DNA from: Eledone cirrhosa
Taxonomy: Eukaryota
Assembly (NCBI GenBank): GCA_964016885.1
Contig: OZ024741.1
Span: 37,262,001 to 37,326,000, forward strand
Length of the DNA: 64,000 nt
Direction of reading: 5' to 3'
Shown: in pieces, positions 1 to 64,000 of the stretch
Layout: the number at the start of each line of letters is the position of its first letter
Numbering within the stretch: position 1 is the first letter of the stretch
Position numbers and translations under genes: made by a program
Notes under the pieces: generated by a model
What the model saw: the letters and a program-made list of their open reading frames with translations, nothing else
Databases searched by the model: none
Told to the model about the DNA's origin: nothing

Positions 1-468
1 TTCACTTCAGTGTCGAGGTGTAGAGCTAGACAGTGTATTATAGTGAAAAGATAACAAGGACGATTGGTTACTCCTTCATTACATTTATTGGTTGGTGATG
101 CGCGTTTCGCTCACCTCCTACATATATATATATATATAGATATAGATATATACATACACACATATAATTTAGGCTTCAGCTGTGTTCTTGTCTCATGCAA
201 AATTATGAACATTTAATTGTCTGTTGATGATGATGAGGATGGGGAGAAGAGGAGGAGGAGGGGAGAAGAGGAGGAAATTGGAGAGAAATGGCTAAGTTTA
301 GGCTATAAATATAGCAGGGTCTCACATACTGTGTGAGCTGAACAATGTTGTTCAATTGAGATTATCATACCAATTAATAGATAAAAACTCCCTGTAGGTA
401 TTTATTGTTGTTTTTATACTTGTTTCAGTCAGTAGATTTGAGCCAGACAATTATTATTTACTCTAATA

Positions 469-660
469 GGGCGATGAATTGGCAGTATCGGTCGAGGGTC
501 GGATGCCGTGCTTTTCAGCATAGAGGTATGCCCCTTTATGGTCAGAGTTCAAATCCCGCTGAGGTCAACTTTGCCTTTCATCCTTACGGGGTCGATAAAA
601 AAAGTACCAGTAATATACTGGAATAATTGCAGGCCTTGTTCCAAAAGTAGAAACAATTAT
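469..660 (+). mobile_element. tRNA-derived SINE, family 1 (short-tail variant)
   Basis: A-box-like TGGCAGTATCGG, B-box GAGTTCAAATCCC, core AACTTTGCCTTTCATCCTTACGGGGTCGATAAAA..GTACCAG, tail AAAGTAGAAACAATTAT; about 12 copies in window. Confidence 0.9.
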
Positions 661-662
661 TT

Positions 663-1075
663 ACTCTTATCATCCTATAAGGATTTAGCAGAGAATATCT
701 AAAAGCAAGCTTGTTAATTCAAATGTTTATAGTATCTTTAGTAATCAAGGGAAAATTTGTAGTATTAGAGTAAAGACTTAATTTTTAGTATGATGTGCTG
801 TTTTGTACTTTTGTCTCACTAATGCAGTTTCATGTGAAACAGGACGTTAAGAGTTAACTCTTAACATCCTATAATGATTTAGCAGAAAATATATAAAAAC
901 AGACTGGTTAATTCAAGATGTTTATAGTATCTTTACTAGTGGAGAGAACATGGTGAAAATTTGCAGTATTAGACTAAAGATTTTTATTTTTAATCTGATT
1001 CAGTCATAGTGTTGTTAGGTGCCTTTTAAGAATGTTTTGTTAATGTGGCTTTGTGTAGTACAGACCATTACGTGT
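663..1075. repeat. Diverged ~200-bp tandem repeat (2 units; third unit at ~1914-2120)
   Basis: ACTCTTA(T/A)CATCCTATAA(G/T)GATTTA starts at 663, 857 and 1914, with colinear downstream similarity. Confidence 0.75.
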
Positions 1076-1078
1076 TAA

Positions 1079-1308
1079 TCCTTTTAATACCAAACTGCCT
1101 GAAAGCATCCCTGATTCTATGAATCGAAACTATTTGTTTTAATGTATCATAGAACTAGGAATGGTTTTATCTAAAAACGTTCCATTGTAATTTTATAGGA
1201 GAACCTTTGTTAAATTATGTTTCAAACACCAACTTCATAATAATTGTTTTCAAAATGATTTGAAAATCATAAGCAATGTCGTACATTAGAAATATGGTAA
1301 TGAAAGGG
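1079..1308 (+). mobile_element. piggyBac-like MITE (type 2)
   Basis: TTAA on both sides; imperfect TIRs TCCTTTTAATACC / GGTAATGAAAGGG; related reverse copy at ~7420-7652. Confidence 0.6.
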
Positions 1309-1330
1309 TTAAAAAGCAGATCCACTTTAA

Positions 1331-1551
1331 CCCTTTAGCATTTAAACCGGCCATATCAGGTCAGAATTCTCTCACCTCTTTCTGTTCAAACCGGCTGTAA
1401 CTGGCCCCTCATACTGACTTTAAGGTATTGTTCTCAAAATAAATAATATCAAAATCTCATAGATTCGATATTATATGAGATAATTATGTGAGGTAAAACC
1501 TATACTGCGGAAATACAATAGTAAATATAGAGTAATGTAAATGCTAAAGGG
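1331..1551 (+). mobile_element. piggyBac-like MITE (type 1)
   Basis: TTAA|CCCTTTAGCATTTA ... TAAATGCTAAAGGG|TTAA; second copy at 58663-58870. Confidence 0.85.
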
Positions 1552-1626
1552 TTAATCTGTATTGTCCAAAAATTTTGATCAACTCATTTTATTGGAGTTA
1601 TTTTTCTTTTTCTAAATGTTTATTTA

Positions 1627-1803
1627 CTGTACATACTCGGATATAAGGAAAAGAATTGATGGTAGAAAGAGGTCGGCTTATATTCAGGGTCAATATTTTG
1701 ACAATTTTCACCAACTTCAAATTCTATGTGAATAAGTTTTGGATTTTTGTCGATTTCTCAGACATAAAATAGTAGGGGTCAGCTTACATTTGAGTATATA
1801 TGG
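1627..1803. mobile_element. Tc1/mariner-superfamily (pogo/Tc2-like) MITE
   Basis: TA flanks; degenerate TIRs CTGTACATACTCGGATATAAG / CTTACATTTGAGTATATATGG; internal GGTC(G/A)GCTTA repeats. Confidence 0.5.
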
Positions 1804-2292
1804 TAATATTTATGATATTATTTCTGTTGAAGCTGTCATTAGAATGTAGGATGGCAAGTTATTATGAGCCAGTAGTTTATTGGTTACACTGTATATTTAG
1901 TCTTCAGGGATGAACTCTTAACATCCTATAATGATTTAATGAAAAAAAATCTAAAAACGGATGTGTTAATTCAAACATTTACATTACCATTACTTGTGGA
2001 GAAACCATTGTGAAAATTTACAATTTTAGGGTCAATTTTTAATGTGATGTAGTCATAGTGTTGTTTTGAACTTTTTTCAAGAATGTCCTGTTAATGTGTT
2101 AATGTAGTTTCATGCAGTATAGGAAAATAAAGTTGAGATGGTTTTCTCCTTAGTGAGCCATTCAGGTGTTCTCTTTGACTCCATTAGCATCTCATGAAAC
2201 TTCTCTGTTAACAATTTATGTGTCCTCATCAGATATTTGGAATCTTATCAAGCCCTGGTGCCTTCAGGTTATTATCATTATTATTGTTACCT

Positions 2293-2699
2293 CCCTTTAT
2301 GGCCTGAGTTCAAATCCTGCTGAGGTTAGCTTTGCCTTTCATCTTTACAGGGTCGATAAAATAAAGTACCAGTAATGCATTGAAGTCAATTTAATCGACT
2401 TGCCTCTTTTCCAAAAGTTGTTGGCCTGGTGCCTATAGTAGAAAAAAATTATATTTAGGGCAGTGGATTGGCCGTATCGGGAGAGCGCTGGACACCATGC
2501 TTCATGGCATGGAGTTACGGCCCTTTGTGTTCTGAGTTCAAATCTCACTGAGGTTAGCTTTGCCTTTCATCCTTACAGGGTCGATTAAATAAAGTACCAG
2601 TAATGCACTGGGGTTGATTTAATCAACTTTCCTCTCCCACTTCAAATTGCTGGCCTTGTGCCTAAAGTAGAAACAATTATTATTATCATCATTATTATT
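2293..2699 (+). mobile_element. Two tandem family-1 SINEs (5'-truncated 2293-2457, full 2458-2699; long-tail variant)
   Basis: B-box, core and tail repeated; the second copy has the A-box-like TGGCCGTATCGG. Confidence 0.88.
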
Positions 2700-3033
2700 T
2701 TCGCATTATCACTGCATTACCAAACACAGCTCTGTGCACCTTGGTATGTGTAGTGTGGTTTTTGGTGGTGTTATTTCTATTGAATAGAGAGTACTCTTCG
2801 TAATATATGTGCGGTGTCTAATAGTGCTCTCTTTTGTATTCTGTGTATATTTGTGAGTCCTGGATTTTATCTGAGGGCCACACGTGACAGCTAATTGTGC
2901 ACACTGCAACTAATTTTATGAAGATAAAACATGCTCACACTGTAAAAACATTCGTGCAGCCACAGGTGTGCTTGTAAAGGGCCGCATGTTTAACATGCCT
3001 GGTGCAAAGTATGTGTAGAATATTTTCTGTGTT

Positions 3034-3082
3034 CATCATCATCTTCGTTTAACATACATCTTCCACGCTAGCATGGGTTAGA
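3034..3082 (-). mobile_element. ~50-bp retroposon 3'-end insertion
   Basis: Minus strand reads TCTAACCCATGCTAGCGTGGAAGATGTATGTTAAACGAAGATGATGATG, the RTE/SINE tail motif; flanked by duplicated CTGTGTT. Confidence 0.65.
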
Positions 3083-3083
3083 C

Positions 3084-3380
3084 TGTGTTATATTGTGTAA
3101 AGTATGTGTAGAATATTTGCTGTGTTATATTGTGTAATGTGTGTGTAGAATATTTGTTGTGTTATATTGTGTAAAGTATGTGTAGAATATTTGCTGTGTT
3201 ATATTGTGTATTGTGTGTGTAGAATATTTGTTGTGTTATATTGTGTAATGTATGTGTAGAATATTTGCTGTAATATATTGTGTAATATATGTGTAGAATA
3301 TTTGTTGTGTTATATTGTGTAAAGTATGTGTAGAATATTTGTTGTGTTATATTGTGTAATGTGTGTGTAGAATATTTGTT
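3084..3380. repeat. 37-bp minisatellite, left part (continues at 5098-5240, decays to ~5420)
   Basis: Unit TGTGTTATATTGTGTAA(A/T)GTATGTGTAGAATATTTG(C/T), about 8 copies left and 4 right of a LINE. Confidence 0.92.
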
Positions 3381-3383
3381 TTT

Positions 3384-5097
3384 ACAGAGGGACCAACTAT
3401 TGAGATTGACGAATATAGGGTCCAAGAGGCGATTAAGGAAATGAAAAATGGTAAGGCTGCTGGACCATCGGGGATAGTTGCTGAGATGCTGAAGGCTTCA
3501 GGGGACATAGGCACTAAACTGGTTGCATGCATCATCACTCAGGCTATATATGGTGGTGTCATACCCAAAGACTGGTGCAGCAGTATTCTCATAAATTGCT
3601 ACAAAGGTAAAGTGGATGCTCTGGAGAGGAGCAATTATAGGGGTATAAAACTGATGGATCAGGTTATGAAAGTGGCAGAAAGGATATTAGCACAACTAAT
3701 TAGAGAAAGGGTCAAACTAGATGAGAAGCAGTTTGGTTCTGTGCCTGGGAAGAGTACAACGGATGCCCTCTTCTTGGTGAGACAATTACAAGAGAGGTTC
3801 TTAGAGAAAAATAAGCCACTATACTTAGCCTTTGTTGACCTAGAGAAGGTCTTTGATAGGGTACCCCGATCTGTCACCTAGTGGTCCCTAAGGAAACTAG
3901 GTGTTGAGGAATAGCTTGTGAGGACAGTGCAAACTTTGTACAGAGGTACTGTCAGTAAAGTCAGAGTAGGAATGGAGTTTAGGGAGGAATTCCAGATACA
4001 AGTAGGAGTACATCAAGGTTCGGTCCTCAGCCCGCTCTTGTTCATGATAGTCCTCCAAGCCATAACAGAGGGGTTTAAGATTGGCTGTCCATGGGAACTT
4101 CTCTATGCTGACGATCTGGTTCTTATCGCAGAATCAGTAGAGGAGCTAGAGAATAAATTCTGGCTATGGAAACAGCAGTTGGAAGCAAGAGGACTGAGAG
4201 TGAACCTAGCTAAGACAAAAGTGTTGATGAGTAGAAAAGAGGACAAAACTCTGATTCCGTCAGGGAAATGGCCATGTTCGATATGCAGAAAAGGAACTGG
4301 CATAAATTTTATAAAATGCACACAATGCAGATCCTGGGTACACAAGAGATGTAGCGGGATAGCAGGCAAACTAACAAGTAGGGAGAAATACGTATGCAGT
4401 AGATGTACAGGGAAATTAGACAGCAGAAATCGCATTGATAGACACATTTTTCGAATGCAGGCGGGTGCTATAGAGGTGGTGAATAGCTTCTGGTACCTAG
4501 GAGATCAGATGAGCATGGGAGGGGGGTGTTCCAAGGCCATAGTATCTAGAATAAGGACGGGTTGGAAGAAGTTTAGGGAACTGCTTCCTCTGCTGACAAA
4601 GAAGGGTTTCTCCCTGCGTACAAAAGGCCGGTTATATGATGCCTGTGTGAGGAACGTGATGCTGCATAGTAGTGAGACATGGGCAGCAACTGCAGAGGAT
4701 ATGCGATGGCTGGAGAGAAATGAGGCAAGCATGCTCCATTGGATGTGCAGTGTCAATGTGCGTGAACAACCCAGCATGAATGTGCTGAAAGAGAAACTGT
4801 GTCTGAGAGGGATAGAATGTAGTGTGCGAGAGAGGAGACTGAGGTGGTATGGACATGTGATGCGCATGGAGGATGACTGATGGGTGAAGAAGTGCCAGGA
4901 AATGCCAGTTGAAGGAAGACGTGGTAGAGGTAGACCACAAAAAACATGGGCAGAGGTGGTGAGAACAGACCTCAGATCGCTGAAGCTCACGGTGGAGATG
5001 ACGAAGGAGTGTGACAAGTGCAGAGATGCTGTGCTGAATAAGACCCGTCCCACTCTTGCAAGCAGGGAAGAGCGGACGTAAAATGATGATGATGATG
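3384..5097 (+). mobile_element. 5'-truncated RTE-like LINE, subfamily A, copy 1 (RT pseudogene)
   Basis: [58 protein letters not shown]; in-frame stops at 3879, 3912, 4878; (GAT)n tail; ~30-bp candidate TSD. Confidence 0.95.
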
Positions 5098-5720
5098 ATT
5101 GTGTAATGTGTGTGTAGAATATTTGTTGTGTTATATTGTGTAATGTATGTGTAGAATATTTGTTGTGTTATATTGTGTAATGTATGTGTAGAATATTTGT
5201 TATTATACTGTGTAATGTATGTGTAGAATATTTGCTGTGTTCTCGTATCCAGTGTTGATTGTATACAGTATGTTTTGTGTGGGTTGTGTTATTTTATTGG
5301 GTGATAATTATGTAATATATGTTTTATGTGGGTTGTATTATATTGTGTAAAATATGGGTTGTGCTATTCTATTGGGTGTTGATTGTGTAATGTAAAATAT
5401 GTGTTGTATGGACTGTGCTATTCATTATAATTTTTTTATATTGAATGCATTTTTCCTTAGTTGTTTTTTTTTTTGTTTTTTTTTTTTTCACATTGTATTC
5501 TGAACTGTTGATGTCAGAAAGAATGGTTTAAGAGGGAAATGTTTGTTTGTCTTGGCATATAACTCTCCAAAGAATCTATTGAATGGCAGTTCCTTGTAAA
5601 ATCTTATCGCTATGGTGGGTCGTTCAATATTGTCTTTTGTGTTTCATTGGTTGAGCTTCATTGAAGCAAAGAAATGTTTACTTTGAATACTACAAATAAG
5701 GAGATGTATGTGAAGTCAGG

Positions 5721-6075
5721 GCACACACACACACACATACACACACACACACATGCATGCACACACACACACACATGCACACACATACACACACATACAC
5801 ACACACATTCATACAAATACACACATACACATGTACACATATGCACACACACACACATACACATATATGCATATACACATATACACACATACACACATAC
5901 AGACATACACAATACACATATACACATATGCATGCACATATATGTACATACATTCACATATACACATACAAACACACATTCATACAAACACATACACACA
6001 CAAACTCGCACATGTACAGAAATACAAACACACACACACACACACACAGAGATACACACACACAAGTAACACACA
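5721..6075. repeat. (CA)n/(TACA)n compound microsatellite
   Basis: Direct reading. Confidence 0.95.
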
Positions 6076-6099
6076 AAGATATACAATAAAAACTATTAT

Positions 6100-6842
6100 C
6101 AATACTACAACAACTGCTACCACCATCATCATCATCAGCAATATCAGATGTATAAACAATAGCAACAACAACAACAACAGCAGCAGCCATGACATTGACA
6201 ACATAAACAACAGTAACAACAATGACCACAACAAGAACAGCAACAGTTAAAGTAACAACAACAACAACAGCAGCAGCAGCAGAACAACAACAAAAACAAC
6301 AACAACAAGAACGGCAATAATAACAACAACAACAGCAGTAACAACATCCCCAACAACATTAACAACAACAACAACAGCAATAATATCAACAGCAACTGTA
6401 GCAACAACAACAGCAACAGCAACAACATGAATAAAACAACACCACCAACAACATCACCAACAACAACAACAACAGCAACAACAACATCAGCAGCAGTGAG
6501 AGCAACATCTCCAATAACATCAAATACAACAACAATAGCAATAACAATAACAACAGCAGCAAAAGCAGCTATCACAACAACAGCAAAAGCAGCTATCACA
6601 ACAACAGTAGCATCAGCCACACTACAGCAATAACGACAGCAACAATAACAACAACAATAGCAACAATAACGACAGCAACAATAACAACAACAATAGCAAC
6701 AACAATAACAACATCAACAGCAACATCAATAACAACAATAACTACAACAACAACAATCGCAACAGTAAAAATGACAACAATAACAATTATAACAAAAACA
6801 ATAACAACAACAACAATAACAACAACATCAATAGCAACAACA
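6100..6842. repeat. (AAC/AGC/AAT)n degenerate trinucleotide tract
   Basis: Direct reading. Confidence 0.95.
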
Positions 6843-7419
6843 GTGGGTGGTGTAATTCATTAGTTCTGGAAATTTCTTTCTTAAAAAAAATATTAAATGA
6901 AAGCCCCCGCCACCACTGTCACCACCCAATGCCACCCCCTAATGTGGCATCATACCATTTTGCCTGCAAGACATCAGCAGCTGCAAAAAGGAGAATCAGT
7001 CACTAGACTCTCCAAACACAGGTCTAAAAAGCTTCATTAACCAGAATCACTAAATAGAGAGATTCTAAATTAATTAAAATATACTCCAGTTAACAAATTT
7101 CTATGAACGATGCAAAAATCAAATTATTGTTATGAAAACTTTTAAAAGAATAACATATACACAAAAAATGTTTCTTTGCAGTTTTTTTTATGTATTTCTT
7201 AATATATTTATATATTTGTATATTTTTTTGGTTAATTCATTTTTCATGAAACATTAAAATTTGTGGTTTTATTAATTATTTTTGTCAATTTTAATTTTAT
7301 TTCCTGAAATATCTACTTGTATATGCAAACATGCATGCATTAGAATTTTGTGACTGGAATTAGCGTTTGTGCACTGGAATTAGCCTTTCTTTGTTTCTAT
7401 TAGATGAAAATGTAGCTAA

Positions 7420-7652
7420 GTTACCATATTTCTATTGAAAGTCACTGCTTATGATTTTCCAATGATTTTGAAAGGAATAAAAATTTAAAAAACTGGAAAT
7501 AACTATCTCATTTTTAAGTTTGTGTTCAGAACATAATTTAACAAAGATTTTTTACATAAAATTATGATGGAAAGTTTTTAGATAAATATAAATACTTCAA
7601 AACAAACTTAGAACCAGGGGCAGTTTCAGACAGTTTGGTATCAAAAGAGTTG
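7420..7652 (-). mobile_element. Decayed copy of piggyBac-like MITE type 2
   Basis: Reverse complement CTCTTTTGATACCAAACTGTCTGAAACTGCCCCTGGTTCTA matches 1079-1120; other end AGAAATATGGTAA also matches. Confidence 0.55.
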
Positions 7653-7716
7653 AGAAAATGCCTGTAAGATATTTTTGCTTTAGATCTTAAAATCAAGACT
7701 ATGCAATGTCTTTATT

Positions 7717-8471
7717 GCTGGATTGGCAGAATTGTTAGTGTTAAAGGAACAGAATAACTTGTATCTGTGTACAAATCCTGCCAAGGTCAATTTTGCCTTT
7801 CCTTCTTCTGGGCTTGATAAGTCAAGTACAGAAGTTAATTTAATCATCTTTAATCTTCCCCCTAAAAATTGCTGGCCTTGTGTCTATATTAAAAATCAAT
7901 ATTTTTTCTGGATATTTATATTCTAGAGTACAAATCACACCAAGGTAAATTTTACCTTTCATCCTTTCAGGATTAATAACATGAAGTACCAGTCAAGTAC
8001 TTGGGTTGATGTAATTGACTTTCCTCTCTCTCCAAATCTCTCTCCAAATCTGCTGACTTTAAGCCTTAATTAGAAACCATTATTATTCATTAGATAGGTG
8101 GTGAATTGGCAGTATCGGTAGAGGGTCGGACACCAATCTTTCCAGCATAGTTACGTCCCTTTATGATCTGAGTTCAAATCCCGCCGAGGTTGACTTTGCC
8201 TTTCATCCTTACGGGGTCGATAAAATAAAATACCAGTAATGCACTGGGTAATTGCTGGCCTTGTGCCTAAAGTAGAAACAATTATTATTCATTAGATTAT
8301 CTCACTGTGTTACCATATGGCAGCGAATTGGCAGAGTTGTTAGAACATTGGATAGAATGCTTTGTAGTATTCATTTCGACTCTCTGAGTTCAAATCCTGC
8401 CGAGGTCAACTTTGCCTTTCATCCTTTCGAGATCGATAAAAAAAAGTACCAGTCTAGTACTGGAGTCGATT
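7717..8471 (+). mobile_element. Cluster of four head-to-tail family-1 SINEs (~7717-7905, ~7925-8087, 8097-8289, 8319-8471)
   Basis: Four successive B-box + TTT(G/A)CCTTTC core motifs of differing divergence. Confidence 0.85.
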
Positions 8472-8634
8472 CTTCCTCTATATCTCTTTCTCATTTCCTC
8501 TCTCTCACTCTCTATCCTTCTCTGGAAGAAATCGGTTATATTCAGACCTGGAGATGGGCTCCACCAGGTTTAAAATATGCCCTAGAGACACTGTATGTCA
8601 ATATGGCACCCATATGACTCCTTGGGAGTTATAG

Positions 8635-9290
8635 TCCATACTATACCATAACATACCATACTATACCATACCATACCACTCCATACTATACCATACCACA
8701 TCATACCATACCATACCATGACATACCATTACCATACCGTACCATACCATACCATTACCATACTATTACCATACCATGACATACCATTACCATACCATTA
8801 CCATACCATGACATACCATTACCATACCATTACCATACTGTACCATACCATACCATTACCATACTCTACCACACCATACCATACCATACCATTACCCTAT
8901 TCTACCATTACCATACTATTACCATACCATACCATGACATACCATTACCATACCATTACCATAACATGCCATATCATTGCCATTAGCAGCCCTTACCATA
9001 CCGTACCATACCATTATCATACCATTACCATACCATCACCATAACATACCATACCATTACCATACCATGCCATACCATTTCCATACCATAGCATTACAAT
9101 TACCATACCATACCTTTACCATACAATTACCATACCATACCATTACCATACCATACAATTCCATACTATACCATTACCATACCACATCATACCATACCAT
9201 GCCATACATATTATACCATACATGCCATACCATACCATTACCATACCATTACCATACCACTACCATGCCATTACCATAGCATTACCAAGC
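8635..9290. repeat. (TACCA)n/(TACCAT)n microsatellite
   Basis: Direct reading. Confidence 0.95.
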
Positions 9291-9367
9291 ACAACTGTTT
9301 TGCTTTGTATACATGCAGTGTTTTGTTTTGTCGCTATTTGTATTGTATTGAAACTACTCTACATATG

Positions 9368-9573
9368 ATGAGGAGGGGGGGGGGGGGTTGAAAAATCATA
9401 GGCTGACCAAGATACTCTCATGGAATTACCAAATAAGGTTATTTTTCAACATACTCCCTAGAAAGAAACAATGCAATTATTAATAAAGAGAGTTGAAATT
9501 AATGCATGTAAGATTTCACAGTAGTAGCATCAATCCCGCATAGTCATCCTATGAACTTTTTAGCTGACCTTCG
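9368..9573. mobile_element. mariner-type MITE
   Basis: TIRs GAGG(G)nTTGAAAAATCATAGGCTGAC and GTCATCCTATGAACTTTTTAGCTGACCTTCG|TA. Confidence 0.6.
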
Positions 9574-9685
9574 TAATATATATGCAGTACTTTGTAGTAC
9601 TATTTTCTGCTATTTTCTTCTATTGTACATGTTTGTAAGTCTCTGTCCATTGAACCTTAATGATCGAATAAAAGAGATTCTAGAT

Positions 9686-10060
9686 CACCAGTTCCCAACC
9701 TGTGGTTCACAGACTCCTAAGGTCCACAAAAATATTACTGAGAGTCCCGAAGCATGGTGGGTAGACAGACCTTGCCAAAGCTTAGTGTATTTCTATATTT
9801 TTGGAAGAGTTTTTCTGATTGGATGCCCTTCCTGTTCCCAACCACTTTACAATGTTGACTGGATGCATTATTCATGCCACCAGCACTAGAGATGTCTTAC
9901 TGGAATCAAGAGTCCTCTCCACTCTGTATCAGTTGTTATTTGGAGTGTCTACTCTCCTAGATGGGTTGCCTTCACTACGGCTTATGGAGTCTACATCTGT
10001 GAGAAAATTCATTTAAATAAATGGAGTTATTGGTAGTAAAAAAAAGATTAGGAACCACTT
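9686..10060. mobile_element. Possible hAT (Charlie-like) MITE containing a reversed SINE/LINE-tail fragment (~9800-9890)
   Basis: Ends CACCAGTTCCCAACCTGTGG and AAAAGATTAGGAACCACTT resemble CAGTGGTTCCCAACC-type TIRs; internal GGATGCCCTTCCT..CCAACCACTTTACA. Confidence 0.45.
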
Positions 10061-10339
10061 TTTTTAACTGGAACACTCTATCTTGTTGAAGTAGCAGCCA
10101 GAAAAGATCCTACAATCACGGCAAACAGAAGGTCACGTTGGATAATACAGTTCTAAATATATTCCTAGAGAGATGGAATAGTCAATCCTGGAACTTCTTT
10201 GATCATAGGTCTGCTCAATCAGGGATGACCTAGGGCTGAACAACAACAGAATACCCTCTTTGCTGATTAATTTTCTATTTTCTCATTTTCATTTCCTCAC
10301 TTTGTCTATTATTCACAATTTCATCCAACAACATACTTA

Positions 10340-11105
10340 ACCATCAAGCCATTCACTCAACCATCAACCATCTGTCAGATTGTTCACTCATCCATCAATC
10401 CATTCATCCAATCATCATCAATCAAATTATTCATTCATCAGTTCATTTATCCTTCCTTCCAACCATCCATCCATACATCCCTCCCTCCCTCCATCCAACC
10501 ATACATTCATTCATCTATCCAGCCATCCAACCATCCAACCATCCAACCATCCCTCCCTCCATCCAACCATCCAACCATCCAACCAACCATCTTTCCAACT
10601 AACCATCCATTAAACCATCCAATCAACCATCCAATCAACCATCCAACCAACCATCTTTCTAACTAGCCATCCATTAAACCATCCATCCAACTAACCATCC
10701 ACCATCTAACCATCCCTCCCTCCATTCAATCAACCATCCTACCAACCATCCATCCAACCATCCATCCAACCATCCAACCATCCATCCAACCATCCAACCA
10801 TCCATCCAACCATCCAACCATCCATCCATCCATACAACTAACCATCCATACAACTAACCATCCTACTAACCATCCAACCATCCATCCATTCAACTAACCA
10901 TCCATCCATGCATTCATCCATGAATCTATCCATCCATCCATTCATCTAACCATCCAACCATCCCTCTCTCCCGCCATCTGTCCATCCAGCCATCCTTCCT
11001 TCTCTCCCTCTATCTCTCCATCCAACCACCCCTCCCTCCCTCCAACCATCCAACCATTCTTCCATTTATCCAACCATCCATCCAATGAACCAATTATCCA
11101 TCCAT
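10340..11105. repeat. (CCAT)n/(CCAA)n microsatellite
   Basis: Direct reading. Confidence 0.95.
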
Positions 11106-11182
11106 TTATCTCTTCATCAGAACCTCCCCTCTCTCATCTATAACAGATTGTTTGCCCAGCCTCTCTACACATCTGCGTCTCT

Positions 11183-11191
11183 ACCAACACC

Positions 11192-11256
<65 letters not shown>

Positions 11257-11443
11257 CACCACCACCACCACCACCACCACCACCACCACCACCACCACCA
11301 CTACTACTACTATTACCACCACCACCACCACCGCTACCACCACCACCACCACTACTACTACCACCACCACCACCACCACCACCACCACCACCACCACCAC
11401 CACCACCACCACCACCACCACCACCACCACCACCACCACCACC

Positions 11444-11487
<44 letters not shown>

Positions 11488-11542
11488 CACCACCACCACT
11501 ACTACTACTACTACCACCACCACCACCACTGCTACCACCACC

Positions 11543-11584
<42 letters not shown>

Positions 11585-11590
11585 GCCCAC
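11183..11590. repeat. (CCA)n/(CTA)n compound microsatellite
   Basis: Direct reading. Confidence 0.97.
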
Positions 11591-11857
11591 CGCCCTATAA
11601 ATAAATATCTACTTATTCACCCTTGTCACCTTTTGACTCCACCCACGTCCACCCACCAGTGTTATCATTATGCATGCATGCTTGCAATGCATGTGCAGCT
11701 AGGTTGCTACTGATGTGCAAGCTGAACACTTGTGATGGAGACAGTGGCAGTGTGTCGACAAAGAAGGAGATTTCTAAATATGATTGAAGAGACATTTTTA
11801 GAAAAAAAGGATATAAAATAAAACAATACAAAATAATAACAAAATAAATAAATAAAT

Positions 11858-12004
<147 letters not shown>

Positions 12005-12312
12005 AAGTGTCTTGCTCAAGGAAACAACACATCAATTCTCAGACTAGATGATGTGTTGTTTCCTTGTGCAAGACACTTTATTTCACATTGCTCCAGTTTA
12101 CTCAGCTGTAGAAATGAGATGATAGGGACTGGGGTCCATATCATTCCACTGCAAAGTGCTCGTGGAGATGCCACGGAAAAAAAAGCATCCAGCACTCACT
12201 GTAAATGAGGTTGGTGTTAGGAAGAGCATTCAGCTGTAGAAATCAAGCCAGAATCAGTTCCCATCCTACACTTGCAAGCAGGGAAAAGCGGACGTAAAAT
12301 GATGATGATGAT
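12005..12312 (+). mobile_element. SINE family 2, 5'-truncated, with a 30-bp inverted 5' duplication
   Basis: TGTGTTGTTTCCTTGTGCAAGACACTT core, GGTTGGTGTTAGGAAGAGCATTCAGCTGTAGAAA module, LINE-A tail CTTGCAAGCAGGGAAAAGCGGACGTAAAAT(GAT)n. Confidence 0.88.
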
Positions 12313-12317
12313 ATGTA

Positions 12318-12407
12318 CATGTCCTAAAAACATACATTGATTATCTGTACAGGCAATATTTATTAGAATGTACAGCCTTTGTGTATACAATTTTGGGGGA
12401 CATCTTG
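12318..12407 (-). mobile_element. ~100-bp Tc1-like MITE (reverse copy of 19666-19766)
   Basis: Shared internal GTACAGGCAATATTTATTAGAATG and TIR GTGTATACAATTTTGGGGGACATCTTG|TA. Confidence 0.6.
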
Positions 12408-12479
12408 TATATACAATGTAGAAATGTAAATAAAAAATATATGAATAAATGAAGAAAATAAATAAAATTATGATAAAAT

Positions 12480-13283
12480 ATCATCATCATTCTAATTTTT
12501 TTACATCAGATTTCCATGGTTGCATTGATTGGATGGGTTGTATGGGTTTGATGGGTTGAATGTGTTGTCAAGGCCCAAGACTGAAGAGATGTGACCTCTT
12601 TTTTGCTCATAGATTACATATTTGGTCTTGTTGGTTTCTATGGCTAGAAGCCCTTCCTATTGCCAACCACTTTACAGAAAACACTAGGTACATTTTTATC
12701 ATGGCACCAACACTAAAGAGGCTGTTGCTTGTTTGGCCAAACTGTAAAGTTATCTTTACCCAATATTGTCAAACATGTATATATGTATATAAGTGGTCTC
12801 CACTGTAAAGTGGTTGTGTAGGTGTCGTGACAAAAAGCACCTAGTCCACACTGTGAAGTGGTCGTGTAGGTGCCATGATAAAAAGTTCCCAGTGCTCACT
12901 GTAAATGAGGTTGGTGTTAGGAAGGGCATCCAGCTGTAGAGAACAAGCCAAAATGAGTTCTGTAAATAAACGCATAAATAAATAAACACACACACACCCG
13001 GATGTAATACATGCACAAACTAAGCACACAACACACAAAAACAAGATGGTGTAGGACAGAACAAAGGAGAGACACAAAATAAAAACCCAGTCACTGAGGA
13101 GGTCACAGAATGTGTGATGAAAGAGGTTTGACAATGTATATATAACCAGCCAGCCATAGAAACTTAGCCAGAAACATTTCTGTTTGAGGAGAGAGCGTCA
13201 CCAGACCCAACTTGCCTCTAATGAGACAACCCTTGTAACCCATGCTAGAATGAAAATGGATGTAAACAATGAAGATGATGATG
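12480..13283. mobile_element. Mosaic of RTE 3'UTR/SINE tail fragments (minus 12480-12720; plus 12790-12960 and 13150-13283)
   Basis: AAAAGCACC.AGTCCACACTGT repeats, GTTAGGAAGGGCATCCAGCTGTAGA module, AACCCATGCTAG...(GAT)n tail. Confidence 0.7.
13090..13132 (+). ncRNA. Minimal type-I hammerhead motif in a PLE-like fragment (~13000-13150)
   Basis: GTCA-CTGAGGA-G-GTCACA(GAATG)TGTGAT-GAAA-GAGG-TT-TGAC; homologous to 21405-21447. Confidence 0.6.
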
Positions 13284-13335
13284 TATATGTATATGAATAT
13301 ATATATGTATATATATATGTATATGTATATATAGG

Positions 13336-13446
<111 letters not shown>

Positions 13447-13502
13447 AGTATAGAAATTATTATATATATACATTGGATTTTAGTCTTCAAATTTATTATT
13501 AT

Positions 13503-13540
<38 letters not shown>

Positions 13541-13542
<2 letters not shown>

Positions 13543-13987
13543 TAGACCTGAAAAATGCACAAGCTCAAAAGAGCCACAGAATGTTATAATAAACCTTCAA
13601 AAGTGTGGGACTAGAGTTGTTGCTCAAAAATATCGTAATCATTATCTATCGTACACTCTGTGGCATCCTTTTATAAAAAAAGAGACTCATAACGAACTCA
13701 AGACGACACGATAATTATTTAAGCTAATGTTCAATATCTCATATTAGATGTTTAGTAATGATTAATACGAAATGCACTTAAACCGAATTCTATATTATAA
13801 ATTCACTTAAATAATTATTGTGTCGTCTTGAGTTCGTTATGAGTCTCTTTTTTATAAAAGGATGCCACAGAGTGTACGATAGATAATGATTACAATATTT
13901 TTGAGCAACAACTCTAGTCCCACACTTTTGAAGGTTTATTATAACATTCTGTGGCTCTTTTGAGCTTGCGCATTTTTCAGGTTTAGT
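13541..13987. repeat. Long inverted repeat (arms 13541-13723 and 13806-13987, 82-bp spacer)
   Basis: Arms are reverse complements with about 4 mismatches. Confidence 0.95.
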
Positions 13988-14862
13988 TTAATATTTTTTT
14001 ACGGCAACGCTTGTAATAACTCTAGTTAAACATGATATATATTAATAATAAATTATCGTTGTAATTTAATTAGATTATATAATTGTTATTTTATAAATAA
14101 TCTTATAAATATTATTGTAAGATGTATAAAAATATTTTCAGACTTTTAATATAAACAACTACAAAAAACAATCAATATTAAATAAATATATTTTACATAA
14201 TAATTGTTATAGTTGAATTAATAAAAATTAAATATTACATACAAATAGTCTAACATAATAATAAAAAAAATAATCTAACATAATAATAATAAAATAATCT
14301 AACATAAAACGAACAATAATATGGACAAATATACAAGTAAATATGATACAACCAATATTATAAGCATGTTATAACGAACTAAAAAAAAAATAGTTAATAT
14401 AAATTTAAAAAAAATCATATATAAATTAACAATATAACTTACCAAAACGAGAAGAATATTTTGATAATAAACGACGAAATACAGGAGGAAGATTCGAAAG
14501 AGAAACGATAAATAAACGTGCAAACAAAGTGGCGGATGCTTTTGAGCAACAATTACTCTCATTGGTTGATTAGCCAATAAGACAATGAAATTAGCCAATA
14601 AGATGATACATTATAAAAGATGTTTGGGAGGGATCACCACGCCAGCAAAACCCCTTGAAATTTTTATTCACAAGCTATGCATATATGTCAGAACATACAG
14701 ACTTAAAACATTCTGTTGTTAGTCACTGTCTGTCTAACAGATATATAAATTTCATATTTCTAAAGAACCATGGTATGTTTACAGGAAACATTTAGGAAGC
14801 TGTAGCTATGCAAACACGGGGCTAACGCCCTCTGGTGGTGTCCAGCAGAAGCAAGAGGGACA

Positions 14863-14906
14863 ACTGTCTATACATTTCAGGCTTGACTGGCCTTCATCAG
14901 GACGGT
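14863..14906 (-). ncRNA. Minimal type-I hammerhead ribozyme motif (PLE type)
   Basis: Minus strand ACCGTC-CTGATGA-AGGC(CAGTCAA)GCCT-GAAA-TGTA-TA-GACAGT: intact core, 4-bp stem II, AUA triplet, stem I with one mismatch. Confidence 0.72.
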
Positions 14907-15099
14907 CCCTCCCATGGCTTGCAACTGCTGGACTTGAGAACAGTCGAGAATATATAGTTTTCTCGTCTGTGTAAATGAGGTGATTAATCTCATTTGCATA
15001 TGAAGCTGCATAAGTTGGCTCAACTTATAATAGGACTTCGCTTCAAGCATAGCTTTATACAAATATGTATAGAAATCCTATTTCTATATATATATAAAA

Positions 15100-17610
15100 T
15101 GTCATAAAATGCCAAAACGATTATCAGCACAGCAACAAGTAAGATAGGAACAACAAAATATGAAGACGTCGCATCTCAGAGTTGCAACACTTAATGTTGG
15201 CACTCTCAGAGGTAGATCTGCTGAAATAGCGGAGATGCTGGAGAGAAGGCATGTGAATGTGTGCTGCGTGCAAGAGGTGAGATGGAGAGGTGCCTCTGTG
15301 AGACTAGTCGTAGGCAAACATCTTAGCTATAAGCTTTTCTGGGTAGTTAAAGATGATGGGTTAGGGGGAGTAGGCATTTTCCTGGCTGCGAGATGGATCA
15401 ATAAGACAATAGAGGTAGTTTGAGTTAGTGATCGAATAATTAAGCTTAGATTAGTTGTAGGCAGGGGACTACTGACAATCTTCTCTGCCTATGCTCCACA
15501 AGCAGGCCTAGGCAAAGAAGAGAAAGACTGCTTTTACGAGCAACTTTTACAAGCAACCGCAATGACAGAGGTTGGAGACATCGTTATGCTAGCAGGGGAC
15601 TTCAATGGTCATGTTGGACAGCTCCAGGATGGTTACACTTGGGTACATGGTGGGCACGGTTACGGCTCAAAAAATGAAGAAGGAGTGAGACTTCTTGGGA
15701 TGCAAGTACACTGACTATTTGCAACACTAACTTCCAGAAACCTGCCAACCACCTAATAACCTACAAATCTGGCGAACACATGAGCCAGATTGACTTCTTA
15801 CTAGTTAGGCAGAGGGACAGGCAGATAGTGTCTAATACCAAGGCATACCCTGGGGAAGAATGTACCCCACAGCATAGGTTAGTCGTTACTGATATCTCAG
15901 TAAGCAAGAGATGGAGTGAGACATACAGGAAGGTGTGGAGAAGAAAGGTCGGGAAGCTAAAAGACCTTTCACTAAAATACAAATTTAGGAAAGCCCTTCA
16001 AGATGTGTATGACGAAAAAGAAGACGATTTAGAGACGTATGACATAGATAATAACTGGAATTTCTTACGTGACAACTTACTGCAGGCTACTGATGAAATT
16101 TGTGGCTGGAGCAGAGCTCCAACCAGACAGAGAGTGACCTGGTGGTGGAACAGCAAAGTAGATAAGGCCATTAGAGACAAAAGAAATGTCATTATGAGAG
16201 ACTGATAAATGTGGAGAACGAATGGGAGAGAGAGAAATTACCCTCAGTAGATCCGACAGAGGGACCAGCTATTGAAATTGACGAATATAGGGTCCAAGAG
16301 GCGATTAAGGAAATGAAAAATAGTAAGGCTGCTGGACCATCGGGGATAGTTGCTGAGATGCTGAAGGCATCAGGGGACGTAGGCACTAAACTGGTTGCAC
16401 GCATCATCAATCAGGCTATATATGGTGGTGTCATAGCAGTTGAGCAGTATTCTCATAAATTGCTACAAAGGTAAAGGGGATGCTCTGGAGAGGAGCAATT
16501 ATAGAGGTATAAAACTGATGGATCAGGTTATGAAAGTGGCAGAAAGGATATTAGCACAACTAATTAGAGAAAGGGTCAAACTAGATGAGATGCAGTTTGG
16601 TTTTGTGCCTGGAAAGAGTACAACAGATGCCCTCTTCTTGGTGAGAAGAGAGGTTCTTAGAGAAAAATAAGCCACTATACTTAGCCTTTGTTGACCTAGA
16701 GAAGGTCTTTGATAGGGTACCCTGATCTGTCACCTGGTGGTCCCTAAGGAAACTAGGTGTTGAGGAATAGCTTGTGAGGACAGTGCAAACTTTGTACAGA
16801 GGTACTGTCAGTAAAGTCAGAGTAGGAATGGAGTTTATTGAGGAATTCCAGGTACAAGTAGGAGTACATCAGGGTTTGGTCCTCAGCCCGCTCTTGTTCA
16901 TTATAGTCCTCCAAGCCATAACAGAGGAGTTTAAGACTGGCTGCCCATGGGAACTTCTCTAAGCTGACAATCTGGTTCTTATAGCAGAATCAGTAGAGGA
17001 GCTAGAGAATAAATTCTGGCTATGGAAACAGCAGTTGGAAGCAAAAGGACTGAGAGTGAACCTAGCTAAGACAAAAGTGTTGATGAGTAGAAAAGAGGAC
17101 AAAACTTTGATTCCGTCAGGGAAATGGCCATGTTCGATATGCAGAAAAGGAACTGGCATAAATTCTATAATATGCACACAATGCAGATCCTGGGTACACA
17201 AGAGATGTAGCGGGATAGCAGGCAAACTAACAGGTAGGGAGAAATACGTATGCAGTAGATGTACAGGGAAATTAGACAGTAGAAGTCGCATTGATAGACA
17301 CATTTTTCAAATGTAGGCAGGTGCTATAGAAGTGGTGGATAGCTTCTGGTACCTAGGAGATCAGATTAGCATGGGAAGTGGGTGTTCTGAGGCCATAGTA
17401 TCTAGAATAAGGACGGGTTGGAAGAAGTTTAGGGAGCTGCTTCCTCTGCTGATGAAGAAGGGTTTCTCCCTGTGTATAAAAGGGCGGTTATATGATGCCT
17501 GTCTGAGGAGCGCGATGCTGCATGGTAGTGAGACATGGGCAGAGACATAAGACCCATCCCACCCTTGCAAGCAGGGAAAAGCGGACGTAAAATGATGATG
17601 ATGATGATGA
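15100..17610 (+). mobile_element. RTE-like LINE, subfamily A, copy 2 (APE endonuclease + RT pseudogene, internally deleted)
   Basis: TLNVGTL, CVQEVRW, SAYAPQ, AGDFNGHVG, SQIDFLL, QHRLV (APE); RT motifs with stops and frameshifts; deletions near 16190 and 17545; (GAT)n tail. Confidence 0.95.
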
Positions 17611-17779
17611 TACACACACACACACAGTCAGTTGACGAGTAAAAGATCTGATTCACTTTTTATTGTTATTGTTATTTTCACTTGTACTGAATGAAACAAA
17701 AGATCACTAAAATGTTGATCCAAGTTTCACATAATATAAAAGATCACTGTGCAGCAACAAGAATTTGCCCTGGGTTAAG

Positions 17780-18615
17780 CTTTTGTAAAAATGCAAATTA
17801 ATTATTTGGGAAGACGTCACTATTAAACACAAACCAGCATTTGAATCCTTGGATCAGAAAATACAGGATCTAAGAGACAGCACACATATAAATGAGAGGG
17901 AGTGATTATTTTTCTTGCTGGTGATTTCAGACAAAGTTTGCTGGTAATAAATTGAGGGATCCAAGCTGATCAGGTCAATGGACTTGTCTGAAAACATTGT
18001 ATCTCTTGTCTTGCATTCAGTGGTTGAGACTACCAATATAGAAGTATACTGGAACGGTGATGATGCTGTTGGTGAGCTCACCATTTGACTTCTTCAATGG
18101 ACTCCAAAGATCAAATTTAATTGTCCTTTGAGGAAATCATTCAAACATAGCAGAAAATGATTGCCAGAATATGTCCAAAGATTCACATCTGACAATTTGA
18201 TTCCCAATGGCTCTGCAAATGAGCAACCATAACACCAAAACCTGGTACTATGAAAGAAATCATCAGAAGGCTACTGGATATATCCCTAGAGAGAAAAGAT
18301 GCTACAAATCAATAGACAGTCAGTTTACTGGATCATATTGTAAATAATGCATCTGAACTCCTCTATACAATCTAGTGATGTGGTTTGAACCATTGATCAT
18401 ACTATTTTGTGAGCTACATCCTCCAAAACTTTGCAATGCTGTATGTCCTGAGGTCACAATTATGTAAGGAACATTTTCTGGAGACAATTGTTTCATTCAC
18501 AGAATATCCCTGAAACCAACTGACAAACCATTTGAATTTCAAAAGCATTAAATTCCTGTCACACTCATCATTGCCAGGAACAATAGTTAAATCTGAATGA
18601 CAATCAATGAAAGTT
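17780..18615 (+). pseudogene. Helitron Rep/Hel PIF1-family helicase fossil
   Basis: Hand translation, in order: NLIIWEDVTI, AFESLDQKIQDLR, FLAGDFRQSLLVI, ELHPPKLCNA, CFIHRISLKPTDKPFEFQKH*IPV, TIVKSE*QSMKV; parallels Helitron motifs IIWDE, GDFRQ.LPV, PPKLCNG, PFEFKRLQFPV, TINKSQGQS. Confidence 0.8.
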
Positions 18616-19260
18616 AAGCAATTTTATTTATGGGATATATCATGTAAATACTATTTAATAGAAAAAGAAATAATGAAAATTTAGATTGAGAAGAATGGAA
18701 TGTAAAATAGGTAAATATAAAGAAAAAAGGGAAAAAGAAGAAAAAACTGGAAAAGGGAGGGAATGGCAAGGACTTTAGTGTTACAGAAGAATGAGGAGGG
18801 GGGCAGGGTAATTGGGATCTGGGCCTAGGGTGGGGCGGTAAAGGGACTGCACCTCACAGACAAGACCGCAAAAGCATTCCCGTGGACAATGGCCAGTAAC
18901 ACCTACTGCAACAGCCACCCCACCTCAAAGGCTCCTTCCTCAGATGTGTCGCCAATGTTAAAGTTGATATATATATATATTGCTGCGTGTATCCTGGTTT
19001 TTATAATAGGTACACAGAATTCCTGTATCTTGTAAGAGGCAGCTAAAATGGTTGGTTTCAAAAAGAGCATCCAGCTGTAAAACATTGTCTCAAAACATCC
19101 AATGAAACCCATGCCAGCATGGAAATGTGGCTGTAAAATGATGATATATGATGTTAATGATTATATATATATACAGTATATATACAGTTCAAACAACTTT
19201 TTGTGACTGAATGAGGAAGGGGCACTCATTACTTCTAGAGTTAATGTTTCATTTCTTTCT

Positions 19261-19297
19261 CACTACTTGAGTTTCAGGCTACTGTGGTCTTCAGATG
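19261..19297 (-). ncRNA. Decayed minimal hammerhead motif
   Basis: Minus strand CAT-CTGAAGA-CCACAGTAGCCT-GAAA-CTCAAG-TA-GTG; 5' strand of stem II apparently deleted. Confidence 0.45.
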
Positions 19298-19614
19298 TCT
19301 CAAGATTACATAGGCATGAGAAAATTCACTTTAAATCATGTACTTGTATATATATACACACACATATATATATAAAACCATATATGTATAATATATGTAT
19401 ATACATACATACATATATACATATATACTATATATATTATATATATTTGATACACACGTGTGTGTATGTATATGTGCATGTATATAAGTTCTAGGTGAGC
19501 AAGGCACGGTCATCTGATCTGGCTCATCTCACAAAGGGACAACTCTTTTAACCCATGCTAGCATGGAAAAATGGACGTTAAACAGTGATGATGATGATGA
19601 TAATATATATATGT

Positions 19615-19659
<45 letters not shown>

Positions 19660-19665
19660 CATATA

Positions 19666-19766
19666 CAGGGTGTCCCCAAAAATGTATACACACTTCAACA
19701 GCATTCTAATAAATATTGCCTGTACATGTAATCAAAGGGTGTATACATTTTGGGGGGAAAACCTTA
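19666..19766 (+). mobile_element. ~100-bp Tc1-like MITE
   Basis: TA|CAGGGTGTCCCCAAAAATGTATACAC ... GTGTATACATTTTGGGGGGAAAACCT. Confidence 0.7.
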
Positions 19767-20183
19767 TATATAGCATATACATACATTAGCAGATGTGTAT
19801 ATGTATGTATGTGGAAATACATAGAGTGGGTGGGGGAGATAAGGGGAGGGAGGGAAGGATGCAAGATTTAGAGGTCTGACCAATTTATAAGCAAAAATAT
19901 TCATTAGAAATCTTCCATCTTCAACTATAACTCTGGAGGTCAGCTACATTTTCGGGGATCATTTTAGCAGGTAGAATTATTGACCCCATACATATCACAC
20001 AAAGATCTTCACTGATGCTGCTGGGAGTAGGGGTTAATGGACTTAACAACAAAAAGGAAAGAAAGATATATAACATTACCCCAAATATTTTGATTTGACT
20101 ATTTTAGGGGAAATGGTGGTGGGATTCTGGATTTCAATGTCTTGTTGTTTATTCCTTGGCTTCAGGTCTTTGTTGACAGAATA

Positions 20184-20259
20184 ACTGCTGCTGCTGCTGC
20201 TGCTGCTGCTGCTACTACTACTATTACTACTACTATTACTACTACTACTACTGCTGCTG

Positions 20260-20294
<35 letters not shown>

Positions 20295-20322
20295 ACTACT
20301 ACTACTACTGCTACTGCTGCTG

Positions 20323-20375
<53 letters not shown>

Positions 20376-20376
20376 G
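20184..20376. repeat. (CTG)n/(CTA)n microsatellite
   Basis: Direct reading. Confidence 0.95.
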
Positions 20377-20637
20377 GGAGGATCATGGTGGCAGGGTCCT
20401 CAGATACACCTTCTGGAGAAAACTATCTCCATTTGATGTGATTGGATCCCGAAGTGAGCTCATGGATGTTATCCTACAATTTTGTATTTTGCTTGTGGTC
20501 TACTTCTGGGTCCCCTGCTAGTTGGCTTTGCCCGTAAAATCCTTCAACATTCTAACCACATGTCTAGAGTATCAGAGCTGTGATCTCTCAATTTGGAGAA
20601 GTCTTTGGAATGAACAGCGATACTGAGTTAGTTTACA

Positions 20638-20922
20638 GCACCACCACCAACACCACCACAATCACCATCACCATCACCATCACCATCACCATCACCACCA
20701 ACACCACCAATACCACCAACACCAACACCACCAACACCACCAACACTACCAATACCACCAACACACCCACCAACAACAACACCAACAGCACCAACAGCAC
20801 CAACAGCACCACCACCAACACCACCACCATCACCAACACCACCAACACCAACACCACCACCACCACCATCACCATCACCACCAACACCACCAACACCACC
20901 AACACTACCAATACCACCAACA
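20638..20922. repeat. (CAC/CAA/CAT)n microsatellite
   Basis: Direct reading. Confidence 0.95.
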
Positions 20923-21195
20923 CTTGGCTATACACACACTGTGTCTGTGTGTGTGCATGTGTGTATATAGATATATGTATAAGTACATATATCTATATAT
21001 ATATATATATGTACTTATACATATATCTATATACACACATGCACACAGACACACAGTGTCCCAAAGTATAAATGTCATGTTGCCAATAAGAAACACATGC
21101 ACCAGTTGCTTTCACTCCAATTTATTATAAATTTAAAAATTTATAAATTTCCAGTTGGTTTGTTGGTTCCATAACCGGATGGTTGTTCATATATT

Positions 21196-21238
21196 GTCAA
21201 AGTTCTTTCGTCACACATTCTGTGACCTCATCAGTGAC
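21196..21238 (-). ncRNA. Minimal type-I hammerhead motif (left arm)
   Basis: Exact reverse complement of 21405-21447. Confidence 0.7.
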
Positions 21239-21404
21239 TGGGGATTCTTTTCTTTGTTTTGTGCCTCTCCTTTGTTCTGTCCTACGCCATCTTGTTTTTA
21301 TGTGTTGTGTAACACATGCGCAAACTAAGCACACAACACACACAAAAACAAAATGGTGTAGGACAGAACAAAGGAGAAGCACAAAACAAAGAAAAGAATC
21401 CCCA

Positions 21405-21447
21405 GTCACTGATGAGGTCACAGAATGTGTGACGAAAGAACTTTGAC
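21405..21447 (+). ncRNA. Minimal type-I hammerhead motif (right arm)
   Basis: GTCA-CTGATGA-G-GTCACA(GAATG)TGTGAC-GAAA-GAAC-TT-TGAC: stem I 4 bp, stem II 6 bp, CUU triplet. Confidence 0.7.
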
Positions 21448-22373
21448 AATATATGCACAACCGTCCGGTTGTGGAACCAACCAACCAACCGGAAATTTAT
21501 AAATTTTTAAATTTATAATTTAATTTATAATAAATTGAAGTGAAAGCAACTGGTGCGTGTGTTTCTTATTGGCAACATGACCCTCCCAAAGTATAACAAT
21601 ATCGGTTTCAACACACGTTTTCAGATAAAGAATCTTGCTAAACAAATTCAGAAACGATATATATATGTATATATATCCCCATTTGTTCTAAATAATCTTC
21701 TCTTTGCTTTTCTAAAATAACAATCTTGTTTGTTTAATTTTGGCCGAAAAATGCTAGGATTTATAAAATGGCCTCATTGTCCCTCTTATCCTTTACCCCC
21801 CGTCCCCACTATATCATATTACGCGCTGGCTAGTTCACCCTTTCAATCACTCCCTTCTCTCTCCAAATATAAATAAACCTGTTGCGAGGTACGAATCTCA
21901 GAATTTGCAACGCTTAAAAATGGTCAGACCAAGTCGCTGCGAAGTATAATGTAAATGCCATTTTTCTTATCTCTCTCCAGCCTATCGGTCCATTCATTCA
22001 ATATCCGTATTATCGCCCAAAATCCAATCTTTGCTCTCTCTCAATGCTATTCTATAATTCTGTCTGGTTGTTTCTAAATAATCTTTTTGTATTTTAAAAC
22101 CCCATTATTCGCTTATTATTACTGTTATATGCTTCTCCAATTATGCCCCCCAAAATTCGAAAATTTCATTTAAAACCTCTCGCTAACTACCCCATTTGTT
22201 CTAAATAATCTTCTCTTTGCTAACTACCCCATACCCCTCCTCCCGCCCCAACTCTCCACCTTATTATTTGGACCAATCACAAGTCAACGGCCTATGCTAT
22301 CACTTCTGGCTGCTTTTCGATATGATGGATGGACTAAGGAATTTCTGGAGAGTCTGAAGAATCTGGACACTCG

Positions 22374-24775
22374 ATGACAATGCCAAAGATAACGACAAAT
22401 TCACCTCATGTTGCCGGACGAAAGGGCAAGGCCCCCTCCTCTTTGTGTCGGCTGCGGATGGCCAAAATAACCCCAACCCCATCCCCCTCACCCATCCCTG
22501 CGCCCCATTCTCCAAACACAATCCAAAACTTCAGAGTTGGTACCATAAATGTAGGCACCTTAAAAGGCCGCTCTAACGAGGTTGTAGAAATGCTTGAATG
22601 TAAGGAGGTTGATGTTTGCTGTATCCAAGAGACCAGGTGGAGGGGTGGGTCTGCTAGATTCATTGTGGGTAAAAAACGTTGCTATAAGCTTTTCTGGGTG
22701 GGAAATGACAATGGGATAGGTGGGGTAGGAATCATGTTAGCAGAAAAATGGGTGGATAAGATAATAGATGTAAATAGAGTAAATGACAGAATAATTAAAA
22801 TAAGATTTGTTCTAAATAGAACTACTGTGACAGTAATATCGGCATACGCGCCCCAATCCGGACTGCCTGGCGCTATAAAAGACAGATTCTATGAGACACT
22901 GATGCTCACTACCTCCCAAATAACCGACAGTGACTATACAATTATTGCTGGCGACCTAAATGGCCACGTTGGTCAACATTGTGGCGGCTATGACGGAATC
23001 CACGGAGGCTATGGGTTTGGTACTAGAAACGAGGAAGGCTCCAGAATCCTGGAATTCTGTGATGTAAATAACCTAACTATCTGTAACACTAACTTCAAAA
23101 AACGAGACAATCACTTGATCACTTACAGATCAGGGGAACATACCAGCCAGGTAGATTATATCCTTACCAGAAGACGTGACAGAGTGTCTGTTGTAAACAC
23201 TAAATCCCTCCCCCATGAAGAATGCACCTCCCAACATAGACTGATAATTAGCGACCTCATAGTCAGGACGAGACGTACTCGACAGCAGAAGAGGACTATC
23301 CTCATGAGAAAAATATGGAAGCTAAAGGACCCCACAGCCAGAAATAAATTTCAAAGCATATTACTTGATGCTTTCGACAGTAAGGAAGAGCAATTAGAGT
23401 CGTACAATATAGAGGAACAGTGGGAATTCCTGAAAGCAAACCTGCTGATGGCGGCAGATGAAGTCTGTGGCTGGAACAGGCCTGTAGGCAGAAGGAGAGT
23501 AACATGGTGGTGGAACAGTAAGGTGGAGGAGTCAATTAAGGCCAAAAAGCAGGCTTGGAAAGTATGGCGGGATGGGGGAAGTAGAGAAGACTATCAAGTG
23601 GCCAGGAGGGAAGCTAGGAGACAAGTGTACTTCGCAAGAAGGGAAGCAGAGGAAAGAAAGTTCAAGCATGTTCTACAACGCGAGGACCAAAAACGTGAGG
23701 TGTTCAGGATTGCTAGGCAATGTGTCAAGGAAAACCGTGATATTGTCGGGGAGAAGTGTGTACTTAATGATGATGGCGTACTTGCCATCACTGACGCTGA
23801 TAAGAAGGTAGCTTGGAAGTGTCACTACGAAAGGCTATTAAATGAGGAGAATAAATGGGAGAAAGACAGTCTCCCCCACATCGACTCAATAGAGGGACCA
23901 GCAGTGTTAGTCGAAGGTAGTATAATAAGTAAGGCAATCAAAGATATGAAGACGGGTAAGGCAGCTGGGCCTTCGGAAATAGTTGCTGAGATGCTGAAAG
24001 CCTCTGGAATGGTGGGACACACCATGGTCACCTGGATAGTAAACTAAGTCATACAGAATGGGGTTGTTCCGAAGGACTGGCGTAGCAGCATCATCATTAA
24101 CTGCTACAAGGGTAAAGGAGACGCCCTAGATAGGAGTAACTATAGAGGCATTAAATTAATTGACCAGGTCATGAAGGTCACGGAAAAAGTAATAGCGCAA
24201 CTAATCAGAGAGAGAATCGATCTAGATGAAATGCAGTTCGGGTTTGTGTCAGGCAAAAGTACCACAGACGCTCTTTTCATTGTACGACAACTACAGGAGA
24301 AGTACCTAGCTAAAAGTAAACCCCTAAACTTAGCTTTCGTCGACTTGGAGAAAGCCTTCGACAGAGTCCCCCGTTCCATTATCTGGTGGGCTCTTAGAAA
24401 ACTAGGTGTTGATGAATGGCTTGTGAGAGCTATACAAGCCATGTATAAAGAAACAGTGAGCAAGGTTAGAATTAACAACGAATATAGTGAAGAGTTTAGC
24501 GTAAAAGTTGGTGTTCATCAGGGCTCTGTTCTTAGCCCCCTACTATTTATTATTACCCTTCAGGCTATAACAGTGGAGTTCAAGACCGGCTGCCCATGGG
24601 AACTCCTATACGCAGATGATCTAACGCTCATAGCTGAATCAATGGCCGAGCTAGAGAAGAAATTCCAAACATGGAAGCACGGCCTAGAATCAAAAGGCCT
24701 TAAAATTAACCTGGCTAAGACTAAAGTTCTAGTTTGTAGGAAAGAAAATAAGGCGCCTGTCCCTTCTGGGAAATG
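22374..24775 (+). mobile_element. RTE-like LINE, subfamily B, copy 1 (APE + RT through YADD, 3'-deleted)
   Basis: 800-codon frame with one stop (CAA>TAA, 24045); TINVGTL, IQETRW, GDLNGHVG, SQVDYIL, FVDLEKAFD, LYADDL; ends at PSGK. Confidence 0.96.
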
Positions 24776-24868
24776 TTAACCTCGGCGGGATTTGAACTCA
24801 GAATGGCAAGGGCCGTAACTCTATGCGTCAAAGCATGGCGTCCGACCCTCTACCGATACTGCCAATCC
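24776..24868 (-). mobile_element. 5' half of a family-1 SINE
   Basis: Minus strand GGATTGGCAGTATCGG...GAGTTCAAATCCCGCCGAGGTTAA; tail missing. Confidence 0.85.
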
Positions 24869-26014
24869 ATTAATGAGATTAAATAAACTACCCTAAAATT
24901 GGCGATGTTCCCAATCTTTTGAATAAATGTTTAAGCTGGATAAACTTCTATAATGAATATAAGAGCATTTGTAGAATAAGTTTTGAATGATTTCTGCTAA
25001 ATAAAGCTTGGTGAACAATTTTGGTTTTGTTTGCTTTTGATTCTGATTTTATGTGACTGATATGCGTGGCATACTATGTTCTCTTGCGTCCCTAGATACT
25101 CTGTGGAGTGACGAAGATATTCTTGGCGTTTTTAATTTTTAATATTGATATCTGTTGTCTATTCTATGCTTGATCGATAACCATGCAGGTGAGGCAGGAA
25201 TGTTACTTTAAATGTTAATGTATATCTTATATATTTTATGTCTATATATATGTAAATATGTATGTAAATATATGTAGGGTGGAATCTTTTGTAACGCAAT
25301 GAAGATTTTCATGAAATATAAGAATCTGTGGAGCATATCACGTAAGTTCACATGTGTGTCTATAATTATCAACTTGAATTTGAGATAACCTTCTCTTTTC
25401 TCTTTTTTCTTTTTTCATGAGAATGCATATATACTTATGTTTGAAGTTTTATCTCAGATTTTGCTATAGACCTAAGAATTTTTAAACTAAGCATGGGGTC
25501 ATTTTTTCACACATTATGGATATGTGTTTCATTCATGAATACTGATATTTACATTATAATACCTAATTCATAAAAATTGATAATTCAAATGGATGAGACA
25601 TAATATATATTTTTAATATATTTTAAATATATCATCTTTCTTTCTTTTTCTCCTCTACACTGGACGTGATTTATGTGTCGGCTAGTTTAATTGTATCCCT
25701 TCCCTCCTTAACCTCTCACATATACGATGATCATCTGTCCAAAAGCTGCCTACTATATTTTTTCACTTCCTCAATGTATTTCTCTCTCCCATATCTCCTT
25801 CTCTCTCTATCTCGCTCTGTTGTTTTTCTTTACATACATCTCTTCATCTTCTTCTTTTTTATTTACATACATCTCTTCATCTTCTTCTTTTCATCTTCGT
25901 TTTTCTTTCTATATAACTGTCATAACAGTTTCACTACCAAATCAACTTTTTAAATGGAAGTTGCATTATTATAAGGTATGTCAAAATTATTTATAAAACA
26001 GCTTATGTATTGTA

Positions 26015-26080
26015 TTTTGTCTGAGGAAGGCATACCATATTTTTAATATGATATCCCAGAAATATATATAACGAAATAAA
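26015..26080 (+). ncRNA. Degenerate hammerhead-like motif followed by AATAAA
   Basis: TTTTGT-CTGAGGA-(imperfect stem GGCATACCATAT/ATATGATATCC)-CA-GAAA-TATATA-TA-ACGAAA. Confidence 0.4.
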
Positions 26081-26338
26081 TATGGTTTTATAAATATAGT
26101 TTCCATTTGTTTAATATCGTAAACCTACTCCAGAAACTGTTGAGTGCTTTTATATCAGTTATAAAATATTTACTCGTTGTAACCCAACAATTTTAAATAA
26201 AACTTTTGCATATATATATATATATATATATGTATTTCTATAGCCATACATGATTATATGCATATTGATGTGTGCACATATATGTATAGATGATGAACTC
26301 CCATGTTGTATATCAACATATAAGGGTGTATATATACC

Positions 26339-26394
<56 letters not shown>

Positions 26395-27332
26395 TAAAAA
26401 GGAAGAGAAAATGCTGACAAATTTTTTCCAGTGAAAAATAGTTTAATTAGGAATAAGTATAAATTAGTAATAAGTATTAGTTAGTATTCAGTTTTAGTTT
26501 TAAGTTTTTACCGATTGAAGATTTCTTACGCTTTTCAAAAATAATTTTGAGATAAAGTGTTCGTGATTTTTGCTCTAATCTGATCAGTTTTGGAAATTCT
26601 TCCTGTTTTATGTGAAAAAAGTGGCTTGGAAGGTATTAAGATTTGGTTGGTTATTGAATGTCACGTGAATAAGCACTATAAATTTTGTACCAATTCGTGT
26701 TGCAAAAATTCTTGTTGCAAAAATTCTTGTAGTCAAAACAATTCTGATTAGTCGGTAGAAGTCACGTGAATGTTTAAATTGATTTTAGCGCGAACTGGTT
26801 TCACGCCAAATGTAGGTTTGTCAAAGAGTGTCCTTTTCCGCTTGATTGAGTTGCAGTCATGTTGAGAGGTCAACAGTTCAGGTATCTATTAAGACAAATA
26901 TGTGTGTGTGTGTGTGTGTAGCAAAGTGGTTCATTGTTGTGATAATGGAAATGAATCGGTCAGTAGTAATGTATGTGTACGCGTGTGTGTATGGGGGGGG
27001 GGGAGGTTTATTTTAACATATTGAAACATATTTTTCAGCTCTTATCTTATACGGAGAAGTGTGTGTGTGTGTATGTCTGTCGGTATGTTAGTGTGTGCGT
27101 GTGTATGTGTGTTGTGTGTGTGTGTGGATGGACCAGTATTTTTGTGGTACTGGTAAAAATGGCGTGCATTATTCAATATTTTCAGTCATTTGCAAAAACG
27201 ATTCTCTCAAAAGAACATCAATAACATCAATAACAAAAGAGGTGAAATGATGTATCGTATTGTCATAACAACAAGGCGTGTGTGAGTCCAGATTGTCCGT
27301 ACTGCAAGGGGAATCCATTATATATATATAAT

Positions 27333-27525
27333 GGCGGTGGATTGGTAGTATCGATAGAGAGTCGGACGCCATACTTTGCAGCAAAAGAGTTACGCCCCTT
27401 TATGGTCTGAGTTCAAATCCCGCTGAGGTTAACTTTGCCTTTCATCTTTACGGGGTCGATAAAAGAAAGTACTAGTAATACACTGGGATAATTGCTGGCC
27501 TTGTGCCAAAAGTAAAAACAATTAT
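27333..27525 (+). mobile_element. Family-1 SINE
   Basis: A box, B box, core and tail. Confidence 0.9.
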
Positions 27526-27547
27526 ATATATATATATATATATACAT

Positions 27548-29822
27548 GACGCTGATAAGAAGGTCGCTTGGAAGTGTCACTACGAGAGGCTACTAAATGA
27601 GGAGAATAAATGGGAGAAGGATAGTCTCCCCCAGATCGATCCAATAGAGGGACCAGCAGTGTTAGTTGAAGGTAGTATAATAAGTAAGGCAATCAAAGAT
27701 ATGAAGACGGGTAAGGCGGCTGGGCCTTCGGAAATAGTTGCTGAGATGCTGAAGGCCTCTGGAACGATGGGACACACCATGGTCACCCGGATAGTAAACC
27801 AAGTCATACAGAATGGGGTTGTTCCGAAGGACTGGCATAGCAGCATCATCATTAACTGTTACAAGGGTAAAGGAGACGCCCTAGATAGGAGTAACTATAG
27901 AGGCATTAAATTCATCGACCAGGTCATGAAGGTCACGGAAAAAGTAATAGCACAACTAATCAGAGAGAGAATTGACCTAGATGAAATGCAGTTCGGGTTT
28001 GTGTCAGGAAGAAGTACCACAGACGCTCTTTTCATTGTACGACAACTACAGAAGAACCTAGCTAAAAGTAAACCCCTATACTTAGCCTTTGTCGACTTGG
28101 AGAAAGCCTTCGACAGAGTCCCCCGTTCCATTATCTGGTGGGCTCTTAGAAAACTAGGTGTTGAATGGCTTGTGAGAGCTATACAAGCCATGTATACAGA
28201 AACAGTGAGCAAGGTTAGAATTAACAACGAATATAGTGAAGAGTTTAGCGTAAAAGTTGGTGTCCATCAGGGCTCTGTTCTTAGCCCCCTACTGTTTATT
28301 ATTGCCCTTCAGGCTATAACAGAGGAGTTCAAGACCGGCTGCCCATGGGAACTCCTATACGCAGATGATCTAACGCTCATAGCTGAATCAATGGCCGAGC
28401 TAGAGAAGAAATTCCAAACATGGAAGCACGGCCTAGAATCAAAAGGCCTTAAAATTAACCTGGCTAAGACTAAAGTTCTAGTTTGTAGGAAAGAAGATAA
28501 GGCGCCGGTCCCTTCCGGGAAATGACCATGCTCAGTGTGTAGGAAAGGCGTAGGTAGAAACTCCATTTTATGTCCCAAATGCAAAGTATGGGTGCATAAA
28601 AGATGTAGTGGGATCACAGGTAAGCTAACTAAGAACACAGATTTTACATGTGGCCGGTGCTCTGGTGCAATAAGTAGCAGCAAGTGCCCACAAAATACTA
28701 GCTCTTTCAATTGCGCAGAGGGTTCTATAGAAATAGTGGACAGCTTCCGTTACCCGGAGGACAAAATCAGCAGTGGGGGAGGGTGCTCTGAAAGTACAGT
28801 AGCTAGAGTCAGAACTGGATGGAAAAAGTTCAGAGAGCTTATACCACTATTAGCCGCTAAAGAGTTCTCCCTAAAAATGAAAGGCAGATTGTATGATGCC
28901 TGCATACGAACAGCAATGTTGCATGGCAGTGAGACCTGGGCATTGTGTGCAGAGGATATACCCAGACTAGAGAGGAACGAAGCTTGCATGCTCCACTGGA
29001 TGTGTAATAGTAATATACGTGAACGGCAAAGCATAAACGAACTAAGGAAAAAATTAGAAATAAGAGGGATCAGATGTTGTTTACTCGAGAGAAGGCTACG
29101 TTGGTATGGTCACGTGATGCGCATGAAAGATGACAGCTGTATAGCAAAGTGCAGGGCAATAAAGATAGATGGTAGCCACGGAGTAGGCAGACCCAGAAAA
29201 ACCTGGGACGAGCTGATAAATTCCGACCTCACACACTTACACCTCTCCAAGACAATGTCACTGGACCGAGACCTTTGGCGGTACTCAGTAATAGAGAAAA
29301 CCCGCCTTACCTAAATACAAAGTAAAACCTACTACAGTCAGTAGGCATCTCTAACAAAATACACCCCGTCCCACCACCCCACCCCATCCACACCGCCCCT
29401 TTCAATGTAAAGTTATGTTGGTGCCACAACATCCAGGCCGAAACAAATGAGATCGTGTAGGTGTCACGACAAAAAAAAAACACACAGTCCACGTTGTAAA
29501 TGTGGCCGTGTAGGCAACACGGTAAAAACCTCCCAGACCCACACTGTAAATGTGGTTGGTGTTAGGAAGGGCATCCAGCTGTAGAAAACCCGCCAGACAG
29601 TCCACGCTGTAATGTGGCTGTGTAGGCAACACGGTAAAAACCTCCCAGCCCCACACTGTAAATGTGGTTGGTGTTAGGAAGGGCATCCAACTGTAGAAAA
29701 CCCGCCAGACAGTCCTATGCGAGCAAGACAACCACTCTTGCCTCAAGTGGGAAAACTCCCGTCCAAACCCATGCCAGCGTGGAACATGGACGTTAAACGA
29801 TGATGATGATGATGATGATGAT
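27548..29822 (+). mobile_element. RTE-like LINE, subfamily B, copy 2 (5'-truncated; RT, PHD, 3'UTR)
   Basis: Starts at DADKKVAWK; TGG>TGA at 28523; two 3-bp deletions; 3'UTR with ~113-bp tandem duplication; (GAT)n tail. Confidence 0.96.
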
Positions 29823-30443
29823 ATATATATGAATATATATTATTAGTAGAAACAATTATTATTATCTCCCAACTAGCGGACTATTGAGAGTAAGTTAAAC
29901 AATTTTTCACTTTTTTATTGTGTTTTTGTTTTGATATGCACTCTTTTTTCCTGCTATTAATTTTATCTCTGATTCTTTTAAGTTGTGAAATAGATTGGTT
30001 CTCTACGTACGCGGCTGACACATTTCAGCTTGCTACTATATTGCTCTATAATGTATGATCACATTTAAAGTCTGTTAAAGGTTCTTGGCACTACAATTGT
30101 TACTATCGCTTTCCTCTAGCCATGGGACTTGGAGATATGAGCCGAATGCTACCATTCTATTATATATCGATGTGGGACTGCTATTTCTAATAGCCATCTT
30201 TTCACCTCTTAATAATTTGTGTGTGAGAAACGTTGGCTGAGAGCTTTTGACGGGAACAAAAAGATTGGTTTTCTAGTCCCCCGCAACCAAGTAAAATTTG
30301 TAAATCGGTGACAGGTCGAGAGATAGAGTCGTATCGGATTCCAGTTGCTAATCACTTTACCGTGTCGGATGTCACAAACAGTCATGACTAGCATGGGCTG
30401 GTGTTTGGATTCTGTTGATCGATTGGTTATTGATTAGGCGATA

Positions 30444-30553
30444 CCCGCTGATGAAGCTGCATAAGCCGATTGTACATTGTTGCATAATATATGCAGACGG
30501 GTGGTGCAGTGCACCTTTCTGCTGCATTAGTGTGGCCAAAACTCGAGTCCAGG
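30444..30553 (+). ncRNA. Decayed hammerhead motif with long stem II
   Basis: CCCG-CTGATGA-AGCTGCA...TGTGGCC-AAAA-CTCGAG-TC-CAGG; GAAA>AAAA and CGGG>CAGG are consistent with CpG decay. Confidence 0.4.
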
Positions 30554-30717
30554 AACTATTATAGGCACCCGTTTTACGTGTGTTGTATTGAAGCAAATAA
30601 CTACGTGTATACTCTGGGAATGTATCTTATATTGCCTATTGAGTACGCTGAGATACAACCAGTCCTGGCATTGATAAATATGCTGGGTCCGTCAACTCCT
30701 TATTCTATGAATATATG

Positions 30718-30757
<40 letters not shown>

Positions 30758-30778
30758 TATGTATATACATATATATGT

Positions 30779-31120
30779 ATCATCATCATCATTTCATTTT
30801 ACGTCCGCTTTTCCCTGCTTGCAAGGGTGGGACGGGAACTGATTCTGGCTTGATTTCTACAGCTGGATGCCCTTCCTAACACCAACCTCATTTACAGTGA
30901 GTGCTGGGTGCTTTTTTGCCGTGGCACCTCCACGACCACTTTGCAGTGGAATGATAGGGACCTCAGTCCCTATCATCTCATTTCTACAGCTGAGTAAACT
31001 AGAGCAATGTGAAATAAAGTGTCTTGCTCAAGGAAACAACACATCACCCGGTCTGAGATTTGAACTCACAACCTTTCGATTGCAAGGCCAATGCTCTAAC
31101 CACTAAGCCATGTGCCTCCA
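30779..31120 (-). mobile_element. Full-length SINE family 2
   Basis: Minus strand tRNA head TGGCTTAGTGGTTAGAGC...GAGTTCAAATCT, CCTTGAGCAAGACACTT core, LINE-A 3' end and (GAT)n. Confidence 0.92.
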
Positions 31121-31204
31121 TCTAAGCCATGTGCCTCCATACACATATATATATATATATATGTATATATGTATATATATGTATATATATGTATATATAT
31201 ATAT

Positions 31205-31420
31205 GGAGGCACATTGTGAGTTCAATTCTCAGACCTATCGTTCCACTGCAAAGTGTTCGTGGAGGTGCCACGGCAAAAAAGCACCCAGCACTCACTGTAA
31301 ATGAGGTTGGTGTTAGGAAGGGCATCCAGCTGTAGAAATCAAGCCAGAATCAGTTCCCGTCTCACCCTTGCAAGCAGGGAAAAGTGGACGTAAAATGAAA
31401 TGATGATGATGAAAATGATA
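31205..31420 (+). mobile_element. Internally deleted SINE family 2
   Basis: GGAGGCACAT head joined to B box, then 3' half nearly identical to 30779-30955. Confidence 0.88.
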
Positions 31421-31424
31421 TATA

Positions 31425-31475
<51 letters not shown>

Positions 31476-31984
31476 TGTATGTATATATATGTATATATAT
31501 AAATATTTATATATTTATATAAATGAATAAATGTATATATACATTTATATATTTATATATGAATGATATATAATGTATGTATATAAGTATATATATATAA
31601 ATATTTATATATTTATATAAATGAATAAATGTATATATATATAAGTATATATTTATATATGTATATATATGTGTGTGTATATATACATACACACATACAC
31701 ATGTATATATATATATATATATATATGCGGGTGTATATGAATTTGCATGTTTGCGTATGTGCTTTTGCTTCAGTATGTCTACCTCTTACCAATTGTATGT
31801 ACGTGTGTGTACTGTATGACCAATGACATTTACATCTATACTTCATTTAATTCCACATCTTCACCAGTATCTTCCTCTTTCCACATCCACTCCAAGTGTA
31901 AACCAGCAGAAATAAATACCTCTAACACAAGCCACCCCACCTCCTCCACCACCATTTCATGTATTCATCTATACATTATACATT

Positions 31985-32031
<47 letters not shown>

Positions 32032-32137
32032 GTATATATACATTTTTATAAATATCATGTATATATATATGCATGTGTATGATACATACATATATATACA
32101 TATACATATATGCATACAAACACACACATTATATAAA

Positions 32138-32190
<53 letters not shown>

Positions 32191-32192
32191 GT

Positions 32193-32244
<52 letters not shown>

Positions 32245-32300
32245 TATATGTGTCTATTTATATATACATAAAAATATGTATGTATATATATGTGTATGTA

Positions 32301-32332
<32 letters not shown>

Positions 32333-32830
32333 CTTGTATATATAAACACTCATATACATAATACACAAACACACTGCTATGATTCAATAATTTTTCACAC
32401 ATATATACACATCTCTTATGCTACAGCGTACATTAGTGTTTACATACTATTAATATTCGTTCACTTGTAAATAGTACCGAGTCAACCATGAAACTTTTCT
32501 GCCATGGTCGCTAAATGTCTGCCTGGATCGTGTGGTGGAGTGGTTGGGTGTGGGGCCGGAGTGGGGCAATAACACATACAAATAATAGAAGGATGATAAA
32601 AAATAAGGGATACATTTCATACTGCACATGCAAATATATGGAGATATTCTGTACATATATGTATGTATGTGTGTATGTATGTATGTATGTATGTATGTAT
32701 GTATGTATGTATGTATGTATGTATGTATGTATGTATCTATTTAATATATCTATACACATATATAATTATACATATATATACATTCTCACATAAGCATGTT
32801 TGCTTGTGTCTGTGTGTGCATATATACGTA

Positions 32831-32920
<90 letters not shown>

Positions 32921-32922
32921 GG

Positions 32923-32995
<73 letters not shown>

Positions 32996-33017
32996 TATTT
33001 GTGCGTGCGTGTGTGTG

Positions 33018-33484
33018 TGTCCATCAGGGCTCTATTCTTAGCCCACTCTTGTTTATTGTCATCATCCAGGCTATAATGGAAGTTTAAGACTGGCTGCCCA
33101 TGGGAACATCTGAGTCAGTTGTAGTATATAGCAGAAGTGATAACATGGTTTGGACATGTGAAGTGTATGGAGGATTGAACATGTGAAAGTTGATGGAAAC
33201 TATGGAAGAGGAAAACCTAGAAAAGCTTGTGATGAAGTGATAAAAGTTGATAAAAGCCAAAATAGCCTCTCAAAAAAGATGACACAGCTTGAGATCTCTG
33301 GTGTCATGCTGTACTGCAGACGACCTGCATTCCCATGGGCACAAAACGAAATGAAACAATCATTTGGAAGACACAATCGTCTGCCCCAATCTTCTCTTCA
33401 CCTCACCCTTTTCACTCTCCCCAATCTTAATATGCCAACACTCACCAGCTATATATCTCATGCACCAATTCTATGTCAAAGCTT
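33018..33484 (+). mobile_element. Decayed RTE-like LINE (subfamily C): RT scraps, C-terminus and start of 3'UTR
   Basis: [44 protein letters not shown]. Confidence 0.85.
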
Positions 33485-36400
33485 CTTACTTTCCATTCCT
33501 ACTCTAAACCCTCAGCTCTGATACACCTTACTTTCCTCCCCCACTCTAAATCCTCAGCTCTGATACACCTTACTTGCCACTCCCACTCTAAATCCTCAGC
33601 TTTCATACACCTTACTTGCCACCCCGACACTAAACCCTCAGCTCTGATACACCTCACTTGCCACTCCCACTCTAAATCCTCAGCCCTGATAAACCTTACT
33701 TGCTATCCCTACTCTAAACACTAATCTGATACAATTACTTGAAACCCCCACTCTAAAACCTCAGCCCTGATACACCTTACTTGCCACACCACTCTAAACA
33801 CTCATCTGATACACTTTACTTACCACCCCCACTCTAAACCCTCAGCTCTGATAAACTTTACTTACCACCCCCACTCTAAACCCTCAGCTCTGATACACCT
33901 TACTTGCCACCCCCCACTCTAAACCCTCAGCTCTGATACACCTTACTTTCCTCCCCCACTCTAAAGCCTCAGCTCTGATACACTTTACTTTCCTCCCCCA
34001 CTCTCAACCCTCAGCTGAGATACACCTTACTTGCCACCCCTACTCTAAACCCTCAGCTCTGATACACTTTACTTTCCTCCCCTACTCTAAACCCTCAGCT
34101 CTGATACACCTTAATTGCAAACCCCACTCTAAACCCTCAACTCTGATACACCTTACTTTCCTCCCCCACTCTAACCCTCATCTCTGAAAGACCTTACTTG
34201 CCATCCCCACACTAAACCCTCAGCTCTGATACACCTTACTTGCCACCCCTACTCTAAACCCTCAGCTCTGATACACCTTACTTTCCTTCCCCACTCTAAA
34301 CCCTCATCTCTGATATACCTTACTTGCCATCCCCACTCTAAACCCTCAGCTCTGATACACCTTACTTGCCATTCCCACTCTGAACCCTCCGCTCTGATAC
34401 ACTTTACTTTCCGCCCCCACTCTAAACCCTCAGCTCTGATACACCTTACTTCCCACCCCCACTCTAAACCCTCAGCTCTGATACACCTTACCCCCCCCCC
34501 CCCCCACTCTAAACCCTCAGCTCTGATACACCTTACTTCCCACCCCCACTCTCAACCCTCAGCTCTGATACACCTTACTTTCCCCCCCCCACTCTAAACC
34601 CTCAGCTCTGATACACCTTACTCTCCACCCCTACTCTAAATCCTCAGCTCTGATACACCTTACTTGCCATCCCTACTCTAAACCCTAAGCTCTGATACAC
34701 CTTAGTTTCCTCCCCCACTTTAAACCCTCAGCTCTGATACACCTTACTTGCCACCCCTACTCTAAACCCTCAGCTCTGATACACCTTAGTTTCCTCCCCC
34801 ACTTTAAACCCTCAGCTCTGATACACCTTACTTGCCACCCCTACTCTAAACCCTCAGCTCTGATACACCTTAGTTTCCTCCCCCACTTTAAACCCTCAGC
34901 TCTGATACACCTTACTTGCCACCCCTACTCTAAACCCTCAGCTCTGATACACCTTAGTTTCCTCCCCCACTTTAAACCCTCAGCTCTGATACACCTTACT
35001 TGCCAACCCCACTCTAAACCCTCAGCCCTGATACACCTTACTTTCCTCCCTCACTCTAAACCCTCAGATCTGATACACCTAACTTGCCACCCCTACTCTA
35101 AACCCTCAGCTCTGATACACCTTACTTCCCACCCCCACTCTAAACCCTCAGCTCTGATACACCTTACATGCCACCCCCACTCTAAACCCTCATCTGTGAT
35201 ACACCTTACTTGCCATCCCCACTCTAAACCCTCAGCTCTGATACACTTTACTTGCCATCCCCACTCTAAGCCCTCAGCTCTGATACACCTTATTTTCCTC
35301 CCCCACTCTAAACCCTCAGATCTGATACACCTTACTTCCAACACCCCACTCTAAACCCTCAGCTCTGATACACCTTACTTTCCTCCACCACTCTAAACCC
35401 ACAACTCTGATACAACTTATTTTCCTCCCCCACTCTAAACCCTCAGCTCTGATACACCGTACTTTCCTCCCCCACCCTAACCCCTCAGCTCTGATACACC
35501 TTATTTCCCACCCCTACTATAAACCCTCAGCTCTGATACACCGTACTTTCCTCACCCACCCTAATCCCTCACCTCTGATACACCTTATTTTCCTCCCCCA
35601 CTCTAAACCCTCACCTCTGATACACCTTACTTGCCACCCCAACTCTAAACCCTCAGCTTTGATACACCTTACTTGCGACCCCAACTCTAAACCCTCAGCT
35701 CTGATACACCTTACTTCCAACCCCCACTCTAAACCCTCAGCTCTGATACACCTTACATGCCACCCCCACTCTAAACCCTCATCTGTGATACACCTTGCTT
35801 GCCATCCCCACTCTAAACCCTCAGCTCTGATACACCTTACTTTCCTCCCCCACTCTAAACCCTCAACTCTGATACACCTTACTTGCCATCCCTCCTCCAA
35901 ACCCTCAGCTATGATACACTTTACTTACCACCCCCACTCTAAACACTCAGCTCTGATACACATTACTTTCTACCCCTACTCTAAACCCTCAGCTCTGATA
36001 CACCTTACTTTCCTCCCCCACTCTAAAGCCTCAGCTCTGATACACTTTACTTTCCTCCCCCACTCTCAACCCTCAGCTGAGATACACCTTACTTGCCACC
36101 CCTACTCTAAACCCTCAGCTCTGATACACCTTAATTGCAAACCCCACTCTAAACCCTCAACTCTGATACACCTTACTTTCCTCCCCCACTCTAACCCTCA
36201 TCTCTGAAAGACCTTACTTGCCATCCCCACACTAAACCCTCAGCTCTGATACACCTTACTTGCCACCCCTACTCTAAACCCTCAGCTCTGATACACCTTA
36301 CTTTCCTTCCCCACTCTAAACCCTCATCTCTGATATACCTTACTTGCCATCCCTACTCTAAACCCTCAGCTCTGATACACCTTACTTGCCATTCCCACTC

Positions 36401-39400
36401 TGAACCCTCCGCTCTGATACACTTTACTTTCCGCCCCCACTCTAAACCCTCAGCTCTGATACACCTTACTTCCCACCCCCACTCTAAACCCTCAGCTCTG
36501 ATACACCTTACTCCCCCCCCCCACTCTAAACCCTCAGCTCTGATACACCTTACTTCCCACCCCCACTCTCAACCCTCAGCTCTGATACACCTTACTTTCC
36601 CCCCCCACTCTAAACCCTCAGCTCTGATACACCTTACTCTCCACCCCCTACTCTAAATCCTCAGCTCTGATACACCTTACTTGCCACCCCTACTCTAAAC
36701 CCTAAGCTCTGATACACCTTAGTTTCCTCCCCCACTTTAAACCCTCAGCTCTGATACACCTTACTTGCCACCCCTACTCTAAACCCTCAGCTCTGATACA
36801 CCTTAGTTTCCTCCCCCACTTTAAACCCTCAGCTCTGATACACCTTACTTGCCACCCCTACTCTAAACCCTCAGCTCTGATACACCTTAGTTTCCTCCCC
36901 CACTTTAAACCCTCAGCTCTGATACACCTTACTTGCCACCCCTACTCTAAACCCTCAGCTCTGATACACCTTAGTTTCCTCCCCCACTTTAAACCCTCAG
37001 CTCTGATACACCTTACTTGCCAACCCCACTCTAAATCCTCAGCCCTGATACACCTTACTTTCCTCCCTCACTCTAAACCCTCAGATCTGATACACCTAAC
37101 TTGCCACCCCTACTCTAAACCCTCAGCTCTGATACACCTTACTTCCCACCCCCACTCTAAACCCTCAGCTCTGATACACCTTACATGCCACCCCCACTCT
37201 AAACCCTCATCTGTGATACACCTTATTTTCCTACCCCAATCTAACCCTTCAGCTCTGATACACCTTACTTCGCACCCCTACTATAAACCCTCAGCTCTGA
37301 TAACCTTACTTTCCTCCCCAACTCTAATCCCTCAGCTCTGATACACCTTATTTTCCTCCCCCACTCTAAACCCTCAGCGTTGATACACCTTACTTCCCAC
37401 CCACACTCTAAACCCTCAGCTCTCTGATACACCCTACATTCCCCCCACACTCTAAACCCTCAGCTCTAATACACCTTACTTTCCTCCCCCACTCTCAACC
37501 CTCAGCTCTGATACACCTTACTTCCCACCCACACTCTAAACCCTCAGCTCTGATACACACTACATTCCCCCCACACTCTAAGCCCTCAGCTCTGATACAC
37601 CTTACTTTCCTCCTCCACTCTAAACACACAGCTTTTATACACCTTACTTTCCTCTCCCACTCTCAACCCTCAGCTCTGATACACCTTACTTGCCACCCCT
37701 ATTCTAAACCCTCAGCTCTGATACACCTTACTTGCCACCCCATCTCTAAACCCTCAGCTCTGATACACCTTACTTGCCACCCCAAATCTAAACCCTCAGA
37801 TCTGATACACCTTACATGCCATCCCGACTCTAAACCCTCAGCTGTGATACACGTTACTTCCTACCCCCACTCTAAACCCTCAGCCCTGATACACCTTACT
37901 TTCCTACCCCACTCAAAACCCTCAGCTCTGATACACCTTACTTTCCTCCCTTACTCTAAACCCTCATCTGTGATACACCTTACTTGCCAACCCACCTCTA
38001 AGCCCTCAGCTATGATACACCTTACTTGCCAACCCCACTCTAAACCCTCAGCTCTGATACACCTTACTTGCCACCCCCACTCTAAACCCTCAACTCTGAT
38101 ACACCTTACTTTCCTCCCCAACTCTAAACCCCCGGCTCTGATACACCTTACTTGCCATCCCCACTCTAAGCCCTCAGCTCTAATACACCCTACTTGCCAT
38201 CCCTACACTAAACCCTCAACTCTGATACACCTTACTTTGCTCCCCCACTCTAAACGCTCAGCTCTGATACACCTTACTTTCCTTCCTCACTCTAAATCCT
38301 CAGCTCTGATACACCTTACTTGCCACCCCCACTCCAAACGCTCAGCCCTGATACACTTTACTTACCACCCCCACTCTAAACCCTCAGCTCTGATAGACCT
38401 TACTTGCCACCCCCACCCTAAACACTCAGCTCTGATACACCTTACTTGCCATACCTACTCTAAACCCTCGGCCCTGATACACCTTACTTGCCATACCTAC
38501 TCTAAACACTCAGCTCTGATACACCTTACTTGCCATCCCTACTCTAAACACACATCTGATACACCTTACTTACCACCCCACGCTAAACCCTCAGCTCTCA
38601 TACACCTTACTTGCCACCCCGACTCTAAACCCTCAGCTCTTTTACACCTTACTTTCCTCCCCCACTCTACACCCTCAGCTCTGATACACCTTATTTTCCT
38701 ACTCCAATCTAACCCCTCAGCTCTGATACACCTTACTTTCCTCCCCCACTCTAAATCCTTAGCTTTGATACACTTTACTTGCCACCCCTACTCTAAACCC
38801 TCAGCTCTGATACACCTTACTTGCCACCCCTACTCTAAACCCTGAGCTCTGATACACCTTACTTTCCACCCCTATTATAAACCCTCAGCTCTGATACACC
38901 TTACTTTCATCCCCCACTCTAAACCCTCAACTCTGATACAACTTATTTTCCTCCCCCAATCTAACCCCTTAGCTCTAATACACCTTATTTTCCTCCCACA
39001 CTCTAAACCCTCAGCTCTGATACACCCTACTTACCCCTACACTCTAAACCCTCATCTCTGATACACCTTATATTCCTCCCCCACTCTAAACCCTCAGCTC
39101 TGATACACCTTACTTCCCACCCCCACTCTAAACCCTCAGCTCTGATACACCTTACTTTCCCCCCACACTCTAAACCCTCAGCTCTTATACACCTTACTCT
39201 CCACCCCTACTCTAAATCCTCAGCTCTGATACACCTTACTTGCCACCCTACTCTAAACCCTCAGACCTGATACACCTTACTTGCCACCCCTAATCTAAAC
39301 CCTCAGCTCTGATACACCTTAGTTTCCTCCCCCACTCTAAACCCTCAGCTCTGATACACCTAGTTTGCCACCCCTACACTAAACCCTCAGCCCTGATACA

Positions 39401-42400
39401 CCTTACATTCCTCCCCTACTCTAAACCCTCATCTGTGATACACCTTACTTGCCAACCCCACTCTAAACCCTCAGCTCTGATACACCTTACTTTCCTCCCC
39501 TACTCTAAACCCTCATCTGTGATACACCTTACTTGCCAACCCCACTCTAAACCCTCAGCTCTGATACACCTTACTTTCCTCCCCTACTCTAAACCCTCAT
39601 CTGTGATACACCTTACTTGCCAACCCCACTCTAAACCCTCAGCTCTGATACACCTTACTTGCCACCCCTACTCTAAACCCTCAGCTCTGATACACCTTGC
39701 TCGCCACCCCCTACTCTAAACCCTCAGCTCTGATACACCTTACTTGCCATCCCCACTTTAAATCCTCAGCTCTGATACACCTTACTTTCCTCTTCCACTC
39801 TAAACCCTCAGCTCTGATACACCTTACTTTCCGCCCCCACTCTAAACCCTCAGCTCTGATACACCTTACTTGCTATCCCCACTCTAAACCCTCACCTCTG
39901 ATACACCTTACTTTCCGCCCCCACTCTAAACCCTCAGCTCTGATACACCTTACTTGCTATCCCCACTCTAAGCCCTCAGCTCTGATACACCTTACTTTCC
40001 TCCCCCACTCTAAACCCTCAGCTCTGATACACCTTACATGCCAACCCCACTCTAAACCCTCAGCTCTGGTACACTTCACTTTCCTCCTCAACTCTAAAGC
40101 CTCAGCTCTGATACACTTTACTTGCCACACCCACTCTAAACCCTCAGCTTGGATACACCTTACTTTCCTCCCCCACTCTAAACCCTCACCTCTGATACAC
40201 CTTACTTGCCACCCCTACTCTAAACCCTCAGCCCTGACACACCTTACTTGCCACCCCTACTCTAAACTCTCAGCTCTGATAGACCTTATTTTCCTCCCCA
40301 ATTCTAAACCCTCAGCTCTGATACACCTTACTTGCCACCCCGACACTAAACCCTCAGCCCTGATACACCTTTCTTTCCTCCCCCACTCTATACCCTCAGC
40401 TCTTATAGACTTTACTTTCCTCCCCTACTCTAAACCCTCAGCTCTGATACACCTTACTTGCCACTCCCACTCTAGAGCCTCAGCTCTTATAGACTTTACT
40501 TTCCTCCCCCACTCTAAACCCTAAGCTCTTATACACCTTATTTTCCTCCCCCACTTTAAACCCTCAGCTCTGATTCACCTTACTTTCCTTCCCCTCTCTA
40601 AACCCTCATCTGTGATACACCTTACTTGCCAACCCAACTCTAAACCCTCAGCTCAGATACACCTTATTTTACTCCCCTACTCTAAACCCTCATCTGTGAT
40701 ACACCTTACTTGCCAACCCCACTCTAAACCCTCAGCTCTGATACACCTTACTTTCTTCCCCTACTCTAAACCCTCAGCTCTGATACACCTTACTTGCCAC
40801 CCCTACTCTAAACCCTCAGCTCTGATACACCTTGCTCGCCACCCCTACTCTAAACCCTCAGCTCTGATACACCTTACTTTCCTCCCCTACTCTAAACCCT
40901 CAGCTCTGATACACCTTACTTGCTATCCCCACTCGAAGCTCTCAGCTCTGATACACTTTACTTTCCGTCCCTACTCTAAACCGTCAGCTCTGATACACCT
41001 TACTTGCCATCCCCACTCTAAGCCCTCAGCTCTAATACACCTTACTTTCCGCCCCTACTCTAAACCCTCAGCTCTGATACACCTTACTTTTCATCCCCAC
41101 ACTAAGCCCTCAGCTCTAATACACCTTACTTCTCACCCCCACTCTAAACCCTCAGCTCTGATACACCTTACTTTCCTCCCCAACTCTAAAGCCTCAGCTC
41201 TGATACACTTTACTTGCCACCCCCACTCTAAACCCTCAGCTCTGATACACTTTAGTTTCCTCCCCCACTCTAAACCCTCAGTTCTGATACACCTTACTTG
41301 CCACCCCTACTCTACACCCTCAGCTCTGATACACCTTGCTCGCCACCCCTACTCTAAACCCTCAGCTCTGATACACCTTACTTTCGTCCCCTACTCTAAA
41401 CCCTCATCTGTGATACACCTTACTTGCCAACCCCACTCTAAACCTTCAGCTCTGATACACCTTACTTTCCTCCCCTACTCTAAACCCTCATCTGTGATAC
41501 ACCTTACTTGCCAACCCCACTTTAAACCCTCAGCTCTGATACACCTTACTTTCCTCCCCTACTCTAAACCCTCATCTGTGATACACCTTACTTGCCAACC
41601 CCACTCTAAACCCTCAGCTCTGATACACCTTACTTTCCTCTCCCACTCTAAACCCTCAGCTCTGATACACCTTACTTTCCTCCCCCACTCTAAACCCTCA
41701 TCTGTAATACACCTTACTTGCCATCCCCACTCTAAACCCTCACCTCTGATACACCTTACTTTCCGCCCCGACACTAAACCCTCAGCCCTGATACACGTTA
41801 CTTTCCTCTCCCACTCTAAACCCTCAGCTCTTATAGACTTTACTTTCCTCCCCTACTCTAAACCCTCAGCTCTGATACACCTTACTTGCCACTCCCACTC
41901 TAAAGCCTCAGCTCTTATAGACTCTACTTTCCTCCCCTACACTAAACCCTCATCTGTGATACACCTTACTTGCCAACCCCACTCTAAACCCTCAGCTCTG
42001 ATACACCTTACTTTCCTCCCCTACTCTAAACCCTCAGCTCTGATACACCTTACTTTCCTCCCCGACTCTAAACCCTCAGGTTTGATACACTTTACTTGCT
42101 ACCACCAACTCTAAAGCCTCAGCTCTGATACACCTTACTTTCCTCGCCCACTCTAAACCCTCAGGTTTGATACACTTTACTTGCTACCCCCAACTCTAAA
42201 CCCTCAGCTCTGATACACCTTACTTTCCTCGCCCACTCTAAACCCTCAGGTTTGATACACTTTACTTGCTACCCCCAACTCTAAAGCCTCAGCTCTGATA
42301 CACATTACTTTCCTCCCCCACTCTAAACACTCAGCTCTGATACACCTTACTTGCCACCCCTACTCTAAACCCTCGGCCCTGATACACCTTACTTGCTACC

Positions 42401-45400
42401 CCTACTCTAACCCCTCAGCCCTGATACACCTTACTTTCCTCCCCCACTCTCAACCCTCAGCTCTGATACACCTTACTTGCCACCCCTACTCTAAACCCTC
42501 AGCCCTGATACACCTTACTTGCCACCCCTACTCTAAACTCTCAGCTCTGATAGACCTTACTTTCCTCCCCCATTCTAAACCCTCAGCTCTGATACACCTT
42601 ACTTGCCACCCATACACTGAACCCTCAGCCCTGATACACCTTACTTTCCTCCCCCATTCTTAACCTTCAGGTCTGATACACGTTACTTTCCTCCCCCACT
42701 CTAAACCCTCAGCTCTTATAGACTTTACTTTCCTCCCCTAATCTAAACCCTCAGCTCTGATACACCTTACTTGCCACTCCCACTCTAAAGCCTCAGCTCT
42801 GATACACCTTACTTGCCACCCCTACTCTAAACCCTCGGCCCTGATACACCTTACTTGCTACCCCTACTCTAACCTCTCAGCCCTGATACACCTTACTTTC
42901 CTCCCCCACTCTCAACCCTCAGCTCTGATACACCTTACATGCCACCCCTACTCTAAACCCTCAGCCCTGATACACCATACTTGCCACCCCTACTCTAAAC
43001 TCTCAGCACTGATACACCTTACTTGCCACTCCTACTCTAAACCCTCAGCTCTGATACACCTTATTTTCCTCCCCCACTTTAAACCCTCAGCTCTGATACA
43101 ACTTACTTGCCACCTCCACTCTAAACCCTCAGCCCTGATACACCTTACTTTCCTCTCCCACTCTAAACCCTCAGCTCTGATACGCCTTACTTCCCATCCC
43201 CACTCTAAGCCCTCAGCTCTGATACACCTTACTTTCCGCCCCTACTCTAAACCCTCAGCTCTGATACACCTTACTTGCCATCCCCACACTAAGCCCTCAG
43301 CTCTAATACACCTTACTTTCCTCTCCCACTCTAAACCCTCAGCTCTGATACACCTTACTTGCTATCCCCACTCGAAGCTCTCAGCTCTGATACACTTTAC
43401 TTTCCGTCCCTACTCTAAACCCTCAGATCTGATACACCTTACTTGCCATCCCCACTCTAAGCCCTCAGCTCTAATACACCTTACTTCCCATCCCCACTCT
43501 AAGCCCTCAGCTCTGATACACCTTACTTTCCGCCCCCACTCTAAACCCTCAGCTCTGATACACCTTACTTTCCTCCCCAACTCTAAAGCCTCAGCTCTGA
43601 TACACTTTACTTGCCACCCCCACTCTAAACCCTCAGCTCTGATACACCTGACTTTCCTCCCCTACTCTAAACCCTCAGTTCTGATACACCTTACTTGCCA
43701 CCCCTACTCTAAACCCTCAGCTCTGATACACCTTACTTTCCCCCCCCATTCTAAACCCTCAAATTTGATACACCATACTTTCCTCCCCTACTCTAAACCC
43801 TCATCTGTGATACACCTTACTTGCCAACCCCACTCTAAACCTTCAGCTCTGATACACCTTACTTTCCTCCCCTACTCTAAACCCTCATCTGTGATACACC
43901 TTACTTGCCAACCCCACTCTAAACCCTCAGCTCTGAAACACCTTACTTTCCTCCCCTACTCTACACCCTCAACTTTGATACACCTTACTTTCCTCCCCTA
44001 CTCTAAACCCTCATCTGTGATACACCTTACTTGCCAACCCCACTTTAAACCCTCAGCTCTGATACACCTTACTTTCCTCCCCTACTCTAAACCCTCATCT
44101 GTGATACACCTTACTTGCCAACCCCACTCTAAACCCTCAGCTCTGATACACCTTTCTTTCCTCTCCCACTCTAAACCCTCAGCTCTGATACACCTTACTT
44201 TCCTCCCCCACTCTAAACCCTCAGCTCTGATACACCTTACTTGCCAACCCCACTTTAAACCCTCAGCTCTGATACACCTTACTTTCCTCCCCTACTCTAA
44301 ACCCTCATCTGTGATACACCTTATTTGCCATCCCCACTCTAAACCCTCACCTCTGATACACCTTACTTTCCGCCCCCACTCTAAACCACCAGCTCTGATA
44401 CACCTTACTTGCCATCCCCACTCTAAGCCCTCAGCTCTGATAGACCTTACTTTCTGCCCCCACTCTAAGCCCTCAGCTCTGATACACCTTACTTGCCACC
44501 CCGACACTAAACCCTCAGCCCTGATACACCTTACTTGCCATCCCCACTCTAAGCCCTCAACTCTAATACACCTTACTTCCCACCCCCACTCCAAACCCTC
44601 AGCTCTGATACACCTTACTTTCCTCCCCTACTCTAAAGCCTCAGCTCTGATACACTTTACTTGCCACACCCACTCTAAACCCTCAGTTTGGATACACCTT
44701 ACTTTCCCCCCCCATTCTAAACCCTCAACTTTGATACACCATACTTTCCTCCCCTACTCTAAACCCTCATCTGTGATACACCTTACTTGCCAACCCCACT
44801 CTAAACCTTCAGCTCTGATACACCTTACTTTCCTCCCCTACTCTAAACCCTCATCTGTGATACACCTTACTTGCCAACCCCACTCTAAACCCTCAGCTCT
44901 GATACACCTTACTTTCCTCCCCTACTCTAAACCCTCATCTGTGATACACCTTACTTGCCAACCCCACTTTAAACACTCAGCTCTGATACACCTTACTTTC
45001 CTCCCCTACTCTAAACCCTCATCTGTGATACACCTTACTTGCCAACCCCACTCTAAACCCTCAGCTCTGATACACCTTACTTTCCTCTCCCACTCTAAAC
45101 CCTCAGCTCTGATACACCTTACTTTCCTCCCCCACTCTAAACCCTCATCTGTGATACACCTTACTTGCCATCCCCACTCTAAACCCTCACCTCTGATACA
45201 CCTTACTTTCCGCCCCCACTCTAAACCATCAGCTCTGATACACCTTACTTGCCATCCCCACTCTAAGCCCTCAGCTCTGATAGACCTTACTTTCCTCCCC
45301 TACTCTAAACCCTCATCTGTGATACACCTTACTTGCCACCCCTACTCTAAACTCTCAGCTCTGATACACCTTACTTGCCACCCCGACACTAAACCCTCAG

Positions 45401-48400
45401 CCCTGATACACGTTACTTTCCTCTCCCACTCTAAACCCTCAGCTCTTATAGACTTTACTTTCCTCCCCTACTCTAAACCCTCATCTGTGATACACCTTAC
45501 TTGCCAACCCCACTCTAAACCCTCAGCTCTGATACACCTTACTTTCCTCCCCAACTCTAAAGCCTCAGCTCTGATACACCTTACTTTCCTCGCCCACTCT
45601 AAACCCTCAGCTCTGATACACCTTACTTTCCTCCACCACTCTAAACACTCAGCTCTGATACACCTTACTTGCCAACCCTACTCTAAACCCTCGGCCCTGA
45701 TACACCTTACTTGCTACCCCTACTCTAACCCCTCAGCCCTGATACACCTTACTTGCCACCCCTACTCTAAACTCTCAGCTCTGATAGACCTTACTTTCCT
45801 CCCCCATTCTAAACCCTCAGGTCTAATACACGTTACTTTCCTCCCCCACTCTAAACCCTCAGCTCTTATGGACTTTACTTTCCTCCCCTACTCTAAACCC
45901 TCAGCTCTTATACACCTTACTTTACTCGCCCACTCTAAACCCTCGGCTCTGATACACGTTAATTTCCTCCCCAACTGTAAAGCCTCAACTCTGATACACC
46001 TTACTTCCTACTCCCACTCTAAACCCTCAGCCTTCATACACCTTACTTGCCACCCCTACTCTAAACCTTCAGCTCTGATACACCTTACCTTCCTCGCCCA
46101 CTCTAAACCCTCAGCCCTGATACACCTTACTTTCCTCCCACACTCTATACACAAAGCTCTGATACACCTTACTTTCCTCCCCTACTCTAAACCCTCATCT
46201 GTGATACACCTTACTTGCCAACCCCACTTTAAACCCTCAGCTCTGAGACACCTTACTTTCCTCCCCTACTCTAAACCCTCATCTGTGATACACCTTACTT
46301 GCCAACCCCACTCTAAACCTTCAGCTCTGATACACCTTAGGTTCCTCCCCCACTCTAAACCCTCAGCTCTGATACACCTTACTTTCCTCCCCCACTCTAA
46401 ACCCTCAGCTCTGATACACCTTACTTGCCATCCCCACACTAAACCCTCACCTCTGATACACCTTACTTTCCGCCCCCACTCTAAACCCTCAGCTCTGATA
46501 CACCTTACTTGCTATCCCCATTCTAAGCCCTCAGCTCTGATACACCTTACTTTCCTCCCCCATTCTAAACCCTCAGGTCTAATACACGTTACTTTCCTCC
46601 CCCACTCTAAACCCTCAGCTCTTATGGACTTTACTTTCCTCCCCTACTCTAAACCCTCAGCTCTTATACACCTTACTTTACTCGCCCACTCTAAACCCTC
46701 GGCTCTGATACACGTTAATTTCCTCCCCAACTGTAAAGCCTCAACTCTGATACACCTTACTTCCTACTCCCACTCTAAACCCTCAGCCTTCATACACCTT
46801 ACTTGCCACCCCTACTCTAAACCTTCAGCTCTGATACACCTTACCTTCCTCGCCCACTCTAAACCCTCAGCCCTGATACACCTTACTTTCCTCCCACACT
46901 CTATACACAAAGCTCTGATACACCTTACTTTCCTCCCCTACTCTAAACCCTCATCTGTGATACACCTTACTTGCCAACCCCACTTTAAACCCTCAGCTCT
47001 GAGACACCTTACTTTCCTCCCCTACTCTAAACCCTCATCTGTGATACACCTTACTTGCCAACCCCACTCTAAACCTTCAGCTCTGATACACCTTAGGTTC
47101 CTCCCCCACTCTAAACCCTCAGCTCTGATACACCTTACTTTCCTCCCCCACTCTAAACCCTCAGCTCTGATACACCTTACTTGCCATCCCCACACTAAAC
47201 CCTCACCTCTGATACACCTTACTTTCCGCCCCCACTCTAAACCCTCAGCTCTGATACACCTTACTTGCTATCCCCATTCTAAGCCCTCAGCTCTGATACA
47301 CCTTACTTTCCGCCCCTACTCTAAACCCTCAGCTCTGATACACCTTACTTGCCATCCCCACTCTAAGCCCTCAGCACTAATACACCTTACTTCCCACCCC
47401 CACTCTAAGCCCTCACCTCTAATACACCTTACTTCCCACCCCCACTCTAAACCCTCAGCTCTGATACACCTTACTTGCCATCCCCACTCTAAACCCTCAG
47501 CTCTGATACACTTAACTTGCCACCCCCACTCTAAACCCTCAGCTTGGATACACCTTACGTTCCTCCCCCATTCTAAACTCTCAACTTTGATACACCTTAC
47601 TTTCCTCCCCTACTCTAAACCCTCATCTGTGATACACCTTACTTGCCAACCCCACTCTAAACCCTCAGCTCTGATACACCTTACTTTCATCCCCGACTCT
47701 AAACCCTCAGCTTTGATACACTTTACTTGCTACCCCCAACTCTAAAGCCTCAGCTCTGATACACCTTACTTTCCTCGCCCAGTTTAAACCCTCAGCTCTG
47801 ATACACCTTACTTGCCACCCCTACTCTAAACCCTCAGCCCTGATACACCTTACTTGCCACCCCTACTCTCAACACTCAGCTCTGATACACCTTACTTGCC
47901 AACCCTACTCTAAACCCTCAGCTCTGATACACCTTACTGGCCACCCCTACTCTAAACTCTCAGCTCGGATAGACCTTACTTTCCTCCCCCACTCTAAACC
48001 CTCATCCCTGATACACGTTACTTTCCCCTCCCATTCTAAACCCTCAGCCCTGATAGACCTTACTTTCCTCCCCCATTCTAAACCTTCAGGTCTGATACAC
48101 GTTACTTTCCTCCCCTACTCTAAACCCTCAGCTCTGATACACCTTACTTTCCTCCCCCACTCTCAACCCTCAGCTCTGATACACCTTACTTGCCACCCCT
48201 ACTCTAAACCCTCAGCTCTGATACACCTTACTTGCCACCCTACTCTAAACCCTCAGCTCTGATACACCTTACTTGCCACCCCTACTCTACACCCTCAGCT
48301 CTGATACACCTTACTTGCCACCCCTACTCTAAACCCTCAGCTCTGATACACCTTACTTGCCACCCCTACTCTAAACCCTCAGCTCTGATACACCTTACTT

Positions 48401-51400
48401 GCCACCCCGACACTGAACCCTCAGCCCTGATACACGTTACTTTCCCCTCCCATTCTAAACCTTCAGGTCTTATAGACTTTACTTTCCGCCCCTACTCTAA
48501 ACCCTCAGCTCTGATACACCTTACTTGCCACCCCTACTCTAAACCCTCAGCTCTGATACACCTTACTTTCCTCCCCCACTCTCAACCCTCAGCTCTGATA
48601 CACCTTACTTGCCACCCCTACTCTAAACCCTCAGCTCTGATACACCTTACTTGCCACCCCGACACTGAACCCTCAGCCCTGATACACGTTACTTTCCCCT
48701 CCCATTCTAAACCTTCAGGTCTTATAGACTTTACTTTCCTCCCCTACTCTAAACCCTCAGCTCTGATACACCTTACTTGCCATCCCCACTCTAAACCCTC
48801 AGATCTGATACAACTTATTTTCCTCCCCCACTTTAAACCCTCAGCTCTGATACACCTTACTTGCCACCTCCACTCTAAACCCTCAGCCCTGATACACCTT
48901 ACTTTCCTCTCCCACTCTAAACCCTCAGCTCTGATACACCTTACTTTCCTTCCCCTCTCTAAACCCTCAGCTCTGATACACCTTACTTTCCTCCCCCACT
49001 CTAAACCCTCAGCCCTGATACACCTTACTTTCCTCTCCCACTCTAAACCCTCAGCTCTGATACACCTTACTTGCCACCCCCACTCTAAACCCTCATCTCT
49101 GATACACTTTTCCTGGCACCCCTACTCTAAACCCTCAGCTCTGATACACCTTACTTGCCACCCCTACTCTAAACCCTCAGCTCTGATACACCTTACTTGC
49201 CACCCTACTCTAAACCCTCAGCTCTGATACACCTTACTTGCCACCCCTACTCTAAACCCTCAGCTCTGATACACCTTGCTCGCCACCACTACTCTAAATC
49301 CTCAGCTCTGATACACCTTACTTTCCTCCCCTACTCTAAACCCTCATCTGTGATACACCTTACTTCCCAACCCCACTCTAAACCCTTAGCTCTGATACAC
49401 CTTACTTTCCTCCCCTACTCTAAACCCTCATCTGTGATACACCTTACTTGCCAACCCCACTCTAAACACTCAGCTCTGATACACTTTACTTTCCTCCCCC
49501 ACTCTAAACCCTCAGCTCTGATACACCTTACTTTCCTCCCCCACTCTAAACCCTCAGATCTGATACACCTTACTTGCCATCCCCACTCTAAACCCTCAGC
49601 TCTGATACACCTTACTTGCCACCCCCACTCTAAACCCTCAGCTCTGATACACCTTACTTGCCACCCCCACTCTAAACCCTCAGCTCTGATACACCTTACT
49701 TGCCACCCCCACTCTAAACCCTCAGCTCTGATACACCTTACTTGCCACCCCCACTCTTAACCCTCAGCTCTGATACACCTTACTTGCCACCCCCACTCTA
49801 AACCCTCAGCTCTGATACACCTTACTTGCCACCCCTACTCTAAACCCTCAGCCTTCATACACCTTACTTGCCAACCCTACTCTAAACCTTCAGCTCTGAT
49901 ACACCTTACCTTCCTCGCCCACTCTAAACCCTCAGCCCTGATACACCTTACTTTCCTCCCCCACTCTATACACAAAGCTCTGATACACCTTACTCTCCAC
50001 CCCTACTCTAAACCCTCAGCCCTGATACACCTTACTTGCCACCCCTACTCTAACCCCTCAGCCCTGATACACTTTACTTTCCTCCCCCATTCTAAACCCT
50101 CAGCTCTGATACACCTTACTGGCCAACCCTACTCTAAACCCTCAGCTCTGATACACCTTACTGGCCACCCCTACTCTAAACCTTCAGCTCTGATACACCT
50201 TACCTTCCTCGCCCACTCTAAACCCTCAGCTCTGATACACCTTATTTTCCTCCCCCACTTTAAACCCTCAGCTCTGATACACCTTACTTTCCTCCCCCAT
50301 TCTAAACCCTCAGCTCTGATACACCTTATTTTCCTCCCCCACTTTAAACCCTCAGCTCTGATACACCTTACCTTCCTCGCCCACTCTAAACCCTCAGCTC
50401 TGATACACCTTATTTTCCTCCCCCACTTTAAACTCTCAGCTCGGATAGACCTTACTTTCCTCCCCCACTCTCAACCCTCAGCTCTGATACACCTTACTTT
50501 CCTCCCCCATTCTAAACCTTCAGGTCTGATACACGTTACTTTCCTCCCCCACTCTAAACCCTCAGCTCTGATACACCTTATTTTCCTCCCCCACTTTAAA
50601 CCCTCAGCTCTGATACACCTTTCTTGCCACTCCCACTCTAAACCCTCAGCTCTTATAGACTTTACTTTCCTCCCCCACTCTAAACCCTCAGCTCTGATAC
50701 ACCTTATTTTCCTCCCCCACTTTAAACCCTCAGCTCTGATACACCTTTCTTGCCACTCCCACTCTAAACCCTCAGCTCTTATAGACTTTACTTTCCTCCC
50801 CCACTCTAAACCCTCAGCTCTGATACACCTTATTTTCCTCCCCCACTTTAAACCCTCAGCTCTGATACACCTTACTTTCCTCCCCCATTCTAAACCCTCA
50901 GCTCTTATAGACTTTACTTTCCTCCCCCACTCTAAACCCTCAGCTCTGATACACCTTATTTTCCTCCCCCACTTTAAACCCTCAGCTCTGATACACCTTT
51001 CTTGCCACTCCCACTCTAAACCCTCAGCTCTTATAGACTTTACTTTCCTCCCCCACTCTAAACCCTCAGCTCTGATACACCTTATTTTCCTCCCCCACTT
51101 TAAACCCTCAGCTCTGATACACCTTTCTTGCCACTCCCACTCTAAACCCTCAGCTCTTATAGACTTTACTTTCCTTCCCCTCTCTAAACCCTCAGCTCTG
51201 ATACACCTTACTTGCCACCCCTGCTCTAAACCTTCAGCTCTGATACACCTTACTTTCCTCTCCCACTCTAAACCCTCAGCTCTGATACACCTTACTTGCC
51301 ACCCCCACTCTAAACCCTCAGCTCTGATACACTTTACCTGGCACCCCTACTCTAAACCCTCAGCTCTGATACACCTTACTTGCCACTTCCACTCTAAACC

Positions 51401-54400
51401 CTCAGCTCTGATACACCTTGCCTGCCACCCCTACTCTAAACCCTCATCTCTGATACACTTTACTTGCCACCCCTACTCTAAACCCTCAGCTCTGATACAC
51501 CTTACTTGCCACCCCTACTCTAAACCCTCAGCTCTGATACACCTTACTTGCCACCCCTACTCTAAACCCTCAGCTCTGATACACCTTACTTGCCATCCCT
51601 ACTCTAAACCCTCAGCTCTGATACACCTTGCTCGCCACCCCTACTCTAAACCCTCAGCTCTGATACACCTTGCTTCCCACCCCTACTCTAAACCCTCAGC
51701 TCTGATACACCTTACTTCCCACCCCTACTCTAAACCCTCACCTCTGATACACCTTACTTGCCACCCCTACTCTAAACCATCAGCTCTGATACACCTTACT
51801 TTCCACCCCTACTCTAAACCCTCAGCTCTGATACACCTTACTTGCCACCCCTACTCTAAACCCTCAGCTCTGATACACCTTACTTGCCACCCCGACACTG
51901 AACCCTCAGCCCTGATACACGTTACTTTCCCCTCCCATTCTAAACCTTCAGGTCTTATAGACTTTACTTTCCTCCCCTACTCTAAACCCTCAGCTCTGAT
52001 ACACCTTACTTGCCACCCCTACTCTAAACCCTCAGCTCTGATACACCTTACTTTCCTCCCCCACTCTCAACCCTCAGCTCTGATACACCTTACTTGCCAC
52101 CCCTACTCTAAACCCTCAGCTCTGATACACCTTACTTGCCACCCCGACACTGAACCCTCAGCCCTGATACACGTTACTTTCCCCTCCCATTCTAAACCTT
52201 CAGGTCTTATAGACTTTACTTTCCTCCCCTACTCTAAACCCTCAGCTCTGATACACCTTACTTGCCACTCCCACTCTAAACCCTCAGATCTGATACACCT
52301 TATTTTCCTCCCCCACTTTAAACCCTCAGCTCTGATACACCTTTCTTGCCACTCCCACTCTAAACCCTCAGCTCTTATAGACTTTACTTTCCTCCCCCAC
52401 TCTAAACCCTCAGCTCTGATACACCTTATTTTCCTCCCCCACTTTAAACCCTCAGCTCTGATACACCTTACTTTCCTCCCCCATTCTAAACCCTCAGCTC
52501 TTATAGACTTTACTTTCCTCCCCCACTCTAAACCCTCAGCTCTGATACACCTTATTTTCCTCCCCCACTTTAAACCCTCAGCTCTGATACACCTTTCTTG
52601 CCACTCCCACTCTAAACCCTCAGCTCTTATAGACTTTACTTTCCTCCCCCACTCTAAACCCTCAGCTCTGATACACCTTATTTTCCTCCCCCACTTTAAA
52701 CCCTCAGCTCTGATACACCTTTCTTGCCACTCCCACTCTAAACCCTCAGCTCTTATAGACTTTACTTTCCTTCCCCTCTCTAAACCCTCAGCTCTGATAC
52801 ACCTTACTTGCCACCCCTGCTCTAAACCTTCAGCTCTGATACACCTTACTTTCCTCTCCCACTCTAAACCCTCACCTCTGATACACCTTACTTGCCACCC
52901 CCACTCTAAACCCTCAGCTCTGATACACTTTACCTGGCACCCCTACTCTAAACCCTCAGCTCTGATACACCTTACTTGCCACTCCCACTCTAAACCCTCA
53001 GCTCTGATACACCTTGCCTGCCACCCCTACTCTAAACCCTCATCTCTGATACACTTTACTTGCCACCCCTACTCTAAACCCTCAGCTCTGATACACCTTA
53101 CTTGCCACCCCTACTCTAAACCCTCAGCTCTGATACACCTTACTTGCCAACCCTACTCTAAACCCTCAGCTCTGATACACCTTACTTGCCACCCCTACTC
53201 TAAACCCTCAGCTCTGATACACCTTGCTCGCCACCCCTACTCTAAACCCTCAGCTCTGATACACCTTGCTTCCCACCCCTACTCTAAACCCTCAGCTCTG
53301 ATACACCTTACTTCCCACCCCTACTCTAAACCCTCACCTCTGATACACCTTACTTGCCACCCCTACTCTAAACCATCAGCTCTGATACACCTTACTTTCC
53401 ACCCCTACTCTAAACCCTCAGCTCTGATACACCTTACTTGCCACCCCTACTCTAAACCCTCAGCTCTGATACACCTTACTTGCCACCCCGACACTGAACC
53501 CTCAGCCCTGATACACGTTACTTTCCCCTCCCATTCTAAACCTTCAGGTCTTATAGACTTTACTTTCCTCCCCTACTCTAAACCCTCAGCTCTGATACAC
53601 CTTACTTGCCACCCCTACTCTAAACCCTCAGCTCTGATACACCTTACTTTCCTCCCCCACTCTCAACCCTCAGCTCTGATACACCTTACTTGCCACCCCT
53701 ACTCTAAACCCTCAGCTCTGATACACCTTACTTGCCACCCCGACACTGAACCCTCAGCCCTGATACACGTTACTTTCCCCTCCCATTCTAAACCTTCAGG
53801 TCTTATAGACTTTACTTTCCTCCCCTACTCTAAACCCTCAGCTCTGATACACCTTACTTGCCACTCCCACTCTAAACCCTCAGATCTGATACACCTTATT
53901 TTCCTCCCCCACTTTAAACCCTCAGCTCTGATACACCTTACTTGCCACCTCCACTCTAAACCCTCAGCCCTGATACACCTTACTTTCCTCTCCCACTCTA
54001 AACCCTCAGCTCTGATACACCTTACTTTCCTTCCCCTCTCTAAACCCTCAGCTCTGATACACCTTACTTTCCTCCCCCACTCTAAACCCTCAGCCCTGAT
54101 ACACCTTACTTTCCTCTCCCACTCTAAACCCTCAGCTCTGATACACCTTACTTGCCACCCCCACTCTAAACCCTCATCTCTGATACACTTTTCCTGGCAC
54201 CCCTACTCTAAACCCTCAGCTCTGATACACCTTACTTGCCACCCCTACTCTAAACCCTCAGCTCTGATACACCTTACTTGCCACCCTACTCTAAACCCTC
54301 AGCTCTGATACACCTTACTTTCCACCCCTACTCTAAACCCTCAGCTCTGATACACCTTACTTGCCACCCCTACTCTAAACCATCAGCTCTGATACACCTT

Positions 54401-57218
54401 ACTTTCCACCCCTACTCTAAACCCTCAGCTCTGATACACCTTACTTGCCACCCCTACTCTAAACCCTCAGCTCTGATACACCTTACTTGCCACCCTACTC
54501 TAAACCCTCAGCTCTGATACACCTTACTTTCCACCCCTACTCTAAACCCTCAGCTCTGATACACCTTACTTGCCACCCCTACTCTAAACCATCAGCTCTG
54601 ATACACCTTACTTTCCACCCCTACTCTAAACCCTCAGCTCTGATACACCTTACTTGCCACCCCTACTCTAAACCCTCAGCTCTGATACACCTTACTTGCC
54701 ACCCTACTCTAAACCCTCAGCTCTGATACACCTTACTTGCCACCCTACTCTAAACCCTCAGCTCTGATACACCTTACTTGCCACCCCTACTCTAAATCCT
54801 CAGCTCTGATACACCTTACTTTCCTCCCCTACTCTAAACCCTCATCTGTGATACACCTTACTTCCCAACCCCACTCTAAACCCTTAGCTCTGATACACCT
54901 TACTTTCCTCCCCTACTCTAAACCCTCATCTGTGATACACCTTACTTGCCACCCCCACTCTAAACCCTCAGCTCTGATACACCTTACTTGCCACCCCCAC
55001 TCTAAACCCTCAGCTCTGATACACCTTACTTGCCACCCCCACTCTAAACCCTCAGCTCTGATACACCTTACTTGCCACCCCCACTCTAAACCCTCAGCTC
55101 TGATACACCTTACTTGCCACCCCCACTCTAAACCCTCATCTCTGATACACCTTACTGGCCACCCCTACTCTAAACTCTCAGCTCGGATAGACCTTACTTT
55201 CCTCCCCCACTCTCAACCCTCAGCTCTGATACACCTTACTTTCCTCCCCCACTCTAAACCCTCAGCTCTGATACACCTTATTTTCCTCCCCCACTTTAAA
55301 CCCTCAGCTCTGATACACCTTTCTTGCCACTCCCACTCTAAACCCTCAGCTCTTATAGACTTTACTTTCCTCCCCCACTCTAAACCCTCAGCTCTGATAC
55401 ACCTTATTTTCCTCCCCCACTTTAAACCCTCAGCTCTGATACACCTTTCTTGCCACTCCCACTCTAAACCCTCAGCTCTTATAGACTTTACTTTCCTCCC
55501 CCACTCTAAACCCTCAGCTCTGATACACCTTATTTTCCTCCCCCACTTTAAACCCTCAGCTCTGATACACCTTACTTTCCTCCCCCATTCTAAACCCTCA
55601 GCTCTTATAGACTTTACTTTCCTCCCCCACTCTAAACCCTCAGCTCTGATACACCTTATTTTCCTCCCCCACTTTAAACCCTCAGCTCTGATACACCTTA
55701 CTTTCCTCCCCCATTCTAAACCCTCAGCTCTTATAGACTTTACTTTCCTCCCCCACTCTAAACCCTCAGCTCTGATACACCTTATTTTCCTCCCCCACTC
55801 TAAACCCTCAGCTCTGATACACCTTATTTTCCTCCCCCACTTTAAACCCTCAGCTCTGATACACCTTACTTTCCTCCCCCATTCTAAACCCTCAGCTCTT
55901 ATAGACTTTACTTTCCTCCCCCACTCTAAACCCTCAGCTCTGATACACCTTATTTTCCTCCCCCACTTTAAACCCTCAGCTCTGATACACCTTACTTTCC
56001 TCCCCCATTCTAAACCCTCAGCTCTTATAGACTTTACTTTCCTCCCCCACTCTAAACCCTCAGCTCTGATACACCTTATTTTCCTCCCCCACTTTAAACC
56101 CTCAGCTCTGATACACCTTTCTTGCCACTCCCACTCTAAACCCTCAGCTCTTATAGACTTTACTTTCCTCCCCCACTCTAAACCCTCAGCTCTGATACAC
56201 CTTATTTTCCTCCCCCACTTTAAACCCTCAGCTCTGATACACCTTTCTTGCCACTCCCACTCTAAACCCTCAGCTCTTATAGACTTTACTTTCCTCCCCC
56301 ACTCTAAACCCTCAGCTCTGATACACCTTATTTTCCTCCCCCACTTTAAACCCTCAGCTCTGATACACCTTTCTTGCCACTCCCACTCTAAACCCTCAGC
56401 TCTTATAGACTTTACTTTCCTTCCCCTCTCTAAACCCTCAGCTCTGATACACCTTACTTGCCACCCCTGCTCTAAACCTTCAGCTCTGATACACCTTACT
56501 TTCCTCTCCCACTCTAAACCCTCAGCTCTGATACACCTTACTTGCCACCCCCACTCTAAACCCTCAGCTCTGATACACTTTACCTGGCACCCCTACTCTA
56601 AACCCTCAGCTCTGATACACCTTACTTGCCACTCCCACTCTAAACCCTCAGCTCTGATACACCTTGCCTGCCACCCCTACTCTAAACCCTCATCTCTGAT
56701 ACACTTTACTTGCCACCCCTACTCTAAACCCTCAGCTCTGATACACCTTACTTGCCACCCCTACTCTAAACCCTCAGCTCTGATACACCTTACTTGCCAC
56801 CCCTACTCTAAACCCTCAGCTCTGATACACCTTACTTGCCACCCCTACTCTAAACCCTCAGCTCTGATACACCTTGCTCGCCACCCCTACTCTAAACCCT
56901 CAGCTCTGATACACCTTGCTTCCCACCCCTACTCTAAACCCTCAGCTCTGATACACCTTACTTCCCACCCCTACTCTAAACCCTCACCTCTGATACACCT
57001 TACTTGCCACCCCTACTCTAAACCATCAGCTCTGATACACCTTACTTTCCACCCCTACTCTAAACCCTCAGCTCTGATACACCTTACTTGCCACCCCAAC
57101 TCTAAACCCTCAGCTCTGATACACCTTGCTCTCCACCCCTACTCTAAACCCTCAGCTCTGATACACCTTGCTTGCCACCCCTTCTCTAAACCCTCAGCTC
57201 TGATACACCTTGCTCGCC
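33485..57218. repeat. 42-bp satellite array, about 565 units, with higher-order repeats
   Basis: Consensus ACTCTAAACCCTCAGCTCTGATACACCTTACTT(GCCA/TCCT)CCCC(T/C), uninterrupted for 23.7 kb. Confidence 0.99.
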
Positions 57219-57600
57219 CAGTCCACACATACAAACATGAAAGTCCAACGCACTCTACATCTGATCTCTTGGAATGCTGTTACCGCAACAAAAACACTAA
57301 GTCCACCCAGTATACTGATCTGGTTCCACAACAAAAGCACCCAGTCCATCCTGTAAAGTGGACATGATGGTGACACAAGAAAAATCACCCGATCAACCTT
57401 GTAAGGTAGTTGTGCTGGTGACAACAGAAGCACCCAGTCCACTCTGTAACAAGGTTGGCATTAAGAAGGACATCCACTTCTAGAAACCAAGCCAAAATAC
57501 AGATCCATATGAGCAAGACTTTGTTCACCTGACCTGAATTGTCCCTCTACAAACTGTCTAACCCATGCGAGGAAAATAGACATTAAATGACGATGATGAT
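57219..57600 (+). mobile_element. Remainder of RTE-like 3'UTR and (GAT)n tail
   Basis: AAAAGCACCCAGTCCA..CTGTAAAGTGG repeats, GGTTGGCATTAAGAAGGACATCCA, TCTAACCCATGC...ATTAAATGACGATGATGAT. Confidence 0.85.
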
Positions 57601-57840
57601 AATTTATATATGAATATATATACTCATGTACACACACACATAAGGTGAGGTTTTATAGTGCAGCGCAGTATATAATATCTCGAAGGTAATATACATGTAG
57701 AGAACAGTTATTTCTAATTATGTGTAGCATTTTAATCTGCTTAAATCTACAAACAAGTATTTCAACATATGGTGATAACTCCAGAAGGACTAAGACAACA
57801 CAATATAAAGAGAATCATTATGTATCAGATGAATTGTATC

Positions 57841-58026
57841 AGGATTGGCAGTATCTGTAAGGGTCGGATGCCATGCTTTGCTGCATAGAATTAAGGCCCT
57901 TTATGATCTGAGTTCAAATCATGGCAAGGTTAACTTTGCCCTTCAACCTTACGGGGTCGATAAAATAAAGTACCAGTAATGTACTGGATAATTGCTGGCC
58001 TTGTGCCAAAAGTAGAAACAATTATT
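57841..58026 (+). mobile_element. Family-1 SINE (followed by an older split copy at ~58060-58150 plus ~58570-58628)
   Basis: A box, B box, core and tail. Confidence 0.88.
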
Positions 58027-58327
58027 GTATCAGATGAAATGCAGTATTTCATTACAGCTCTTAATGTTTTGGTTTCAAATCCTGCTGAGGTTAATTTCGC
58101 CTTTCAACATTCTGATGTTAAAATAAAATACCAGTAAAATACTGTGGTCAATATACCATATTTGCCTATTGGACATCATATGGATATGTATAAGATGCCC
58201 CCTGGTTTTAAAGGGACATTTTTGAGAAAAGAAGAATTTTAGTACATTTCTTCATAAATTGATTAAAAATTATTTCATTGTTTTTTTTCAGAAACTCTTC
58301 TATACGTTCAACACCATTTTTCTTATA

Positions 58328-58546
58328 TAAATTGTATTACTGTATTAGTAATACTAACTAAATTGTATTGTATTACTGTTAGTGTTACTAATACAGCAAT
58401 ACAATGCAATTTAGTTAGTGTTACTAATAACACTAACAGTAATACAAACTAAATTGTATTGTATTACTGATTTAGTAATACTAACAGTAATACAAACTAA
58501 ATTGTATTACTGTATTAGTAATACTAACAGTAATACAAACTAAATT
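58328..58546. repeat. AT-rich repeat with direct and inverted subunits
   Basis: TAAATTGTATTACTGTATTAGTAATACTAAC units plus reverse-complement segments. Confidence 0.8.
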
Positions 58547-58662
58547 TTTTAACCATGATTGGCTTCCCATCAATTGACTTTCCCTTCCCCTAAAATCACT
58601 GATATTGTGTCAAAATTAGAAACCATTAGCTTTCTAGTATTTGTTCTCGTTGTGGGACTTAA

Positions 58663-58870
58663 CCCTTTAGCCTTTAAACTGGTCGTATCCGGCCACAATT
58701 CTCTCACCTCTTTCTGTTCAAACTGGCTGTAACTGGCCGCTCACACTGACGTTAATGTATTGTTCTCAAAATAAATAACATCAAAATCTCATAGATTCGA
58801 TATTATGTCAAATAATTATGTGAGGTAAAGCCTTTAAGACAATAGTATATATAATGTAAATGCTAAAGGG
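58663..58870 (+). mobile_element. piggyBac-like MITE (type 1), second copy
   Basis: TTAA|CCCTTTAGC ... GCTAAAGGG|TTAG; colinear with 1331-1551. Confidence 0.85.
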
Positions 58871-59383
58871 TTAGAACATTGATGACAAGATTGTTTCCTT
58901 GATACATGTAGTGTGTTTTGATGATGTTGATGAAGAAAAGATCCTCCTGTGTTGATTGGATGATGCTTTCATGGTCATAGTACATGTTTGGTGTGAGGGT
59001 CTAGATTGTCTGTAGATGAAACCTCTCTGTATAAAACATTACTAAGAAGTGAATAGTGATATCTTCTGCATGCGATACGAAAGTTCAATGACCATGAAGA
59101 GCAGTCTCCACTGAACTGAAGAAGTAATCCATACAGATGAGTTCAGATTACCAAGCCTAAGACGAGGGGAAGTTATCTGGATGTTACCTGGAAGTTATTA
59201 CAGTGGTCCTATAAAGTAGTGGAAAGATCAACTGAAGTGCATCCTCATTGCCTGAGCATTTCCTGCTGAAAACTTTGAAGGAGTCACAGTGGATTGGAAG
59301 GTGTGGAAGGTCTGTGATGGTGTGCAACAGTTTGAAGCTGGAGATACTAGGAAACAGGATGATTGAAGAGCAGCCCATCACTA

Positions 59384-59668
59384 GGCATGTGGCTTAGTGG
59401 TAAGGGTGTTGGACTTACGATCATAATGTCATGGCTTCGATTCCTTGGATGGGTTGCATGTTGTGTTCTTGAGCAAAACACTTTATCTCATACTGCTCCA
59501 GTATACTTAGCTGAAAATGAGTACCAGCAATAGCTGGGAGTTTAACCTTGTGATGGACTGGTGTCCTGTCCAGGGGGGTTATTGTACTCTCAGTCACTTC
59601 AGACCATGAAACTGGGATAAGCACTGGCCTTATGAGCCTTCTGGCTTGAGACAGACTTTAGACTAGAC
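59384..59668 (+). mobile_element. tRNA-derived SINE family 3 (V-SINE-like)
   Basis: TGGCTTAGTGGTAAGG A box, GCTTCGATTCC B box, TCTTGAGCAAAACACTT, and CTTGTGATGGACTGGTGTCCTGTCCAGGGG resembling the V-SINE domain as recalled. Confidence 0.75.
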
Positions 59669-59923
59669 CAGAGGTTCTCAAATGTTTTGGGCCACCACCC
59701 CCATCCTCATGGCCAGGTAATACCCTCAGTGTCCCCCACCTCTATTTCCAGAGAGATCTGCCTACATGCAAATTGCAAATAATATATAATAAATAAAATC
59801 GTTAATTTATATATAATAAATAATATAATATATACTATTTATAAATAAATATCATATATTTTTTATTTTATTATATTTATATATATGAATCATTTGATAT
59901 TTAATATACTATTATATCATCAA

Positions 59924-60116
59924 GGGTGGTGGATTGGCAGTATCGGTAGCGACTCAAACGCCATGCTTTGCAGCAAAGAGTTACGGCCCTTTATGGTCTG
60001 AGTTCAAATCCCGCCGAGATTAACTTTGCCTTTCATCCTTACAGGGTCGATAAAATAAAGTACCAGTAATACACTGGTATAATTGCTGGCCTTGTGCCAA
60101 AAGTAGAAACAATTAT
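59924..60116 (+). mobile_element. Family-1 SINE
   Basis: A box, B box, core and tail. Confidence 0.9.
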
Positions 60117-60119
60117 ATC

Positions 60120-60293
60120 ATCTCTGGTGCAGTAGCATCCACTTTAAGAACCTCTGGACGAGACCATCACCATTGCCATATTTGCTCATCCATCAGTAAC
60201 AATGTGATTTTTCATCCATCTCTAGCTTGTACTCCTGTCTGACTCTTACATATTGGGTTTCTATCACATCTTCAAGGTCATCAGAGACATGGT

Positions 60294-60331
<38 letters not shown>

Positions 60332-60761
60332 ACGCCTTTCTCCCTTGCAATGGCACCCATCAACTTGCTTGGTTCATTGTTGATGATATCCTGAACTTCA
60401 GCGACGGACTCGGGCGTTCTGACAGCGTCAGATCGTCGATTATGTGTTTTCCTCTCTGATGTTGCTTTGTAGTCGAATCCTGAATCTTCCAATTCCTTTC
60501 TGACCTTTTCCACCATTCTCCTGCTGACGCTGAGAAAGTCTGAAATTTCCTTATTTGTTCTCCCGGCACAGGTTCCAAGAAGAACTCTGTGTCTCTTGCA
60601 CAAATTTGGAGGTTCAAAATTATTCATAATCAATTATTCTGAAAATAAATAATGGAATTATAGTCACTGTTTTTATGAAGACAAGAGTGACAACGGAAGT
60701 AAAAAAAAATTTGCATAAAATTAGCAATTGAAAATTGCGAACAAATATCGTCCACACCCTG
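60120..60761 (-). mobile_element. Tc1/mariner-superfamily transposon, 5' remnant (HTH region; maT/DD37D-like by recall)
   Basis: TA|CAGGGTG left end at 60761; ORF GRTNKEISDFLSVSRRMVEKVRK...RTPESVAEVQDIINNEPSKLMGAIARE; interrupted by (TA)n; no DDE domain seen. Confidence 0.75.
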
Positions 60762-60923
60762 TATATATATACACATATAGATATACACACATATATATAT
60801 ATATACATATATATATACACATATATATATATACATACACATATATATATATATATATACACATATATATATATATAAACATATATATATATATACACAT
60901 ATATATATACATATATATATGTA

Positions 60924-63198
60924 CATCATCATCATCATCATCATCATCAGGTTTAGCGTCCGTGTTCCACGCTTGCATGGGTTTGGACGGGGGTTTTCCC
61001 ACTTGAGGCAAGAGTGGTTGTCTTGCTCGCATAGGACTGTCTGGCGGGTTTTCTACAGTTGGATGCCCTTCCTAACACCAACCACATTTACAGTGTGGGG
61101 CTGGGAGGTTTTTACCGTGTTGCCTACACGGCCACATTACAGCGTGGACTGTCTGGCGGGTTTTCTACAGCTGGATGCCCTTCCTAACACCAACCACATT
61201 TACAGTGTGGGGCTGGGAGGTTTTTACCGTGTTGCCTACACGGCCACATTTACAGCGTGGACTGTGTGTTTTTTGTAGTGACACCTACACGATCTCATTT
61301 GTTTCGGCCTGGATGTTGTGGGACCAACATAACTTTACATTGAAAGGGGCGGTGTGGGTGGGGTGGAGGTGGTGGGACGGGGGGGTGTTTTGATAGAGAT
61401 GCCTACTGACTGTAGTAGGTTTTTACTTTGTATTTAGGTAAGGCGGGTCTTCTCTATTACTGAGTACCGCCAAAGGTCTCGGTCCAGTGACATTGTCTTG
61501 GAGAGGTGTAAGCGTGTGAGGTCGGAATTTATCAGCTCGTCCCATGTTTTTCTGGGTCTGCCTACTCCGTGGCTACCGTCTATCTTTATTGCCCTGCACT
61601 TTGTTATACAGCTGTCGTCTTTCATGCGCATCACGTGACCGTACCAACGTAGCCTTCTCTCGAGTAAACAACATCTGATCCCTCTTATTTCTAATTTTTT
61701 CCTTAGTTCGTTTATGCTTTGCCGTTCACGTATATTACTATTGCACATCCAGCGGAGCATGCAAGCTTCGTTCCTCTCTAGTCTGCGTATATCCTCTGCA
61801 CACAATGCCCAGGTCTCACTGCCATGCAGCATTGCTGTTCGTATGCAGGCATCGTATAACCTGCCTTTCATTTTTAGGGAGAACCCTCTAGCGGCTAATA
61901 GTGGTATAAGCTCTCTGAACTTTTTCCATCCAGTTCTGACTCTAGCTACTGTACTTTCAGAGCACCCTCCCCCACTGCTGATTTTGTCACCCAGATAACG
62001 GAAGCTGTCCACTATTTCTATAGAACCCTCTGCGCAGTTGAAGGAGCTAGTATTTTGTGGGCACTTGCTGCTACTTATTGCACCAGAGCACCGGCCACAT
62101 GTAAAATCTATGTTCTTAGTTAGCTTACCTGTGATCCCACTACATCTTTTATGCACCCATACTTTGCATTTGGGACATAAAATGGAGTTTCTACCTACGC
62201 CTTTCCTACACACTGAGCATGGCCATTTCCCAGATGGGACCGCCGCCTTATTTTCTTTCCTACAAACTAGAACTTTAGTCTTAGCCAGGTTAATTTTAAG
62301 GCCTTTTGATTCTAGGCCGTGCTTCCATGTTTGGAATTTCTTCTCTAGTTCGGTCATTGATTCAGCTATGAGCGTTAGATCATCTGCGTATAGGAGTTCC
62401 CATGGGCAGCCGGTCTTGAACTCCTCTGTTATAGCCTGAAGGGCAATAATAAATAGTAGGGGGCTAAGAACAGAGCCCTGATGGACACCAACTTTTACGC
62501 TAAACTCTTCACTATATTCGTTGTTAATTCTAACCTTACTGACTGTTTCTTTATACATGGCTTGTATAGCTCTCACAAGCCATTCGTCAACACCTAGTTT
62601 TCTAAGAGACCACCAGATAATGGAACGGGGGACTCTGTCGAAGGCTTTCTCCAAGTTGACGAAAGCTAAGTATAGGGGTTTACTTTTAGCTAGGTACTTC
62701 TCCTGTAGTTGTCGTACAATGAAAAGAGCGTCTGTGGTACTTTTGCCTGACACAAACCCGAACTGCATTTCATCTAGATCAATTCTCTCTCTGATTAGTT
62801 GCGCTATTACTTTTTCCGTGACCTTCATGACCTGGTCGATTAATTTAATGCCTCTATAGTTACTCCTATCTAGGGCATCTCCTTTTCCTTTATAGCAGTT
62901 AACGATGATGCTGCTACGCCATACCTTCGGAACAACCCCATTCTGTACGACTTGGTTAACTATCCGGGTGACCATGGTGTGTCCCACCGAACCAGATGCC
63001 TTCAGCATCTCAGCAACTATTTCCGAAGGCCCAGCCGCCTTACCCGTCTTCATATCTTTGATTGCCTTACTTATTATACTACCTTCAACTAACACTGCTG
63101 GTCCCTCTATTGGATCGATCTGGGGGAGACTGTCTTTCTCCCATTTGTTCTCCTCATTTAGAAGCCTTTCGTAGTGACACTTCCAAGCTACCTTCTTA
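60924..63198 (-). mobile_element. RTE-like LINE, subfamily B, copy 3 (stop-free RT-PHD-C-terminus, 3'UTR, tail)
   Basis: Open from KKVAWK to EKTRLT* (61434); motif A reads FVNLEKAFD; same duplicated 3'UTR as copy 2. Confidence 0.97.
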
Positions 63199-63199
63199 C

Positions 63200-63230
<31 letters not shown>

Positions 63231-63367
63231 TATATATATATATATATATGCACATATATATATATATATGTACATATATATATATATATATATATACATA
63301 TATATATACACATATATATATATACACATATATATATATACACACATATATATATACACACACACAC

Positions 63368-63400
<33 letters not shown>

Positions 63401-63424
63401 CACATATATATATACACATACATA

Positions 63425-63494
<70 letters not shown>

Positions 63495-63548
63495 CATATA
63501 TATATATACATACATATATATATATATACATATATATATATGCGAGCA

Positions 63549-64000
63549 CTCCTCTTTGTTTCGGCCGCGGATGGCTAACATAACCCCATCTCCCTCCGCG
63601 CCCCACCGCTCCCACCCTCCAAACGCAATCCAAAACTTCAGAGCTGGTACCATGAATGTAGGCACCTTAAAGGGTCGCTCTAACGAGGTTGTAGAGATGC
63701 TTGAACATAAGGATGTCGATGTTTGTTGTATCCAAGAGACCAGGTGGAGGGGCGGGTCTGCTGGATTCATTGTGGGTAAAAAACGATGCTATAAGCTTTT
63801 CTGGGTGGGAAATGACAATGGGCTGGGTGGGGTAGGAATCATGTTAGCAGAAAAGTGGGCAGATAAGATAATAGACGTAAATAGAGTGAACAACAGAATA
63901 ATTAAAATAAGACTTGTCCTCAATAGAACTACGGTGACAGTAATATCTGCGTACGCACCCCAATCCGGACTGCCCGGCACTATAAAAGACAGATTCTATG
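63549..64000 (+). mobile_element. RTE-like LINE subfamily B, 5' segment (APE N-terminus), runs off window
   Basis: Colinear with 22436-22895: [35 protein letters not shown]. Confidence 0.95.

What the first reader, a model, noticed from the sequence alone, without database searches (positions are those of the whole stretch)
21059..21596. Palindromic 508-bp element with identical hammerheads on both strands and a 13-bp flanking duplication
Seen: ~240-bp inverted arms around a 20-bp spacer. Each arm has GTCA-CTGATGA-G-GTCACA(GAATG)TGTGAC-GAAA-GAAC-TT-TGAC, then AATAAA and a GT-rich end, pointing outward. The 43-nt motifs are identical while surrounding arm sequence has several mismatches. TCCCAAAGTATAA lies 2 bp outside each end. 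No credible protein is encoded. Known: PLEs carry minimal type-I hammerheads thought to act as dimers, and often have inverted pseudo-LTRs; retrozymes are non-coding hammerhead retroelements with direct repeats. Inference: either a heavily truncated PLE insertion, or a non-autonomous ambisense ribozyme element whose transcript from either strand is a rod-like hairpin holding a ribozyme and its own antisense inhibitor. Best novel-system candidate in the window.
Basis: partly seen in the sequence, partly recalled or inferred. Interest (0 to 1): 0.8.

Follow-up and report, generated by a model that had tools for sequence, protein, structure and literature searches.

The report
Head-to-head Penelope retrotransposon remnant with hammerheads
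This palindrome is two truncated ends of an abundant Penelope-like jumping gene lying back to back, not a new ribozyme element; some sister copies carry clustered A-to-G changes, likely RNA-editing scars, which suggest both halves of such pairs are copied from the sense RNA.

Summary
The palindrome and both minimal hammerheads are real; the 'target duplication' is not. The 13-mer is element sequence (codons 3-7 of the ORF start MTLPKYNN...), and its left copy is a micro-inversion unique to this locus. The arms are the pseudo-LTR of an abundant RT+GIY-YIG Penelope-like family (6,372 exact hammerhead matches; a 995-aa open frame in L041). Head-to-head pairs are this family's normal product: 38 of 74 sampled loci have one. 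Centres differ, so the palindrome does not spread as a unit. Opposite-strand hammerhead pairs in PLEs are already in print.

The family adds three mechanistic traces. (1) 37 of 39 pairs have one short and one tailed end; both ends lie at an AATAT^C motif, 60 nt apart. (2) 5' ends cluster about 60-75 nt upstream of the hammerhead, a likely transcription start; 0 of 97 lie at the ribozyme cut. (3) Seven loci carry sense-strand A-to-G clusters in ADAR-like context, and in two pairs both arms share them. This favours a sense RNA template for both arms, an open point in PLE biology. The window's own arms are unedited. Verdict: ordinary PLE remnant, useful family.

The parts
21074..21310 (-). Left arm: 5'-truncated pLTR copy (reference 3532-3780), without tail
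21315..21657 (+). Right arm: 5'-truncated pLTR copy (reference 3511-3856), with tail
21405..21447 (+). Minimal type-I hammerhead: stem I 4 bp, CUGAUGA, extra G, stem II 6 bp, GAAA, 2-bp stem III with AA loop; predicted cut after 21443
21196..21238 (-). Identical hammerhead on the left arm; predicted cut after 21200
21577..21657 (+). First 27 codons of the PLE ORF (MTLPKYNN...QIQKR), part of the pLTR
21584..21596 (+). Right 13-mer: ordinary element sequence, not a TSD
21059..21071 (+). Left 13-mer: end of the left arm in flipped orientation (micro-inversion or extra template switch), unique to this locus
21603..21657 (+). PLE 'tail' between the family's two 3' end points (short end at 21602, tailed end at 21657 plus AATAT microhomology in other copies)
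21285..21293 (-). AAGATGGCG, YY1-type motif just downstream of the family's 5'-end hotspot (changed to AAAATGGTG in the right arm, 21350-21358); promoter role inferred
21658..21676 (.). (TA)n-like target remnant at the right junction
20937..21058 (.). 122-bp host palindrome centred on (TA)n, abutting the left junction; not shown to be caused by the insertion

Best explanation
The element is a head-to-head pair of two 5'-truncated pseudo-LTR copies of an abundant RT+GIY-YIG Penelope-like retrotransposon, likely made in one insertion in which both strands of a (TA)n target primed reverse transcription on the same sense RNA. Shown: family identity, ORF start inside the arm, one short plus one tailed end per pair, an AATAT^C motif at both end points, (TA)n flanks, variable centres. 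Inferred: (1) the endonuclease cuts both strands of (TA)n; (2) each 3'-OH anneals to one of two AAUAU motifs 60 nt apart in the start of the ORF, which gives the tail on one arm only; (3) each cDNA runs towards the RNA 5' end, often running off at a pLTR transcription start about 60-75 nt upstream of the hammerhead, which is why 500-640-bp palindromes recur; (4) the two cDNA ends are joined by microhomology. The hammerhead is the family's pLTR ribozyme, carried along; uncut RNA is likely the template. Read-through of such pairs would form long duplexes that ADAR edits, and edited RNAs are sometimes re-inserted.
For: Own-genome search: 84 matches, full palindromes and single arms. 6,372 exact matches of a hammerhead 33-mer and 24,161 of a 3' 30-mer, reversed controls 0. 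Upstream of single arms lies an ORF; L041 has a 995-aa frame with GIY-YIG above Pfam's cut-off (23.4 vs 22.6 bits) and RVT_1 at E 6e-5; Atlas hits 0.96-0.97 to RT/GIY-YIG clusters. In 20 of 30 loci fetched with the 5' body, MTLP... begins a frame in the upstream pLTR, most running on into the body. In 74 loci from the first 20.8 Mb of contig C1, 38 hold a divergent pair and 37 of 39 pairs are short/tailed; all loci, selected ones included: 75 of 86. AATATC sits at both end points, 60 nt apart; 209 of 243 short or tailed ends are followed by (TA)4+. Arms of a pair agree at 469 of 505 polymorphic positions versus 64% for random arms. 5' ends at reference 3534-3552: 12 of 97, 2.8 expected, corrected p 6e-4; 16 of 60 in a second sample; 0 of 97 at the ribozyme cut. 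A-to-G clusters: 3 of 167 loci, none for T-C, G-A or C-T; forced A-G pattern 22 matches, T-C control 0; 7 of those 18 loci have 13-159 A-G changes in differing patterns; 5'-G depleted (30/133, p 1.5e-5) and 3'-G enriched. Short/tailed pairs L174 and L195 share 26 of 29 and 17 of 19 edits between arms, all A-G in element sense. Literature: inverted truncated copy and tail (PMC8557442), two RT start sites and two-strand extension (PMC11167929), opposite-strand min-HHR pairs 100-700 bp apart (PMC4209133).
Against: The window's arms agree at only 9 of 12 polymorphic sites, so here two templates are possible. Its right arm starts about 20 nt upstream of the hotspot, and its left end is rearranged. 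Among pLTRs upstream of a 5' body only 1 of about 22 starts in the hotspot (by eye). The hotspot lies in a CA/A-rich stretch, so microhomology could bias it; no transcript data back the start site. In vitro the anole PLE primes at a site not homologous to the cut DNA (PMC11167929), unlike the AATAT microhomology proposed here. RVT_1 stays under Pfam's cut-off; no tree was built. 11 of the 18 loci have 7 or fewer A-G changes in the pLTR and are not clearly edited; the T-C control is not context-matched (it creates a CpG). Before restriction to edited intervals the 5'-G depletion was absent. PMC5625713 reports a downstream-A preference for invertebrate ADARs, whereas I find downstream G. Shared edits could also come from gene conversion between arms or from an edited source copy. 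The window's own arms show no edits.
Confidence: 0.9

Rival explanations
1. A non-autonomous ambisense ribozyme element that spreads as a whole palindrome through a rod-like hairpin RNA, mobilised by the PLE protein.
For: Short double-hammerhead palindromes recur (20 seen, 5 in 74 unselected loci); the full element folds into one rod at -381 kcal/mol; duplex RNA of this region seems to exist in vivo.
Against: Centres, arm lengths and tail polarity vary; no TSD; a copied hairpin would show T-C on one arm, and no T-C cluster was found in 285 segments or by pattern. Power is limited: only 7 edited loci.
Confidence: 0.04
2. Same PLE origin, but the inverted arm arises by self-priming on an antisense template (proposed in PMC3846280) or by fold-back of the first cDNA.
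For: Arms of a pair nearly always come from the same source; small palindromes at some centres; a fold-back copy of cDNA would also share edits.
Against: Edits are A-G in element sense, never T-C, against an antisense RNA template. The inverted arm carries the tail in 13 of 37 and lacks it in 24 of 37 pairs as they lie on the contig, and either the longer or the shorter arm can hold it; a fold-back copy cannot gain 55 nt that the first cDNA lacks.
Confidence: 0.2
3. A single arm was duplicated in inverted form after insertion by DNA repair, or the palindrome is an assembly artefact.
For: Local inverted duplications are common near (TA)n in this genome (24 of 195 control flanks); L143 (tailed/tailed, identical arms) looks like such a case; the left end here abuts a host palindrome.
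Against: The arms differ at 11 positions and a 12-nt indel, start at different points, and fit the short/tailed rule.
Confidence: 0.05

Closest known systems
Canonical EN+ Penelope-like elements, Neptune/Nematis type (PMC8557442, passages)
   Same: RT followed by GIY-YIG, CX2-5CxxC linker, pLTR, inverted 5'-truncated copy, tail on one end, microsatellite target
   Different: Tail is 55-60 nt rather than 30-40; both end points share AATAT^C; clade not placed on a tree
Minimal type-I hammerheads of metazoan PLEs (PMC4209133, parts 1-2 of 4)
   Same: Short helix I, long helix II, extra base between 9 and 10.1, G10.1-C11.1, pairs on opposite strands 100-700 bp apart
   Different: Loop 3 is AA or GA, not palindromic; position 17 is U or A
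Anole Poseidon PAc in vitro (PMC11167929, parts 1-2 of 4)
   Same: Two RT start sites in the start of the ORF define the tail; both strands extended; AT-rich target; uncut RNA is the substrate
   Different: Here the start sites carry microhomology to the (TA)n target; the hammerhead lies about 170 nt upstream of the ATG rather than overlapping it
Animal non-LTR retrozymes (bioRxiv 10.64898/2026.07.22.740005, part 1 of 5)
   Same: pLTR-derived, non-coding, type-I hammerhead
   Different: Those are tandem direct repeats; this is an inverted pair and does not amplify as a unit

Membership tests
EN+ Penelope-like element | One ORF with RT and C-terminal GIY-YIG | tested here: met
   In sister copy L041: (RVT_1 below its cut-off); absent from the window copy by truncation
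EN+ Penelope-like element | CCHH motif with two Cys inside the GIY-YIG core | tested here: met
   VVYSIRC-X4-C...VYIG with later His residues, read by eye
EN+ Penelope-like element | pLTR from partial tandem, including the ORF start | tested here: met
EN+ Penelope-like element | Inverted 5'-truncated copy and tail on one end | tested here: met
   37 of 39 pairs; window pair
EN+ Penelope-like element | RT groups with PLE/telomerase RTs in a tree | not tested
   No reference PLE sequences were fetched
Neptune/Nematis type | CX2-5CxxC linker before the endonuclease | tested here: met
   CIDKKCITC; Neptune versus Nematis not resolved
Minimal type-I hammerhead | Catalytic core, G10.1-C11.1, extra base 9/10.1, helix I 4-5 bp | tested here: met
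   in 77 arms not selected on the motif, common variants fall at position 7, loop 2, loop 3 and position 17
Minimal type-I hammerhead | Palindromic loop 3 | tested here: not met
   15.2-16.2 is G-C but the loop is AA/GA
Minimal type-I hammerhead | Self-cleavage | not testable with these tools
   No assay; 0 of 97 5' ends at the cut
Non-LTR retrozyme | Tandem direct repeats, a hammerhead in each unit | tested here: not met
LTR retrozyme | Type-III hammerhead in direct LTRs, 4-bp TSD | tested here: not met
MITE/foldback or self-propagating palindrome | Copies share ends and centre, with locus-specific TSDs | tested here: not met
Ambisense viroid-like circular RNA | Circular RNA of both polarities | not testable with these tools
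   Needs stranded RNA data

The most novel reading that the evidence does not exclude
This PLE family preserves a fossil record of its own mechanism: ADAR-type A-to-G clusters act as molecular barcodes showing that both arms of a head-to-head insertion are copied from one sense RNA molecule, primed at two AAUAU sites by the two strands of a cut (TA)n, while read-through of palindromes like this one supplies the duplex RNA that gets the ribozyme core edited and inactivated in the germ line.
Probability: 0.55. Interest if true: 0.65.

Novelty: new member of a known kind. Interest (0 to 1): 0.42.

Why it matters
The locus itself is one of thousands of PLE remnants. The family matters because how PLEs form inverted pLTRs and tails is called unresolved in PMC8557442, and PMC3846280 left sense versus antisense template open. 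Strand-specific editing scars and the short/tailed rule make this testable from the genome alone, and support in vivo what PMC11167929 saw in vitro. Four searches (listings only, open-licence library) showed no paper on ADAR-edited genomic PLE copies; PMC5625713 reports heavy editing of lizard Penelope at RNA level.

Tried and rejected
Rfam: no hammerhead family hit, only sub-threshold miRNA hairpin models. Single-hammerhead fold is not more stable than shuffles (z -0.2 to -0.7). Idea that insertion creates inverted duplications of host flank: rejected, 40 of 247 flanks versus 24 of 195 controls, p 0.28, many hits being (TA)n noise. Idea that ribozyme cutting defines 5' ends: 0 of 97; two second arms start at or near the cut (L085, L087), not distinguishable from chance. 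Idea that the identical 43-mers show selection at this locus: not significant. Pfam on the C-terminal 308 aa and on the 898-aa piece missed GIY-YIG; it appeared only with the domain alone. No RNA holder listed. No listed contig spans the locus, so the junctions are neither confirmed nor refuted by those runs. Earlier findings: none. One search crashed after printing the pair counts and was rerun. Dropped rows: L102 and L103 (duplicates of L100, L101); L143 (tailed/tailed) not used as evidence for shared template; L104, L004 (distant families) and edited loci left out of the yardstick. Supplements of the cited papers were not read and may list this family or its hammerhead.

Full report
Observation. 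The palindrome is there: arms of 94-95% complementarity with a 12-nt indel, and an identical 43-nt hammerhead motif on each strand. The motif has a 4-bp stem I, CUGAUGA, an extra G, a 6-bp stem II, GAAA and a 2-bp stem III, the layout that PMC4209133 (parts 1-2 of 4 read) gives for minimal PLE hammerheads. That paper also reports pairs of such motifs 100-700 bp apart on opposite strands and links them to truncated PLEs. Rfam does not recognise the motif.

Family. A search of the own genome (3.0 Gb; it looks octopus-like to me from a recalled SINE tail, untested) gave 84 matches among 40 scored candidates of 3,814: full palindromes and single arms. Exact pattern counts are 6,372 for a hammerhead 33-mer and 24,161 for a 3' 30-mer. 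Upstream of single arms lies coding sequence. L041 holds a 995-aa open frame with YVDD, a CX4CX2C linker and a GIY-YIG domain with internal cysteines, and an inverted truncated copy of 98.7% identity; Pfam gives GIY-YIG above cut-off and RVT_1 at E 6e-5, the Atlas RT/GIY-YIG clusters. By the features in PMC8557442 (passages) this is a canonical C-terminal-EN PLE of Neptune/Nematis type. I built no tree. Coordinates 'ref' below are on the natural copy L041:3121-6976.

The 'TSD'. Other copies run through TCCCAAAGTATAA to ...CAGAAACGA and then (TA)n. The stretch 21577-21657 translates as MTLPKYNNIGFNTRFQIKNLAKQIQKR, and in tandem copies this continues into the ORF body. So the right 13-mer is element sequence. 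Other inverted arms end with its reverse complement; here it is flipped, and that junction is found once in the genome. The true span is about 21059-21657.

Head-to-head pairs are the normal product. I fetched all loci behind the first 100 listed matches of each of the two patterns on contig C1. In the 74 loci within the first 20.8 Mb, 38 hold a divergent pair, with arm lengths from about 50 nt to kilobases. Arm 3' ends fall at ref 3801 or about 3856, and 37 of 39 pairs have one of each. Contigs of public runs also break off into (AT)n behind 21602, the short end (27 in X1, which may be the source sample, 1 in X5). Both end points sit at AATAT^C, 60 nt apart in the ORF start, and 209 of 243 ends are followed by (TA)n. 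PMC11167929 (parts 1-2 of 4) showed in vitro that a PLE protein cuts and extends both strands and starts at two internal RNA sites that bound the tail. Two cDNAs primed from the two sides of a break give exactly this geometry (inference). Arms of one pair agree at 469 of 505 polymorphic positions against 64% at random; the window pair agrees at 9 of 12.

Why palindromes of this size recur. 12 of 97 5' ends fall in ref 3534-3552 (2.8 expected; corrected p 6e-4), and 16 of 60 in a second, hammerhead-anchored sample. The cluster lies just upstream of AAGATGGCG, given as a YY1 motif in PMC4871433 (one passage), with a GCGCATGCGC-like motif further up (NRF1-like, recalled). PLE transcription starts lie in the pLTR (PMC8557442). 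I infer run-off at the RNA 5' end; a microhomology bias in this CA-rich stretch is not excluded. When both arms stop there, a 430-640-bp palindrome with two hammerheads results. Of 20 such palindromes, only L080 and L105 share a centre, with the tail on opposite arms. They are independent products, not a subfamily.

The ribozyme. In 77 arms not selected on the motif, common variants fall at position 7, loop 2, loop 3 and position 17 (U or A), not in the core or stems, which suggests selection in the source elements. No 5' end of 97 lies at the cut, in line with uncut RNA as substrate (PMC11167929). As a monomer it is predicted to be nearly inactive (PMC4209133), and in a read-through hairpin it would be fully paired.

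Editing scars. 3 of 167 loci had segments dominated by A-to-G in element sense; none by T-C, G-A or C-T. A pattern forcing two A-G changes found 22 matches at 18 loci; a T-C control found 0. Seven loci have 13 to 159 such changes in differing patterns; 11 have 7 or fewer in the pLTR. In six the cluster starts at ref 3520-3583 and, where the copy reaches into the ORF, leaves it untouched; L199 is changed over 970 nt (159 of 171 substitutions). Within edited intervals a 5' G is depleted and a 3' G enriched; 5'-G depletion is the shared ADAR mark in PMC5625713 (passages), though that paper gives downstream A for invertebrates, and my first, unrestricted count showed no depletion. Edits hit core positions A6, A9, A13, A14 and A15.1 in several copies. 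In two short/tailed pairs both arms share the edits, 26 of 29 and 17 of 19. A palindrome copied whole from a hairpin RNA would show T-C on one arm, and an antisense template, as proposed in PMC3846280 (passages), T-C on both. Neither is seen. Gene conversion between arms or an edited source copy could also give shared edits. The duplex partner is most simply an inverted arm in the same read-through transcript (inference). The window's arms are unedited, and nothing here shows that this locus is transcribed.

Verdict. The finding is an ordinary head-to-head PLE remnant of a known kind; retrozyme, MITE and ambisense-element membership fail. Identity about 0.9; the two-primer sense-RNA mechanism about 0.65; the transcription-start reading about 0.55. 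The interest lies in the family-level traces, which make an open mechanistic question testable.

Noticed in passing
L143, L174, L190, L195, L199, L200, L202 (e.g. L199:552-1712, G000:C4 near 373,952,000): Genomic PLE copies with sense-strand A-to-G clusters in ADAR-like context; likely edited RNAs that were re-inserted.
   Followed up: yes
reference 3598-3609 (L046, L048, L138, L139, L141, L158, L174): A second, smaller cluster of 5' ends (7 of 97) at the 5' edge of the hammerhead; unexplained.
   Followed up: no
window 33485-57211: 24-kb satellite array, 42-bp unit, about 565 copies, 87% matches, extreme C-over-G skew.
   Followed up: no
window 20937-21058: 122-bp near-perfect host palindrome centred on (TA)n directly beside the left junction; such duplications are common near (TA)n in this genome.
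   Followed up: partly
window 22338-24779 and 27479-29314: Two broken copies of an APE-endonuclease/RT LINE, by eye from the translations; a shorter endonuclease piece at 15678-16205.
   Followed up: no
window 21677-21708 and 22190-22221: Exact 32-nt direct repeat 513 nt apart just right of the element, possibly another repeat family.
   Followed up: no
window 29484-29715 and 61034-61265: 112-bp two-copy tandem units of a SINE-like repeat, on opposite strands.
   Followed up: no
L043:8063-8899, L104:245-1339, L158:2917-3169: Distant sister PLE families (67-76% DNA identity), one with a related hammerhead (L043, minus strand near 7305).
   Followed up: no
L058:3242-7701: 310-bp tandem array with a large inversion beside a PLE copy.
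   Followed up: no
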